A program made the translations under genes and the position numbers. DNA of 63,462 bases from IMG/VR virus record IMGVR_UViG_3300020048_000041; one strand, given 5' to 3'. Positions within the stretch are counted from its first letter, which is position 1, and every line of letters begins with the position of its first letter. Source of the stretch: an uncultured virus (IMG/VR IMGVR_UViG_3300020048_000041) (lineage: Duplodnaviria > Heunggongvirae > Uroviricota > Caudoviricetes). Below the pieces are notes generated by a model, which ran no database searches, was not told where the DNA came from, and was given only the letters and a program-made list of their open reading frames with translations. Positions 1 to 63,462 of the stretch are shown here, one piece after another.

Positions 1-316
1 CAGTGTCAATAGTTTTGTACAATTGGGTACGGATATTTGATTCAAACTCAACATCGTTAGTTTCGATATCGTTATCAGCTAAGTCAACGACAGACACATT
101 AGGAATAGCGTAGATACCAGTAGATATTCTATTATCACGTTGCCATTTCCATAAAAACGATGGAGCGCCTTTAACGCCGAAATATGCGTTAGTCAATTCA
201 AAGTCAGTTTTAGTTAAACCAGAAACGCCCTTTGGCGAACGGTTATAAAAGGCAACTGCAACGCCTAAGTATTCGTCAGGAGTAAATTTAGCTTTAGAAG
301 AAGTTTGGTTAGTCAT
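1..316 (-). CDS. hypothetical early protein (3' truncated by window edge)
   Basis: ATG at 316 after GGAG RBS and a class-1 early promoter; frame MTNQTSSKAKF... stays open to position 1. Confidence 0.6.
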   Translation of the reverse strand, partial: MTNQTSSKAKFTPDEYLGVAVAFYNRSPKGVSGLTKTDFELTNAYFGVKGAPSFLWKWQRDNRISTGIYAIPNVSVVDLADNDIETNDVEFESNIRTQLYKTIDT

Positions 317-340
317 TTTATACGCTCCGGATAGTTCATT

Positions 341-400
341 AAGGTTTAACTTCATTAGACTCTATTATACTCGGTTTTTTCCAAAAGTAAAGCTTTATTT
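341..400 (-). promoter_or_regulatory. class-1 early promoter plus conserved leader (representative of ~24 copies)
   Basis: minus strand reads AAATAAAGC-TTTACT-N17-TATAAT-AGAGTCTAATGAAGTTAAACCTT; resembles T4 early GTTTAC/TATAAT promoters with an A-rich UP element. Confidence 0.9.
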
Positions 401-420
401 TATCTTTTTTAAAAATAATT

Positions 421-756
421 TTACTCGACTTTATGTTTTAAGAAGTGGTTGATATCAGAGTAATACTTAATATCTTCTCTATCCCATGAACCGGCTTGGT
501 AACTATCGGCATACTGTAATCTTTGTTCAGCATTTGCTTGGCGTTCAATATAATGTTCTTTACCATAAAAGCCGTATGCAACCTGTAATAAAGTGTAGGA
601 AATATCTTCTGATACCGAATAGGTATTTTCGACCAACTTTCTAATTGCTTTATGTTCAGGGTTGAATTGGTTTTTTATAACTTCTTCAGCAGGTGTTGCT
701 TTAAACTCAGCTGCGATTAAAGCCACTACTTCAGTCAATTTAATTTTATTAGTCAT
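421..756 (-). CDS. hypothetical early protein
   Basis: 111-aa ORF with GGAG RBS and own promoter cassette at 781-835. Confidence 0.7.
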   Translation of the reverse strand: MTNKIKLTEVVALIAAEFKATPAEEVIKNQFNPEHKAIRKLVENTYSVSEDISYTLLQVAYGFYGKEHYIERQANAEQRLQYADSYQAGSWDREDIKYYSDINHFLKHKVE

Positions 757-836
757 TTTATACGCTCCGGATAATTCATTAAGGTTTAACTTTAGACTCT
801 ATTATACTACTATTTTATGAAAAGTAAAGCTTTATT

Positions 837-1004
837 TTAATTATTTTCAAATTCTTTTTTACGCAAGGCAATAGTGCCACTTGCCATTAAAGAAATACCC
901 AGTACCGCTAACCCAAAAATGTTCAGCAAAGAAACAGTAGGTTCAACATCAGTCAAACTTGATGCGCCTAACATAACCAAAAAGCCAATAATAAATCTAA
1001 TCAT
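837..1004 (-). CDS. small two-TM membrane protein
   Basis: two hydrophobic stretches; ATG 1004 follows GGAG and a class-1 promoter. Confidence 0.6.
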   Translation of the reverse strand: MIRFIIGFLVMLGASSLTDVEPTVSLLNIFGLAVLGISLMASGTIALRKKEFENN

Positions 1005-1105
1005 TTTACACACTCCAAATATCATTAAGGTTTAACTTCATTACGATCTATTATACTCGGTTTTTATCAAAAGTAAAGCTTTTTTTAATTATTTTTAAAT
1101 TTATT

Positions 1106-1294
1106 TTATAAATCACAAAACTCATCATATGATTCATCAACTTCAACTTCAAATCCAGCGTTATCCGAGATTTCATTATAACGGGCAGTTATATCAAATT
1201 CAATCCATTTTCTAACTGTTTCAAACTCAGTAGCACCCAAAGCCGATTCAATTTTAGCGACAATATAATCAGGCAAATCTATTGTAATTTTCAT
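1106..1294 (-). CDS. hypothetical acidic protein
   Basis: ORF with GGAG RBS behind the TTGACA-N17-TATAAT promoter at 1325-1353. Confidence 0.6.
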   Translation of the reverse strand: MKITIDLPDYIVAKIESALGATEFETVRKWIEFDITARYNEISDNAGFEVEVDESYDEFCDL

Positions 1295-1681
1295 TTTAAC
1301 ACTCCGGTTTATTAAATATGATTTATTATAATTGTTCTGTTATTAAATGTCAAGCACTTTTGTAAATTTATCTACGGTATAATACGAGCAACCACCAAAT
1401 GATATTCCATAAGAATACCAAACCGATAATTCTCCGTCAATAATAGATTCAATTTTATTTTTTTTAGTTGATACTACTTTACCGACAAGTGGTTTTTGAA
1501 CCACCAAAATCATACGATACAGTTAACCCAACAACAAAATTAACATCTTTTTTCATCATTTCTAATACAGGCATTTTCAACTCCAATTTAATTACGGTTT
1601 AACTTCATTAGACTCTATTATACTTGATTATTTCTAAAAGTAAAGCTTTATTTTAATTATTTTTAAATTATTTTTAGGCGC

Positions 1682-1708
1682 AAAAAAGCCGACAATTAAG
1701 CCGGCTAA
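1682..1708 (-). terminator. Rho-independent terminator ending the DNA-modification cluster
   Basis: AGCCGGC-loop-GTCGGCT followed by a T run on the minus strand. Confidence 0.8.
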
Positions 1709-1712
1709 TTCA

Positions 1713-2252
1713 TCACGCAAATTTACTATTAATGAAGTTTAAAATCTTTTCTTGGTCAGAGAAGTTTTCATTTTTGAATTCAGTAATTAAATCCATATAG
1801 TCAAAGTTGCCTAGGATATTGCTAATCTTAGTATCCTTAGACTTTAAAAACTGCTCGGGTTGGTTACTACCGCGTTCATCATATCGACTTTGCAAGGTAG
1901 CCTTATCAGCAGAAATAACCAAAATATCAAATTGAGTATTAGGTAAGCTAGAAAAGAAGTCGTACGACTTCTGACCGGTAAGCCTATCGCCCTCAAACAT
2001 AATATTCACATCAGTTTGTTTTGCCCAATTGATAACCTCTGGCAGAGTAGCCATACTGAGGCGGTCTGTGCCGGCAAATACTTCACCTTCGTCATACTTT
2101 CCTAGGATATGTAAATTCAAATCTTTACAATATTCTGACGAAACAAGTTTAGCTTCTTCACGCCGCTCCCAAGTATAGTTTTTCATAAACTTACGAAACA
2201 AAGTAGTTTTACCGGTTCCAGGGACACCACAAACAGCAATAATTTTTCTCAT
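1713..2252 (-). CDS. P-loop nucleotide kinase of the DNA base-hypermodification type (5hmU-kinase-like)
   Basis: Walker A GVPGTGKT; LGKY, GTDRLS and FEGDRL motifs; clustered with TET/JBP and transferase genes. Confidence 0.7.
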   Translation of the reverse strand: MRKIIAVCGVPGTGKTTLFRKFMKNYTWERREEAKLVSSEYCKDLNLHILGKYDEGEVFAGTDRLSMATLPEVINWAKQTDVNIMFEGDRLTGQKSYDFFSSLPNTQFDILVISADKATLQSRYDERGSNQPEQFLKSKDTKISNILGNFDYMDLITEFKNENFSDQEKILNFINSKFA

Positions 2253-2629
2253 AATTCAGCTCTCACGTTTTCTTTTTCAGTAGGGGAATCTATAGCAATA
2301 ACATGTACTTTTTTACAGTAATTTATTAAGGTTTCTATTTGAATAGGATCGTCCTCAAAATGGAACTGAATATCATAACCAGACTCAATCAGCATTTCGA
2401 TAGTTCTAGCCTTATGTAGACCAGAACTAACACGAGTTTTTTCATGATATCGAATAGGATTAAAGAAGACTTGATTATAAATACCGCGTTGATGTAACAT
2501 AGTTAGCGTTGCCCGCGTTTCTTCTATAGATCTACCTGTTATAATAATATCATCTGGGTCAGGTCTAACACCGCGCAACCCTTTGCCCATATAAATAACG
2601 CCATCAATATCAAAAGTGTTAATTTGCAT
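2249..2629 (-). CDS. HAD-superfamily phosphatase (candidate inositol-phosphate phosphatase)
   Basis: motif I FDIDGVI, motif II ITGRS, Lys, motif IV FEDD; directly downstream of MIPS. Confidence 0.75.
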   Translation of the reverse strand: MQINTFDIDGVIYMGKGLRGVRPDPDDIIITGRSIEETRATLTMLHQRGIYNQVFFNPIRYHEKTRVSSGLHKARTIEMLIESGYDIQFHFEDDPIQIETLINYCKKVHVIAIDSPTEKENVRAEL

Positions 2630-2690
2630 TCATAATACCCTAAAGTTAATTTTACCATTCAATTATAACTTAATTATCTAACAAAGTAAA

Positions 2691-3968
2691 TTATCTGTAA
2701 TCGTTAACAGCTTTTTGAAATGTATACGGTAAATTTTTAGCAATTGGGTTATTTTCTTTCAATTGAGATTCAGTCATAGGCGTAATAATACGTCTGGCTA
2801 ATGCGTCACACTCAAATTTAGCATCTTCAATTTTCATTTGAACCGGCGGTGTTTTTTGAGTAATATGAGAAGCACCGCGTAAGAAACCAACGATACCTAA
2901 CTCAGCAGCCACTTTACAAAATCTAATAGCAGATACAACAACCGCACCGGAATTAGGAGAATCTTGAACTGATAATCTAGCAGTTAATTCATATCTAGCA
3001 CCGGCAAACCCGTAAGCTACAATATCAATATTGGCAATTTTATTATCAGAACCGACATAAGTTCCTCCTGGTTTTTGAATAACGGTTAAAGATGGACCAG
3101 CATATAAAGTCATTCCATCAATAGAAGTATTTCGAACACTATTTTGACCTTTCAATACATTTTCTTTAGAAATATGTTTAGATTCTAATCGGTCAGTTTT
3201 AGCCATATTTAAGAAATCGGTGTTAGCCGTTCTACCGGTACGGATATTTTCTTGACCTTGCGTAGTGCCAGCTGCCATATTCATTTGGATATGTTGAGTA
3301 ACTAATAATCCCGCGTCAAGCATACCGCCTTGTAAAATCTCAGATAAACGTGAAGCACCGAACCCAGAACGCATATCAGAACCAACAATAGTCAACCCTG
3401 CGTCAATAAACTTTTGTTCAACAAGTTGAGCTTCTTCAGTAGAAATAAATGTAGGAATACAGTTAACAAAATGACAGCCAGCTTTAACCGCCGCATCAAT
3501 ATAAAATTTGCTTGCTTCATGCGAGCCTACTGGAAGATAGTTAACGACGACATCAACTTTATGGTATTTTAACAATTCAACAACACGTTGAAAAGATTCA
3601 GCCGGAATAGCACCGGTTCTAAACGAAACGTTTTCTGGATAGTCTAACATATGAGGAGCCACACCATCTAACTCCGGACCAGAATAAACGATAGCGCCTT
3701 TTGGTACACATGCGTCTGAAATTTCATTAACATGATCCATAGAGCAATTTGGATTTGCTCTTAATGCTTCTTTTAGTGGTAGGTTAACTTTACGAATATC
3801 AACATCAAACCCACACACGAATTCGATATTGTTAACGGTATAGCCGCCGATATCTGGATACATTAAACCGACTGTATCATTTTGATTTTCTATATAGTAT
3901 TGAACACCTTCTACCAAAGATTTAGCGCAAGAACCAATACCTACCAATGCTACTCGTATTTTAGACAT
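2691..3968 (-). CDS. ino1: myo-inositol-1-phosphate synthase (bacterial Ino1 type)
   Basis: IRVALVGIGSCAKSLVEGV Rossmann start; VVNYLPVGS, FVNCIP, NTDFLNM, SKHISK, SDNK, DSPNSGAVV motifs. Confidence 0.9.
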   Translation of the reverse strand: MSKIRVALVGIGSCAKSLVEGVQYYIENQNDTVGLMYPDIGGYTVNNIEFVCGFDVDIRKVNLPLKEALRANPNCSMDHVNEISDACVPKGAIVYSGPELDGVAPHMLDYPENVSFRTGAIPAESFQRVVELLKYHKVDVVVNYLPVGSHEASKFYIDAAVKAGCHFVNCIPTFISTEEAQLVEQKFIDAGLTIVGSDMRSGFGASRLSEILQGGMLDAGLLVTQHIQMNMAAGTTQGQENIRTGRTANTDFLNMAKTDRLESKHISKENVLKGQNSVRNTSIDGMTLYAGPSLTVIQKPGGTYVGSDNKIANIDIVAYGFAGARYELTARLSVQDSPNSGAVVVSAIRFCKVAAELGIVGFLRGASHITQKTPPVQMKIEDAKFECDALARRIITPMTESQLKENNPIAKNLPYTFQKAVNDYR

Positions 3969-4109
3969 TTATTTTTCCTTTACATATCAGTTTTTTTATA
4001 GTTTTTAATAGACTAAGGGCAGAATATTTGGCTCGTTAGAGGTAGCTGCCCAAAACTAGATTCAATTATACCTTTTGGTTCCTCAAAAGTAAAGTATTTT
4101 GTTTAAAGA

Positions 4110-4979
4110 TTAAAAGAAATCAGATTCTGCTCCGTCAGGAGCATTTTGAAGATACGTGCTATATTTAATAGATTCATACCGCATAACTTTTTTCAGTTGA
4201 AGTTTAGGCTTTATTTGTAAATCATAACAATTAGCCTTTTCGTTAAAATTAGGCTCATCTTTATAATATTTAGAAATAATAGGATCTTCTAATAACCTTT
4301 TGCATACATATAATGTATGGTTTAATCTATTATCAGAATCATCTCTACACCCAGAAGATTGCATACCGCCCTGTAGCGTTCCATAGTTTATATTAGCCAA
4401 CAGCCAGTTTAAATTAGCAATCTTTTTGTCTTTCTCTAAAAAATATGATGTTATAACGTTATCATCACCATGCCCAACTAATGCTTTTGATTGTTTATCG
4501 TTAAACATAGCATTAAACGCACATGTTATTTTATACGGTTTCATTTCTAAAAATGGAGAGTTTTGTTTGAATAACATATTTGACGCAAAATTTACGCTTA
4601 ATGCAGAAACATTTTGTTCGTTCATTTTAGAGAATGCATAATCAAACACCCCAATAAAATCTAAAGGTATTATTTCTTTTGGCAATGCTGAATGTTTCAG
4701 CATTTGCATATTGGAAATATCATCGTCCATAAAGACCAAAGGTTCACCGTCAGGAAAGTAATCGATAGCAGCATTTCTTGCTACATTAGCGCCTAATCCA
4801 GATATTATGACATCTTTAATAGGATAAGTATCAATAACAGTTTTATACTTAATTTGTTCATCTTTGTTGGCTAACACTAAATGAATTTCAAATTTTTCAT
4901 CATATACTTTCATCAACTCAGCTAAGGTTTTCTTTTGAATTGAATCTGCCCTATCAAATGTTCTTATTACAATTTTCAT
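4110..4979 (-). CDS. GT-A fold glycosyltransferase (TET/JBP-associated type)
   Basis: N-terminal IVIRTFDR, G...ARN, FMDDD (DxD), GDD, GGMQ motifs; gene context. Confidence 0.7.
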   Translation of the reverse strand: MKIVIRTFDRADSIQKKTLAELMKVYDEKFEIHLVLANKDEQIKYKTVIDTYPIKDVIISGLGANVARNAAIDYFPDGEPLVFMDDDISNMQMLKHSALPKEIIPLDFIGVFDYAFSKMNEQNVSALSVNFASNMLFKQNSPFLEMKPYKITCAFNAMFNDKQSKALVGHGDDNVITSYFLEKDKKIANLNWLLANINYGTLQGGMQSSGCRDDSDNRLNHTLYVCKRLLEDPIISKYYKDEPNFNEKANCYDLQIKPKLQLKKVMRYESIKYSTYLQNAPDGAESDFF

Positions 4980-6190
4980 AATTTAATATAATGTTTCGGT
5001 GTGGTTAATATATCTGTTTTAAACGTAGAAATGTTATTGGTCAAATATGGAACAACAAGATTATCATCAGTCCATATTTCAGTTACCTTATTTCTATTTG
5101 CATCCTCTCCAAGCAAATTATAAACATTAGGCATATCATCATATAATTCATTCATATTTAACATCATATTGAATTCACCAAAAATAGAATTATACCAATT
5201 TACATAAGTGCAACCTTTAATATATCCTGGTTGCGTGCGTAAGGCTAACCTAAATTTTGTCCAATCAATTTCTGGCCAGTGTTCTCTGTAATATAGGTAT
5301 CTACTTGTAGCATCTCCTGAAGCATGACCGGCGTATTCTTTTGAATGATTATCATTGAATAGCCGTTTATATTGACACCAAATTGATTCCTTGCGAAAAG
5401 AATCAATTTTAAACCCCGCATTTTCTTCTGCTAACCTTGTATATTCCATTAATGCTTCTCTAGAATATTCAACATCTTTGTCAGATATTACATAAGAACC
5501 GTACTTACCCACCATTTTATCAGGGCGGTTTTCATACGCGCAAAGTCCATTCCATATAGATTGTAAAGAAGAATCATTATTTGGAGAATACCCATCTATC
5601 ATAATATCTTTAGGATCGATAGGTAATTCTAACAAATCATGTAATGCCTGTAAACACAACCAACCAGTCATTCTACCAAATTTATACAATTTTAAAATTT
5701 CAGAGTACATCGCATAAAAATTTTGTTTCTCGTTATCATGAACTAAAATTTTTTTGAATTTAGACTCAAAGGTATCTGTACCCAACCATTCTTTAACCGA
5801 CTTAACTTGAGAAGCAAAATGCCCTTTATTATATCTAGCATCTGTCCCGTATGATGTGCGTTTCCAGTTATTTGTGTTCCATTCTTCAAATTCTTCTATA
5901 GTATGTTCATGAACATACTTAAAAGTTTCAGCATAAGCAAATGCTTGTGGTGTTCTGTATGTCATACCGAAAAGCATAGCGAACCATGCTTTTCTTTCAT
6001 AATCATAATCTGAACACAGCGTTCTCATATAATGAGTGTGATCAAGATCGTGCGTCAGTATTCTCCAATTAAAATACCTATTGAATAACTCCTTTCTATT
6101 TTCTGGAGATTTCCAATCTGTAAGGGTTTGGACAACATCTCCAGAAAATTCATTCAAAAAATATGAGTTTTTAGCCAATTCTAAAGACAT
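4976..6190 (-). CDS. aGPT-Pplase / amino-acid:DNA transferase-like protein (HhH-glycosylase fold)
   Basis: FGRMTGWLCLQAL HhH-like segment, ESIWCQYK, TDARY; lies between the TET/JBP and kinase genes. Confidence 0.6.
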   Translation of the reverse strand: MSLELAKNSYFLNEFSGDVVQTLTDWKSPENRKELFNRYFNWRILTHDLDHTHYMRTLCSDYDYERKAWFAMLFGMTYRTPQAFAYAETFKYVHEHTIEEFEEWNTNNWKRTSYGTDARYNKGHFASQVKSVKEWLGTDTFESKFKKILVHDNEKQNFYAMYSEILKLYKFGRMTGWLCLQALHDLLELPIDPKDIMIDGYSPNNDSSLQSIWNGLCAYENRPDKMVGKYGSYVISDKDVEYSREALMEYTRLAEENAGFKIDSFRKESIWCQYKRLFNDNHSKEYAGHASGDATSRYLYYREHWPEIDWTKFRLALRTQPGYIKGCTYVNWYNSIFGEFNMMLNMNELYDDMPNVYNLLGEDANRNKVTEIWTDDNLVVPYLTNNISTFKTDILTTPKHYIKL

Positions 6191-7596
6191 TAAAAGAATT
6201 CCTCTAAGGATACACTTTCATAGGCGTTTTTAAGCCAAGGGTGATACTTATCTAACCATTCATTTCCATTAGGCTGAGCCTTTAGATAATCGTACCATTC
6301 TTTAGCTTTAGAATAATCGCCATCTTTAGCTTCATGGTCTGCCCACATTCCTGGAGTAATACCGTTCCATCTAAACCGTTGGTCTTTATGGTCTGGGTCA
6401 TTTTTTCTAGATTCAACGAAATTGAACCGGCAATCTTCGTAGTCGTAAGAACCTAAGTTTAACATATTTTCTCTGAAGTAACAAATAATAGAAACCCGCT
6501 CAGCTAAGTCGTCATTTTTAACGATAGGCGTGTTACCATGCATAACTTCATGATTATTAACAAGTAACAAATCTAGAGGTCTAACGCTAACCGCGATTCT
6601 GTATTCTGGAAATACTAGATAGCCGCCAGAATAGTTATCATTAACAGATAACACTAGCAAATTAGATAAGCCTTCATTCAAATCGCCGGCGTCATAATGA
6701 GCCGCCGTTCTAAAGGTATTATTCACTGTTAATGTAGTAAATACCGTGCCTGGAACCAAAAACTTTTCATCAATTTTATCAGCTGCCGCTTTTTGATTAC
6801 CCCAGCGCCATGGTAATAAGGTTTTAAACCCTTTGTTCAAAGACTGGATAAAAGGGAAACATTTTTTGAATTTATCAAACTGATAATTTGTATATGATGT
6901 TGGTCTACCATATGGAATTCTAGGGTATCTATCAAACCAACCTGCTATACCAGAATTACATGGAACAGCATAGTTTGTAGTAGAAATGAATTCTTTAGCA
7001 ACCATTTCAGCTTCAGCTTTAGCCGCTTCACGCGGTAACTTAGAAGTCGCTTCAGCCCACTCATCAAAATTAAATCCTTCAGGTAATTTAGAAGGCAACC
7101 AAACCTGGCAACGAATTTCATTATCAACATAATGAGCATTTTTGATTTTATCAAACTCATCACCTTCATTATACAAATCGTCAATAGGATTAATGAAGTA
7201 ATCTAAAATAGCATGTTCTTTAGGTTTAACCCTAATACGACCAGAGTTATCGCTAAATGTACCATCAATATTACCTGTATTTTGAAACGTACCGGCGGCA
7301 AGACCTCTGTTATTAGATGACGTGGCAGCATCTTTTAAACCCTCATACGCCCAGTCGTGCTCTTCTTTACTGAAGAAGTTTTTTCTAAATTTGAACGCAA
7401 TACGCAGTTCGTCTTGACCTTTATCGCATGAGCTACAATCTGATTCACAATCTACCTGTGTAGATAAATCACACATAGCAGGCATATAACAGTCGGTATC
7501 TTCTTCAACCAAAATATCGTAATGAGATTCATCAAGAAATCTACCCAATAGGTGCTCACAATCTAGTTTAGATTTGGCAACAATAACATTAACCAT
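6190..7596 (-). CDS. TET/JBP-family 2OG-Fe(II) dioxygenase
   Basis: FTTLTVN.TFRTAAHYDAGD (HxD), GGYLVFPEY, MHGNTPI (H), RVSIICYFRE (R). Confidence 0.85.
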   Translation of the reverse strand: MVNVIVAKSKLDCEHLLGRFLDESHYDILVEEDTDCYMPAMCDLSTQVDCESDCSSCDKGQDELRIAFKFRKNFFSKEEHDWAYEGLKDAATSSNNRGLAAGTFQNTGNIDGTFSDNSGRIRVKPKEHAILDYFINPIDDLYNEGDEFDKIKNAHYVDNEIRCQVWLPSKLPEGFNFDEWAEATSKLPREAAKAEAEMVAKEFISTTNYAVPCNSGIAGWFDRYPRIPYGRPTSYTNYQFDKFKKCFPFIQSLNKGFKTLLPWRWGNQKAAADKIDEKFLVPGTVFTTLTVNNTFRTAAHYDAGDLNEGLSNLLVLSVNDNYSGGYLVFPEYRIAVSVRPLDLLLVNNHEVMHGNTPIVKNDDLAERVSIICYFRENMLNLGSYDYEDCRFNFVESRKNDPDHKDQRFRWNGITPGMWADHEAKDGDYSKAKEWYDYLKAQPNGNEWLDKYHPWLKNAYESVSLEEFF

Positions 7597-7663
7597 AATT
7601 CAAATTCCTCTTATAAAAATAATAATTATACTTTAAACCCGTTTCAAAGTAAAGGTATTTAGA

Positions 7664-9457
7664 CTAAAATTTGAATCCATTCGTTTCAATTCGTTTAGTT
7701 TTAGCTTGAAACCCGTTATTTGTATCAACAGTACCCGCGCCGGATATATTATGCTGAGCAGAGCTTTCAACATCAAACAATCTCATCTTACTTCTATCTA
7801 TACCGATAGTGAAACGCTTATAATAGGAAATGTCATTATATCTATTTTTCAACTGCTTAACCATAATCTGACCCATTTCTTCTAACTCTTCAGTAGACAT
7901 TAAGCCTATGAATAAATCTAACGTATGGGCGATACCTATAGATTCACTGACATTAGTTAAATCCATATCGGTAGAAGTCTGTCCTTCACGATTAGGCTGA
8001 GTCGCGGTGACAACCGGAACATTATACTCAACCGCTAACCCGCGCAACTCTTCAGCAATAGATTTAATCAACATATAAGAATTAACACCGCTACCGTATT
8101 TCATTCTTTGAGACGCACAAATATTCAAATAATCTATACAGATGAGGTCAGGCTTGAAGTTCTTTTTACCCTTTAACTCCTCAAGCAAAACTCTAAAATG
8201 ACCAGCATGAGCTGATGACGTCGGATATTCTTTGATGATTAATTTACCGGTCGTCTTTTCCATCAACCTTTGAATCCTAGTTTCAAATACAGGTCGTTCA
8301 ACAGTTTTCAACTCCGTTATAGGGATATTCAAAAGATTAGCATCGATACGTTCAGCAATACGTTCTTCAGACATTTCCATTGTAATATATAGAACATTTT
8401 TACCCTGTGCCATAGTAGCCGCCGCAATATGACACATCGCTAAAGATTTACCAACGCCCGTGTTATGAGAAGAAACCCCATTTGTATAGTACCTATGGTT
8501 ATCATGGTCAACCGTAATATCAACGATAGGAATCAACTCACCAGTTTCAACAATATAGCCGCTGACTAAACCTTTATCTGTATGAAAGTTTACTGTTTGG
8601 TCTACAAGGTCTTTAGCATAATACCAACCTGCCTGAGTTTCAAACAAATGAATCTCATTACATCTAACAGTATCGCCGTTAGATAACGTAAGGACATACT
8701 CATCCCAAAAACCTTTATCCACAAAATTCGATACGTTAACCCAACCATCAGGGGATGTTACCTCAATTTTATAATCTAATAACAATTTTTTAACATCACC
8801 AATAGCGATATGCCTTTCAGCAACCCAACCCTGTTTACTGGTAATCCTAACTGAAATAGACGTATCAGGATGAACGCAACCTGCTAAGAAACAATTTAAC
8901 GTTTTAAGGCTTAACCCGCCGCCCGTAATTTTATTCATCAACTCTAAGTCAAACGGAATTTTAGTTTCAACGTTATGATAATGGTCGTATCGTTCAGAGT
9001 AATCTAAAATGTAATCATGACCAACATTTGTATCAAAAGATACCGCTAACGCATCAGATAAGATAGACGGAATAGCATCTTCACGAAACTGTTTATCCTT
9101 ACCCTCAATTATCTTAATAGAATGTAATATGGCACCATAAACTGCTTTATCTTTACAGAATTTTTCAGTTTCAAGTAATAACCATTCATCATTAATATCT
9201 TTATGTTCAATTTTAGATACAAGCGCCGTTAACTCAGTTAATTCTTTATCATTAATATCAGTTCTGTTTCTGATTTCAATATCAAGAATCTGCGGTGTAA
9301 TAATCTTATTAAACTTGGTAAAGTATTCACCAATTTCGTTAACAAGAATAGATTCTATCCTATCGGTAAAATATTCTTTTTTAATGAAAGGTAAGGTTTT
9401 TCTAGTAAACTCTTCATTGTAAATCAGATTAGAAATAATAATATCTTCAATTCGCAT
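7664..9457 (-). CDS. 41: replicative DNA helicase gp41, intein-containing
   Basis: LAG|TGVGKS Walker A after intein removal; VLYITMEM, IDYLNI, TATQ.NR, SESIG, KQLKNRY. Confidence 0.95.
   Translation of the reverse strand: MRIEDIIISNLIYNEEFTRKTLPFIKKEYFTDRIESILVNEIGEYFTKFNKIITPQILDIEIRNRTDINDKELTELTALVSKIEHKDINDEWLLLETEKFCKDKAVYGAILHSIKIIEGKDKQFREDAIPSILSDALAVSFDTNVGHDYILDYSERYDHYHNVETKIPFDLELMNKITGGGLSLKTLNCFLAGCVHPDTSISVRITSKQGWVAERHIAIGDVKKLLLDYKIEVTSPDGWVNVSNFVDKGFWDEYVLTLSNGDTVRCNEIHLFETQAGWYYAKDLVDQTVNFHTDKGLVSGYIVETGELIPIVDITVDHDNHRYYTNGVSSHNTGVGKSLAMCHIAAATMAQGKNVLYITMEMSEERIAERIDANLLNIPITELKTVERPVFETRIQRLMEKTTGKLIIKEYPTSSAHAGHFRVLLEELKGKKNFKPDLICIDYLNICASQRMKYGSGVNSYMLIKSIAEELRGLAVEYNVPVVTATQPNREGQTSTDMDLTNVSESIGIAHTLDLFIGLMSTEELEEMGQIMVKQLKNRYNDISYYKRFTIGIDRSKMRLFDVESSAQHNISGAGTVDTNNGFQAKTKRIETNGFKF
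8462..8878 (-). mobile_element. mini-intein (139 aa) in the gp41 Walker A motif
   Basis: begins CVHPDT, block B CNEIHLF, ends YYTNGVSSHN followed by Thr; no LAGLIDADG domain. Confidence 0.95.
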
Positions 9458-9467
9458 ATCAGTCCTG

Positions 9468-9749
9468 TTAAGCTTTAATGTTTTCAATTCCTGTGGTAAT
9501 AATATCAACCAAAATATCACCAATCATTTTCTTAAATGTCATTAAATCATCTTCAGGAATATACCCTTCTTGTAAAATGTAATTAAATTCTAGCATACCA
9601 CCATCCTCATCTGGTATCTCAACGAATTTTACATCATCATATGTAAGTACACAATAGATAGATTCATTTTCTGTTAAAAAGTCAAACTCGATTGCGGTAA
9701 CTTCAGCGCCGGTTTTATCGATATAATTTATTGCTTGGTAATTTATCAT
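9468..9749 (-). CDS. acidic hypothetical protein at the position of T4 gp40
   Basis: ORF between uvsX and 41; assignment by synteny only. Confidence 0.5.
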   Translation of the reverse strand: MINYQAINYIDKTGAEVTAIEFDFLTENESIYCVLTYDDVKFVEIPDEDGGMLEFNYILQEGYIPEDDLMTFKKMIGDILVDIITTGIENIKA

Positions 9750-9821
9750 AATGTTCCCATAAAATGAAAATAGCGTATAACGAATTAACATTATACGCTT
9801 TTGTTTCTAGAAAGTAAAGTT

Positions 9822-10892
9822 TTAGATTTCAGTATCGATATCTTCTAATTCATCAACAATGCTGTCATCTGATATCATTTGACCACAAGCAATTTTATAG
9901 GTATCTTCAATCCAAGATCTAAATTTAACCTGCTTTAATACCGGCAACCAAAACTCTTTATTGTTAGTTTCTTTAGCGCGATATTTCTTTTCTTCTAACT
10001 CACCAGTATCTAAATTCACTTTTTGATACCAGCCGTTGCTAGGTTTAATAACCGCGCCGGATTCTAACGCAATATCTAATAAACCAGACCAAGTAGAAAT
10101 ACCGCCGTCCCAAGAAACAGTAATAGGAATCTTAGATTTTTCTTTAACAAATCGTGATTTTTCAATGTTAATGACAAAATTATACCCTACGACTTCAGTG
10201 CCTTCTTTTTCTTGCTGACGACCAATAATCCAGATTGTTGACGCAGAATAATAAATACCAGTGCCGCCTGATACAACCGCTTTACTATACATTTCTTGTG
10301 TATCGTATGTATGGTTGATAGCAATTAACGGAATATCTTTAGTGGTCAAGTATGGAGTAACCATACGGAAAAGAGATTTTAACTGTTTAGCACGAGACAT
10401 ATCTGCTACTGATTTTTCATTCATAGCATCCTCAACTTCTTTTTTAGAAGCTAAGTTACCTATTGAATCAATAATGATAATAACCTTATCGTTTCGTTCG
10501 ATATTTTTCATTTGTGCCATAATATCGAATTTAAGTTCTTCAACGTCCATAATAGGTGTATGAAGAACACGACTGGTGTCAATACCAAATGAACTGAAGT
10601 AAGCTTGAGGAGAACCAAACTCAGAATCATAAAAAAGTAAGACTGATTCTGGGTATTTGTCAAGATAGCTTTTCGCCATCACTAACGAAAATGATGTTTT
10701 AAAATGTTTAGATTTACCGGCTATAACGAATAATGAAGGAGTTAACCCGCCGTCTAATGAACCACTCAAAGCGATATTTAATGCTGGAACTGTAGTTTGA
10801 ACCATATCTGCTTTAGTGAAGAATTTGGATTCACTAAGAATAGCGGTTTCTTTAATAGTTGAATTTTTTTTCAGTTTTTCTAATATACTCAT
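9822..10892 (-). CDS. uvsX: RecA-like recombinase UvsX
   Basis: AGKSKHFKT, FYDSEFG, IDSIGNLASKKE, DMSRAK, SGGTGIYYSA. Confidence 0.97.
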   Translation of the reverse strand: MSILEKLKKNSTIKETAILSESKFFTKADMVQTTVPALNIALSGSLDGGLTPSLFVIAGKSKHFKTSFSLVMAKSYLDKYPESVLLFYDSEFGSPQAYFSSFGIDTSRVLHTPIMDVEELKFDIMAQMKNIERNDKVIIIIDSIGNLASKKEVEDAMNEKSVADMSRAKQLKSLFRMVTPYLTTKDIPLIAINHTYDTQEMYSKAVVSGGTGIYYSASTIWIIGRQQEKEGTEVVGYNFVINIEKSRFVKEKSKIPITVSWDGGISTWSGLLDIALESGAVIKPSNGWYQKVNLDTGELEEKKYRAKETNNKEFWLPVLKQVKFRSWIEDTYKIACGQMISDDSIVDELEDIDTEI

Positions 10893-10928
10893 AATGTTCC
10901 TTAATCAAAAATACAATTATAAATGATT

Positions 10929-11141
10929 TCAATTGAAAAGTAAAGGTCTTGTTTCTAGTATCAAAGTAGGAACTGTTGCGTCAATAGCCTTTTGGTATCT
11001 TCCATGTTTAACATCATACCCCGTATCTGTTCTAAATGGTTCTTCTTCAAACCACCACCATTCTACTGTTGCACCATAAATATCATTGCCTAAATAATTT
11101 GCCCAATCAGGAGCATCTTTCCAGTGTGGTTTATTTGTCAT
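10929..11141 (-). CDS. hypothetical protein (W.DAP.WA.YL family; paralogue at 59913-60131)
   Basis: KPHWKDAPDWANYL versus KPKWEDAPNWARYL; both end in ETRP. Confidence 0.65.
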   Translation of the reverse strand: MTNKPHWKDAPDWANYLGNDIYGATVEWWWFEEEPFRTDTGYDVKHGRYQKAIDATVPTLILETRPLLFN

Positions 11142-11161
11142 ATTACCTTGTGTGATTAAAA

Positions 11162-11184
11162 TGGCTGGGCTTTACACCCAGCCA
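11162..11184 (-). terminator. hairpin terminator
   Basis: TGGCTGGG-N7-CCCAGCCA followed by TTTT on the minus strand. Confidence 0.7.
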
Positions 11185-11190
11185 CAAACA

Positions 11191-11520
11191 TTAATTGATA
11201 TAGTGATTCAATTCGTAAGGATTTGTATTTGTACCGCGATTATAAACTTGGATATGCAAAGCTTTTTTGCTTGGTTTACCATCTTTTTCAAGCGCTAAAC
11301 TGTGACGAGTAGTTTCACCGTCTTTAGGCTTACCTGGACCAACAGTAATTTTGTCGTGCCATTCGTCATCTGGAATGGTGTAACCTTTAGCGTTAGCTTG
11401 CGCTTGAGCATGTTGAACTGCTGAAGTATATGTTGAGTGATGAAGAATGCTCGTATCTTTTTTCGCTTCGTTCAAAGCTTCTTCTAATACTGATTCTCTA
11501 AATTCTTGGAATGCTGACAT
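11191..11520 (-). CDS. putative internal head protein with capsid-targeting-like N-terminus
   Basis: MSAFQEFRESVLEEALNEA resembles the T4 IP CTS (MKTYQEFIAE). Confidence 0.6.
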   Translation of the reverse strand: MSAFQEFRESVLEEALNEAKKDTSILHHSTYTSAVQHAQAQANAKGYTIPDDEWHDKITVGPGKPKDGETTRHSLALEKDGKPSKKALHIQVYNRGTNTNPYELNHYIN

Positions 11521-11529
11521 TTTGTTTCC

Positions 11530-12012
11530 TTACAGTTTGGTGTATCCAGAGGACGTTTTAAAATAAAAGGCGTTTCTTGTAGTTGACACTTGTTTAAGAA
11601 CATTATCAGTAAACGGCGCCAATACAACTTCTACCATTTTTAACATTGAAATATAAATTTCATCAGGATCGATAAAATCTAAATGGTATTCATGCTCTGC
11701 TTCAATGTATTGATATATATCCCAGAAAGAGTCATTTAAGCCGTACTGTTCAAATTCTTTATACAAGTTTTCAAACCAAATTTCGTGTACTCTTCCAGCA
11801 TATTCTTTATATAGCTCTTTATATTTTTCGAGTTCCTTCTCATTAATAACAACTTCTTCAATAATCCCTCCGTGAGCTTCAGCCGCATCCTTTGAATCAA
11901 AACAAGTCAGTATCCTATTTACAGAACAAACCCAGTTTAATATAGGCTCAACCTCAGCCGGCTCTTCACCGGCTAACTTTATACATTGTTCAAATGGTAG
12001 GTGTTTATGCAT
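11530..12012 (-). CDS. hypothetical protein
   Basis: 160-aa ORF in operon. Confidence 0.6.
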   Translation of the reverse strand: MHKHLPFEQCIKLAGEEPAEVEPILNWVCSVNRILTCFDSKDAAEAHGGIIEEVVINEKELEKYKELYKEYAGRVHEIWFENLYKEFEQYGLNDSFWDIYQYIEAEHEYHLDFIDPDEIYISMLKMVEVVLAPFTDNVLKQVSTTRNAFYFKTSSGYTKL

Positions 12013-12015
12013 AAG

Positions 12016-12258
12016 TTACTCGCTACTTGCCCATTGATTATGGATTGACCAAAGTATAGAATTTTCCAAATATTCATTATCTCTGTTATTTTGGTCGCTA
12101 TGAAAACGCATCGTACCAGCAGTAAAACAAATTTCAAGCATATGATAGCTACCCTTTTCAGATTCCTGTTTTTCAATAACCATACATATAATATGCTGTT
12201 TATTGATTACAATATCAGATAAGCTGTTGTTAGCAAAAATTCTTATTTTGTTTGTCAT
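12016..12258 (-). CDS. hypothetical early protein
   Basis: ATG 12258 after GGAG, downstream of a class-2 leader. Confidence 0.6.
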   Translation of the reverse strand: MTNKIRIFANNSLSDIVINKQHIICMVIEKQESEKGSYHMLEICFTAGTMRFHSDQNNRDNEYLENSILWSIHNQWASSE

Positions 12259-12287
12259 ATTTTTTTCTCCATAATAGTTAAAAAACC

Positions 12288-12350
12288 CGCTTAACCTCAA
12301 TTCACGCCCGACTAGGCTATTATAGTCTTATTCGAATATAAAGTAAAGTT
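12288..12350 (-). promoter_or_regulatory. class-2 early promoter plus identical leader (copy 1 of 5)
   Basis: TTTACT-N17-TATAAT-AGCCTAGTCGGGCGTGAATTGAGGTTAAGCG. Confidence 0.85.
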
Positions 12351-12881
12351 TTAATTATGTTCATATTCTAACTCATCAAACCCGTCTCGAGTCGCAACAA
12401 TTTTAGTATGGTTACCAAACATAACTTCCAGTACATTTTCAAATTCATCAGATGTAAGCATTTCAGATAATAAATCGCAGGAATCTATATCAATCGCTGG
12501 TCCATTTAAAATTTTGGTTCTGTCTTCAGCCAACCATTCTTTGGAAACGTCTAAAGTGTATTCAAGGTTATCTGTTGCCCAGACAGATTCATTTTCGCCG
12601 TCATATTGATCATAACCAATATCATCTAAATCATCGCCTGTAGCGTTAGTAAATGTCGGCTGGTTAACACTAAATTCACAAGAATCGCCATCGTTAAAAT
12701 ATGGAGAATATTGAGTCCAAATAACAGCATTGATTCCTGGATTTAATTTAAAAAATTCATCAAACGTTGTTTTAAACAAATTTTTCGCTTTTTCTTGAAA
12801 TTCTGTCTGTAATTTGCGTTGCTCTACTATTAATGCGGTATATGTTTCTCTTAATTCTGTAGTCATAATTTCCTCAATCAA
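12351..12881 (-). CDS. conserved acidic phage protein
   Basis: WTQYSPYFNDGDSCEF motif; overlaps the DUF6915-like gene. Confidence 0.7.
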   Translation of the reverse strand: MIEEIMTTELRETYTALIVEQRKLQTEFQEKAKNLFKTTFDEFFKLNPGINAVIWTQYSPYFNDGDSCEFSVNQPTFTNATGDDLDDIGYDQYDGENESVWATDNLEYTLDVSKEWLAEDRTKILNGPAIDIDSCDLLSEMLTSDEFENVLEVMFGNHTKIVATRDGFDELEYEHN

Positions 12882-13227
12882 CTAGTTTAGCGCTAAGGCT
12901 TTTTTTCTTTAGCGTACCTGACATCCAAGGTTGGATTGTCATATTTTTTAAGTAATGTTCCATAGAAGGAATAAACCCTAAATCTTGCATAATATGGTCT
13001 TCAGCAATATCTCTAGTAGAATACTCTCTACCAGAACTATTAATTCGAGTTCTACCAAATACCTGCTCAACAATAAAACAACCAAACGCTGAGTGTAGTA
13101 TAGCACGATGACGCACATCAGCTACCGCTTGTTTGCTTGAATCTATAAAATCATCTATATCAACGTAATCATTTGGAACGCCGCCGTACTTTTTACAGTG
13201 GACTTTCGCATGTAAATACGATTTCAT
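12874..13227 (-). CDS. DUF6915-like phage protein
   Basis: HAK...KYGG...DSSK...DVRHRAILHS.FG...AEDHI.QDLG.IP pattern. Confidence 0.65.
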   Translation of the reverse strand: MKSYLHAKVHCKKYGGVPNDYVDIDDFIDSSKQAVADVRHRAILHSAFGCFIVEQVFGRTRINSSGREYSTRDIAEDHIMQDLGFIPSMEHYLKNMTIQPWMSGTLKKKSLSAKLVD

Positions 13228-13800
13228 TTCAACCTCGTTTCCAAGCTAAATTTGGTGTATTTTACCATAAATTGAATTTTTCTGGATATTTTGATTCCAA
13301 AAATTTGAGCAATAAGCCAACTACAAACGCCGCGTAAATTGGTGTAAATACTAACCACCATGACCAGTCTATATAGTTTGTTACTTTTAAAGTTATAAAA
13401 ATAACTAATAACATGTGATATACATTCATAATAAAAATTTATTCTCTAGATAATTTAAACATAGTATTCTTTCAGAAATAATAAAATACATCAATCGTTT
13501 CACCATGTTTTGATGCTTTACCGCATCTGAATGTTTTACTGGTTTCGCCCAATAAAAATGAATCGTTAGCGCCTACCTCTACTCGATAAATGTAATCAGC
13601 ATGCCCACCGTAATCTACAGATACTATGATTTTGTCTTCAGTAATTCCCACATATGTGAAAGAGTATTTGTAGTAAGATGCAAAATGTACTCTAACATTA
13701 GCATATTTTTCTATAAATTCATCATGAGTTATTTCCATTTTGTACCACCTATTCATAATTAAAAATATATTATATTATGGCGACATATAAAAGTAAAGCT

Positions 13801-14229
13801 TTAATTTTCCATAACAAATTTACCCTTGAATGGAACCCAGTCTGGTGTATAATTAGAATTTGTAACGCCTATAGCTAGGGTTGAGTCATTACCTCCACGC
13901 AGTAATGTTCCTTTCGTTAAAGAAGTGAACAACACAACAGCACCAGAAGGATAACAACCTAAACATGGATATGTTATATTAGTGAGTTCTTTTTTCACAT
14001 TAATCCCGTATCTTGTAAATAATGCTTCAGGGAAATATCTAGTTCCGGAAATTTCATTACCGTTATCAATTGCATCCCATACACCAACACATTCTCTAAT
14101 GATTAACTCGGCAAACTTAGTCGTGTGGTCTCTGTCCCATTGAAAGCTCCAATCTTCGTCATTGTCGTCTACCTTTGAGGTCGCATAGGCACAAGCTTCA
14201 TCGTCAAGTTTTTGAAGGTTTTTGTTCAT
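13801..14229 (-). CDS. hypothetical protein (KFAELIIREC motif)
   Basis: 142-aa ORF with a motif common in small phage proteins. Confidence 0.6.
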   Translation of the reverse strand: MNKNLQKLDDEACAYATSKVDDNDEDWSFQWDRDHTTKFAELIIRECVGVWDAIDNGNEISGTRYFPEALFTRYGINVKKELTNITYPCLGCYPSGAVVLFTSLTKGTLLRGGNDSTLAIGVTNSNYTPDWVPFKGKFVMEN

Positions 14230-14451
14230 TTTTAGCCTACCATTCTATGTCAAGAGCACTCAGTACATCACGCGCTAATTGAATTTCTCCAGAGCGATGC
14301 CCTCCCCAAAATGCGTCATCAACGTTTCCTGCAGCAAAGTCATCTACTACACTAGAATCGCTGTATATTTCATCAGCCCACGATTCCATAGCGGCTAATT
14401 TTTTTAATCGTTCAATAAATTCTTCGTTCATTTTTAGCCTATTATTAAAAG

Positions 14452-14760
14452 TTATGTTCCAGGAAACACTTCAACATACATATTTACATCATCCGGAATA
14501 TTTCGTAACATACTATCATAAACGCCTGATGTAAATAAGCTCATACCAAAATTGTCTTTATAGCAGTTATAGATACTGCCAGATTCATTATGAATTTCGT
14601 AGTAGCTACCTTTGTCAATAGTTTCAGTAATACCACTGCTCAATCTGTAACTATCTCCGCTATAAAACCCGCCGCACCAAGAACCTAATACTTTTCTGAT
14701 TTTGTATTCTGGAGTAGCAATATTAACGATAACCCATTTATCAGGATAATATTCACTCAT
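14452..14760 (-). CDS. conserved hypothetical phage protein
   Basis: YYPDKWVIV...KVLGSW.GGF..GDSYRLSSGI...SGSIYNC. Confidence 0.65.
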   Translation of the reverse strand: MSEYYPDKWVIVNIATPEYKIRKVLGSWCGGFYSGDSYRLSSGITETIDKGSYYEIHNESGSIYNCYKDNFGMSLFTSGVYDSMLRNIPDDVNMYVEVFPGT

Positions 14761-15752
14761 TTTGATTCCTTGCTTTTGTAATAGCGGTAAAGCCTAACGT
14801 AATGCGCAAACCGTAAAGGCTCTTGTTTATGGTTAGGTAAAGTGCCAAACATATCTAGCATTTCGTTGTAGATTACCTTCATTTCATCATCACTCATCTT
14901 CATTTATTTCGCAAATTTTCTGGTGGTCAAACAACCAAGTTATATATCCATTATCCATCCAGTCTCCAATATCAAGAAACTCACAATATCCGTTTTGTTC
15001 GTAATCTTTATCTGTATGCCAAGTCCAGTAAGGACAAACATTTATAGCCAGAAATCCATCTGGTGTTTTCTCGCCGGTGAATTTATAACAATAGTCACCC
15101 GCCGGTATTAATGATTCGTCTTTTTCCATTTCTTATCTACATTAGATGGTTTATTGACACAGCTCTCATTTAGTTTAACATATTTCCATTTTGAACACTG
15201 TTTATGTGTATTAAAGAAAATCTTTTGTTTGACTTCAGCTTCAACCAATCGTTTAGATTTACAAGTTTCAACTAGGTTCATAGGATCTTTACATTTACCA
15301 GATGAATAAAACTTAGGCGCTTTTTCCCATTTAGATTTTGGAATATCATACTGAATCTCAGGGTAAACCGTATCATCTGCAAATACGTTTCCAGTCAGCA
15401 ATAGCAATAGCAATAATAATACTTTTTTCATTGAAAGTAAAGCCTTAAAGTCGTTTGGTATAAATTTGATTTTCTTGGTGCCAAGATATTGTAATACTTT
15501 CTTGAACAGGACAAACTGAAACGACATAACCGTGTTGTCTCAACATATCGCATAATGCGTGCATCACATCTAAAGATAACGCAATAGGAAATTTATAGTG
15601 CTCAATATCTAAAGAAATTAAGCCATTTTCAGTGGCGGTATTAATAGCCGCTTCAATAGTAGGGATACATTGGTCAACCAATTGTTGCATTTCCGCTTCA
15701 CGTTGCTTAATAGCATTAGTTGATTTTTTTCCTGCTTCTTTAGCCGTAATCA

Positions 15753-16130
15753 TTAAAGTTCCTCATCAGTAATTAATTCCCATTCTAACCACATAAAGTT
15801 TCGTTCGCCTTTAGTTCTGACGTTCCAGATACCATGTTCATCGAAGTAGTAATTAAATTCATCATCAAAATCTTCTTCCAAAAAAGTTTTATAATAATAA
15901 TCATAATCTTTAAAAGAATTGTAATGAACAAACTCATGTCTACATTCTTCTAACGTAGCGCCTAATGATAATAAATTACCAGCAAGAACAAGCGCTTCTG
16001 CCTTTTCTTGGTTATTATAGTTCTCAAACAACACTTTACCATTATGTTCAATAGAACCGTCCCAATGACAAAATATTTGAATAACTGAACCATCTTTACG
16101 AATAACAGCGATAGAAGAATTTGTAGACAT
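15753..16130 (-). CDS. conserved phage protein (MST.S.I...IFCHWDG family)
   Basis: motif plus RBS downstream of a class-1 leader. Confidence 0.65.
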   Translation of the reverse strand: MSTNSSIAVIRKDGSVIQIFCHWDGSIEHNGKVLFENYNNQEKAEALVLAGNLLSLGATLEECRHEFVHYNSFKDYDYYYKTFLEEDFDDEFNYYFDEHGIWNVRTKGERNFMWLEWELITDEEL

Positions 16131-16208
16131 AATATACACTCCGGATAATTCATTAAGGTTTAACTTCATTACGATCTATTATACTATGTTTTTTTTAAAA
16201 GTAAAGCT

Positions 16209-16763
16209 TTATTTTAAATTAATCTCATGAATAAAACTAGGAGGATCAACTTGTTTCCAGCTGTGTAAATTAATTTTAGATTTAGCATAATAGTTACGGT
16301 ATGACTGAAGAGAGTCACCTGGAACAACATATTCTACGGGCATAGCCGGCGTTGGCTCGGTAAATAATTTAGTCGAAATATTAAATGGAGCATACTGTAA
16401 TTTATCAACTAAGCCTGTACGCTCACATTTATGGATTTTACCATAACGATAGGTATATTCTTTACACAACTCTACAAGTAAAGAATGAAGCCACTGGTAA
16501 TTTTCAAACCCATGACGAACCCAAACAGCAGATGGGTGATTTATATGAGTCGCAGCATACAAAATATCTTCATATGAATTGTTAAGTTTCCAAACTTTTT
16601 TCTTACGACCTGAAGCAGAAACGCCAGCAGTTTCAACGCCGTCTAAAACACGATGCGCAGTTGATAATAACTGCGAATATTCAAGAATCATTTTGACGAC
16701 ATGTTTGTCAACATGATATCTGGCACAAATAGATTGGTCGTAATCAAGATAAAATATGTTCAT
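16209..16763 (-). CDS. pyrimidine-dimer DNA glycosylase / endonuclease V-like protein
   Basis: MNIFYLD...HVDKHVVKMILEYSQLLSTAH...THINHPSAVW...EYTYRYGKIH. Confidence 0.75.
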   Translation of the reverse strand: MNIFYLDYDQSICARYHVDKHVVKMILEYSQLLSTAHRVLDGVETAGVSASGRKKKVWKLNNSYEDILYAATHINHPSAVWVRHGFENYQWLHSLLVELCKEYTYRYGKIHKCERTGLVDKLQYAPFNISTKLFTEPTPAMPVEYVVPGDSLQSYRNYYAKSKINLHSWKQVDPPSFIHEINLK

Positions 16764-17267
16764 AGTGTTTAGCCTAATAAAGATAAAAATTCGTATTCAG
16801 TAATTTTACTGTTCAATAAGGTGTCTAAAGCGCCTAACCTAGCCAAAGCAGAAAATGTACGTTTTAATTGATAAATATCGGCAGTAGAAGGCTCATCACC
16901 TAACGTTAGGATTTTAACGTGAAGAATTGTATATGACGAATGAAAGAAATTACTGACATACATTATATCTTTTTCACGTTGAGTTAATTCTACAATCTCA
17001 AACAATTTTGTAAACTGGATATCGTTATCAGCAAAAGGCTTATCCCATAAATTAGGATTGGTTTGTTTGTAATACTTATTAGTTAATTCCATTGTTTCAG
17101 ATTTGCTAGTTGGTTTTTCTAACACTTCAACTAGTCCTAACGCTACTTCGTATGCTGATTTCATAATTTACACTCCAATTTAACTAAAGATAACTTCATT
17201 ACGATCTATTATACCTTAAATGACTCAAAAGTAAAGCTTTATTTTAAGGCTTAATGATATTTTTAAG

Positions 17268-17330
17268 CGCTTAACCTCAATTCACGCCCGACTAGGCTAT
17301 TATACGTGTTTGAGGGTATAAAGTAAAGTT
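17268..17330 (-). promoter_or_regulatory. class-2 early promoter plus leader (copy 2), in tandem with a class-1 promoter
   Basis: identical 34-bp core; no ORF before the next promoter at 17189-17245. Confidence 0.8.
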
Positions 17331-17370
17331 TTATTAAATAATTTACAGTGAATAAAATACTGAGGATATA

Positions 17371-18261
17371 ATGGATTTAAATAATACTGGATACAACGGC
17401 AACCGAAATTTAAAGCAGGTTGGGTTACCAATTGAGTTCACCGCAGAGCGACTCGAAGAATACATTAAATGTAAAAACGATCCTGTCTACTTCATAATAA
17501 CATACTGTAAGGTTGTTTCGTTAGACAGAGGATTTGTTAATTTTGACTTGTATGAATACCAACAAAGATTCATCAACGCTATTCATACAAATAGAAAGGT
17601 CGCTGGAATGTTCAGTCGCCAGCAGGGTAAAACAACAACATCTGCTGCTTACATATTACATTACGTTACATTTAACGACCATAAAACGGTTGCGATTTTG
17701 GCTAATAAAAGCGCCGCCGCCCGTGAAGTTATGAGCAGAATACAGCTCATGTTTGAAGCCTTACCTATATGGCTTCAACAGGGAATTAAGACTTGGAATA
17801 AAGGTGACATTGAATTAGAAAACGGATCTAAGATTTTCACTTCTGCTACAACAGGATCTGGTATTCGTGGTAAATCTGTTAACATGTTATACATTGATGA
17901 GATTTCATCAATTGCTAATACGATTGCTGAAGAGTTTTTCACGTCAACTTACCCCGTTATTTCTTCTGGTAAAGATACCAAAATTTTGATGACGTCAACC
18001 CCAATTGGTTATAACTATTGGTGGAAAGTATGGAACGAAGCTGAAAATGGAATAAATGGCTTTTTACCCTTTAAGGCAGAATGGCACGAACACCCTGAAC
18101 GTGATGAAAAGTGGGCAGCTGAACAAAAGGCGTTTCTTGGTGAAGTTAAATTTAATCAAGAAGTATTATGCGTTGGAAAAGACACATTAATAACAGTAAA
18201 GGATAAAGATACAGGTGAAGTTATTACGTTGACTATTGGAGAATTATATGCTAAAATGTGA
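17371..18261 (+). CDS. 17: terminase large subunit gp17, N-terminal part (ATPase) fused to a 30-aa IntN
   Basis: SRQQGKTT Walker A, ILANK, LYIDE Walker B, TSTPIG; ends NQEVL|CVGKDTLI...ELYAKM. Confidence 0.95.
   Translation: MDLNNTGYNGNRNLKQVGLPIEFTAERLEEYIKCKNDPVYFIITYCKVVSLDRGFVNFDLYEYQQRFINAIHTNRKVAGMFSRQQGKTTTSAAYILHYVTFNDHKTVAILANKSAAAREVMSRIQLMFEALPIWLQQGIKTWNKGDIELENGSKIFTSATTGSGIRGKSVNMLYIDEISSIANTIAEEFFTSTYPVISSGKDTKILMTSTPIGYNYWWKVWNEAENGINGFLPFKAEWHEHPERDEKWAAEQKAFLGEVKFNQEVLCVGKDTLITVKDKDTGEVITLTIGELYAKM
18169..18258 (+). mobile_element. split intein N-fragment (IntN, 30 aa)
   Basis: block A CVGKDTLITV followed by TIGELY and a stop. Confidence 0.9.
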
Positions 18262-19060
18262 AAATGTTTATTTTACTTATCTGATTGGGTGGAGTAAATT
18301 AGATGTTTGGTATTATGGTGTTAGATACAAAGATAAGTCACCACCAGAAACGTTATGGGTAAATTATTTTACATCATCAAAATATGTTACACAATATAGA
18401 ATAGAATATGGTGAACCTGACGTCATACAGATTAGAAAAACATTTACAAACAAAAAATTAGCTAAAAACTGGGAAGATAAAGTTCTTCGTCGAATGAATG
18501 TACAGTCTACCCCTAAATGGTTAAACAAATCAAATAATAATTCATTTTATAATGTAACTGGAGACGCCGATATAGGAAAGGCGATATCGAACGGAATAAA
18601 AAAATCTAAAAAAGGTGTGAAAGGTAAAAAGTGTTACAACAATGGTTTAGAAAATAAATTTTTTACATGTGGAACAAATCCTGACGGTTGGGTAAAGGGT
18701 AAACTGCAGTCAGAACAAAATAAAGCACATATGAAAAAACTAAATTCTGAAGTATTAACAAAGGAAAAAAGATTAGAATCTGGTAAAAAGCATTCTTTAA
18801 AAACTAAAGGTAAGCCTAAACCTTCTGATTTTGGTAAAAAGGTAAGTGAAGCAACTAAAGGTAAATTTAAGCCACATATGATAGGTGATAATAACGTTTC
18901 ACGTAGACCTGATGTCAGAGAAAAAATATCAAACAAAATGAAAGGTAGAAAATTTTTTACTGATGGTTTTAAATTGTATTTTGTTAAACCAGATATAGGT
19001 GAAAAAAATGGATGGATTTTGACATCAACAAATGAATTTAAAACATATGAAAATAAATAA
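18248..19060 (+). CDS. GIY-YIG (Seg-like) homing endonuclease between the split-intein halves
   Basis: FTYLIG...YYGVR, YFTSS, WLNKS, Lys-rich NUMOD-like C-terminus; overlaps both flanking genes. Confidence 0.8.
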   Translation: MLKCENVYFTYLIGWSKLDVWYYGVRYKDKSPPETLWVNYFTSSKYVTQYRIEYGEPDVIQIRKTFTNKKLAKNWEDKVLRRMNVQSTPKWLNKSNNNSFYNVTGDADIGKAISNGIKKSKKGVKGKKCYNNGLENKFFTCGTNPDGWVKGKLQSEQNKAHMKKLNSEVLTKEKRLESGKKHSLKTKGKPKPSDFGKKVSEATKGKFKPHMIGDNNVSRRPDVREKISNKMKGRKFFTDGFKLYFVKPDIGEKNGWILTSTNEFKTYENK

Positions 19061-19352
19061 CAGATTTGATATTTTAACACCTACAGGGTTTCAACATTTT
19101 TTAGGGATAAAAGAATCGATAAAAGAAACCTTAAAATTTATTTTTGATGATTTATCTGATATTGTTGTTACTCCAGACCATAGGTTTATTTCTAATGAAG
19201 TAGAAATAACAGCAAATACATTATCCGTAAATGATGTTATATGTGGAAAAATTATTGTTGATATTATACAAAATGGGATACAAACTGTATATGATCCAAT
19301 TGAAGTTTTAAACGGTAACGCCTACATATCAAACGATTTGGTCTCGCATAAT
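19047..19352 (+). mobile_element. split intein C-fragment (IntC, ~102 aa)
   Basis: block B TPDH, terminal HN followed by Cys+1. Confidence 0.9.
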
Positions 19353-20141
19353 TGCCATTTCCTCGGTTCTGCGAACACATTAATTGACGCAACGACACTA
19401 GGATCGTTATCTCCTAAGCCGTTTGTGTACTCAACGCCAGAAGGTTTAGACATCCTAGAAAAGCCTACACCAAACCATTTTTACGCTTTAGTAGCAGACA
19501 CCTCTGAGGGAGTCGGTGGGGACTTCTCAGCGTTCGTTCTAATTGATATTACCGTTTATCCGTTTAAATTGGTAGCTAAGTATAAAAACAATAAGATTAG
19601 TCCTATGTTATATCCTAACGTAATACACAAAGTTGCTTTAGAATATAACAACGCCTATGTTTTGATTGAGATTAATAAATCTCAAGAAGTCGCTATGATA
19701 TTGTATGATGAATACGAATACGAAAATATGATATCAGTTAAACGAGGGACGAAGGGACAAGTGCCAGTTGACGGTGGATACAGCAAAGGTTTATTAGGCG
19801 TTACCACTGATAAAAAAGTTAAACGTCAGGGATGTCAAGCCTTAAAATCTTTGATGGAAGAAAAGAAATTACTGATTTTTGATACAGACGTTATCGGTGA
19901 ATTCACTACCTTTATCGAGAAAAATGGCTCGTTTGCCGGCGATTCTGGTGCTCATGATGATTTGGTGATGTGTTTAGTATTATTTGGATGGTTAACATCA
20001 AGTGAATATTTTAAAGATATGACTAATATGGATACAAGAAAAGAATTATATTCTGCGCATATGGATATGATTGAATCATCTATGCTACCTGTTGGATGGT
20101 TAGTTGATGGCACAGAACAACCGCAATATGTAAATTTTTAG
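19047..20141 (+). CDS. 17: IntC fused to terminase gp17 C-terminal nuclease part
   Basis: ILTPTGF...TPDHRF...VYDPIEV...VSHN|CHFLGSANTLI; DTSEGVGGDFS, IEIN, HDDLVM nuclease motifs. Confidence 0.95.
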   Translation: MKINNRFDILTPTGFQHFLGIKESIKETLKFIFDDLSDIVVTPDHRFISNEVEITANTLSVNDVICGKIIVDIIQNGIQTVYDPIEVLNGNAYISNDLVSHNCHFLGSANTLIDATTLGSLSPKPFVYSTPEGLDILEKPTPNHFYALVADTSEGVGGDFSAFVLIDITVYPFKLVAKYKNNKISPMLYPNVIHKVALEYNNAYVLIEINKSQEVAMILYDEYEYENMISVKRGTKGQVPVDGGYSKGLLGVTTDKKVKRQGCQALKSLMEEKKLLIFDTDVIGEFTTFIEKNGSFAGDSGAHDDLVMCLVLFGWLTSSEYFKDMTNMDTRKELYSAHMDMIESSMLPVGWLVDGTEQPQYVNF

Positions 20142-20148
20142 GAAAAAT

Positions 20149-21606
20149 ATGATTAACTTTAAACAGTTTAGAGAACAGCTCGACGAAGCCAGAAAGAATC
20201 CTGAGATGAACCCTAAAGTCTCAGCATACGAAGCATTGTTACCGTATAAAGATGACGATAACGCATTTATACATTTTACCAATTTGAACAAACTTGGTGT
20301 TAACCCTTTATCTGGATTTGAAACACCAGTCGGTGTATACGCTTACCCGCTAAAACAAGTTTGGAATCTTTATAAAGTGGATAAAGCAAAATCTTTATCT
20401 GTGTTACCATTTGGTTCTGATAGAGCATATATCCAATTATTCAAATGGAACGGCAAAGGTAAATTAGTCAGCGATTTAAAAAAGGATTATACAAGCGCAG
20501 ATTATGATTCTGATATGCGAAAATTGAGAACAATCTATAAGGATATACAGTCTAAAACTGATACGAGTAAAGCATGGAACGCTTTAGTCAAAGGTGTGTT
20601 TAAGCATAGACTTGAAGTTCCTGACGATTTTGAAGAAGGAAAAGTTGTAAGTATAGAAAACATTCTAGGTACAACGTTTGGTCGCGGTTTAACTAGACAT
20701 AGCGATGTAGCACAAAGTCCAAGAACAAAACCTATTTTTGATGATATATTGAAAGCCGGTAAAGTGTATATCAAAGATAAAAAATCTGATTCAAATTGGG
20801 ATAAGTTTAGTAAGAAATTTGAACTTTACCATATTGAACCACCTCGCCGTATGGCAATGTATTTTGTGAGCGCAGATGAACTGGAGTTTGAAATTAAAGA
20901 TGCTATTAGCAACTCTGGCAAATATAAAACATGGGAAATAAACGTAAACAAGCCGGCTATTTATAGGGAACTAAAACCGCTTCAAGACGCATATAACAAT
21001 TCTTTATTTGATGTTGATGATGTAATCAACGCCGCCACAGAACAAACTAGAAACCCATCTCCAGCAACATGTTTTTGGAATGTAACCCGCTGGTTATCTA
21101 ATTATGGAATAAATCCTGGAATTAGAAGATTCATTAGTGATGTCCTATTGTCTAAAGATGCTCACGGTAAAAAACTTCAAGCGCCTACGTTAGATACAGC
21201 AGAAATTAAAGCCGGCTCTAGACAATGGGGAAATCTGTTACGAAAACTAGGTTACGCGGGATTTGTTGATAGAAAGGCAGATGGCATTATACATCCTGCT
21301 GAACCTTGTCAGGCTGTATTCACCGGTATGGATTACATTGAGTTGATTGACACTGTGCTTAATAAGGATTATGCCAAACTTAAACACGACGAGGAAGTCA
21401 CATTAGAAAATTTAAAAAATGCTTCTCATAAAAACTTGATGGATTATATTATGAATTGGAACGCTAATGCTATTGACAAAATTGATATGAAATATTTGAA
21501 ATGGATAAATGATTCAACAGATTTAGCCAAAATGGTTGTTGGTATGATGATTAAAGGTTCTACAACAACAAAAATAACCCAAGAAATTGATTATATCAAG
21601 AGCTGA
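20149..21606 (+). CDS. putative virion-packaged protein, possibly ADP-ribosyltransferase fold
   Basis: CTS-like MINFKQFREQLDEA; IHFT / GVYAYP / LGYAG / EPCQAVF pattern. Confidence 0.5.
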   Translation: MINFKQFREQLDEARKNPEMNPKVSAYEALLPYKDDDNAFIHFTNLNKLGVNPLSGFETPVGVYAYPLKQVWNLYKVDKAKSLSVLPFGSDRAYIQLFKWNGKGKLVSDLKKDYTSADYDSDMRKLRTIYKDIQSKTDTSKAWNALVKGVFKHRLEVPDDFEEGKVVSIENILGTTFGRGLTRHSDVAQSPRTKPIFDDILKAGKVYIKDKKSDSNWDKFSKKFELYHIEPPRRMAMYFVSADELEFEIKDAISNSGKYKTWEINVNKPAIYRELKPLQDAYNNSLFDVDDVINAATEQTRNPSPATCFWNVTRWLSNYGINPGIRRFISDVLLSKDAHGKKLQAPTLDTAEIKAGSRQWGNLLRKLGYAGFVDRKADGIIHPAEPCQAVFTGMDYIELIDTVLNKDYAKLKHDEEVTLENLKNASHKNLMDYIMNWNANAIDKIDMKYLKWINDSTDLAKMVVGMMIKGSTTTKITQEIDYIKS

Positions 21607-21611
21607 TAATA

Positions 21612-21643
21612 TGACGCCCAGTTCCTATTTGGTTCTGGGCGTC
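21612..21643. terminator. hairpin between convergent genes
   Basis: TGACGCCCAG...CTGGGCGTCA. Confidence 0.7.
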
Positions 21644-21649
21644 AACATA

Positions 21650-23365
21650 TTAATCGTTTTGTACTATGATTGAAAAGTCATTTTGTTTCTCAATTTTTAA
21701 CGTAGAGGTGAACCGTTCACGGTTAGCTTCGTTATGCGAAATAACAAATACCGATACGCCCTTTAAATTCTCAATCAGTTTGAACGAACTATCGCTGCCC
21801 TCAAAATCCAAACTTCCATCTAATATCTCATCTAATATTAAAAGATTCGTATTAGCAGAATTCTTAAGTTTAGCAATTTCTCTCCAAGCAAATAAAAGCG
21901 CTAAATCAATTCTAGATTTTTCACCCTCAGAAAAATTATCATATGTCATAGTATCTCTATATCTTGACTTGATAACCTCGTTAAATTGCTCATCTAAGTT
22001 AAAGTCACAATAGAAATCCATAACAGCAAGATATTTGTTGATTAAGGTATTCATCAGTGGTAAATACTCACGAATGATAGCCGTTTTAATACCGCCGTCT
22101 TTCAGCAATAATACCCCTACATCTTCAACACCCTTTTGCTCAACCAATATCTTTTTGCGGTTTATTAGCCTAATAGCTTCTTCAACCAAATCTTTAAGTG
22201 TATTTTTCTCAGCTTCGATATTTTGAGTCGAGTTAACAGATTCCAATAAAGATTGGTTGAGTTTTGTTATCCTGGACTCAATCACATTTATTTCAGATTG
22301 TAAACCTCTAACATCATTTCTAGCTGTAACAATATCTTTCTCAGTTTCGATTATCCCAGCTAACCTTTTTTCCTGTTCTTGATATTCCGTTCCAGACTGA
22401 ATAAACAAATCATTCATATCCTTTTTACTAGATTCTAAATCGCTTAATACGCCGCCGGAATGTGTATGCGGAATATTTTGCTGACAGGAAGGACAACTTG
22501 CGTTTTCATTAAAGAACACAATCGATTTATCTAAGGTATCAATCTCATGCTTAACCTTTCTCATTGTATTATTAAGACTTTTAAGTTTAGCATTAACCGC
22601 ATCTTTTTCTAAAACTGAAGGAGTTAACCCATCAATTATAGCTTGCGCCGCCGCTATTTTTGCCTGCCGATTTTCTACTGTAGTTGTATCTTCTTTGATA
22701 TTAGCTTTAATAGCATCAATTTCAGACTGCTTATTGACTTCTAAATGTGCTATAATTCTTTGCTGCGATTCAACCTTATTTTTAGCAATTTTTAATGCTG
22801 ATTCAATATAGGTCAGTTCTTCTTTAGTTTTAGATAGCCGCTCTTTTAATAGTTGATTCATTATAGAAAAGATACGAATATCCAGAATATCTTCAATAAT
22901 CTCTCTACGCTGACTTGAACCCATTTTCATAAACGGTGTAAAGGTAGCTGAACCAAGAATAACGACCTGTGTAAACGTTTTCATATTCATCTTAAGAATC
23001 TGTTGCTCTAAAACAACCTGATAATCCTTAACAGCAGAATCTTGATTAATTAGTTCATCATTACGATAAATCTCAAAGGTGTTAGGCTTAATACCACGAA
23101 CAACTTTATAGTAAGCGCCGCCCTCCTCAAATTCAATCTCAACGACACAATTTTTCTGATTAATACTATTAACCAAACCGCCCTTACTGATGTTTCTAAA
23201 TGGTTTACCGAATAGAGCAAAGGTTAAAGCACAAAGTACAGAACTCTTACCATTTCCATTACCGCCTACGATTAATGTTTGCTTACCGGTATCTAATCTA
23301 ATTTCATTAAATTGGTTGCCGGTTGATAAGAAGTTTCTCCATCTTATTGTCTTAAAATTAAGCAT
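21650..23365 (-). CDS. 46: recombination endonuclease subunit gp46 (Rad50/SbcC-like)
   Basis: GGNGNGKS, coiled coil with CPSC zinc hook, FSEGEK, ILDE. Confidence 0.97.
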   Translation of the reverse strand: MLNFKTIRWRNFLSTGNQFNEIRLDTGKQTLIVGGNGNGKSSVLCALTFALFGKPFRNISKGGLVNSINQKNCVVEIEFEEGGAYYKVVRGIKPNTFEIYRNDELINQDSAVKDYQVVLEQQILKMNMKTFTQVVILGSATFTPFMKMGSSQRREIIEDILDIRIFSIMNQLLKERLSKTKEELTYIESALKIAKNKVESQQRIIAHLEVNKQSEIDAIKANIKEDTTTVENRQAKIAAAQAIIDGLTPSVLEKDAVNAKLKSLNNTMRKVKHEIDTLDKSIVFFNENASCPSCQQNIPHTHSGGVLSDLESSKKDMNDLFIQSGTEYQEQEKRLAGIIETEKDIVTARNDVRGLQSEINVIESRITKLNQSLLESVNSTQNIEAEKNTLKDLVEEAIRLINRKKILVEQKGVEDVGVLLLKDGGIKTAIIREYLPLMNTLINKYLAVMDFYCDFNLDEQFNEVIKSRYRDTMTYDNFSEGEKSRIDLALLFAWREIAKLKNSANTNLLILDEILDGSLDFEGSDSSFKLIENLKGVSVFVISHNEANRERFTSTLKIEKQNDFSIIVQND

Positions 23366-23373
23366 CTTATCCC

Positions 23374-24429
23374 CTATGTCAACGAAACATTAACAGCTTC
23401 TAAAAACAAACTATTCATCAAATTCTTCACGCTTTCTTTATCCATATCTGTATCAACATTATCGATGTAATCTGATAATATTTGTTTGGTGTCAGCTAGG
23501 TCAATCTTTTCGTCGATATTACCGTTAGAAAACTCAGACATATCCTCGATAATTTTAATGTCGTAACAGCCGGCGCTATATAGCCGCTTCAAAAAATTAT
23601 CATATCCAAATAAATCATTTTTGTTTACAATAACCAATTTGACATATTTTTCTGTTAGCGTTGACACATCAAATTTAGAGTAATCTGTAGTTGTATCATC
23701 ATATTCAAGTTTCTCAAATATGGTATAAGGATTTTGAATAAACTGAGTTTCACCGGTATCAGTATCGAATATCCAAAAACCTTTAGGGTCGTTGAAGTCA
23801 GACCATGTAGTATCATATGGAGTTCCGGTATAAAGGATATTCCCTTTTACTGATTTTGTATGATAGTGCCCTGATACAACCAATTTATACCTAGCATACA
23901 TATCAACAGGATACCCGTCGTGAGCATCAACTCCTTTATACATTTGAAAGCCGGTAAACCCAAAATGCCCTACGCAATAATCAGATTTTGAGTTAGATAC
24001 AAAGGACGCAACTTCAGCCTTATTATCGTTACACACCCATGGGATAAAATCAATTTTTAAGCCGGCAAATTCTACTGCTGTTGGTTCATCAAAAATATAC
24101 ACATTTGAATACTCATTAAGCAATAGCGCTGTTGAGTTAACCTGAAGAGATTCTCTATAATAAATATCATGATTTCCTAATAAGGTATAGAAAGTCATAT
24201 TGTTAGCTTTCATTGGGTCAAATATAACCCGTTTGGCTTCATATAAAGATAACAGGTTTATTGCTTTTCTGCTATCAAATAAGTCACCAAGTTGGATAAT
24301 CGTGGTTATATTATGTTCTTTAAGGTAAGGGAAAAACACATTTGAAAAGAATTTTTCAGAATGTTTATGGAAGTTTGTAGAGTTATTTCTAACGCCTACG
24401 TGAACGTCACCAAGCCAGCATATTTTCAT
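23374..24429 (-). CDS. 47: recombination nuclease gp47 (Mre11/SbcD-like)
   Basis: GDVHVG, LGDLFD, GNHD, SGHYH. Confidence 0.97.
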   Translation of the reverse strand: MKICWLGDVHVGVRNNSTNFHKHSEKFFSNVFFPYLKEHNITTIIQLGDLFDSRKAINLLSLYEAKRVIFDPMKANNMTFYTLLGNHDIYYRESLQVNSTALLLNEYSNVYIFDEPTAVEFAGLKIDFIPWVCNDNKAEVASFVSNSKSDYCVGHFGFTGFQMYKGVDAHDGYPVDMYARYKLVVSGHYHTKSVKGNILYTGTPYDTTWSDFNDPKGFWIFDTDTGETQFIQNPYTIFEKLEYDDTTTDYSKFDVSTLTEKYVKLVIVNKNDLFGYDNFLKRLYSAGCYDIKIIEDMSEFSNGNIDEKIDLADTKQILSDYIDNVDTDMDKESVKNLMNSLFLEAVNVSLT

Positions 24430-24438
24430 AATATCCTT

Positions 24439-25032
24439 TTAGCCAATTAAATTTTCTGGTTCATTAATGTCATCGACAACATCAAATAAGTCAATATCTG
24501 ATTCCATAAATTTAGATAATTCATTAATGTGTTCACGTTTTAATTTTGGTTTTTTCTCATAATATTTTGAATAATCTGATTTTTGTAAGGAATTCAAATA
24601 TTCAAGATATTCATTTACAACTTCTTTATTATCGTGTTCTTGGCTGGAATATTTTTCCACATTAATATTTTTTGCCATTTCGCTTCTAGTATAGGCTTGG
24701 TCGCGTTCTTTTACGATTGTGGCAAGAAAAGAATAGTAGCAACACTGTGAAAAATACGAAAATGGGTTTTGTGTTCTTTCAGGGTCAAACGTATCAAAAT
24801 ATCTTATACAGTTTACTATGGCGTCTTGTATCATTTCATCTTTATACGAACGCCCGTAATATAGCGGTCTTTTAGCAAAATTGGTGGCAATATCAGTTAT
24901 ACATTTTCCAATGTAATCATTAATCTTTGGTTTAGGTAAACCCTTTTCTTCGGCTTCTTTTAAGGCGGCTTTCCTTTTGACAATTTCTTCATAAAATTTT
25001 ACATTGTCTACATAATTATTTCTTGCTGTCAT
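24439..25032 (-). CDS. 55: late-transcription sigma factor gp55
   Basis: NYVDN..FY, YIGKCI..IA, DEMIQDAI.NC, FDP...NPFSYFSQ. Confidence 0.93.
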   Translation of the reverse strand: MTARNNYVDNVKFYEEIVKRKAALKEAEEKGLPKPKINDYIGKCITDIATNFAKRPLYYGRSYKDEMIQDAIVNCIRYFDTFDPERTQNPFSYFSQCCYYSFLATIVKERDQAYTRSEMAKNINVEKYSSQEHDNKEVVNEYLEYLNSLQKSDYSKYYEKKPKLKREHINELSKFMESDIDLFDVVDDINEPENLIG

Positions 25033-25535
25033 AATGTTCCTTCACAAATTGTTAAAATATCAGTCATAATTCTAGCTTGCGTCGCGTTAATTTTTCTATT
25101 TTCAAATATGAATTTCATCATATCTATGGTATCTTCAACATAAGAAGGTTTAGGCGCATCGCTAATATTGGATAATCTATCCAACAATTTTAAGGTCAAA
25201 CCGTAGCTTGACATTCCCACCATTTTATTTTTCAAATAAACAACTTTTCCAACCCGCTTAATTTCTTTATTGTCAGAAGTCAATTCCTCGACAAGACTGG
25301 CAACGAAAGAACCAAACAACGAAGTTATTTCAGATAACGTGGTATCAGTATCTTCAATTGTATCATGTAGCAAACAAGCTACCTTTAGTTCGTCCATACG
25401 TTTTGAAGTTTTATATTTTGGTAATAACCCCGCAACATGAATAGGGTGAGATATATAAGGATTTCCGGTCACCTTTCTAACTTGCCCAAAATGTTTAGTA
25501 GTAGCAAATTCTAAAGCCATTTCAACGATACACAT
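25029..25535 (-). CDS. HD-domain small alarmone hydrolase (SpoT/Mesh1-like)
   Basis: H.GQVRK..G.PYISHP, LLHDTIEDT, KLLDRLSN. Confidence 0.85.
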   Translation of the reverse strand: MCIVEMALEFATTKHFGQVRKVTGNPYISHPIHVAGLLPKYKTSKRMDELKVACLLHDTIEDTDTTLSEITSLFGSFVASLVEELTSDNKEIKRVGKVVYLKNKMVGMSSYGLTLKLLDRLSNISDAPKPSYVEDTIDMMKFIFENRKINATQARIMTDILTICEGTL

Positions 25536-25616
25536 TTTAACCTCCAAATTTTAATTTCACCTAATTATACCGTATGCAAATGTAAAAGTAAAGCTTTTTT
25601 TAAAATTATTTTTAAT

Positions 25617-25644
25617 AAAAAAGCCAGCTTGTTAGGCTGGCTTT
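25617..25644 (-). terminator. Rho-independent terminator
   Basis: AAAGCCAGC-N6-GCTGGCTTT with T run. Confidence 0.8.
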
Positions 25645-25816
25645 GGTGAGTTAAAACGGCTCGACTAATGTTAAACGACAAACATCAATAGTATCTATTG
25701 TCAAATCCTCATAAACAATGACAACTTTTACTGATCCTGAACACAATAACGGCTCAGAAACAATTGTTACAGGTGCATCTGAGGGTTTAGCATAAGCCTT
25801 TTTTCCAATTAAGGTT

Positions 25817-26236
25817 TTAGCCATCGATAGTTTTACCGGCTTGAAGATCTTTTAAAGTTAACCCGTTTGTGAACTGAATATGCGCTAGTTCTTTAAACTT
25901 AACCCAATCACCCGCCCATTCAAATCCTACTTCTTTAGCAATATGACCGGCTTTAGTAAACGCCGCTGTGTCTGCCCATTGCGCCTTACCATTAACAATA
26001 GGAACAAAGTCCAGCGCTAATCTATAATTATGCCAAGATTGACCAGCTTTAGCATTAGTGACTTTTTTACCCGCTGTGGTTCTACCTTGCGCATATAAGG
26101 CGTTTTGACTTTCATTATCACGATATGTTGATGTAATCAAAATATCTAAACCATGTTCTTTACATTTAGCTAAAAACTGTTCAGCCATTGCTTTAACTTT
26201 TGGATGTAAGTCATTAAGGTCTCTGCTATTAATCAT
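25817..26236 (-). CDS. endolysin, peptidase M15 (L-Ala-D-Glu peptidase type)
   Basis: TYR...Q..LYAQGRT, SWHNYRLALD, WAGDW...ELAHIQ. Confidence 0.9.
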   Translation of the reverse strand: MINSRDLNDLHPKVKAMAEQFLAKCKEHGLDILITSTYRDNESQNALYAQGRTTAGKKVTNAKAGQSWHNYRLALDFVPIVNGKAQWADTAAFTKAGHIAKEVGFEWAGDWVKFKELAHIQFTNGLTLKDLQAGKTIDG

Positions 26237-26253
26237 AATTTATTTCCTATTTC

Positions 26254-26715
26254 CTATTTTCTAATGTATTTATTATACCCAGCTACCCAATCAGTAGCAA
26301 ACATATCTTGGGCGGTTTTCAAATTTAATGTACCTTTACATACTTCACGATGTGCCCACGCTTCTAGCACATCTTTTTTAGCCGCGTGATTCACACCATA
26401 TCTAGGCTCTGGCCAAAGGTTAGCTGGGTCAGAAGTCGCGCCACCTACCGATAATGGAATAAGATGGTCTTCCTCGTAATGCTTAGGGTCTTTATCAACA
26501 TACCCATATTCTTTAATTTGTTTCAACTTCAACTTATTAGTATAATAAGAAGAAGGTCGAATTGTAGCAGTATAATTAGGAACACAAATAGTTGACTTAA
26601 TATTACCCGTTGTGACGTTTGGATTTAACGCGCCGGCGGTTAATTTAGCGTTTGGTAAACCATCAGCCCAGGCAAGTGACGGCAGCAATAATGCAACTAA
26701 TAATAGTTTTTTCAT
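26254..26715 (-). CDS. signal-peptide-bearing HNH-like protein
   Basis: MKKLLLVALLLPSLAWA signal; YEEDHLIPLSVGG...NLWPE. Confidence 0.65.
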   Translation of the reverse strand: MKKLLLVALLLPSLAWADGLPNAKLTAGALNPNVTTGNIKSTICVPNYTATIRPSSYYTNKLKLKQIKEYGYVDKDPKHYEEDHLIPLSVGGATSDPANLWPEPRYGVNHAAKKDVLEAWAHREVCKGTLNLKTAQDMFATDWVAGYNKYIRK

Positions 26716-26966
26716 TTATTTGCGCCTGCTAATAATGTATAAGTTTTGTGCTGAACTGGGATAGTTTTAGCGTTTGACCACGTACTAATACGTTCTGGTG
26801 TTTCTTTTATATCTGCCAATTCTTTAATGATAGTTTGGAGCACTTCAATTTGACGCTCGAGGATTATATTTTGACGTTTTGCATTATCAAATTTAACATG
26901 CAAATTAGCGACATCATTTTCTAAATCTCTAATTCTTTCGCTTTTATTTTTACCAAACATTCCCAT
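26712..26966 (-). CDS. coiled-coil hypothetical protein
   Basis: heptad pattern; first gene after a class-1 promoter. Confidence 0.55.
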   Translation of the reverse strand: MGMFGKNKSERIRDLENDVANLHVKFDNAKRQNIILERQIEVLQTIIKELADIKETPERISTWSNAKTIPVQHKTYTLLAGANK

Positions 26967-27130
26967 TATAATTCTCTCAATAATTTAACTTCATTAAACT
27001 CTATTATATCTATTTTTATAAAAAGTAAAGTTTTATTTTTACTAAATATTTTGTACAAAAAAAGCCACTCGCGGACTCCTACATCCCAGTAGCACTAATC
27101 ATTCCAATGACAATTTAAGGTAAAACTATC

Positions 27131-27904
27131 ATGACCAGCACAAGTATTTATACTCCTATCACACCCACCTATCTCTACATCAAACAGCATTCCATAACCG
27201 GCTTAAAGTATTTCGGTAAGACCACTCGAGATCCATACAAATACAATGGTTCTGGTAAGCACTGGTCTAGACACATCAATAAACATGGTAAAGAACACAT
27301 CGTTACTCTTTGGGTTTCTGACTTGTATCACGACACATCAATTGTCGAGGTTGCCTTAAAATTTTCTGCTGATAACGATATCGTCAAATCTAAAGAATGG
27401 GCGAACCAAAAACCAGAAAATGGATTAGATGGAGGTGCCTCTGGCACAAAACATACACAAGAAACCAAAAACAAAATATCTGCATCTAACAAAGGTAAAC
27501 CACTTTCAGAAGAACATAAAACCAAACTATCTGTCTCACAAAAAGGCAGAAAACACACAGATGAAACTAAAGCCAAACAATCTGCTAGTGCAAAAGGTAA
27601 AAAACACACAGAAAAAACTAAAGCTAAAATGCGTAAGCCTAGATCAGATGAAACCAAAGCCAAAATATCTGCTACTCTAACAGGCAAAAAACGTGGTCCT
27701 CAATCAGATGAAACCAAAGCCAAAATATCTGCATCTAACAAAGGTAAACCTAGAAAACCTCAATTAGAAGAATCTAATGCTAAACGATCTGCTACTATGA
27801 CGGGTGTCTCTAAACCAGAATTTTTTTCAATAATTGAAAATAGAAAGACTTATGGTAAATCACATCTTTCTAGATATTATCCTGAATTTAAGCAGTACTA
27901 TTAG
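27131..27904 (+). CDS. GIY-YIG homing endonuclease with NUMOD3 repeats (copy A)
   Basis: YLYIKQH..TGLKYFGKT, YNGSGKHW, WAN..PENG; repeated H(T/S)xETKAK(I/Q)S units. Confidence 0.85.
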   Translation: MTSTSIYTPITPTYLYIKQHSITGLKYFGKTTRDPYKYNGSGKHWSRHINKHGKEHIVTLWVSDLYHDTSIVEVALKFSADNDIVKSKEWANQKPENGLDGGASGTKHTQETKNKISASNKGKPLSEEHKTKLSVSQKGRKHTDETKAKQSASAKGKKHTEKTKAKMRKPRSDETKAKISATLTGKKRGPQSDETKAKISASNKGKPRKPQLEESNAKRSATMTGVSKPEFFSIIENRKTYGKSHLSRYYPEFKQYY

Positions 27905-28001
27905 AACGTGATACATTTAATGCACAGAAATAACTGTTCACGAATTGTTAAACAAATCCAACTTCCAATCAAAATACCGCTAATTACAGCAATTAAAATA
28001 A

Positions 28002-28613
28002 TCATCTTAAATCCTCTTTTATTTGTTCAAGTAATCCAATTAAATGTGGAATATCATTAACAGTATCCGTTGCAATATAAATACCATCTTCTAACCCATA
28101 CAATTTCCAATAAGTAGTTTCTTTATAGGTTTGAACAATAGCATATTTTGAAGTCCATGGCATACCATGTTTACACACTACGGTATCTAAAGTTTCGTCT
28201 CGTTTCATCACGCTAAGTTTACCGCTGTATGTTTCATCAGACGGCAGTAACACTTCATTAATATGTAGCTTTAACATCGATAAAAATAAATTTAAATGTT
28301 TATGCTTGACCTTGATAGTTACATCGCTTCTGCGAATAAGAATCTTTTTATTATCTTCAGAAAAACTAATATCAAATGGCTCAAGAATTGCTGTATTTCT
28401 ACGCAATTGCTCTTCTTTGATAAGAACCTTAGTCACTTTAGATATATGATTTATAGCAGGATAAACTGATCGTCTAAGAGTTGACTCATCAACATCAGCA
28501 AGGTTTAATTCAACCGTGAACCCCTCTTGCTCTAAATAATCAGAAATAAAAACAGCAAGACTAGATTTACCCGCGCCTGCTAACCCAGAAACCGCAACAT
28601 GTAATTCATTCAT
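28002..28613 (-). CDS. P-loop-containing hypothetical protein
   Basis: VAVSGLAGAGKSS. Confidence 0.55.
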   Translation of the reverse strand: MNELHVAVSGLAGAGKSSLAVFISDYLEQEGFTVELNLADVDESTLRRSVYPAINHISKVTKVLIKEEQLRRNTAILEPFDISFSEDNKKILIRRSDVTIKVKHKHLNLFLSMLKLHINEVLLPSDETYSGKLSVMKRDETLDTVVCKHGMPWTSKYAIVQTYKETTYWKLYGLEDGIYIATDTVNDIPHLIGLLEQIKEDLR

Positions 28614-28625
28614 AATATACCTATT

Positions 28626-28946
28626 TTAATCACTACTTGAAGATGAACTGCTAGAATCGCATGAACCGCTATCATACGAACTAGATGAACTTGAACTACT
28701 ATCAGAACTATCGTTATAGATAGCAGTGATAGCAGCTACCGCTGAAGGAAAATAATCGTCTTCAGATGAAATTGTAACCGGACGATTTTTTGGGCGTCTA
28801 TAACTATAGACAGATTCTTCCATTTTAGGCTTACCCTCTAATTTATCAATTTTATCCCGTAACATTTTAATCGTAGAGTTTTGTTCTGATATTAGAGCAT
28901 GTAATTCTTCAATTTTATCATCTTTACTGTTACTAAACCATTTCAT
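28626..28946 (-). CDS. hypothetical protein with Ser-rich tail
   Basis: coiled coil plus poly-Ser/Asp C-terminus. Confidence 0.6.
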   Translation of the reverse strand: MKWFSNSKDDKIEELHALISEQNSTIKMLRDKIDKLEGKPKMEESVYSYRRPKNRPVTISSEDDYFPSAVAAITAIYNDSSDSSSSSSSSYDSGSCDSSSSSSSSD

Positions 28947-28958
28947 AATAATTTTTCC

Positions 28959-30242
28959 TTATTTAATGTGGTCAAACATATCAGCTTCGTCACGGTCAAT
29001 TCGTACTTCAAGGTATCTAGGTAAGAATAATGAATATGTATCAGAACCCTTAGATTTAATTTTGGTGTTATACTTAACCTCGATAATTTTACCTAAGAAA
29101 TCACCATTTTTTCTATCGTCATCATTTAAACCTGAACCAACCGATACCTTTACTTTACCGTCTTCAGACTCACATAATAACGCACCAATTTGACCTTCAT
29201 ATTTAGAACCTACAGCGCCGCCTTGAATAGCGACTACTCTTAATGAAGTAGTTTCTTCACCTTTAAATTTAATTTGAGATTGCGAACGTTTTGGTTCCCA
29301 AATAGCGTTCATTGCTTTAAGGATAATTCCCTCAAAACCTTGCGCGTAATAATCTTCATAAATTGCTCTGGCTTCATCTAACGAATTAACAACAAAACTA
29401 GGAACAACTGATAATTTACCGGTTAACCCTAATGTGGTCAAATAGTCAAATCTTTCAACATAAGGCGTTGGGTCTTTTTGTTCAACCCAGTTATTATAAG
29501 GAATAGCATCCCAAATAGTCATAGTAATTTTAGCCGCTTCAGCTTCAGATATAGTGCCTTTGTTAGCCTTATTTAAAATCCCGTTACCAGTTTGGCGGTC
29601 AAGCTCAACACCGTTTTCTGATACTAATAACTCACCATCAAATACTACATCAGCGCCTTTAGCCGCTTCAATAAATTCTTTTTCAAGATTACCTAATAGG
29701 TCAAAAGTTTTACCATTACGAGAATAAAAAGTAACCGCGCCGGCGTTAACTACAACATTACATCTAAGACCATCAAGCTTTTTTTGTACGATAGCAGGAT
29801 ATACCATCTTAGCTAACACTTTATCGTTCATAGGAGTACACAACATAGTGTCAAAGGTAGGAATTAAATCTTCCCAGATTTTGTTTACCGTAGGAGTAGA
29901 AACGCCACAGTCTAAATCTTTTTTAATGATTAATTCAATAATTTTAGCATCATCAGCTGAAACGTCAGAAAGGATATTAGATAAAAATTCGATAGCTTTG
30001 TTGCCGGTAACTTTACGGTCAGCCAAATCGTTCATACGTTCTAAGGCTTCAATCAACTCAACGTTTTTACCGTTGGTAGAGTATGCGGGAATTTTGCGTT
30101 GGTAATACTGGATATGAGATGCTAACGCGCGAATCATAACAGATTTCAATAATGAGTTATCAACATGCTTTTTAAGGATAGCTTCTTTTTCAAGTCTAGA
30201 ATTAGTAGATCTTAACTCAGTGATAACAGATAATATAGACAT
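28959..30242 (-). CDS. 30: ATP-dependent DNA ligase gp30
   Basis: QKKLDGLR, YSRNGK, FDGEL, EGIILK, SVGSGL, SLFLPRY...RIDR. Confidence 0.97.
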   Translation of the reverse strand: MSILSVITELRSTNSRLEKEAILKKHVDNSLLKSVMIRALASHIQYYQRKIPAYSTNGKNVELIEALERMNDLADRKVTGNKAIEFLSNILSDVSADDAKIIELIIKKDLDCGVSTPTVNKIWEDLIPTFDTMLCTPMNDKVLAKMVYPAIVQKKLDGLRCNVVVNAGAVTFYSRNGKTFDLLGNLEKEFIEAAKGADVVFDGELLVSENGVELDRQTGNGILNKANKGTISEAEAAKITMTIWDAIPYNNWVEQKDPTPYVERFDYLTTLGLTGKLSVVPSFVVNSLDEARAIYEDYYAQGFEGIILKAMNAIWEPKRSQSQIKFKGEETTSLRVVAIQGGAVGSKYEGQIGALLCESEDGKVKVSVGSGLNDDDRKNGDFLGKIIEVKYNTKIKSKGSDTYSLFLPRYLEVRIDRDEADMFDHIK

Positions 30243-30320
30243 TTTTAACTCCAATTTAATTACGGTTTAACTTCATTACGATCTATTATACTATGATTTT
30301 TGTAAAAGTAAAGCTTTATT

Positions 30321-30821
30321 TTAAATTATTTTCGCTAATTTTAAAATAGTTTCAGCATTATTTTTAAAGAGAATACCAGTACCGCCGGCGGCTTCCCATG
30401 CTGAGATGTTTCTAGGTAAGTCATCAATCAATATATCGCTAGGATCCTTAACATATTTTGCCTTTTTAGAACCACCAATTACTGTGTTAACTTTGATGTC
30501 GTTATCTAGGTTACTTTTAACCCACGCAATTTTATCAGCCTTTGCTGTTGCTAATTTACCATGCGGCAAAGGTAAGCTTGTTAAAATTTCTAAATTGATT
30601 GAACCAGAATTATGTAATCGCAATAGGTGTGAAAATAGCGTTTTGTAATTAGGCAAAGGCTCTAAATGTAAAAACAAATGGTCAACTTCAGCTAACCTTG
30701 CCCATGCATTTTTCATACCTAACTCAGCGAAAAATTCTTTTGTTGGCATATTAACTAATGATTCAACTGCGCCGTCAAAATTAGTCATAACCCCATCTAA
30801 ATCTAAATATACATTTAGCAT
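30321..30821 (-). CDS. HAD 5'(3')-deoxyribonucleotidase-like protein
   Basis: YLDLDGVMTNF, ILTS, K, LIDD. Confidence 0.85.
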   Translation of the reverse strand: MLNVYLDLDGVMTNFDGAVESLVNMPTKEFFAELGMKNAWARLAEVDHLFLHLEPLPNYKTLFSHLLRLHNSGSINLEILTSLPLPHGKLATAKADKIAWVKSNLDNDIKVNTVIGGSKKAKYVKDPSDILIDDLPRNISAWEAAGGTGILFKNNAETILKLAKII

Positions 30822-31279
30822 CTAACCTCCATCAAAGAATCTTTAAAATCACCGGAATAGGTGGCTGAAGCAATTAAAACACATGGAGGAGCAGACACAA
30901 TATTTTTCCATCTTTTATCTCCGTCCAGTATAGGCTTACCAAAATAACCGTAAACAAACCCGTTATCATCTGTCGCTATCCAATTAATTGCGCTATGAAT
31001 TTTAATGGTATGTCCAAAATAATGAATTGTTTTAGTAGCAGCAGAAACAAATTCAATAATTTTGAATTTAGGAACTTCTACTAAGTCATTAGCATGATAC
31101 TCAGAATCTATACAATATTCTTTGCCTTCTATAGTCCAACAACAACTATACCATATTTCAGTTTTTGAATCTTGATGCGCGCCTATAACTGGAAAGTCCC
31201 CGCGAACATCAATTTTATAGATTTCAACAGGGTCGCCACTTAAAGTTTTGTATTCTTTATCTTTTTGAATTATCATCAC
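30815..31279 (-). CDS. hypothetical protein
   Basis: 154-aa ORF with WIATD..G motif. Confidence 0.6.
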   Translation of the reverse strand: MMIIQKDKEYKTLSGDPVEIYKIDVRGDFPVIGAHQDSKTEIWYSCCWTIEGKEYCIDSEYHANDLVEVPKFKIIEFVSAATKTIHYFGHTIKIHSAINWIATDDNGFVYGYFGKPILDGDKRWKNIVSAPPCVLIASATYSGDFKDSLMEVRC

Positions 31280-31769
31280 TTTCCTTCATTATGTTTTTGA
31301 TAACATCTGCTAAAGACTCACCGTTTTTAAAGTTATCCCAGTATTCTAAAAACGAGAAAATAGAATCGTAATCAGGATCTTTAATATAGGCTTCATAAGT
31401 AGCGGTTGCTTGCTGGATTTTATGTAGTTTTTTCTCGGCGGTATATAGCCTTGGATTTATACTATCTTTAATCAAATTAGCAAACATTCTTACTGTAGAA
31501 TTGCTATGTTTTGTATGATATTTAAATCCCCATTCTGTTATCCATTTACACATCACCTCAGTTGATTTTGCCACATAGTGAACAAATACCCCGTTAACGA
31601 TAATCAATCCAACATAACCAATTTCATCGTCTTGCTCAATTAAATAAAAGCTGCTCGATTCATCATCAGTAATGACCGTATCGCCTAACCTATAAGTGTT
31701 CATATTACAGGTTAGCTGTTTTGTTTGAATTTCTATGTCATAAATATAAAATGAATCAAAACAGCTCAT
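31257..31769 (-). CDS. hypothetical protein
   Basis: 170-aa ORF in operon. Confidence 0.6.
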   Translation of the reverse strand: MSCFDSFYIYDIEIQTKQLTCNMNTYRLGDTVITDDESSSFYLIEQDDEIGYVGLIIVNGVFVHYVAKSTEVMCKWITEWGFKYHTKHSNSTVRMFANLIKDSINPRLYTAEKKLHKIQQATATYEAYIKDPDYDSIFSFLEYWDNFKNGESLADVIKNIMKESDDNSKR

Positions 31770-32085
31770 ACCCTTATTCCTCGTTGTATTTGTTAAAAAG
31801 AAACTCTCTAAACTCAGCGGCTAACCTTTGATGGGTTTCAAGTGAACAGTGTAAAAACCATTCTCTAGTTTCGCCGGAAGAAAAATAACCCAACGATGTT
31901 CTGTTGTCAATTAATCGTTCAATAGAAAATGGGTTTAATTGATCCCAGTCAATTTCAAAATCAGGATCTGTTATAGTTATCTTTTTACTTAATTCAGCAA
32001 TCTCTTTATTTTTTGTATCAATGATAGTTTCATAACTTTCAATCAACATATCTTTTTCACTTTTGAATCCGAACATAGTATTTCC

Positions 32086-32562
32086 TCAGTTTTTTGTTTC
32101 AATAAATTTAATCAGTTTATCCAATAAAGCTTCAGTTTGGCTATCTAACGTATTTGCATGGTCTTTGTACGTCACAGTTTTATATTTATGGCAGCATGAA
32201 CATAGGGTATGAAGATTTTTCGCTGAATTGTAGTCTTCGCTATAATAGCCATTGAATTTTGCTCTATTTTTAGGGTAAATATGGTCAACTTCAAGTTGAC
32301 CTGCTAACATAATAGTAGTAGTGCAACGAAAGCCTAATCTTCCATCAACATTTTCACAATAGGTTTTTCTTGCCCAACGGTATTCATGTTTAGAATTTTT
32401 ATAATCGTTGACGTTAGCAAACCCAGCTTGCTTTGCTACATTTTCGTTATACATAGCAAAATGCATTTTACATCTGCTACGATAAATTGTATTTCCGTTT
32501 TTTTGTGTACCGGCAGTTGCTTTTTGGTTATTACATCCACGAACTTCACAAATATGACTCAT
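32086..32562 (-). CDS. HNH endonuclease-like zinc-binding protein
   Basis: C..C...C.MH, YCEN.DGRLGF.C, LEVDHI...N...LC.CCH. Confidence 0.75.
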   Translation of the reverse strand: MSHICEVRGCNNQKATAGTQKNGNTIYRSRCKMHFAMYNENVAKQAGFANVNDYKNSKHEYRWARKTYCENVDGRLGFRCTTTIMLAGQLEVDHIYPKNRAKFNGYYSEDYNSAKNLHTLCSCCHKYKTVTYKDHANTLDSQTEALLDKLIKFIETKN

Positions 32563-33271
32563 AATATACGCTCCAAATTAACAAGAGTTTAACTTCATTA
32601 AGATCTATTATACTTGATTATTTTCAAAAGTAAAGCTTTATTTTTACCAGCGGCGCTTACCAAACCCTATAGAAATGCTGAAGCATAAAACGATAATGTG
32701 TAGCTAGATGGGATAAACGTCATTATCCCATCTAACGCCTGCCCCAATGTGTTTTTCAATCATGAAATAGATTCTGCCAGAACCAAACATCTATATGCAC
32801 AAAAAAACAAATGGAACCAAAATTACAAATACAACTGAGAAAAACAAAAGTAAAATATTATCCATTAATCTGTTTCTCCGCATCTTTCCAGTTAGATTCA
32901 GCATCAGTAGAACCGTTGAGCCAAAGGTAATAAGCCGCTTCTTCTACCTGTTTGGTTTTATCTTCCACGTAATTCATATAGACTTCTGCTGCTTCCTCAG
33001 ATGAATTAACTGACCTGAATAGATTTCTAAATTTTGTTAACATATTTTCTCCAATAATCAATCAAATTATACCGTTTAAGCATTTTGCTAATGTTAGGCA
33101 AATGTAGCATATTAACTACAAACCTATCGACTGCTTGGTTAGAAATCTGCTCATATCTTGTTTCCCTATATCTAGTGATAAACCCTAACTCATCATATCG
33201 CTTATCCATAAATCTAGATTTGCGCCGTGAGTAAAACAATTTTAAATTTCGTTTTCGTAGTTCTTTTAGCA

Positions 33272-33685
33272 TTAATTATCCCGAATAAAAGGTTTAAAAT
33301 TATTCACTAAACTTTGTTGAAATTCTTCATAACCAGAATTGTCAGACGGTAATAAGTTAGCAGGAATTTCTGGTGTACTTTTATATTCCCAACATTCAGA
33401 ACCATCATATTCATCCCGTTCTATCCATGAACCATCATCAAACCACACCTCACCATATAGTTCTTGACTGCCAAATCCATTATCGTATTTGAAATCTAAA
33501 TTTTTCAAAAAGGACTCTAACTCATATTGGTCAAACCCTACTGGTAGATAAGCATCTTTTGGATGTTCTCCTTGCCCTTTAAACTCATATCTTTGTTTTG
33601 TTACCCAAGCGCACTTTACAGATACCGAATGCTTTTTGGTAATTCCATCAAGCACATTTACAAGTTCTTCTTTTGCATTTATCAT
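33272..33685 (-). CDS. conserved phage protein
   Basis: YDNGFGSQELYG.VWF.DGSWIER.EYDGSE.W. Confidence 0.7.
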   Translation of the reverse strand: MINAKEELVNVLDGITKKHSVSVKCAWVTKQRYEFKGQGEHPKDAYLPVGFDQYELESFLKNLDFKYDNGFGSQELYGEVWFDDGSWIERDEYDGSECWEYKSTPEIPANLLPSDNSGYEEFQQSLVNNFKPFIRDN

Positions 33686-33942
33686 AATTCATCACCTTGT
33701 TTAGTAAGTTTTAACCAGAAATTGTGTACATAAATTGAACTAGCGATACCAAAAGAACCGCCCATAACATAAGCAATCGATTCATATAAGCCGGCGTTCG
33801 GCGTTGCTTTATATAAAAAGATTTGAAGTGAACCTACCATTAACGAAGTAACGAATGACGGTATCACTTCTTTGTTCTTAACCAATTGACTTTGAAAGCC
33901 TAATAACATAATAATTAGAAAACTAGAACCAAATAACAACAT
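33682..33942 (-). CDS. small multi-TM membrane protein
   Basis: three hydrophobic segments; behind class-2 leader copy 3. Confidence 0.65.
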   Translation of the reverse strand: MLLFGSSFLIIMLLGFQSQLVKNKEVIPSFVTSLMVGSLQIFLYKATPNAGLYESIAYVMGGSFGIASSIYVHNFWLKLTKQGDEL

Positions 33943-33958
33943 ATTTTTTAACCCGCCT

Positions 33959-34020
33959 TTAACCTCAATTCACGCCCGACTAGGCTATTATACGCTTCTA
34001 GGAGTAAAAAGTAAAGTTTT
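33959..34020 (-). promoter_or_regulatory. class-2 early promoter plus leader (copy 3)
   Basis: identical 34-bp core. Confidence 0.8.
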
Positions 34021-34066
34021 ATTTTCACGCATAAAAAACCCAGCGGATTAGGCTGGGTCGTAAAAT

Positions 34067-34312
34067 CTATTTCCATTCTAGCATCGCTTTAGTGTAGTTC
34101 AATTGTCTGTTATACCAAAACTCAACAGACCCACCAAATCGCGCTACGATATTGTCGGAGATAAAAGTGATAGGGTATATCCCATCAATAATGTTGGTAA
34201 GGTAATCATCAGAAATATTAAGCGCTTCAGCTAACTGTATTCTGTTCATATTATTTTCGTCAGCAAGGTCTAATAGGGTATCGACTGGCTTTGAAGGTTG
34301 GAAATTGCTCAT
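34067..34312 (-). CDS. HigA-like HTH protein
   Basis: P.DTL.D....MNRIQLAEALNIS...LTNIIDG..PIT...FG.SVEFW.NRQ.NY. Confidence 0.7.
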   Translation of the reverse strand: MSNFQPSKPVDTLLDLADENNMNRIQLAEALNISDDYLTNIIDGIYPITFISDNIVARFGGSVEFWYNRQLNYTKAMLEWK

Positions 34313-34392
34313 TTTACTCTCCGGTTTATTATTAAGGTTTAACTTCATTACGATCTATTATACTTGGTTTTTCGCAAAAGTAAAGCTTTATT

Positions 34393-34755
34393 TTAAATTA
34401 AATCTCTAATGGCTCTAATGTAGGCAACGTGGCGCTTTTTTCTGTTACCTTGAACTCCATTATGGAAAAACAAATGCTGTGCGTAGTCTGACAAACTACT
34501 CATATTAGATGACCAATACCAATCTTTCTCAAAATCATTTTCGGATTGATAAATTTGATTTAACTCTTCAATAGTAGGTAAGCGCCAACCGGTTTTATTA
34601 TCGATATTAACGAAATGACAATAATTATTTGCATAATACCAACCTTCTAGTTTTTCAGTTTCTTTTGGAGCAATTTCAAAAGGCAATCCACTTAGCTGTT
34701 GTTCTAATACACGAATACGCGATTTTAATTCGGCAATTTCTTGTTCAATATTCAT
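34393..34755 (-). CDS. DUF1566 (Lcl/C-type-lectin-fold) protein, paralogue 1
   Basis: GWRLPTIEEL...YWSS...YIRAIR. Confidence 0.75.
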   Translation of the reverse strand: MNIEQEIAELKSRIRVLEQQLSGLPFEIAPKETEKLEGWYYANNYCHFVNIDNKTGWRLPTIEELNQIYQSENDFEKDWYWSSNMSSLSDYAQHLFFHNGVQGNRKKRHVAYIRAIRDLI

Positions 34756-34864
34756 TTTATCTCCGGCTTATCATTACGATCTATTATACTTGGTTTTTCT
34801 CAAAGTAAAGCTTTTTATGCGTGAAAAAGCCGGCTTCGCGCCGGCTTGGTATCGAAAACGAGTA

Positions 34865-35782
34865 TTATTTTGATGCTTTCCATTTAGATAATACTTGATC
34901 CAAATGTTTCAATTCATCTGTTATAGCTTTAATTTCAGACTCAAGATTAATTTTATTTGTTTTAAAAGCCTTTTCCCAATTAGGATCTTCTCTTCCTATA
35001 GAGATAATATCACGACTTCCAATTTTACGAATATTCAAAATGATAGCATTAGGAAGTTGTTTTAGACGTGATTCTAAATTTTCTTTTTCTTGTTCAGTTG
35101 CTTTAATTCTAGCATTTAACCCATCAAGAGATACTTCTAAATTCTTAAAGTTTACGCCGGCGCAAGATTGAGTTTGGTATCCAGTTCCTGGTCTAGTGAA
35201 CCCATGATGGGACATCAATCCAGTTTTATCAATAGAAATATCACGTAAACACCAACCACAAGTTCCTCTAACTTGATTAGGATTAACCGGCTTTGGTGTC
35301 AATGATGGAGCTCTGCCTTTAACTGTATTTGTTTTCAGATGGTCCATTATATCTTTTAATGGAGCATACTCAGACGCAATCGCTATCGCATTTCCTATTA
35401 GTTTAGATTTACCGGCTAACTTAGAATATTTTTTAACGATACCGTCCATATTTCTAAATCCTTTATCTTTATAATAAAGGTCTTCCTCTTCTTTAGCGTA
35501 TGGAGCCGCATCTCTTTCTTCACGAGATTGATTCAGGTAAAGGTTTGTATAATGTTTTTCCCAAGACGATTCACAAGAATTGTTGAAAACTGATTTTAAA
35601 GTATCTAAATCAGCTTTACGAATACTGCCTTCTTCAATAGCAGTTTTAAGAGTTAACAAGGCATCATCAAATTTATCTTTATTTTTTGGACTCAAAGCGC
35701 CTAACGTTAGATTAAAATTAGAAAGAATTTGTTTAGAAGTGATTTGAACAGATTCTGCTCTAAATTCACGAAATGTTTTCAT
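34865..35782 (-). CDS. putative internal head protein with Zn-binding motif
   Basis: MKTFREFRAES CTS-like start; CGWC...HHG...C. Confidence 0.6.
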   Translation of the reverse strand: MKTFREFRAESVQITSKQILSNFNLTLGALSPKNKDKFDDALLTLKTAIEEGSIRKADLDTLKSVFNNSCESSWEKHYTNLYLNQSREERDAAPYAKEEEDLYYKDKGFRNMDGIVKKYSKLAGKSKLIGNAIAIASEYAPLKDIMDHLKTNTVKGRAPSLTPKPVNPNQVRGTCGWCLRDISIDKTGLMSHHGFTRPGTGYQTQSCAGVNFKNLEVSLDGLNARIKATEQEKENLESRLKQLPNAIILNIRKIGSRDIISIGREDPNWEKAFKTNKINLESEIKAITDELKHLDQVLSKWKASK

Positions 35783-35973
35783 TTGATTATCCTTTGAATA
35801 GCATAACGTTGAAGTCCGTTCCGACGTAACCGGTTAACTTCTCTTTTGGTGATAATTTTAGATAATAGTCCCACCGGTTTAAGTGAGGATTATACGCCGC
35901 GCTATCGAAATACAACACGATAGGATATTTAACATCCTTTCCACAATAGATTACTTTATCGCCCTTTTTGAAA

Positions 35974-36156
35974 CTATTTGACTGCGATTGAAGTTTCATC
36001 ATCATTAACCCGTTTCTCAATTTCTGTCTTAGTGGTCTTTTTACGTTTAGCGCCTATTGGAAGTTCTGTATTAGCAACGCCGGCGGTTGTATTAGCGGCA
36101 ACGCCAGCTGCTACAACATCTTCTAAAACTGCTTTTCTAAATTCAGCAAAACTCAT
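35974..36156 (-). CDS. small late protein with CTS-like start
   Basis: MSFAEFRKAVLED; T4 late promoter 24 nt upstream. Confidence 0.6.
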   Translation of the reverse strand: MSFAEFRKAVLEDVVAAGVAANTTAGVANTELPIGAKRKKTTKTEIEKRVNDDETSIAVK

Positions 36157-36179
36157 TTTATATTCCTTTGTAAATAGAA

Positions 36180-36187
36180 TATTTATA
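36180..36187 (-). promoter_or_regulatory. T4 late promoter
   Basis: exact TATAAATA; gp55 is encoded in the window. Confidence 0.75.
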
Positions 36188-39100
36188 GTTCAAATTTTGC
36201 GATAAGAATTTCCATTTGAGCTTTAGATAAATCCAAACGCTTCAGGAGGTCTAACATACCTGATTCGTAATAGCCTACGACAAAGGGATAGCATACTTCC
36301 CCATCGCCTGCGAACGCCCTTTTAGATCGTTCCTTAGCTGAATTTGTAAACTTTGCGAACATATTATCAATCATCGTATCTTTACCATCAACTTGCATCA
36401 TTTTATCAAACTCCTCAAAGGTCTCAACTGGGTTTAATTCTACTCGTTTAGAGTTAACCGCTATTTTCATTTGTTCTAAATCAAAATTAAATTCGGTTTC
36501 CATTTTCATCTCCGGCTTATTCATTACGATCTATTATACTTGATTATTTCTAAAAGTAAAGCTTTATTTTAAATTATTTTCAAACGTGAAAACGCCGGCA
36601 TATAGCCGGCTAAATTTACTTCCATACTGTATCAATATATTCTGTCAGATTAGCAGTCAGTTTTGACAAAAACATATTAATCTTGACCAACTTATCCTCA
36701 GTAGATTGAGTGAACGCCTTTGGTTTAAAAATTAACGAAAATGGCATTATTACAAACACGCTGGTAAATCCGACCATCATCATAAATGCATAAAACCAAA
36801 GAAACAGAAAATTATTTATTGCTCTAAACATTTTAATCCCCAATCCAACGGTAATCAAAAGCTTCAACAAACGCAATATTGTTGTTGAAATTTATCCATA
36901 TACCATCTTTGCTTAAAATCTGAAACTCAATCCAAGGGTCGTTACGGTAAGCCGCTACTTCAGCATATTTTTTCAACATATCAGCATGTCTGTGCGGTGT
37001 AAATTTATTTGTCATTATTCCCCCTTTCAAACCACATTAAAATTCCAAACACTAAGCCTATCGGTAAAACAATCTCGCTAATCAATCTGACGATAAAAAT
37101 TCCGATACCGCCTAAAACAAATGGCAGGCTGGCGATAAAACCTAAAACGCAACAAGCCGCTAAACCTTTATTAGATTTTGCCCATTCAATCATTTGATTT
37201 TCTCGTAAATATGGTAACAGTAAACCAGTTCAATTTCTGGCTCATCATAAATGTATTCAGTAGTAGGCGTTTGGGTACCGATATAATCGCCCCATTTGTG
37301 CCATCTCCAACCTTCATATCTTGGTTGACTAGATCTAGTGATTTTCGTCAATAGCACTACAAATTCACGGTCAGGTGATAACAGTTCTGGGATGACTTCA
37401 ATCAGATTCTCAATTCCATCACATACGCCGTAATACCACGCAGAATCATTTGTTAGAAATTCAGGATCATTAATATATGATTTAGAACGCTCGAGGGTAT
37501 GTAACCGAAACGAATAATCGCTTAGATAAACGCCTTCTTGAAGTTCATTTTCTGTAATCATTGGGTTACTTTTTAACATAATATACACTCCGGATAGTTC
37601 ATTAAGGTTTAACTTCATTAGACTCTATTATACTCGGTTTTTATCAAAAGTAAAGCTTTATTTTAAATTATTTTTTCTATTTTATAAATTGTTGCGTCAA
37701 GCTCATCGACATTCTTTATAAAGGTATCACCTAAGTCATCATAGATAATTAACGACCAATTTCCATCAAAATCGATATGTTCGTCGATATAATTCACTTC
37801 TACTTTGTGTCCGTAATTCCGAATAACAATACGATAATCTTCAATTGGAATACATCTATACCGCTGTCCGTTGGTTTCTTCAGGCACAGGATACGGTTTT
37901 AGATAAGGCTTTAAATCTTTAAATTTTACAGTTTTCATTTTAGGGTATATCCAAAATTGTTTTTGTCAAGAATATCTAATTGTTCATCTGTTAGTTTAGC
38001 ATAGCAACTGAGCGAATCAACTTGTACTATCTCAAACTCAAATAGAGATAATATCTTAAATACATCTTCGCGGTTTAATAGTACATATTTCATATTAAAA
38101 CGAAATGGAAAGCATATTCATTGTTACTGAGTGACTTTTAACCTTTCTGAATAAATACGAATTAGCAATGATATAATCAACACTAATATCGTCACCAGAA
38201 TCATCAATGATGGTCAAAGTTTGCTCAGTTTCAGAATCAATCAAGGTAGCTTTAGCGCCGTTCAATTGAAAAAAATACATTTTACGTTTCATTTTACTCT
38301 CCAAAATAATTAAGGGATAACTTCATTACTATCTATTATACTAGAATTTTTCCAAAAGTAAAGCTTTTTATTCTTCAATTTCTTCGTCTACTGCTAAAAT
38401 GCTAATTCCATCGCCGTGTTTAAAGATAGCACGTTTTACAGCATCTTCTTTATTTTCAGCTAAAATGCAATCATAACCAATTACGGTAGCTTTGGCAAAA
38501 AAATAATCATATTTCTCATACTTGACTTCAAAGTTTTTTAAGGCTTTCCAGTTAACCGCCATTTCAATCTCCTATTGATCAAGGTTTACCATAAATTCGA
38601 TTACACTTTTAACTTCATCAATTGACAGTCCTTCTTCAAAGGCGATTTCGCGAATAGACATATTGTCATAAACATACATACTGTATATTGCTTCATATAA
38701 TTCTTTCATTTTAACACTCCGATTAATTTAAGGGATAACTTCATTACGATCTATTATACTTGGTTTTATGGAAAAGTAAAGCTTTTTTTATCTTTTTTAA
38801 AAATAAATTTAGAGCTGGGTATTACACCAAACATGTTTAATTTTCCATTTTTCAAGAATAGGCTTACCGCATTCGTCTTCACCGATGCATATATATGCAA
38901 CAGTTTTTTTCACGTTGGCAAATCTAACAGACCCATCACAAATTGCTATTTCATGTTTAAAGCCGTTTTCGATTCCCCATGCCCCTTGTCCTTCAGCCTT
39001 TCCTTCGCTAACTCTGTATTCAAAATTAGCAAACCCGTTATAGAACAAACCACCATTTTCAACAGTACTTTTAAAATAAGACATTTTTAACTCCAATTTA

Positions 39101-39223
39101 ATTACGGTTTAACTTCATTAAGATCTATTATACTATGTTTTTTCCAAAAGTAAAGCTTTATTTTATCTTTTTTAAAAATAAATTTTATGCGTGAAAAAGC
39201 CGGCGCGAAGCCGGCTTTAGTTG

Positions 39224-39439
39224 TTATCTAGGTTGATTACCCAGGAAGTCAGCATACTTTGAGATAGTATGGTCTTCATCCTCTTTAATCATTTTATTGA
39301 AGATCCCAGTAATATAATCGAATTCTTCCTCATGCCCTGAATCTTTAGCTAGGGATTTTGCTTTATCCCAATATTTCTCCAGTTTGGCAATTGGAATATT
39401 TTTCTCTTTAGAGATTTTAGACATGTAAGCTGTAGGCAT
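39224..39439 (-). CDS. ChaB-like small protein
   Basis: MP....K.........LEKYWDKAK.......YITGIF.KM. Confidence 0.5.
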   Translation of the reverse strand: MPTAYMSKISKEKNIPIAKLEKYWDKAKSLAKDSGHEEEFDYITGIFNKMIKEDEDHTISKYADFLGNQPR

Positions 39440-39441
39440 TA

Positions 39442-39819
39442 TTACCCTATAAATTTGGTCAAATCTGGTTTAAAGTAAGATGCAGGTTTCATAATTTTAC
39501 CTGCTTTATTTTTGATTGCCGTACCCGTATCTGGGTCAAGCTTACTGAGGTTTGACGCCGCTACTTCTTTCCAAGCTCCGTCAAAATCATATCCCGCCGC
39601 GATGCAATATCCAATAATCACCCATACGGTATCAACCAACCCGTCCAAAGTTTCAATCGGGTCATTATTATTAACACCGTCAATAAACTCTGCGTATTCT
39701 TCCGCGATTAAGTCTTTATACAGATTAACCAATTCTGGACTCGGAATTTGCTCCCCACCGTCCATAAACGTTTTTACATCACCAAATAAATTAGGGTGGA
39801 TATCACATTTACATGCCAT
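39442..39819 (-). CDS. MazG-like / all-alpha NTP pyrophosphohydrolase
   Basis: LIAEEYAEF, ETLDGLVD.VWV, EV..SNLSK, GKIMKP. Confidence 0.85.
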   Translation of the reverse strand: MACKCDIHPNLFGDVKTFMDGGEQIPSPELVNLYKDLIAEEYAEFIDGVNNNDPIETLDGLVDTVWVIIGYCIAAGYDFDGAWKEVAASNLSKLDPDTGTAIKNKAGKIMKPASYFKPDLTKFIG

Positions 39820-40292
39820 TATTGTTTTCCTTCAATTTTATAAACAAGTTTTGCCGCTATATAGCCGCCCGTAAATGGCGAATAATACATAACCTTTTCA
39901 TTCATTCTAAATGGACCAAAATAGCCGTCTACTTTCGTATAGCCGTCTACCATAGCATTTTCACTATTTAACACTCTTTCGTAGTGTAATCGCATTTTAA
40001 CCCTTCTGGTATTTGTACACAAAATCATTTTGTTGTAAATAATTTACCATCACTTCTTCCATGTCAAAATTTGTTCGCACAGTTAATACTTGGGAATACA
40101 CGCTGTTAGATAAGCATTTATTCCAATTTTCCCAACCCTTTCCTTTTGCTACAGTTTCACCATCCGTTGGTAAAAGCTTTTCTTCAAAAACCGCCGGCGC
40201 TATTTTATCTCCTACGCGAACAGTTTTATTTTCTAAATCAAATACATGTTCTTGAAATAACTTATTCAAGAACGTAGAACATTTTAGAATAA

Positions 40293-41066
40293 TCATAATA
40301 TGATGCGCTTAAATTTAAAGTCGATAGAAGTTTCCTCGAAGGGATAACCCCGAGAATTATTTAGTAACGTACATCCATTGATGACGAGTGTTTTTGGGTT
40401 ATGTTGATGACCAAAAATAGCATAATCAAACATACTAAGCATAGAATCTAAATTAGAACCAAATAGTCCATTCATAGTCCAATAGTCTTTATATTTATCT
40501 TCAGTAGTTTGAAACGATGGAGAATGGTGCGTTACTAATATCACATTATCATACCCCATTTTGTCTACTTGAGTTACCCATTTGACAAAGTGTTTATGGC
40601 GTTGTAATATATTACTGGAGGAAATAAGCTCACCATTATCGCGAATTCTACTATAGTCAGCAATTAGGCGGTTAGCCGTAGATAACGTTGCTGGGTTCTC
40701 TTCATTAAAATTCGTCCATAACGTACCGCCTATGAATAATACATTATCTATAACGAGTGTATTGCCGTCTAAAATATGAACGTTGGTATATTTACTCAGT
40801 AATTTTTTTAGAGTCGTCACGGACGTTGAAAGATCCCCACCGTAGTATTCATGATTCCCCATAACCATAATGACGTTTTTGAATAACGCGGTTACTTTAT
40901 CAAAAAAGTCATATTCTACGGCAAACCCTGAATTAACATCAAGCTCGAACAATTTAACATTTAAGATATCGCCTGCTAAAACTAACACATCACCACTAGG
41001 TGTATTTTCTGGGATATCATAGGGTTCCCATTCATTATGTAAGTCAGACGCATATGCAATAATCAT
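40293..41066 (-). CDS. calcineurin-like metallophosphoesterase
   Basis: SDLH, LAGDI, GNHEYY, VTHHSP, FGHQH. Confidence 0.9.
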   Translation of the reverse strand: MIIAYASDLHNEWEPYDIPENTPSGDVLVLAGDILNVKLFELDVNSGFAVEYDFFDKVTALFKNVIMVMGNHEYYGGDLSTSVTTLKKLLSKYTNVHILDGNTLVIDNVLFIGGTLWTNFNEENPATLSTANRLIADYSRIRDNGELISSSNILQRHKHFVKWVTQVDKMGYDNVILVTHHSPSFQTTEDKYKDYWTMNGLFGSNLDSMLSMFDYAIFGHQHNPKTLVINGCTLLNNSRGYPFEETSIDFKFKRIIL

Positions 41067-41070
41067 AATA

Positions 41071-41217
41071 TCACTCGCTAGGTTTTACCGGTTTTTCTTC
41101 TTTAGGTTCTTCTTTGGGTTTCTTGAATATTCTATCCCAATTATCTTCAAACTTTTGTCTAGATACTGCCATTGGTCTAGACGCATCGCCTTTACCACCT
41201 TCCCACTGTTTTGCCAT
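41071..41217 (-). CDS. small conserved phage protein (not in ORF track)
   Basis: MAKQWEGGKGDASRP...FEDNWDRIF; 48 aa with GGAG RBS. Confidence 0.55.
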   Translation of the reverse strand: MAKQWEGGKGDASRPMAVSRQKFEDNWDRIFKKPKEEPKEEKPVKPSE

Positions 41218-41219
41218 AC

Positions 41220-41630
41220 TTAACTCCCTAATGTGAAAACATTCACATTATTTTCTGTTAAAAAATTAATTCCATCATCAGAACGATAGGCGTTTTTATA
41301 ATACACCGTTGAAATACCCGCGCCTTGTATTAATTTAGCACATTGTAAACAAGGAGAGTGCGTTAAGAAAATAGTTGCTCCTTCAGACGATTCATTAGAT
41401 TTTGCTAATTTTGCGATAAGGTTACCTTCAGCATGTATGACGTAAGGAAAAGTCATACCGTTTTCATCTTCACATTGGTTTGATGAACCCGCCGTTGTAC
41501 CGTTATATCCTTCAGAAATGATTCTGCCATTTTTAACCGCTATGGCACCAACCTTTAATTTATTTGCCGTAGATAGTTGCGCGGTTAACTCCGCAATTCC
41601 CATATAGTACGCAATAAATTTAGGCTTCAT
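41220..41630 (-). CDS. cd: dCMP deaminase
   Basis: KVGA, GYNG, HAE.N, THSPCLQC. Confidence 0.92.
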   Translation of the reverse strand: MKPKFIAYYMGIAELTAQLSTANKLKVGAIAVKNGRIISEGYNGTTAGSSNQCEDENGMTFPYVIHAEGNLIAKLAKSNESSEGATIFLTHSPCLQCAKLIQGAGISTVYYKNAYRSDDGINFLTENNVNVFTLGS

Positions 41631-41719
41631 CTTCATCAATATCCTGTATTTCTAAATCAAGTTCAATTTCAAATTCGTATTCAAAAAACCACGTATTACT
41701 TCCAGCATAATATATCACA

Positions 41720-41902
41720 TTAGTCACCTTTATTTAATCTTGCCAATTTGGCTTCCCAAGTAGATATGAACCATTCAATATGGCTATCTTCCCACCCGTT
41801 ATTATCTATAGTCGGCTTTGGTAAGTAACCAGAGTAGATAGCCATATCTACTTGGGTTCTGGTTACTTTTAGCCGGTTAATAATATCATTAATTGTAATC
41901 AT
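41720..41902 (-). CDS. AlpA/excisionase-like DNA-binding protein
   Basis: ITINDI..RLKVTR.......SGYLPKP....W....IE.F. Confidence 0.5.
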   Translation of the reverse strand: MITINDIINRLKVTRTQVDMAIYSGYLPKPTIDNNGWEDSHIEWFISTWEAKLARLNKGD

Positions 41903-42208
41903 TTTACACCTAAGCTGTAATGAATCCATGATCATTTAATGTATCCTGATTGACGTATTTCAAACCGATAACTTTATGGAACATACATAAACAAGCAGAT
42001 TTATCATCATAGTCCCGTTCCATACCAAAATCATCCTCTCCCCAAACACAAACCCGCCATTGACCGTCTCCTTTTGCTGGGTTTGGTCCAGTTTGTGTAA
42101 AGGAAACACAAACAAGATTAAGGTTGTTATTCCATCCTTTAACTCTATATGCAGGATACCAATTATCTTGAGTTTCTTTATAAACAGTTATTTTATCCAT
42201 TATAAACC

Positions 42209-42601
42209 TTAATTATCTTTCACGGCGCGAACATAACAAAAAGCCGTTTTGCCATAGTAATCCTTAATGCCACTATCAAATTCATATTGCCAAGAAGAAC
42301 GATAGTCAAATTCTGTACTAGACCAATAACCTTCTTTTTCAAAATCATTTTCAGATTTATAAATTAAATCTAATTCTTCTATAGTAGGTAAACGCCAGCC
42401 ATCACCTAACAATTCTACATATTCAATTGCATCATACCAAGTTGATGGTTCTTCTGTTGTTTTATTTGCGACTTCAAAGGGTAAAGAGGATTTTGGTTTA
42501 ACGCCTTTTAATGCTTCTATTCTAACAAAAAACTCATCACTCAAAGGCTTAACCGAAGATGATTCCAATAACGTCAAAAATGCTAATTCAGTTTCATTCA
42601 T
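42209..42601 (-). CDS. DUF1566 protein, paralogue 2
   Basis: LPFEVA, GWRLPTIEEL.LIY.SENDFEK..YWSS...YVRAVK. Confidence 0.75.
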   Translation of the reverse strand: MNETELAFLTLLESSSVKPLSDEFFVRIEALKGVKPKSSLPFEVANKTTEEPSTWYDAIEYVELLGDGWRLPTIEELDLIYKSENDFEKEGYWSSTEFDYRSSWQYEFDSGIKDYYGKTAFCYVRAVKDN

Positions 42602-43361
42602 AATATAATTCCTATTCTTGGCAATCTTGAGCGCTACGGGTTGGCCAACCGCGACCACGTTCTTCTTTCATACGAACCATTTGATCAATGACTTCAGGGT
42701 CTTTAAGCAATTTTTCAAATTCAACTTGAGGATCGTACATTTCGCCGGTAACTTTATCTTTAACTAACATATCAAACACTCCAAATAATTTAAGGTTTAA
42801 CTTCATTACGATCTATTATACTATTATTTTATCAAAAGTAAAGCTTTTTATTTACAAAAATCACCTCTTAATTCAGCCAAACGTTCTTCTAGTTGTTTAA
42901 TTTCATATTCTTTATCGTTTTGTTCAGCACGATTATAAAACTCAACATATCTGTTATACAGTTCTCTACATCTGGTATTGTATTCTTCGATAGGCTCTAA
43001 ATCGTAATAGCCTATATCATTGTAAATTTCACCAGTAGATTGGTATGAATCATCATCAGACCATGTTCTCAATATTAGGTCTTTTCCAGTATGCTTTTCT
43101 TGAAATTCAGTTAACCATTCAACTAATCCATCAACCCTAACTTCACTCATATCAACAGAATTAGAACCTACTTCAATGAATTTGGTTGTTCTTGTTTGTT
43201 TATGATGTTTCATATATTGTTCGTAAGTTGCTAACATTTCAATCTCCAAATAATTTAAGGTTTAACTTCATTACGATCTATTATACTTGATTATTTCTAA
43301 AAGTAAAGCTTTATTTTAAATTATTTTTGGCAATAAAAAACCGGCACGAAGCCGGTTTAGT

Positions 43362-43682
43362 TTACAAATCTACTGGGATAAGTTTGAATTTAAACTTTTC
43401 CTTTGAGTAAATTTTAATTCTTTCATCAAAGTGATTCAACGTATGATTGCGATAACTTTTACCCGTAGATAAATTATCAGACAAGTCATAAAGATTACAG
43501 ACAGTTTTTCCTTCGTTTAACCGTAAGCCGCGCCCAATACTTTGTAAGACGCGAATCATAGATTTACTAGGAGAAGCAAATATGATATTATCAATAGAAG
43601 GAATTGATACCCCTGTTGATAAAACCCCGTAAGATGCTACGATAATATCGCCTTTGATGTTTTCAATTTTTGTTGGTTGCAT
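43362..43682 (-). CDS. uvsW: C-terminal fragment of UvsW helicase (SF2 motifs V-VI)
   Basis: IIVASYGVLSTGVSI, SKSMIRVLQSIGRGLR, LYDLSD, H..ERIKIY..EKF match the UvsW C-terminus. Confidence 0.85.
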   Translation of the reverse strand: MQPTKIENIKGDIIVASYGVLSTGVSIPSIDNIIFASPSKSMIRVLQSIGRGLRLNEGKTVCNLYDLSDNLSTGKSYRNHTLNHFDERIKIYSKEKFKFKLIPVDL

Positions 43683-43684
43683 AA

Positions 43685-43723
43685 TAATCTCCGTTGAAGT
43701 ATTACCTTATTTAACGGAGATTA
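43685..43723 (-). promoter_or_regulatory. RBS-sequestering hairpin with internal TAAATA late-promoter-like box
   Basis: 11-bp perfect stem TAATCTCCGTT/AACGGAGATTA covering GGAG, ending 2 nt before the ATG. Confidence 0.75.
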
Positions 43724-43876
43724 AGATTTCTTTTTAGTCAGACATTCTTTCCCTGGTCCAATGGGACACTCATCAGGATCTTCGAGTGTCTCATCACTTT
43801 TCAGTTGAACATCTTCTTGTTTACATTTTTTGGCTTCCGCTAAGGTTAACGCCTTATAATCAAGAAAAGATAACAT
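43721..43876 (-). CDS. 51-aa ORF with CTS-like start (not in ORF track)
   Basis: MLSFLDYKALTLAEAKK...; starts 2 nt after the stop of 43879-44553. Confidence 0.55.
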   Translation of the reverse strand: MLSFLDYKALTLAEAKKCKQEDVQLKSDETLEDPDECPIGPGKECLTKKKS

Positions 43877-43878
43877 AA

Positions 43879-44553
43879 CTATTTTTTAGCCTTAGAATCA
43901 CACGATTCTTCACATTCTTCGTCATCTTCTTCAGCGTCATCTTCCTTTACAGATTTCATATCGCATTTTTCATCTAACTTAGCAAGCAAACTTTCCAAAA
44001 CTTCGTTTTCTTCTTTGGTTAGTTTACCGGCGGCTGTTTTTTTCTTAGCACGAAGCAATTTGAAATCTTCAGCATCAAGTTCGCCGCTACCGTTAGCATC
44101 TAATTTTTTATGATTAGGGTGCGCAAATTTTTCATTTATAACTTTATCATCTATCGCCATAGCTTTTAATTTTTTAGCAATAGATTCTGCCGATTTATTG
44201 TCGTTATGTTTTGTGTAATATTCATAATCGCCAATATCTGCCATTATATGTTTTTGAGTAGAATAATGTTGCTTAATTGCAGAAAGCTCTTCTTTACTCA
44301 ATCCTTCATCAAGGCTTTCTTTAACAGCCTTGATTTGATTTTTGCTTACAGTAATAGCTTGATTATCGCCATGGAAAACTGTATAAGTAGGATCCGTATC
44401 GCCTTTGAATTTTTTACGAATTTCTCCAATATGACCGGTAATTCCTGCACCAGTACCTTTATGGATAGTTACCTTATTTCCAATTTTATGTGCTTCATCT
44501 AGCTGAGTGCACTCAGCTAACACCTTTTCTTTAAATTGAGCAAATGTTAACAT
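43879..44553 (-). CDS. putative internal head / modular polyprotein
   Basis: MLTFAQFKEKVLAE; LDE sites; KOW/SH3-like module and EF-hand-like module (DANGSGELDAED). Confidence 0.6.
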   Translation of the reverse strand: MLTFAQFKEKVLAECTQLDEAHKIGNKVTIHKGTGAGITGHIGEIRKKFKGDTDPTYTVFHGDNQAITVSKNQIKAVKESLDEGLSKEELSAIKQHYSTQKHIMADIGDYEYYTKHNDNKSAESIAKKLKAMAIDDKVINEKFAHPNHKKLDANGSGELDAEDFKLLRAKKKTAAGKLTKEENEVLESLLAKLDEKCDMKSVKEDDAEEDDEECEESCDSKAKK

Positions 44554-44554
44554 C

Positions 44555-45289
44555 TTAATCCTCTAATTTAGCTAATAGGCTTTCTAACACTTCAACTTCT
44601 TCTTTAGTCAATTTTTTATCAAATTTAGAAGGACGGCTTTTTAAGGCTTGGTCTTCTTCCCAATCTTTTTGACTAACATAATGTTTAGATTTTGCTTCAG
44701 GTTTGCCGTTGTATTTGGCATCAAATTTAGAAGGACGGCTTTTTAAGGCTTGGTCTTCTTCCCAATCTTTTTGGCTAACGTGAACTTCATCAAGTTGGTC
44801 TAATGAATATTCTACAACATCATAGCCTTCTTTAACATCGCCTTTGACTTCAGATACTTTGTATTTGATACCGTAGTATGATTTTTCGCCAGGAGATAAT
44901 CCTTTATTCAATCTTTTAGCGTGTTCTTTAGCGTCTTCTTTAGTTTCATGAGTTTTAACATGAACAGGACCACCGCTACCAATAGAACCACCATGTCTAT
45001 GGACTGCAAATGCTTCGGCTAATTTTTCTTCGTCTAATTTAGCTAATAGACTTTCTAACACTTCGTGTTCTTCCTTAGTCAACTTATCGACCGCTTTAGC
45101 GATACCTTTATTACGTTTGTTCATTTTTTTAAATGAACCAGGAATTTGTGCACCAATATCAGCTGCATGGTCTTGAGAATCATGTGCTGCATTCTTAATA
45201 TAAGAACCTAAAGTTTTTTTAGATAATTCGTCTAATTGCTCTACTGATTCGGCTAATACCGCTTCCTTGAATTCATTGTAAGATAGCAT
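44555..45289 (-). CDS. putative internal head / modular polyprotein
   Basis: MLSYNEFKEAVLAESVEQLDE; repeated LTKEE.EVLESLLAKL linkers. Confidence 0.6.
   Translation of the reverse strand: MLSYNEFKEAVLAESVEQLDELSKKTLGSYIKNAAHDSQDHAADIGAQIPGSFKKMNKRNKGIAKAVDKLTKEEHEVLESLLAKLDEEKLAEAFAVHRHGGSIGSGGPVHVKTHETKEDAKEHAKRLNKGLSPGEKSYYGIKYKVSEVKGDVKEGYDVVEYSLDQLDEVHVSQKDWEEDQALKSRPSKFDAKYNGKPEAKSKHYVSQKDWEEDQALKSRPSKFDKKLTKEEVEVLESLLAKLED
44618..44779. repeat. 60-bp direct repeat (44618-44677 and 44720-44779)
   Basis: one mismatch; encodes VSQKDWEEDQALKSRPSKFD twice. Confidence 0.9.
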
Positions 45290-45758
45290 CTTTTTTTCCT
45301 TTCTTTTGTTTGATAATTTGTGGTTTAACGTATCCCTCAGGGAAATGCGGCATAGGGAAAAACCCTGCTTCAACAATTTTCTCAAGAGTGATGTTTGGAT
45401 AATCAGTTTCAAGAATCTGATCTTTTACTAGCACTAAAACCCGCGCTTCGTCTTTATGCATATTCTCAAGAGTCTGAATAAACAAAATCTCTCTACGTGC
45501 ACTTTTAACGGCGGGATTACAAAATTTTTCTAATCTTTTAGCTTCATAAGTTAGATTTGTTGGAGTAGTGCCAATTGGTGATACATTCTCTTTATAAGGA
45601 CATTCCCCTCGTGGCAATAAAAATAATGCTTTTGGAATATACCCATAGCCAAAAATAAATTTTAAGGCGTTATTATCTAAGTGTTGCTTCAAAGCTGCTA
45701 CAGTATCTTTAGCAGAATTAATCTCTTTTAAAATCTCTGGAATAGTTTGTTGGCTCAT
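45273..45758 (-). CDS. conserved T4-like protein (DUF6433-like) next to rnh
   Basis: IPEIL..IN, LPRGECPYK, RREILFIQ.LE.MH.DEA. Confidence 0.65.
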   Translation of the reverse strand: MSQQTIPEILKEINSAKDTVAALKQHLDNNALKFIFGYGYIPKALFLLPRGECPYKENVSPIGTTPTNLTYEAKRLEKFCNPAVKSARREILFIQTLENMHKDEARVLVLVKDQILETDYPNITLEKIVEAGFFPMPHFPEGYVKPQIIKQKKGKKDAILQ

Positions 45759-45794
45759 TTGAATCTCATATAGTTTAACATCAATATTATTTAG

Positions 45795-46694
45795 TTATTT
45801 AAAGTTCTCAACTTCATCAAGAAGCAAACGACAATTATTTTTCATAAAATACTCCATAATTGCGTTTAAATCGCACTTAGGCGTTAACCGGTTAAACTCA
45901 CTCATAATCTTAGTTTCTACCCATTCTGGAATTTTATCAAGGTTAACTAACAGTTCGTTTCGTTGCCAGTTTCTACGCTCTTCATCATTACGACAAGCTT
46001 CATACCCTAGTTCTAAAAACTCATCTAATCTTTTTCTTGATACGGGCGTTTGTCTAATACTGTTAACAAAACAGTCATCACGGCTAAAGATATTTGGAAC
46101 ACCATCTCCTCCATCCCCACGTACCGTATGCTCTAATAGTTTATCCTTAACTTCTTTTTGAGTGGCAACTATAGCCTTTTTTGTCATATAACTCCACTGA
46201 GAAACATTTTTGTATTTTTGGAGCTGGATAAAATCGTTATCCGCTGAAATAATCATAAAAGGCTTTGGGTCAGCATCAAAAAATGAATCACCGATATCGT
46301 TAGTTTGACTCCACTTAGCTAAGACTGAGATGATATCATCCGCTTCAGCTTCTTGAATTTCGATGACTCTGAAAGGAAATGTTTCTGATAACTCTTTTTT
46401 GACAGTTTCCAAAGCCGAAAACAAACTCGTCCAGTTAATATCAGAATTTTCCCTACTTTTTTTCCTGTTAGCTTTATAGTGCTCAAAAACGTCCTTTCTC
46501 CAGTATTTTCTTCCATCGCACGCAATTACAACTTCTCCATATTTTTTACCGTATTTTTTCTTGTAGGATAGTATCGTCGACAAAATAGTATGCCGCGCTA
46601 AATCCGTAATTTTTTCATCACTCGAATTCTGCAAATCAGATTTAAATGCTAAGATATTTGAAATCGCACAACCCGAAAAATCTATAATAATCAT
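45795..46694 (-). CDS. rnh: T4-type RNase H (5'-3' exonuclease)
   Basis: IIIDFS, IACDG..YWRK, YKANR, EADDII, SADNDFIQL, GDGGDGVPN. Confidence 0.95.
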   Translation of the reverse strand: MIIIDFSGCAISNILAFKSDLQNSSDEKITDLARHTILSTILSYKKKYGKKYGEVVIACDGRKYWRKDVFEHYKANRKKSRENSDINWTSLFSALETVKKELSETFPFRVIEIQEAEADDIISVLAKWSQTNDIGDSFFDADPKPFMIISADNDFIQLQKYKNVSQWSYMTKKAIVATQKEVKDKLLEHTVRGDGGDGVPNIFSRDDCFVNSIRQTPVSRKRLDEFLELGYEACRNDEERRNWQRNELLVNLDKIPEWVETKIMSEFNRLTPKCDLNAIMEYFMKNNCRLLLDEVENFK

Positions 46695-46853
46695 TTTTAA
46701 TCCTATAATTTAACTTCAACATTTTATTATACTATCATACAAGAAAAAGTAAAGTTTTATTTTTACTAAATATTTTGTACAAAAAAAGCCACTCGCGGGA
46801 CGGCAATCCCCAGTAGCACTAATCATTCTCAAGACAATTTAAGGTAAACTATC

Positions 46854-47516
46854 ATGACCAGCACAATTATTTATACCGCAATAGATCCCACCTACCTCTA
46901 CATCAAACAGCATTCCATAACCGGCTTAAAGTATTTCGGTAAGACTACCGGAAACCCATACAAGTACAATGGTTCAGGTAAACGCTGGAAATCTCATATC
47001 AAAGTTCATGGCAAAAAACATATTAAGACCATTTGGGTTTCAGAAGTCTACACAGACACATCTATCACTGAGTTTGCCTTAAAGTTTTCTATAGAAAACG
47101 ATATTGTCAATTCTAAAGAATGGGCTAACCTAATTATGGAAAACGGGTTAGATGGGTGTCCTTTTGGTGAGAAACATACAGAAGAAACTAAAGCCAAACA
47201 ATCTGCTAGTAAAAAAGGTAAAAAACGTGGTCCTCATACAGAAGAAACTAAAGCCAAACAATCTGCTAGTGCAAAAGGTAAAAAACGTTCAGAAGAATCT
47301 AAGGCTAAACAATCTGTTACTATGACAGGCGTTCATCAATCAGAAGAAACTAAAGCCAAACGTTCTACTACTTTGACTGGTATTCCGCGTTCAGAAGAAA
47401 CAAAAACAAAACTAAGAGTTCCTAAGCCAGAGTTTTTCTCAATAATAAAAACTAGAAAAACTTATAATATACAAGGACTTTCCAGATATTATCCTGAATT
47501 TAAACAACATTTTTAG
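46854..47516 (+). CDS. GIY-YIG homing endonuclease with NUMOD3 repeats (copy B)
   Basis: near-identical N-terminus to copy A; shared C-terminal LSRYYPEFKQ. Confidence 0.85.
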   Translation: MTSTIIYTAIDPTYLYIKQHSITGLKYFGKTTGNPYKYNGSGKRWKSHIKVHGKKHIKTIWVSEVYTDTSITEFALKFSIENDIVNSKEWANLIMENGLDGCPFGEKHTEETKAKQSASKKGKKRGPHTEETKAKQSASAKGKKRSEESKAKQSVTMTGVHQSEETKAKRSTTLTGIPRSEETKTKLRVPKPEFFSIIKTRKTYNIQGLSRYYPEFKQHF

Positions 47517-48250
47517 ATAATTGAAACCAGGAATCATAAAATTTTTGGTTTCAATTTGTTATTACTCATTAAAATCATTAAAATCGTTAAAAGAACCACT
47601 TAACATGTTAATTCGAAACTCCTCTATCATCCAAAGTGCTGACTTAGCATCAACCCCGTTAGACGATATCAACATTTGCCCGCCCTTAGTATAAACTATA
47701 GATAAAACGTGCTCAATATCATCAGACATTTCGTTCATGTATTCAAAATAATCTTCAAGCATTTCTTTATTAGTTTCTTCTAATTTTTCTTCAGAAGATT
47801 TTGTTCTGCCTTTCAATACAATTAAGTCACTCATTATAAATTCCTTAGGATAAAGTGTTTGGGTCAATGTTTAACATAGCTTTAGCTCTAGCAATAGCAC
47901 CGGCTTCAGTTAAGTACATAAGTCCTAATTTAAGTAACATAGGCGCTCCTGAAAAATCAGAATAACAACATGAGTAAAAATCTTCTTCACTAAAGCATGG
48001 GTAATAATACACGGTGTTGACGTCATCAGATATCTCGCGCAAACCGTCAGCAACCTTAAATCCATTCACATCTATAACCTGAGATGCTATTCTATAGGGT
48101 TGATTAGATATTTCAAATGATGGCATAAAACTACATTTAATCCAAGTCTCCTCAGTAATATCATAATATTCTAGGATATCCCAAGGCGTTTGACTAACCT
48201 CTGCTCTTTTTGCTATTGCTTTAATAAATTCAAAATATGGTGATTTCATT

Positions 48251-49168
48251 CTATACTCCAAAGCTTGCTAATGACGCGGTAGATTTGACTTTAACTGTAC
48301 GCGATTTTCTAGTTTTAACAGGAGCAGTCACAACAGGCTTAACCTTTGGTGTTCTAGGTTTTCTAGTTTTAGGCGCTTCAACCGGTGCAGGCGCTTTAGC
48401 ACCTTTTGCTACCTTAACTGGTGCGACTTTAGGCTTAACCGTTCTGGTTTTTCTAGGTTTAGGTGCACTCATCACAGCACATGAATTAATCATTTTATCA
48501 AGCAGATTTGAGTAAGATTTTAATTTGGTTTTACCAACTTTAGAATAGGATTCATTAAGTTGTTCACATTTACCGGCTAATGCTTCTTTAATTTCAACAC
48601 CCAATTTTTGTAGATAAATAGATATCCCTTTAATGACCGCAGGAGATTTTCCTACCAAATTATATTTAAACTGGTATCCAGTTGGGTATCCGTTTTTGAT
48701 AAACTCATCTAACTCATCCTCGAATATAGAAATCTCAGAAACAATTTTGGCTCTGATATTTTCTTGAACATTTTGAGTAACACCAACGGCGGCGTGAACT
48801 TCTACCTTTTCAAGAGGAACATATTTCAATAGTTCTTCAGATTTAGATTTAATGTAGTTTAATTCTTTATCTTCTAGAATAGAACCATTAGATAAAATTC
48901 TAGCCAACGCGCCTAACGTATGGAATTCGTAATCTGGAATATCATCCAATTTAGATTTTAATGATTTGTCATTTTTACAAATGTAGTCAACTGCCCATTT
49001 TTTACACTCTTTATTAGAGTGATATGCGTTATAGAAATTCAAAGCTTGAATCAAGGTCATTTTATAGTTGAGAATATTAATCTGTGGTTCACCAACGCCT
49101 TTTACAGACTTGATAATTTTTTCAACAAGTTCTTTGTTTTTTTCTGTTTTAGATTTTTTAATAGCCAT
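48251..49168 (-). CDS. conserved T4-like hypothetical protein with Lys/Pro-rich tail
   Basis: ALNFYN...K.WA.DY; repeated KTRK(P/S)RT units. Confidence 0.6.
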   Translation of the reverse strand: MAIKKSKTEKNKELVEKIIKSVKGVGEPQINILNYKMTLIQALNFYNAYHSNKECKKWAVDYICKNDKSLKSKLDDIPDYEFHTLGALARILSNGSILEDKELNYIKSKSEELLKYVPLEKVEVHAAVGVTQNVQENIRAKIVSEISIFEDELDEFIKNGYPTGYQFKYNLVGKSPAVIKGISIYLQKLGVEIKEALAGKCEQLNESYSKVGKTKLKSYSNLLDKMINSCAVMSAPKPRKTRTVKPKVAPVKVAKGAKAPAPVEAPKTRKPRTPKVKPVVTAPVKTRKSRTVKVKSTASLASFGV

Positions 49169-49247
49169 AATATTTACACCGAAGTTATATTAACGAAAGC
49201 CAATTATATATGAATTGCAAATAAAAGTAAAGCTTTATTTTAGGCGC

Positions 49248-49273
49248 AAAAAAGCCGGCTCAAAGCCGGCTTT
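49248..49273 (-). terminator. Rho-independent terminator (GCCGGC family)
   Basis: AAGCCGGC-loop-GCCGGCTTTTTT; relatives at about 34824, 36590, 39194, 43335, 61415. Confidence 0.8.
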
Positions 49274-49279
49274 AAGAGA

Positions 49280-50278
49280 TTAATAAGATAACGCATTTAA
49301 ATGGTTAGTCGCATCATGTAAATTCATTGATTTTAGTTTTAATAATTCATCAATGGTAGCAGCAGATTCATCAAATGAATGCATTTTAGATTGACCAGTA
49401 AATCTGTATTTTCCATTTTGGACTCCTACTTGAGCTGTCCAGAATCCTTTACCTAACATAGTGGTTCTGTAAAATAATAGCATTCCATCAGATAAATCAA
49501 TCTTATAAGAATCATCATTCCATCTTAAACCCCCTAACTCTTTCTGTATAGCTAGAGCGAAACTCGCTTTAGTCATTTTCGCAGGTTTAGTTGGAGTAGC
49601 AGACATTTTCTTCAATTTAGCTAAAGGGAATGACATTTTAGGGTCAAATACCACAGAATGATCAATGGTACTAGAATAATCATTTTGTGCCATTTTCTGT
49701 TTTTTCTTATTGGCATATCCATAAGCAGTAATTGAGATTGGATAAGAAATATTCTCATTAAAACTCAAGGACATTGAATTCTTACTGTTAACGACATTGG
49801 CAAGGTAAACTGAAATAAAAAAATCAAAAGCAATTGTTTTATCGGCATTAGCGAATTCTGTTTTAACATTAACATATGATGGAGAAGATGTTTCCGAAAT
49901 CTCGCCCCAAACTGTCGTTTCTTTGAAATCTTGTTTAAATGCTGAATTGAAATACTTTACAAATTCTTCTGGTTTGTATTTTGATTTGATTTCAAGTTGA
50001 ACTGTTTTGGCTATATCTCTCCACCAAGCGGAACGTTCCTCATAAGATTGTTTAGACAAACTTGCCTTTCCAGTTGAATCTTTTAATTTTTCATAAGCAA
50101 CATTAATGCTTTTCATTGTTTCTGTGTCGCCGCCTTTATCTGGATGATTTTTGCTTGAGGCAACTTTATAGGCTTTCTTTATGTCTTCTGGGGTATAAGA
50201 TCCAGATAAATCTAAGATTTTCATTGCCTCATCATTAGTCATTTTAGATTCAGCGATAAATTGTTTGTAAGATTTCAT
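49280..50278 (-). CDS. J-domain (DnaJ-like) protein with CTS-like N-terminus
   Basis: MKSYKQFIAES; ILDL...EDIKKAYK.....HPDKGG...MK.IN.AYEKL. Confidence 0.85.
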   Translation of the reverse strand: MKSYKQFIAESKMTNDEAMKILDLSGSYTPEDIKKAYKVASSKNHPDKGGDTETMKSINVAYEKLKDSTGKASLSKQSYEERSAWWRDIAKTVQLEIKSKYKPEEFVKYFNSAFKQDFKETTVWGEISETSSPSYVNVKTEFANADKTIAFDFFISVYLANVVNSKNSMSLSFNENISYPISITAYGYANKKKQKMAQNDYSSTIDHSVVFDPKMSFPLAKLKKMSATPTKPAKMTKASFALAIQKELGGLRWNDDSYKIDLSDGMLLFYRTTMLGKGFWTAQVGVQNGKYRFTGQSKMHSFDESAATIDELLKLKSMNLHDATNHLNALSY

Positions 50279-50919
50279 GTAGCCTTCTTTATGTAAAATT
50301 AAATATTTAAAAACATTATACCTTAATATTTAGAGAAATAAGAGCCGGCTAATGCATCAAATATGCGTATAATTGTGCCTACTGTATGAGGCAATATAAT
50401 TCACATTGTTTATCCAAAATGGATCGGTATTTTGAATGTCTACTGCTAACCTGTTAGCTATAGCGGCTGTTTGCATCACCTTATGAATGTCAAACTTTAT
50501 TTCAGCATCTTTTATTAAATCATATTTCATATGAATACTTTGTAAATTATCAGATTCAAGATGCCTTAATGAATTTATTGTTGCGTTAATTAGAGTTGGG
50601 TTGGACACTGGAGATATATGCATATTTTCCCTTTGGTGTATATACCGATTTGTAAAATGTGATAAAATCTAATATAAACATAAAAATAATCATGCTTATT
50701 AGCAAAAACGATTTAAGTCGTGACATCATGTTTTTCTAACTGATAACACAGTTTTTCCTCTTGAGTTTGTGTATAAATACCGCCTAAATTTTTACATGTT
50801 TCTTCAAAATGTTCATAATCATAGTATAATGTCCCTAACACAATACTTACATACAACAAAATAGCGATACTAATCATCCAAATAATTTGTAATTTAGTAG
50901 TATTACTGAATTTCATAAT

Positions 50920-51147
50920 TTAATTTCCTCTAGCAGCAATCATAGCATCGGCAAGATCGTAACATAATCTGGCAATATAGTCGTGATTTTGATTTAAGTT
51001 TGTGTATCTATTCGTAATAGTTGGAAGCACTTGCGCCGCAAAATAATCTCGTAAGGTCATTCCATACTGTTCTGTTTGTAAGTATCCCATGCTATCACTT
51101 CTTAGATTAGGAAATGCTGAACCGCCATCACTTTTACCGTATTTCAT
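50920..51147 (-). CDS. small phage protein (GG.AFP...GMTLRDYFAA family)
   Basis: characteristic motif. Confidence 0.7.
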   Translation of the reverse strand: MKYGKSDGGSAFPNLRSDSMGYLQTEQYGMTLRDYFAAQVLPTITNRYTNLNQNHDYIARLCYDLADAMIAARGN

Positions 51148-51951
51148 AATTATTTAAACCTATTATTATTTCAGGAACGTTTCATTAACGTTTGTTCTGG
51201 TTTTAATATACTTGTATATTGTTGAAATCGGTCACTTATAAAATGACCATCAGTATCCCATATGCCGTAAACATAAGCCGGTTCTTCTTCAAAGTAATAC
51301 AAAGTATAAATATCATCAACTAAGTCAGATTCTAATTCTAACGCCAGATATTTGAATTTTGGGTCAATCCCTTCCCATAAAGTTTCATTACTAAGCACAT
51401 CAAAATTAACAAGCGCCGGCGTGAAGTTTTTATTCACTACTTCATAAAATAGATTATTCAATTTAGAATATGATATAATCCCTGTCAGTCTATCAATTAA
51501 TTCATTCGTTTCATCTTTAGTCATTTTCTATTAATCCCAAAGTTATTTCTCGCCCAATAATTGCCTTTTCAATTTTTAGTTGGAGAATACGCTCACGCGA
51601 TCGTTCAACCTCATTTTCTTTCCATTTAAGCCGCGCAATTTCTGTGGCTAACTGCTCACAAATACCATCAAATTTTTCTCTAATATTATCCATATTTGAA
51701 TACCCTGTTAGCCGGTTTATGTTTTATCAATCTATTAAGGACAGATTCATCAACTTTCATATCTTCGTTCATAAAGTCAAATAATCTAACTTTGAATTCC
51801 CGTAAGGTAATACCGCCGATAAATTCCTCAAAATATAACTCACATAATTCTGCCAAATTTATCGTTGGGTCATTTTCGTCAACGTCCTTTAAAAAATAAA
51901 GTTTCTTTCTAAGCTCAATTATAGTTAGCATTAAATCTCCTTTTAATAAGG

Positions 51952-52012
51952 CGCTTAACCTCAATTCACGCCCGACTAGGCTATTATATTCTTATTGGTC
52001 TATAAAGTAAAG
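51952..52012 (-). promoter_or_regulatory. class-2 early promoter plus leader (copy 4)
   Basis: identical 34-bp core. Confidence 0.8.
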
Positions 52013-52444
52013 TCTTTTCTTATGTAAATAAAAACCCCAGAGGATTAGTCTGGGGTTTGGTTAACCTATTAAGCCGTTAAAAAACGTCTAATTCACTAGG
52101 AGCGATAACTCCTGAATCTAAAACTTCACAGGTTTCTAAATCATAAACTTCAACGTAAGAATCGTCAAGCACTACGGTTAACTCGTCAGTGTAAGCAATC
52201 ATTGGAGTTTCTGATTCACACCCAAGATACCCAAATTTTTCTGTTTCGCTCATTTTTTCAAATTTTAAAGCTAATAGAAACTCTGTGGTAATGCCGTTTT
52301 CTTTAATATAAGATTTTGATAATATAGACATAATATACGCTCCAGGAAAAAAAATAATTTAACTACGGTTTAACTTCATTAATATCTATTATACGCCCTT
52401 TTTTCGAAAAGTAAAGCTTTTTTTATCTTTTTTTAAAAATAATT

Positions 52445-52783
52445 TTAGTCCCATAAATTATAAAAATATTCCGCAAATAAGTCTATGCCGAATTTAATTT
52501 TTGCGTCTTTATCGTTATCACCTAAGTGCATTTGATGTGTAGGATATTCCTTAAACGAATATATCATAGCGTCAAGGGTATCGTTCCAACGCATTTTATT
52601 TTCGTCTTCGGTAAACTCAGTAGAATCAAACACACTAGGATAACCTGTGCTTTTTTCTTTATACCTAACTAACATAGGATGGATAATTTTACAAAGAGTG
52701 ATATCCATATCCCATATATCAGAATTATCTATAACGATAGATTCATTAGGCGGTGCAACGGTGTTATCAATTTTTATTTTCAT
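52445..52783 (-). CDS. conserved phage protein
   Basis: IDNSDIWDMD.TL.KII.PML...W...LD.MI.SF...LF..Y..LWD. Confidence 0.7.
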   Translation of the reverse strand: MKIKIDNTVAPPNESIVIDNSDIWDMDITLCKIIHPMLVRYKEKSTGYPSVFDSTEFTEDENKMRWNDTLDAMIYSFKEYPTHQMHLGDNDKDAKIKFGIDLFAEYFYNLWD

Positions 52784-52806
52784 TTTAATCCTATAGAATA
52801 ATAAGG

Positions 52807-52870
52807 CGCTTAACCTCAATTCACGCCCGACTAGGCTATTATACGTGTTTAGAAACATAAAGTAAAGTTT
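52807..52870 (-). promoter_or_regulatory. class-2 early promoter plus leader (copy 5)
   Basis: identical 34-bp core. Confidence 0.8.
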
Positions 52871-53105
52871 TATTTACAACCCAACTTTTGGGAAATAGTA
52901 TTTTCTCACCCAGTCAATAGTGCCTTGGTCGCATTGAAAATCCATTGGTTCGTTTTCTTTACCGTTACGATTTTTACACCATGTATCAATATTATAGTAC
53001 CAAAAGATAGTACGAGTTTCGGTAAAAGAATGAAGTCGTTCAATGACAGTAAGAACAGAGCCGGTTAATTTTATCTCTAACATTTTTATTCTCCACTATT
53101 TTTAG

Positions 53106-53256
53106 GAAACGCTTTCAGGACGGCACTGGGTTTTCGCCAGTAACTGTGGTCAGCAGTATGGTATCCCAACTAGTCCAGACCATAGGAACCACCCTACTCG
53201 CCAAACTATCGTTAAGCTGGAATCGGTCACCAGCAAAGCCGTCCTGAAAGCGTTTC
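53106..53256 (-). ncRNA. candidate structured RNA (multi-branch, 19-bp closing stem)
   Basis: perfect inverted repeat 53106-53124/53238-53256 enclosing four hairpins; GC-rich island with no ORF in the track. Confidence 0.65.
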
Positions 53257-53276
53257 GTTTAATTTAATTATGATTC

Positions 53277-53305
53277 ATTATACCTTAACTGTTATTAGAT
53301 GTCAA
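53277..53305 (-). promoter_or_regulatory. consensus sigma70 promoter
   Basis: TTGACA-17 nt-TATAAT. Confidence 0.9.
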
Positions 53306-54615
53306 TCACTTTATTAGAAATAATTGTTAAAGTGGTAATTACTTCTTGCCTTCGAGCTGCAGCTCGTCGTAACGTCCTAATTCAAATGTCCATGTAGCAT
53401 TACGATCATGTAACAAGTTAGCATATTTTGCCGGCATGAACATCATTAATGGGTGAACGATAACATTGTGAACAAATTCTTTAAGCCATTGTTTCATATT
53501 GTAGTCCTCTAATTGTTTAATAATTACTTCAGCATTTAATTTAGTCATTTCTCTCTCCTTTATTAAGTATGATTCATTATACCTTAGTGCTTACATTAAA
53601 GCAAGCACTTTTTTAAATTTATTCTTCTGATTTGATTAGAAGTTAAAGCGCGAACTAAATCTAAAAGTATTTCGTATTCTTCGGAAACTCCTTTAGAATC
53701 ATTAACTTGCTCAAAAATTGCTAACGCGTCTTCAAGTTTAGCAATTGCAGATTTAATACGGTTTTCGTCATAGTTTGTCATTTTTCTCTCCGGTTTATCA
53801 TTAAGGTTTAACTTCATTACGATCTATTATACTACTATTTTACCAAAAGTAAAGCTTTATTAACGACTGCCAAGTTGTAGGCTCGGTGCAATTTCGTCAG
53901 ATGTAAAGAAATCAAGGTTATCTGAACAAGTTGGACAGAATTCTGTTGGTAGTTGTAGGTCGTTAAATGTGACATAACTGCCGGAATAACCACAGTCAAC
54001 ATTTTCAGCCACTGTAACAACGGTTTCGGGCGGTAGAGTTTGTAGGTATTCAATCAGTTGGGCTACAGTCGTCATAATTATCTCCTTAAATTATTCCAGC
54101 AGGGTATTGTTCAACTCGGTAAATTTCCGCTTTGTTTTCATCAACAAACGAACGTAATTTGTCAAAAAACTTAGTCATTTTGTTTAATAAATCTTTTTCA
54201 TTTTTAGCGGTAAATTTTCTGAATGGTAATTTAACTGTATTCATCGCATAATATGAATCTTTTTCAGGATTAAGCGATAAGCCGCCTGCGATTAATTTTA
54301 CTGTAAATTGTTCATCGGTTCGTTTAATAGATAATACAGTATGCATAGGATCGTTTTCACGAATTTTATTAGCACACAATTCAGTTTTACCTATTAAACC
54401 CAAACGAATAAAATTATGATTATTACCCAACGAAGCGCTGTTTTCAGAAAAATAGCCATTAGGGAATTTGTTTAAGAATAATTGTTCAATTGTCATTTTC
54501 ATCTCCGGTTTATCATTAAGGTTTAACTTCATTAAGATCTATTATACTCCCTTTTTTCCAAAAGTAAAGCTTTTTTTTACTAAATAGTAAATAAATTAAA
54601 AAAAGGATATACTAC

Positions 54616-54903
54616 ATGGACGACATCACAAGTTTGTTAGGTATAATTTCGAAAGTTGGATTTCCTATAGTATCTTGCGCCGCCGCCGGTTATTTTGTAT
54701 TCTTAACCATAAAATTTATTTTGAACACAATATTACTTGCTATTGAGGAATGTAATACTATAATAGAAAAGCTCGACAAAAGAGTTGGATATATGACAAA
54801 TGATATGATAAAATTAGATATTTTAATATCAGCTGCTTTGAAAGTAAGACCAGACATAGAACGCATATCTAGATCCGAAGCAGCGGATACTAGAAAGGAC
54901 TAA
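54616..54903 (+). CDS. membrane protein, YvrJ/holin-like (paralogue 1)
   Basis: VGFPIV TM segment plus coiled coil; TAAATA boxes upstream. Confidence 0.55.
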   Translation: MDDITSLLGIISKVGFPIVSCAAAGYFVFLTIKFILNTILLAIEECNTIIEKLDKRVGYMTNDMIKLDILISAALKVRPDIERISRSEAADTRKD

Positions 54904-54904
54904 C

Positions 54905-55174
54905 ATGGATATCAATATCGTGATTAAAGCCATAGATAGTTATGGATTTCCCATAGTAGAAACTATTGGAATCGCATATATTCTATATTATGTTTGGGTG
55001 TGGACAACAACTATTATTGAGCCTATTATCGCAGAATTGAACGAATCTCTTGTCGAATTAATTGACAGAATCAGAGTATTAGACAATGATATGATAAGGC
55101 TACACCAAAAGGTTAACGTCATACTAGAGTTAAAAGAAAAGAACGAATTTAATAATCAATCCGATAAGGAATAA
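54905..55174 (+). CDS. membrane protein, YvrJ/holin-like (paralogue 2)
   Basis: YGFPIV TM segment; DRIRVLDNDMIRL parallels DKRVGYMTNDMIKL. Confidence 0.55.
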   Translation: MDINIVIKAIDSYGFPIVETIGIAYILYYVWVWTTTIIEPIIAELNESLVELIDRIRVLDNDMIRLHQKVNVILELKEKNEFNNQSDKE

Positions 55175-55176
55175 AA

Positions 55177-56364
55177 ATGACAAACACCGTATATCGTGTG
55201 TACAGTGAAAAATTAGGTGGAAGCACTGCTTCTACTTTCATAGGCAATACAGGTGATTTATTTTACGATCCTGCAACCGGCGCTTTAAGATTATCTGACG
55301 GCACATCGCAGGGTGGAACAGATCCTTCTGGGATACCGGTAACGCCTAACGACTATCCTGTAACAAACAACTTTTATGTTGATTCAAAACGAACAGATAC
55401 ATATACAGCTACAGGTTCAATCATTAAGCCGTTTTTGACTATAGCCGCCGCGCAAGCCGCTATAGAAGCTAGAATAGCGGCTGGGACGCTGTTATCAGGT
55501 GAAGTTAACCCTATTTTTATTGTGATTCAAAGTTCTATTACAGAAAATGTCACCTTAACTCGTGGACACGTATTCCTAATTGGTAACCAAGGCAGTATCC
55601 ATACTCCAATTTACTTATCTGGCACAGTAACGATTAACGGCTCTAACGCAACAACTTCTGCGTTAGATGCTAATCATTTTGCCATAGTTGGGTTAGCTAT
55701 TGTTGCTGCATCGCAAAAAGCCGCTATCTATTTCACAGGTGCTAATGCGCAACGTTTAATGGTTAAAGATTTATGGTTAACTGCTTCTGGTAATCAAACC
55801 GGCACAACCCCTTTAACTGATGCTGGTGGTTATGGTATTTTAGCCGATAACACCGGCGTTCGCGCAAGCGATGGCAAATTATCAGTTATCCATGGTTCAG
55901 ACGTTAAAGTATCTCATACTGGAACTGGTGACGTTTACTGTTTCAAAATCTCAAAGGGAACTGCGGATTTTACTAACGTAGAAACAAGTGGAGCAACTCA
56001 AGTTGGTGCTGTATCTTCTGGTGCATCATTAGCCTTTGCTAATTCTGAATTGAACGCAAATGGCGACGTTTGTGTAGAAGCTTATGGTACAGGAACACTT
56101 ACAGTAACAAATAGTTCTATAACAAATTCAGCGGCTAACTCTAATGGTATCAGGTTGAACCAAACCGGCTCAACTGCTATTATAGGTAACGTGGCATTCC
56201 AAATCCCTACTGGAACTGGTAGAGCTGTTTATGGTGTAGCTGGTTCAGTTTTACTTTACGGTTCTTTGAACTTTATTCCGTTTACAAGTGGAGCCGCATC
56301 TAACAAAGTTGTTTCAACCGCTGTCACTGCATTACCTATCCCTAGCACATTTACAACAGGCTAA
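55177..56364 (+). CDS. virion fibre/spike-like protein, probable beta-helix
   Basis: GDLFYD...LRLSDG..GG N-terminal anchor; G/T/S/A-rich; GSI.KPFLTI.AA. Confidence 0.65.
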   Translation: MTNTVYRVYSEKLGGSTASTFIGNTGDLFYDPATGALRLSDGTSQGGTDPSGIPVTPNDYPVTNNFYVDSKRTDTYTATGSIIKPFLTIAAAQAAIEARIAAGTLLSGEVNPIFIVIQSSITENVTLTRGHVFLIGNQGSIHTPIYLSGTVTINGSNATTSALDANHFAIVGLAIVAASQKAAIYFTGANAQRLMVKDLWLTASGNQTGTTPLTDAGGYGILADNTGVRASDGKLSVIHGSDVKVSHTGTGDVYCFKISKGTADFTNVETSGATQVGAVSSGASLAFANSELNANGDVCVEAYGTGTLTVTNSSITNSAANSNGIRLNQTGSTAIIGNVAFQIPTGTGRAVYGVAGSVLLYGSLNFIPFTSGAASNKVVSTAVTALPIPSTFTTG

Positions 56365-56378
56365 TTCGTAGGTGTAAA

Positions 56379-56410
56379 AATGCCCGATTCCGGTTAAGGT
56401 TTCGGGCATT
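56379..56410. terminator. hairpin between convergent genes
   Basis: AATGCCCGA...TCGGGCATT. Confidence 0.7.
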
Positions 56411-56413
56411 ATT

Positions 56414-56677
56414 TTATCTTTTCTTGCGCTTTATGTTAGACCACTTTTCAAGTTTTTCAAACTTTTTTTCAGAACATTTTAACACTTCCTCTAAATCTAT
56501 TAAATCATTTTCCTCTAATAGATATATCATCGCCAATAAATCTCCGAGTTCTTCTGTTAACCTCGTTGAGTTTTTAACGCCTTTATACTCATCATCATAT
56601 CCAAACCGTAAAATCTTAGATACAGCTTGGATAACCTCGCCGCATTCTTCTTGTAAAATATAATATAATTCATTCAT
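56414..56677 (-). CDS. MazG-like NTP pyrophosphohydrolase
   Basis: LQEECGEVIQAVSKILRFG...LTEELGDL. Confidence 0.8.
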   Translation of the reverse strand: MNELYYILQEECGEVIQAVSKILRFGYDDEYKGVKNSTRLTEELGDLLAMIYLLEENDLIDLEEVLKCSEKKFEKLEKWSNIKRKKR

Positions 56678-59283
56678 CAGAAAAAATCCTCAAGTGTCGC
56701 TTTTTCTTCAGCCGTCCAACCTAACGGCGCAATTAAAATATCCATTAAATTCGTATACGATTTAGTGAACATCGTATTTTTATCAATATATTTGTGTAGA
56801 CCTAGCTCTGGCGGTAATACGTTATTAAACCCAATGACGTTTTCTTTAATAGGATTTTTCTTATCAAGATACAAATATTTGATTTTATTACCATCTGATA
56901 TCAACTCATACTGCTTATCTAGCTTTTTTTGTTTAACATAGAAATTGTATAATAGCGCCGCCCTTACACCAATTGGAGTACCAGATAAGTAAACAGAAGA
57001 ATCTCCGGCATACTTTTTACACCCATTAACCCCAGTCGGAATAGCAATTTCTTCAGCTGTAAATGAATTATACCGGTCTTTAAATTTAGACACATGTTTT
57101 TGTAAATCAGATTCTTTACCATACAATACGATATCTAACGAATCGCGTAACGACTCTTTAACTTTTATTGGTGTAGACGATTTAACCAACTCCAACCCAA
57201 TGACTTTTTTCTTAGGTTTAGCGTATCTAACACCCTCTGAATCCCACACAGAAAGTACATATTTTTTCTTACCATGCCAAATACCAACATCAGCCAATAC
57301 TTCTCGCTTCATAGACATTTTATTTTCATATGCGTAGGTATAAGCCGCAAGATTATCATAACATTCTGTAATGGTAGGCTGTATAATATTTTTACAGAAC
57401 ATATCCATAAAGTTAATAATATCTTCAGTCGGTTTATCTTTCACGGGAGAATTTTGTACAACGTCATCTAACGCAACATAAATAGAATCTGTATCACTGT
57501 ACAAAATGTAATCAACGCCCGTAGTACCTAAAACTTGATTAATTTTTTTAGATACATGTTTACCTACCCACAACACCGCCAGTTTACCAGACATCGTAAT
57601 CGCTTCAGCTAATTTAATATCGAAGAACAAGAAGTTGGCTTCACCAAACGCACCATAACCTGAGTTCAAGATACCAATTTTATACGCCTGCTCCATAGTA
57701 GATAAAATGGCGATACGTTTACCCATTTCTTTATCTTTAGTCAGCTCATACTGTTGCTCTAACTGAAGCATTTCCTTTTTAGCCGTATTTCTTTCATTAT
57801 AGTATAATTCCATAATAGCAGGAATGAACCCCTGTGTATCACGTTTAAAACACCAACCAGAACCAGAAATAGCCAACCCGTTATTAGGTAAAGGTTTCTC
57901 GTCAACAAAGTATTCTGTATCAAAGTCAAGGAATACACCAGTTAACATTTCAGGACTGATGTTATACTGCTGAATCAAATGAGGATACAGAGATGCTAAG
58001 TCGAATGACGCAACGCATTTATGTTTACCTATTTTTGGCTCTTTAACATACGCGCCGCGAAACTGTTCTTTTTTAGATGAACGTTTATGTAAAGGAATAG
58101 CAATATTTTTATCAGCAAGATAATTATATGATAACGACTCCCAAATGCCTACTGGCGAGAATACATCTTCATAATTAATTTTAGCCGCGTATGCAATACC
58201 AATTTGAAGACGAACCATATTTTTTTCATCTTCAAGCTGAGTAATCAACTCTGTATCGATTACGTTATAGTCTACAAACTTATTCCATGATAACTGCTTA
58301 ATTACACTGCCCAGTCTATTATAATCAGCACTATTTTCTGGCAACAACGATTGTTCATAGGCTAACTTTTGAATATCATTACCGTCTTTATCAGGAATAG
58401 GAATACCAAGATAAAAATGTTTAAACCCATCAAACTCGTTATGTTCAAGTTTAGCGTGACCCAATACTTCCTGCGTGATAAAATCTAACCTGTAAGACTC
58501 ATACTTAGTCTGAGCATACTTTTTAAACAAATCCATATAATCTAAATTTGCGATACCATACAATCTGATGGTGATATTTTTATCTTCACCCTCTTTAAGA
58601 AAAGCCTTACCTGATGGACTTTTGGGTGGCGCTCCTTTAACTATACTGAATGGTGATAGTTTATTAGCATAATCTTTGCCGATAACCTTTACCATTCTAT
58701 TATACAGATATGGAATATCGAAATAGTTTGAATTCCAACCGGTAATAATATCAGGATAGTCATTTTTCCAAAAGTCAACGACTGCGCGAAGTAGCGCCTT
58801 TTCACTATCAAAATGATGATAATTAGTCAAATCGGACGTGTAGTTATTACAGCCAAATGTATGTTTGGTTTTTGTGTTAAAGTCAATCAATGTGACAAGT
58901 AATACTTCTTCAACCGGATTTTTATAATCAGGAAAAGAATTTTCTACAGAAGTTTCTATGTCAATGGCTAATACCCTAATATCATCCATATCAAAATCAA
59001 TCTTTCCTGGGAACTCTGAACGGATAAACTGATTTGTGTAATTAGTGTACCCATGTACACTAAAGCCGCTGACATGTTTATAATCATCTATAAATTTATC
59101 TGTATCTTTCATCGTTCCTGGCTGGATAGGATAAACAGATTCACCTGTCAATAAGGTTTTAAACTCAGATGACTTATCTTTAGATGCGCTGACGTAAAGA
59201 GTAGGCTTAAAATCAACAACATCTGTGCCACTTGTGGATACACAATAAATTTTATCGCCATATTTAAAAACGTTTTTATACAT
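56677..59283 (-). CDS. 43: family B DNA polymerase gp43
   Basis: DIET (ExoI), GWNS.YFDIPY, SFDLASLYP, NSGYG, YSDTDS, KKKY. Confidence 0.98.
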   Translation of the reverse strand: MYKNVFKYGDKIYCVSTSGTDVVDFKPTLYVSASKDKSSEFKTLLTGESVYPIQPGTMKDTDKFIDDYKHVSGFSVHGYTNYTNQFIRSEFPGKIDFDMDDIRVLAIDIETSVENSFPDYKNPVEEVLLVTLIDFNTKTKHTFGCNNYTSDLTNYHHFDSEKALLRAVVDFWKNDYPDIITGWNSNYFDIPYLYNRMVKVIGKDYANKLSPFSIVKGAPPKSPSGKAFLKEGEDKNITIRLYGIANLDYMDLFKKYAQTKYESYRLDFITQEVLGHAKLEHNEFDGFKHFYLGIPIPDKDGNDIQKLAYEQSLLPENSADYNRLGSVIKQLSWNKFVDYNVIDTELITQLEDEKNMVRLQIGIAYAAKINYEDVFSPVGIWESLSYNYLADKNIAIPLHKRSSKKEQFRGAYVKEPKIGKHKCVASFDLASLYPHLIQQYNISPEMLTGVFLDFDTEYFVDEKPLPNNGLAISGSGWCFKRDTQGFIPAIMELYYNERNTAKKEMLQLEQQYELTKDKEMGKRIAILSTMEQAYKIGILNSGYGAFGEANFLFFDIKLAEAITMSGKLAVLWVGKHVSKKINQVLGTTGVDYILYSDTDSIYVALDDVVQNSPVKDKPTEDIINFMDMFCKNIIQPTITECYDNLAAYTYAYENKMSMKREVLADVGIWHGKKKYVLSVWDSEGVRYAKPKKKVIGLELVKSSTPIKVKESLRDSLDIVLYGKESDLQKHVSKFKDRYNSFTAEEIAIPTGVNGCKKYAGDSSVYLSGTPIGVRAALLYNFYVKQKKLDKQYELISDGNKIKYLYLDKKNPIKENVIGFNNVLPPELGLHKYIDKNTMFTKSYTNLMDILIAPLGWTAEEKATLEDFF

Positions 59284-59337
59284 CAAAACTCCTTACCAAA
59301 AAGACTAATTATACTTTGTTTGTTGCCTAAAGTAAAC

Positions 59338-59904
59338 CTACACACCATGAACTATCATCATAGCATCTAAGGCACAGTCTGCTGTAGGGTGATGCTTTAA
59401 TACATTATCTCTATTGAATCCTTCAAATTTGACTTCACAATATCCATTTTTGGAAGTAGAATGTAATAAATCAACGGCGGTTCTAACGTCACGATACATG
59501 TTGTATGCGGTAATCCTTTCAACGCCTACCGCCTTACATAAACTGTCAAAAACCATTTGGTCTAACGAACCTCTAATGAATACCTGTTCTTTTTCTGGAT
59601 TAGGCGTTTTGCTTTTCATCCAATCTTTAATGATTTGAATACCGGTAAGCGCCGATACATCATTTTTATGTGGGTATATGCTAAACTCTTTTGCTTGTTC
59701 GCATTGTTTAGACCACCATTCCATAGTATCTTTAGATGATGTTCTACCATATTTTTGGATTTGTTCTTTAGCGTCAAATTTGACAAACACCCCATTTTGA
59801 ATCATACTTTCGTAAGACGCATCAATGTCAACATAAACCATACCGGCGGATAATACCACCGCAGTAGATTCGGTGTCAGTTGTCTCTATATCAAAAACAA
59901 ACAT
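59338..59904 (-). CDS. dexA: DexA-like DEDDh 3'-5' exonuclease
   Basis: FDIET, T.EWW.KQ, RDVRT, HHP..DC.LD. Confidence 0.8.
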   Translation of the reverse strand: MFVFDIETTDTESTAVVLSAGMVYVDIDASYESMIQNGVFVKFDAKEQIQKYGRTSSKDTMEWWSKQCEQAKEFSIYPHKNDVSALTGIQIIKDWMKSKTPNPEKEQVFIRGSLDQMVFDSLCKAVGVERITAYNMYRDVRTAVDLLHSTSKNGYCEVKFEGFNRDNVLKHHPTADCALDAMMIVHGV

Positions 59905-59912
59905 AATATTCC

Positions 59913-60131
59913 TTATTTGTAAATAAATTTCTGGGGACGAGTTTCATAGGTATTTTCTGGAGAAATAGAGGTCTTAAACTTTTGAACAAAAAGACGTTTG
60001 GTTTTAAATCCAGTTATCCATTTTCCATCTACTAAGGTTGGAGAAAACTCGAACCAGTGCCATTTATGGTCAGTATCTTTGCATAAATACCGCGCCCAGT
60101 TTGGGGCATCTTCCCATTTAGGCTTGCTCAT
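59913..60131 (-). CDS. hypothetical protein (paralogue of 10929-11141)
   Basis: KPKWEDAPNWARYL. Confidence 0.65.
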   Translation of the reverse strand: MSKPKWEDAPNWARYLCKDTDHKWHWFEFSPTLVDGKWITGFKTKRLFVQKFKTSISPENTYETRPQKFIYK

Positions 60132-60510
60132 TAAGGTAATCCGCTACACATTCTAATGAATAAAATACAGAACCTAGATTTAGTTTAACCATATCAGCAG
60201 TTGCATAAAGCGAATGGAGCATTTGTGGGTCGAATAATTCAGTATCTTCTAACAAAATTGCGAATATGGTTTTCCATGGGCGCTTATTAGAATCATCAAT
60301 GACTTCAGCTATAGAGTAAACGCCTTTAATTTCCGGTGTAATAACGTATAGTACAAAGTCACACTCATTTCGTTGAGTTAACTCCTCAAGTCGAGCTTCT
60401 TCGTTCCAGTCATCAACAACAGGATTAAAATACTCGATATCAAGCATAGGAATTAATTTATCTCTCCAAGTTGAACCGTTACACGTACCGCCTAAAAATA
60501 CTCTTTTCAT
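60118..60510 (-). CDS. nucleoside 2-deoxyribosyltransferase-like protein
   Basis: VFLGGTC..STWRD.LI...YFNPVV.DW...CD..LYVIT...GVYSIAE. Confidence 0.75.
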   Translation of the reverse strand: MKRVFLGGTCNGSTWRDKLIPMLDIEYFNPVVDDWNEEARLEELTQRNECDFVLYVITPEIKGVYSIAEVIDDSNKRPWKTIFAILLEDTELFDPQMLHSLYATADMVKLNLGSVFYSLECVADYLNEQA

Positions 60511-60603
60511 TGACCATCATCCCAAATAAAATAAACAAACACCCATGAAACAAATAACGAAAATAATATTACAACTTCTGAATCAGTAACTTCGTTCATA
60601 ATG

Positions 60604-60732
60604 TCACCAGCGAGAGTAATGGTGATGATGATGTGGGACGTAATAATAGCCGCGATAATGATGTGGATATGGTGCGTATGTGGCGCAACCGGTTAATAAT
60701 AGCGCTATCATAAATAAGATATATGTTTTCAT
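60604..60732 (-). CDS. 42-aa His/Tyr-rich lipoprotein (not in ORF track)
   Basis: MKTYILFMIALLLTG|CATYAPYPHHYRGYYYVPHHHHHYSRW; lipobox LTGC. Confidence 0.65.
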   Translation of the reverse strand: MKTYILFMIALLLTGCATYAPYPHHYRGYYYVPHHHHHYSRW

Positions 60733-61443
60733 TAGAATAGTTCCTCGTATTGTTTGATTACAAATAGATAATATGGAAATGATATTAAAATTCCAGCATT
60801 ACAATCTAACGGATTATAAAACCTTTCAACAATATTATATATTGGGTTTCCTGTTTCATCGTCGCTTTGAATGACAGTAGAGTATTCCGCTTCATAATAA
60901 GATACGTCATCAAAGGTATCGCCGTTTTTGTTATATTTGAAAATTTCAGGCTTATTTCTCATCATATAACGATAATCGTCTTCATCATATATCGGAATCC
61001 ATTCTACTTCAGTAGCGTTAATCCTAGCTTTATAAGGATAATTCCCGCCTAACGTTATCCCTTTATGGTTACCATTATCATGATAGACGTATAAATTGAA
61101 TGGGAGTTGCATATTATGCTCCAAATTGTACGGTATAACCTAAAACTTTCAGCGCCGCCTTTGCTTTACGTTTTGCTTCAGTTTTAGTGTTACCATTGAA
61201 GTATAACTTTTCCATAGAGTAATATCCTTCAATTGGAACATACACTTTAGCAGTAAAAAGTTTTCCAAGAATTCTTGAACGGGTTTCAATAATTTCAGCG
61301 GTTACAGTAGACATTTTATACACTCCAATTAATTTAAGGGATAACTTCATTAAGATCTATTATACTCTATTTTTCGCAAAAGTAAAGCTTTATTTTTAAG
61401 TATTTTCAAACGTGAAAAAGCCGACATATAGCCGGCTTAATTA

Positions 61444-62094
61444 CTAGTTGCGAACCAAAATTACATTATGCGTATCGCTTTTATCACCCCGATAAATGAA
61501 TCCGTTAGAAAAGAATACAGAACGATCGTCATCAGTTCCATCACAAGCCCAAAATTCTCCATCAAGGTTCAATTTCTTCAATTCTGTTGTCGTAGGTAAG
61601 CGCCACCCATTATGGCAATGCTCTTTAGCGTATTCAACTGCACCCCACCAATTTTCTTGAATAATTTTTGGAGTTTGTGAAGTAGATTTCCCAATAGTTT
61701 CCAAATGGTTATTCATAAATTCTATTAAAGCAAGTTCTTCAATGATTAGCTGTTCATTATAAGCAAAATCAATTTTAGCATAAATAACACAGCATGCCCA
61801 AGTAGGCGCTTCGTTATTTACAATGTTTTTAAACATGGCATCTTCAATGCAGTAAAAACTAAAATTTTCTAAACATTCTCTGCGCGGTTGGCTACGCATA
61901 CGATTTACCGCAATCCGTTTACCTACTTTTTTACTATACACATCAACCTTAGAAGAAAAGGCTACACCAAATGTCACAACAGGTATTTTTGAGCCGTTAG
62001 CGCCTGTCATATAATCTGTTTCGTACGCAATAGTGATAACATTAGTTCTTGCTAAACTGGTATCACCTAAAAAATAATATTTCACATTGCTCAT
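61444..62094 (-). CDS. fusion protein with C-terminal DUF1566-like domain (paralogue 3)
   Basis: D.YSKK.GKRIA N-domain; GWRLPT..EL...FW...VILVR. Confidence 0.6.
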   Translation of the reverse strand: MSNVKYYFLGDTSLARTNVITIAYETDYMTGANGSKIPVVTFGVAFSSKVDVYSKKVGKRIAVNRMRSQPRRECLENFSFYCIEDAMFKNIVNNEAPTWACCVIYAKIDFAYNEQLIIEELALIEFMNNHLETIGKSTSQTPKIIQENWWGAVEYAKEHCHNGWRLPTTTELKKLNLDGEFWACDGTDDDRSVFFSNGFIYRGDKSDTHNVILVRN

Positions 62095-63069
62095 AATTTA
62101 TTACTCCAATTTTATTAAGGTTTAACTTCAAGATCTATTATACTACTATTTTATGAAAAGTAAAGCTTTATTTATTATCAGGAATTCCTACTAAATGACA
62201 ATGCTGGTTTCTTGGTAAATCTTTCTCGCATTCATTGATTAGTGTATTAATTTTATTGGCATTATAAAACGCGCCGAAGATAATGATTACAATCAAAATT
62301 GCAACTCCTATCAAACTCAAATCAGCGTGTTTATGTCCACTCATTATTTACACCCAGCATGATTATCAAGTTTATCTTTAGGGATAAAATTTAGTTTATG
62401 CTCACTGATACAATATTCATATTTATTTCCTCTCCAAGACACTTCAGCTTCACCGGCTAACTCCGCTTGCCCACGAGTATTGAAAACGCCAATCACATAA
62501 CTATGATTTTCACGGTCACCCCAACGTAAGGCTTCAACTACAAATAAAGAACCTTCCGCATATTGGGGTTCAAAGGCGGTGTATGTTTTATTTACTGAAG
62601 GAACAACAAATTCAGCAGTTTCCATTTTAATCTCCAAATATAATAGTTTCAGCGGCTTTTTCAGCGCGGATAATTTCAGATTTTATTTTTACTAGAGTGT
62701 CAAGGTTATTTTCTAAGGCAGCGGCAATTTTATGCTTAACCGGATCGCCACTTGCTTGATATTTATCTGCCAGTTTACATCTTTTTTTAATTGTTTCATC
62801 TAAAGTATCAAGCACAATTTTCATATTAGACTTTTTGAATCGTTTCATTTTTATTCGCCTGTTTCGCATTTTGCTGAGTAACCTAATAAACCGTCAACCA
62901 ACGCCTGTTCAATTTCTGGTTTATGCTGTTCAAGATAAAACTCACACTCAGCATAGGATTGAAATCCCATAGTAATTTTTTCTGGAGTGCCGTGGTCAAC
63001 TTGAGACGGTGTAAAATATAGTAAAAATGTTAAAACTATTGCTTCCATTATAATATCCTCAAATTAAAA

Positions 63070-63246
63070 TTAAAGAGTCACAACCATATAGCGCATACCG
63101 TAGTATGATTTTTCACCAGGAGTCAGCATTTTATTCCAGTCTTTTGCGCGTTCCTTTGCTTCTTCTTTAGTTTCAAAAATGAATAAGATATTATCTTTAC
63201 CACTTTTTGAACCGATACTGCCGCCTTTCAAATATATACCAAACAT
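63070..63246 (-). CDS. small early protein homologous to an internal module of 44555-45289
   Basis: GGSIGS...ETKEEAKE.AK..NK.L.PGEKSYYG..Y. Confidence 0.75.
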   Translation of the reverse strand: MFGIYLKGGSIGSKSGKDNILFIFETKEEAKERAKDWNKMLTPGEKSYYGMRYMVVTL

Positions 63247-63462
63247 ATCAAACACTCCAATTAATTCAAGGGATAACTTCATTAATATCTATTATACTCG
63301 GTTTTATAGAAAAGTAAAGCTTTATTTTTAATTATTTTTAAATTCTTGAAAATCCATTATTTTATTCCTTTCATTTTAACTCAGCGCCACGTTTGACGGA
63401 ATATCCGCCTTTACTTGGATCGCCCCAATCGTATGGTTTAAACTGTAAAGCATCTTTTACCA

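Follow-up and report, generated by a model that had tools for sequence, protein, structure and literature searches.

The six minus-strand genes at 1713-2252, 2249-2629, 2691-3968, 4110-4979, 4976-6190 and 6190-7596 of the analysed stretch (63,462 nt, in the following called the window, and part of a genome of about 164 kb from a T4-like phage) appear to form a post-replicative cassette for thymidine hypermodification in which the phage makes its own cyclitol donor, a reading that we hold to be somewhat better than evenly balanced. The enzyme framework of such a pathway is already known; the cyclitol donor would be new. A sequence-only reading had named the six gene products, and all six identities were upheld, including the two weakest: the glycosyltransferase (GT) shows a GT-A fold, a DxD motif and a family that matches TAGT, and the HAD protein holds all four motifs in its 126 residues. 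The features are listed here.

6190..7596, minus strand: TET/JBP-type Fe(II)/2-oxoglutarate dioxygenase, 468 aa, predicted C5-methyl hydroxylase of thymine in DNA (Pfam Tet_JBP and phrog_24024)
4976..6190, minus strand: amino-acid:DNA transferase (AADT, formerly aGPT-Pplase2), 404 aa, predicted to swap the 5-phosphomethyl phosphate for a nucleophile (PF18724)
4110..4979, minus strand: TAGT-like glycosyltransferase of GT-A fold, 289 aa, predicted accessory tailoring enzyme (TAGT and predicted structure)
2691..3968, minus strand: homologue of myo-inositol-1-phosphate synthase (MIPS), 425 aa (PF01658, 1gr0, phrog_33138)
2249..2629, minus strand: predicted minimal capless HAD phosphatase, 126 aa (motifs, model, phrog_415)
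1713..2252, minus strand: P-loop kinase of the Ploopntkinase3 kind, 179 aa, predicted 5-hmdU DNA kinase (AAA_18/AAA_33, PF18751)
7625..7653, minus strand: promoter-like site TTTACT-17-TATAAT upstream of the TET/JBP gene (consensus match only)
4065..4093, minus strand: promoter-like site TTTACT-17-TATAAT upstream of MIPS (consensus match)
2662..2690, minus strand: promoter-like site TTTACT-17-TATAAT upstream of the HAD gene (consensus match)
1687..1706, minus strand: hairpin and T-run resembling an intrinsic terminator, at the end of the cluster directly past the kinase stop (sequence)

The start/stop overlaps reported earlier are borne out, with one common base (TAATG) between the TET/JBP and AADT genes at 6190 and with ATGA shared by AADT and GT at 4976-4979 and by HAD and kinase at 2249-2252. 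The same holds for the single terminator at the cluster end (1706-1687, minus strand) and for the gp41 neighbour, since the upstream gene at 7664-9523 encodes a DnaB/gp41-type helicase, followed by UvsX. The six genes are indeed co-oriented, but they do not make up an uninterrupted operon, as gaps of 141 nt and 61 nt separate GT from MIPS and MIPS from HAD. The three promoter-like sites share an invariant core with four repeated intergenic promoter cassettes of the same phage, and a segment overlapping the MIPS site (3985-4070) is 94% conserved in the relative L097. Across the region such sites show no excess (33 observed vs 30.9 expected from shuffles).

The dioxygenase belongs to the TET/JBP family, with a score of 81.7 bits against Tet_JBP (PF12851, cutoff 34.9), an HxD...H triad and the 2OG-binding R367. 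Across all 12 homologues aligned, H300-x-D302, H353 and R367-x-S369 do not vary. It matches phrog_24024 with 464 bits, and a PDB sequence search gave no match. The earlier choice between T and 5mC as substrate now leans to T: a profile search did not find a C5 methylase (PF00145) in Caulobacter phage Cr30 or in three IMG/VR relatives (G001 to G003, of which two are complete and one is 73% complete), and the kinase appears related to a 5-hmdU DNA kinase of proven activity. The hydroxymethylase PF00303 was not found in G001 to G003 either. Because neither a C5 methylase nor a hydroxymethylase was found in the complete relatives, thymine is, on this indirect evidence, the likely substrate. In the window itself, no C5 methylase was found among 94 of the 112 ORFs of at least 60 aa. 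Phage T-dioxygenases have been demonstrated experimentally, according to the accessible part of PMC13229309.

The kinase matches AAA_18 and AAA_33 in Pfam, and all eight members of its family match Ploopntkinase3 (PF18751, best E 1.8e-18), the window kinase itself scoring 17.5 bits, below the cutoff. A BLASTP alignment with M6 gp54, a proven 5-HMUDK, was confined to the P-loop, while hhalign of the kinase family against gp54 gave a moderate link (probability 73%, E 3e-5, 122 columns). The AADT is a clear member of its family with 122.4 bits against PF18724 (ADDT, cutoff 26.2), a domain present in 74 of 74 homologues. It is about 22% identical to ViI-type proteins, and a search of PDB sequences gave no match. 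Its Glu268 and Cys272 align with the Glu and Cys of the E-T-x-x-C motif in M6 gp51; of 24 aligned rows, 23 have the pair, and a clade-1 paralogue is the sole exception. Mutagenesis of M6 gp51 and ViI gp247 has revealed an essential Cys with a neighbouring essential Glu (accessible part of PMC8989533), and we infer from the alignment that Glu268 and Cys272 are probably this pair.

The MIPS homologue scores 34.4 bits against Inos-1-P_synth (PF01658), 369 bits against phrog_33138 and 192 bits against M. tuberculosis Ino1 (1gr0, residues 3-385). It aligns full length with Ino1, including the N-terminal glycine-rich, SK..SK, DNK and DSPNS motifs, and K264, K268, D308-N309-K310, D336, S337, N339, S340 and K372 are unchanged across four phage homologues; K264, K268, the DNK and DSPNS sets and K372 we take to be catalytic. 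It differs from Ino1 by two insertions and by a score below the Ino1 equivalog cutoff (TIGR03450, 218 vs 638 bits), by its partner, a very small HAD in place of an IMPase-type phosphatase, and by being encoded within phage DNA-modification clusters. Judged by these scores it is a MIPS-family enzyme whose exact product TIGR03450 does not certify. The window protein has a 15-aa insertion beside a conserved motif. Ari2 (6k96) is a MIPS homologue that produces a different cyclitol; it scores 108 bits, i.e. Ino1 is much closer.

In the partner HAD protein, D7, D9, G10, V11, G32-R33, K73 and D93-D94 are invariant in 30 of 30 sequences and T31 and E92 nearly so, giving the DxD, S/T, K and DD signature of the superfamily on a Rossmannoid fold (AlphaFold2 model, pLDDT 90.8). 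It matches phrog_415 (E 1.7e-9), and no match was found in Pfam, NCBIfam or PDB sequences. Its Foldseek neighbours, acid phosphatase IIIB, the T4 PNK 3'-phosphatase and lipin/Nir2, are weak (best E 2.8e-3, TM about 0.6). The GT reaches 23 bits against TAGT (PF20691), below the cutoff of 27.5 and over its N-terminal 97 residues only, and is filed as TAGT-like and not as a TAGT member; 43 of 60 aligned homologues match TAGT (best E 1.4e-13). D86 and D87 of its DxD motif are invariant in the family alignment, D85 nearly so. The AlphaFold2 model (pLDDT 96.6) adopts a GT-A fold and gave 177 Foldseek hits with E no higher than 0.001. The best of these are the GT-A enzymes TarP, TarS, RmlT and SpsA, the first three at E about 2e-6 and TM 0.42-0.48.

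Linkage of the MIPS homologues to the other genes, proposed earlier as a check, was followed from MIPS and from AADT and held in both directions. Relatives of MIPS are encoded on at least 442 viral contigs of IMG/VR, of which the best 80 were examined; these contig counts include near-duplicates and were obtained with patterns from linked loci, hence they do not represent independent lineages. HAD adjoins MIPS in 78 of the best 80, the other two contigs ending at or shortly past MIPS. TET, AADT or kinase genes are present in 18, while 55 have a non-homologous cassette consisting of a 5-hmdU-DNA-kinase helical domain (PF18723) and a 335-aa protein of no assigned function, and a thymidylate-synthase-like gene is also present in 42 of the 80; none of the 80 has both cassettes. 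Seen from the other side, 71 of 78 AADT-clade contigs of IMG/VR have MIPS directly downstream, 67 have HAD, 63 TET and 55 the kinase. Of the seven contigs that lack MIPS, three are cut short and four (L115, L152, L148, L149) have sufficient flank. Among cultured phages, Cr30, which can be propagated on a laboratory strain of Caulobacter, carries all six genes in identical order, and Ralstonia phage RP13 has MIPS-HAD between its HMUDK_hel and HMUD2 genes. A phage genome collection holds an AADT-like gene in 346 records and MIPS in only 19, so MIPS is specific to the AADT clade of the window.

A MIPS 87% identical to that of the window sits with the PF18723 cassette, and since so similar an enzyme serves the other cassette, the MIPS product seems to be a diffusible molecule common to both. 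The MIPS-HAD pair also occurs in FolE/QueC/DpdA 7-deazaguanine clusters without evident hydroxymethyl or AADT chemistry, and for this reason the pair may supply inositol in general, for some other use. PF01658 was not found in a Caulobacter control genome; in at least this one case, then, inositol must come from the phage itself.

From homology and gene linkage we propose the following pathway. The TET/JBP dioxygenase would hydroxylate thymine in phage DNA to 5-hydroxymethyluracil (5hmU), which the small P-loop kinase would phosphorylate to 5-phosphomethyl-dU. MIPS would cyclise glucose-6-phosphate to myo-inositol-1-phosphate, and the paired HAD would strip the phosphate. The AADT, using Cys272 and Glu268, would then expel the phosphate from the base to leave an exocyclic methylene, which an inositol hydroxyl would trap as ether-linked 5-(inosityl-oxymethyl)uracil. 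Optionally, the GT-A enzyme would add a sugar to the inositol or to leftover 5hmU. In an equally possible order, inositol phosphate would be attached first and dephosphorylated on the DNA by the capless, PNK-like HAD. The modification would probably serve to keep host nucleases off the phage DNA. Three points here we infer: the identity of the attached group as inositol, the action of the GT on it, and the anti-restriction role. The AADT methylene intermediate takes external nucleophiles, and ViI gp247, which attaches serine via its OH, is a precedent for a hydroxyl nucleophile (both in the accessible part of PMC8989533). Also in favour, the accessory genes of the AADT clade (GT-A in 10 of the 78 contigs, GT-B in 9, FkbM-type methyltransferase in 9) belong, by their predicted families, to enzymes acting on hydroxyls. 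The gain of about 162 Da predicted earlier is arithmetically right, but the product would be isomeric with the nucleoside of base J, so mass alone cannot prove it.

The framework from T over 5hmU and 5-PmdU to an adduct could also stand with a donor other than plain myo-inositol, namely a glycosyl-inositol that is assembled on inositol phosphate and afterwards loses the phosphate, as happens with the mycothiol precursor, another cyclitol phosphate, or inositol phosphate that stays on the DNA. Mycothiol synthesis proceeds by Ino1, MshA and a phosphatase, a logic mirrored by a MIPS that adjoins a GT and a phosphatase, and relatives carry a GT-B (PF00534) at the position of the GT; Ari2 and the insertion in the window MIPS point the same way. 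We consider this possibility unlikely but worth keeping in mind. Against it, 50 of the 78 AADT-clade contigs have neither GT nor methyltransferase within the examined flanks, so the core works without them. MIPS is moreover nearer to Ino1 than to Ari2, and the GT-B of the relative L007 had no match among PDB sequences, which leaves its likeness to MshA without support.

Alternatively, the AADT could work as its counterparts in M6, ViI and PhiW-14 do and attach an amino acid or polyamine of the host; MIPS-HAD would then be an auxiliary metabolic pair that has nothing to do with it and only shares its variable region. All AADTs characterised so far use glycine, serine or putrescine, i.e. an amino acid or a polyamine, in the accessible part of PMC8989533. 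The cluster does lie in a variable region adjoining gp41 and UvsX, MIPS has its own promoter-like site, and MIPS-HAD is also found without AADT. We nevertheless regard this explanation as quite improbable. MIPS-HAD is placed between AADT and kinase, the presence of MIPS in 71 of 78 contigs spans AADT identities of 24-71%, and the pair is embedded in three kinds of DNA-modification cluster; a profile search of the window found no PLP decarboxylase, rSAM isomerase or FAD lyase.

It is very improbable that TET and the TAGT-like GT make a base-J-like glycosyl-5hmU as the main product, with kinase, AADT and MIPS in a minor or separate route. The family of the GT does match the TET-associated glycosyltransferases (PF20691), which presumably include the base J glucosyltransferase, but only those 10 of 78 contigs have the GT, near-identical relatives miss it entirely, and the conserved core consists of TET, AADT, MIPS, HAD and kinase. 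That HAD and kinase are a split polynucleotide kinase/phosphatase for nucleic-acid end repair is hardly credible, for in spite of the T4 PNK resemblance, the AAA_33 match and the ATGA overlap, HAD tracks MIPS and not the kinase (64 of the best 80 MIPS contigs have HAD without this kinase), and the kinase family matches Ploopntkinase3 and aligns to M6 gp54.

Points that we counted against the inositol pathway are the donor precedents of AADT, MIPS-HAD in 7-deazaguanine clusters, the low TIGR03450 score, the 15-aa insertion, Ari2, the four AADT contigs without MIPS and the moderate kinase link.

The inositol pathway would resemble that of M6, PaMx11, ViI and PhiW-14 (Lee et al. 2021, accessible part of PMC8989533) in the apparently related kinase, the conserved Glu/Cys of the AADT, the activation of the 5-hydroxymethyl as a phosphate that is substituted on the DNA polymer, and the ether formed with serine in ViI. 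These phages, however, obtain 5hmU from a dUMP hydroxymethylase before replication and use host amino acids or putrescine together with PLP, rSAM or FAD enzymes, whereas the window has a TET/JBP enzyme predicted to act afterwards and none of these enzymes, but a dedicated MIPS-HAD and a glycosyltransferase. The phage T-dioxygenase (5mYOX) pathways (PNAS 2026, PMC13229309; contigs 22-25 of Lee 2021) likewise have TET/JBP without a neighbouring C5 methylase beside a P-loop kinase and an AADT. Their kinase/AADT-linked subclass depends on a ParB partner, in contrast to the window, where a scan of the cluster genes and of neighbours turned up no ParB domain, and inositol has 0 occurrences in the accessible part of that paper. 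Base J of kinetoplastids (JBP1/2 and J glucosyltransferase) would share TET/JBP hydroxylation of thymine in DNA, the subsequent C6H10O5 polyol on the hydroxymethyl and a TAGT-type GT-A, but it is an acetal from UDP-glucose made without kinase or AADT, while the window product would be an ether to a carbocyclic polyol formed via a phosphate leaving group. No paper on inositol-modified DNA was found in the literature searched.

Hypermodifications of phage DNA decide which restriction and CRISPR defences a phage escapes, and they are a source of DNA-labelling enzymes. To our knowledge the attachments to C5 of pyrimidines have so far been amino acids, polyamines and sugars. Near-identical phages have swapped cassettes, which suggests diversifying pressure on the exact decoration. 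We give about an even chance to the wider claim that in many uncultured T4-like phages, as well as in Cr30 and RP13, a myo-inositol-ether base, glycosylated or O-methylated further in some variants, takes the place of some of the thymine, and that the same two-gene donor module serves at least two unrelated attachment machineries and possibly 7-deazaguanine systems. If true, this would be the first cyclitol-modified nucleobase and a new chemical class, easily misread by mass as its isomer base J; the AADT step would take a donor that is not an amino acid, and the inositol synthase relatives on those 442 or more viral contigs would be accounted for.

The six co-oriented open reading frames that the sequence-only reading had described were found on the minus strand at precisely the positions claimed (1713-7596).

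6190-7596, minus strand, TET/JBP-type hydroxylase of 468 aa (TET468)
4976-6190, minus strand, amino-acid:DNA transferase (AADT) homologue of 404 aa (ADDT404)
4110-4979, minus strand, glycosyltransferase of 289 aa (GT289)
2691-3968, minus strand, MIPS homologue of 425 aa (MIPS425)
2249-2629, minus strand, HAD phosphatase of 126 aa (HAD126)
1713-2252, minus strand, P-loop kinase of 179 aa (kin179)

The overlapping stop and start codons that it had listed are present in the sequence (TAATG at 6190, ATGA at 4976-4979, and ATGA at 2249-2252), as is a terminator-like end, where a hairpin and T-run (1706-1687) come after the last stop codon. The surrounding phage region is T4-like with approximately 34% G+C, and the genes upstream of the cluster encode a gp41-type helicase (7664-9523) and UvsX (9822-10892). 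The cluster contains two internal gaps, 141 nt ahead of MIPS and 61 nt ahead of HAD, and a TTTACT-17-TATAAT site is present in both gaps as well as upstream of TET. The promoter-like core of these three sites, TTTACTTT ... TATAAT, is invariant with that of four downstream intergenic repeats of about 89 nt, each carrying the core with a small ORF downstream of it.

335-423, core on the minus strand, intergenic repeat
772-860, core on the minus strand, intergenic repeat
1021-1109, core on the minus strand, intergenic repeat
1588-1676, core on the minus strand, intergenic repeat

Since the two gaps and the region upstream of TET each carry such a site, the cluster is probably organized as three early-type transcription units and not as a single operon; promoter-like sites overall are not enriched over shuffles (33 observed versus 30.9 in shuffles).

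Several features outside the cluster were noted. The gp41 helicase gene (7664-9523, minus strand) contains an insertion of about 140 aa at residues ~217-356, which is probably a mini-intein, because it begins with Cys and ends in His-Asn with a Thr after it, and gp41 of phage Moby lacks it; six loci fall in the cluster of gp41 sequences with the insertion. The TTG annotated as the start of this gene probably lies too far upstream, and translation more likely begins at the Met of residue 23. The large terminase (17371-20141, plus strand) is spread over three successive ORFs: between Terminase_6N and Terminase_6C lies one of 274 aa that has no family, a layout suggestive of a frameshift or an intervening element. 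Likely homing endonucleases are encoded at 27131-27904 and 46854-47516, where plus-strand ORFs carrying NUMOD3 motifs lie among minus-strand genes.

TET468 matches Tet_JBP with 81.7 bits, and 12 of 12 homologues keep its H300-x-D302, H353, and R367-x-S369 residues unchanged. A sequence search of the PDB gave nothing useful. The TET homologues of Stenotrophomonas phage DLP6 and of phage C48C1 are found in other gene contexts without MIPS; the accessible part of the DLP6 paper offers no usable statement on DNA modification. ADDT404 matches PF18724 with 122.4 bits, a domain present in 74 of 74 database homologues, and again PDB sequence searches returned nothing useful. Its Glu268 and Cys272 align with the E-T-x-x-C motif of the characterised AADT M6 gp51 and are kept in 23 of 24 rows of a local alignment. 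According to the available text of Lee et al. (2021, PMC8989533), AADTs require a cysteine and a nearby glutamate, and the reaction passes through an exocyclic methylene. The kin179 protein has generic AAA_18/AAA_33 matches, and in the PDB sequence search P-loop-level matches only. Ploopntkinase3 is matched by all eight of eight family members (best E 1.8e-18), and the family profile aligns with M6 gp54, a proven 5-hmdU DNA kinase, over 122 columns (probability 73%, E 3e-5), a moderate homology that counts as a point against the pathway proposed below.

MIPS425 aligns over its full length with M. tuberculosis Ino1 (192 bits) and more weakly with Ari2, a five-membered-cyclitol synthase (108 bits); it scores under the Ino1 equivalog cutoff and has a 15-aa insertion in common with the homologue from Ralstonia phage RP13. 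HAD126 had no match in Pfam, NCBIfam, or PDB sequence searches, and all four HAD motifs are kept in an alignment of 30 sequences, with D7, D9, K73, and D93-D94 invariant and T31 and E92 nearly so. The predicted model is confident (pLDDT 90.8) and has the T4 PNK 3'-phosphatase, class IIIB acid phosphatase, and lipin/Nir2 as its nearest folds (TM ~0.6), although these matches are weak, with E values from 2.8e-3 upward; a protein-atlas search agrees with this result. GT289 scores 23 bits against TAGT, below the cutoff of 27.5. In an alignment of 60 rows (GT289 and 59 of 300 homologues), 43 rows match TAGT, and D86 and D87 are invariant with D85 nearly so. The GT289 model (pLDDT 96.6) has a GT-A fold with TarP, TarS, and RmlT as best Foldseek matches, a likeness at the fold level only (E ~2e-6, TM 0.42-0.48). 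These three enzymes glycosylate ribitol-phosphate teichoic acid. PDB sequence searches with GT289 and with the GT-B of a relative gave nothing useful.

Protein searches took the place of a megablast search, in which none of 50,697 phage records matched the cluster. Outward from MIPS, among the best 80 of 442 confirmed IMG/VR relatives (71-100% identity), HAD adjoins MIPS in 78 contigs, the two exceptions ending at or just past MIPS; these and the following counts are of contigs and not of independent events, given near-duplicates, overlap between the sets, and search patterns taken from linked loci. Within the same best 80, the TET/AADT/kinase set is present in 18 and a second cassette in 55, with no contig carrying both, and of the remaining seven, three are short contigs and four have a DpdA-like gene together with FolE or QueC. 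Outward from the AADT, in 78 contigs of the clade, MIPS is found directly downstream in 71, HAD in 67, TET in 63, and the kinase in 55; three of the seven contigs without MIPS are truncated, and two (L148 and L149) have TET and AADT only. MIPS is thus linked to these genes in relatives from either direction, contrary to the outcome that would have counted against the sequence-only reading. All six genes also occur in the window's order in Cr30, a phage of Caulobacter (host C. crescentus CB15), with identities of 43% (TET), 63% (AADT), 23% (GT), 41% (MIPS), 57% (HAD), and 41% (kinase), and in RP13 MIPS-HAD lies between HMUDK_hel (162 bits) and HMUD2 genes. Both phages also have an anti-CBASS gene within a few kb of their modification genes, Acb1 in RP13 (L002 10631-11221) and Acb3 in Cr30 (L001 13855-14655).

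As 346 records of the phage genome collection have an AADT-like gene and only 19 have MIPS, MIPS is specific to this AADT clade and not a general AADT companion. In an AADT tree of 23 rows, M6 gp51 and the ViI-type protein fall outside the MIPS-linked sequences and have very long branches, the MIPS-less L115 is sister to L129, and the MIPS-less L148 is sister to a second AADT subclade; in a label test that used a seeded sample and two outgroups, 500 of 500 shuffles scored equally well, and the tree carries no weight in the interpretation.

The second cassette (L010-L083, e.g. L068 6535-11769) consists of a thymidylate-synthase-like gene (in 42 of the best 80 MIPS contigs), DUF6552, MIPS, HAD, a PF18723 protein, a protein of about 335 aa, and often a C5 methylase. 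PF18723 is the "5-hmdU DNA kinase helical domain", and the consensus of this protein lacks a P-loop. The ~335-aa protein has an invariant G-D-S-H motif and no assigned family; it was ruled out as a distant AADT (hhalign probability 0.5%, no PDB match). MIPS-HAD also occurs in 7-deazaguanine clusters: within FolE/QueC/DpdA/QueE in Stenotrophomonas Menderavirus phages, between uvsX and gp41 in Moby (L003 6207-11621; FolE, QueC, DpdA-like, QueE), just past uvsX/gp41 in L022-L024, and in L027. A different donor is suggested for L115 and L152 (~4790-9924), where AADT, HAD, and kinase are kept and the place of MIPS is taken by genes for a radical-SAM enzyme, an FkbM methyltransferase, DUF2284, and a class II aldolase-like protein.

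Exchange of modules can be followed in four relatives (L004, L005, L008, and L097) with flanks of 97-98% DNA identity to the window, in L004 across MIPS and across TET and gp41. They lack 3980-6181 (GT289 and ADDT404) and have instead an AADT of another subclade, 28-30% identical to ADDT404, together with a GT-B in L097, and the swap coincides with gene boundaries. A complete 424-aa ORF without a family is located between MIPS and HAD in L005, L008, and L097, and the L004 contig stops within this ORF, past its start; the L097 kinase is only 61% identical to kin179. These relatives retain the hydroxylase and donor modules and have exchanged those for transfer and tailoring.

As for the modified base, thymine or 5mC had been proposed, and of these thymine stands as likely while the 5mC reading was rejected: PF00145 C5 cytosine methylases are absent from Cr30 and from the IMG/VR relatives G001-G003, of which the first two are complete and have terminal repeats. 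No ThyA-family hydroxymethylase was found in G001-G003, Cr30 has only a canonical ThyA (373 bits), and, of the 112 ORFs of at least 60 aa in the window, the 94 scanned include neither a C5 methylase nor a hydroxymethylase. These absences, together with the 5-hmdU-kinase-like kinase and the AADT, argue for thymine as substrate. Phage T-dioxygenases have been shown experimentally, and in the available text of that report (PNAS 2026, PMC13229309) P-loop kinases and AADTs are associated with a subclass that depends on ParB; the cluster differs here, as a scan of window ORFs gave no ParB domain.

We propose that TET would oxidise thymine to 5hmU in DNA and the kinase would form 5-phosphomethyl-dU, while MIPS and HAD would convert glucose-6-phosphate to myo-inositol. 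Cys272 of the AADT would then expel the phosphate, an inositol hydroxyl would add to the methylene, and the GT may add a sugar. Equally possible is another order, in which the capless PNK-like HAD acts on inositol phosphate already on DNA. The predicted nucleoside, 5hmdU plus C6H10O5 (C16H24N2O11), would have a calculated monoisotopic mass of 420.138 Da, or 582.19 Da with an added hexose, and would be an isomer of the base J nucleoside. The donors of all characterised AADTs in the text available are amino acids or putrescine (PMC8989533), and a hydroxyl nucleophile is usable, serine in the case of ViI gp247 (Lee et al. 2021, PMC8989533). A polyol donor is nevertheless favoured over an amino acid, because the PLP, rSAM, and FAD enzymes by which amino-acid adducts are processed are all missing from the window, because the variable accessory genes in the 78 AADT contigs (GT-A 10, GT-B 9, FkbM-type methyltransferase 9, none 50) are predicted to act on hydroxyl groups, and because a MIPS 87% identical to MIPS425 occurs in the second cassette, a sharing expected of a freely diffusing small-molecule donor. 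Against an inositol donor, MIPS425 is divergent and Ari2 shows that the family can make other cyclitols, and the mechanism as written cannot apply to MIPS-HAD in the deazaguanine clusters. A reading of HAD126 and kin179 as a split PNK was considered and rejected.

Collectively, the gene cluster is confirmed and its interpretation supported as a candidate. The literature searched, with few subscription journals and main texts only, has no description of inositol on DNA, the "inositol" mentions in candidate papers being glycosyltransferase homologues or an unexplained phage gene, and it yielded nothing on the DNA of Cr30. PF01658 is absent from a Caulobacter control genome, and therefore Cr30 must supply its own inositol. 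In the same control, laboratory E. coli likewise lacks MIPS. Frameworks of T-dioxygenase, 5-hmdU kinase, and AADT are already known, a cyclitol donor dedicated to one would be new, and this candidate donor is directly testable in Cr30.
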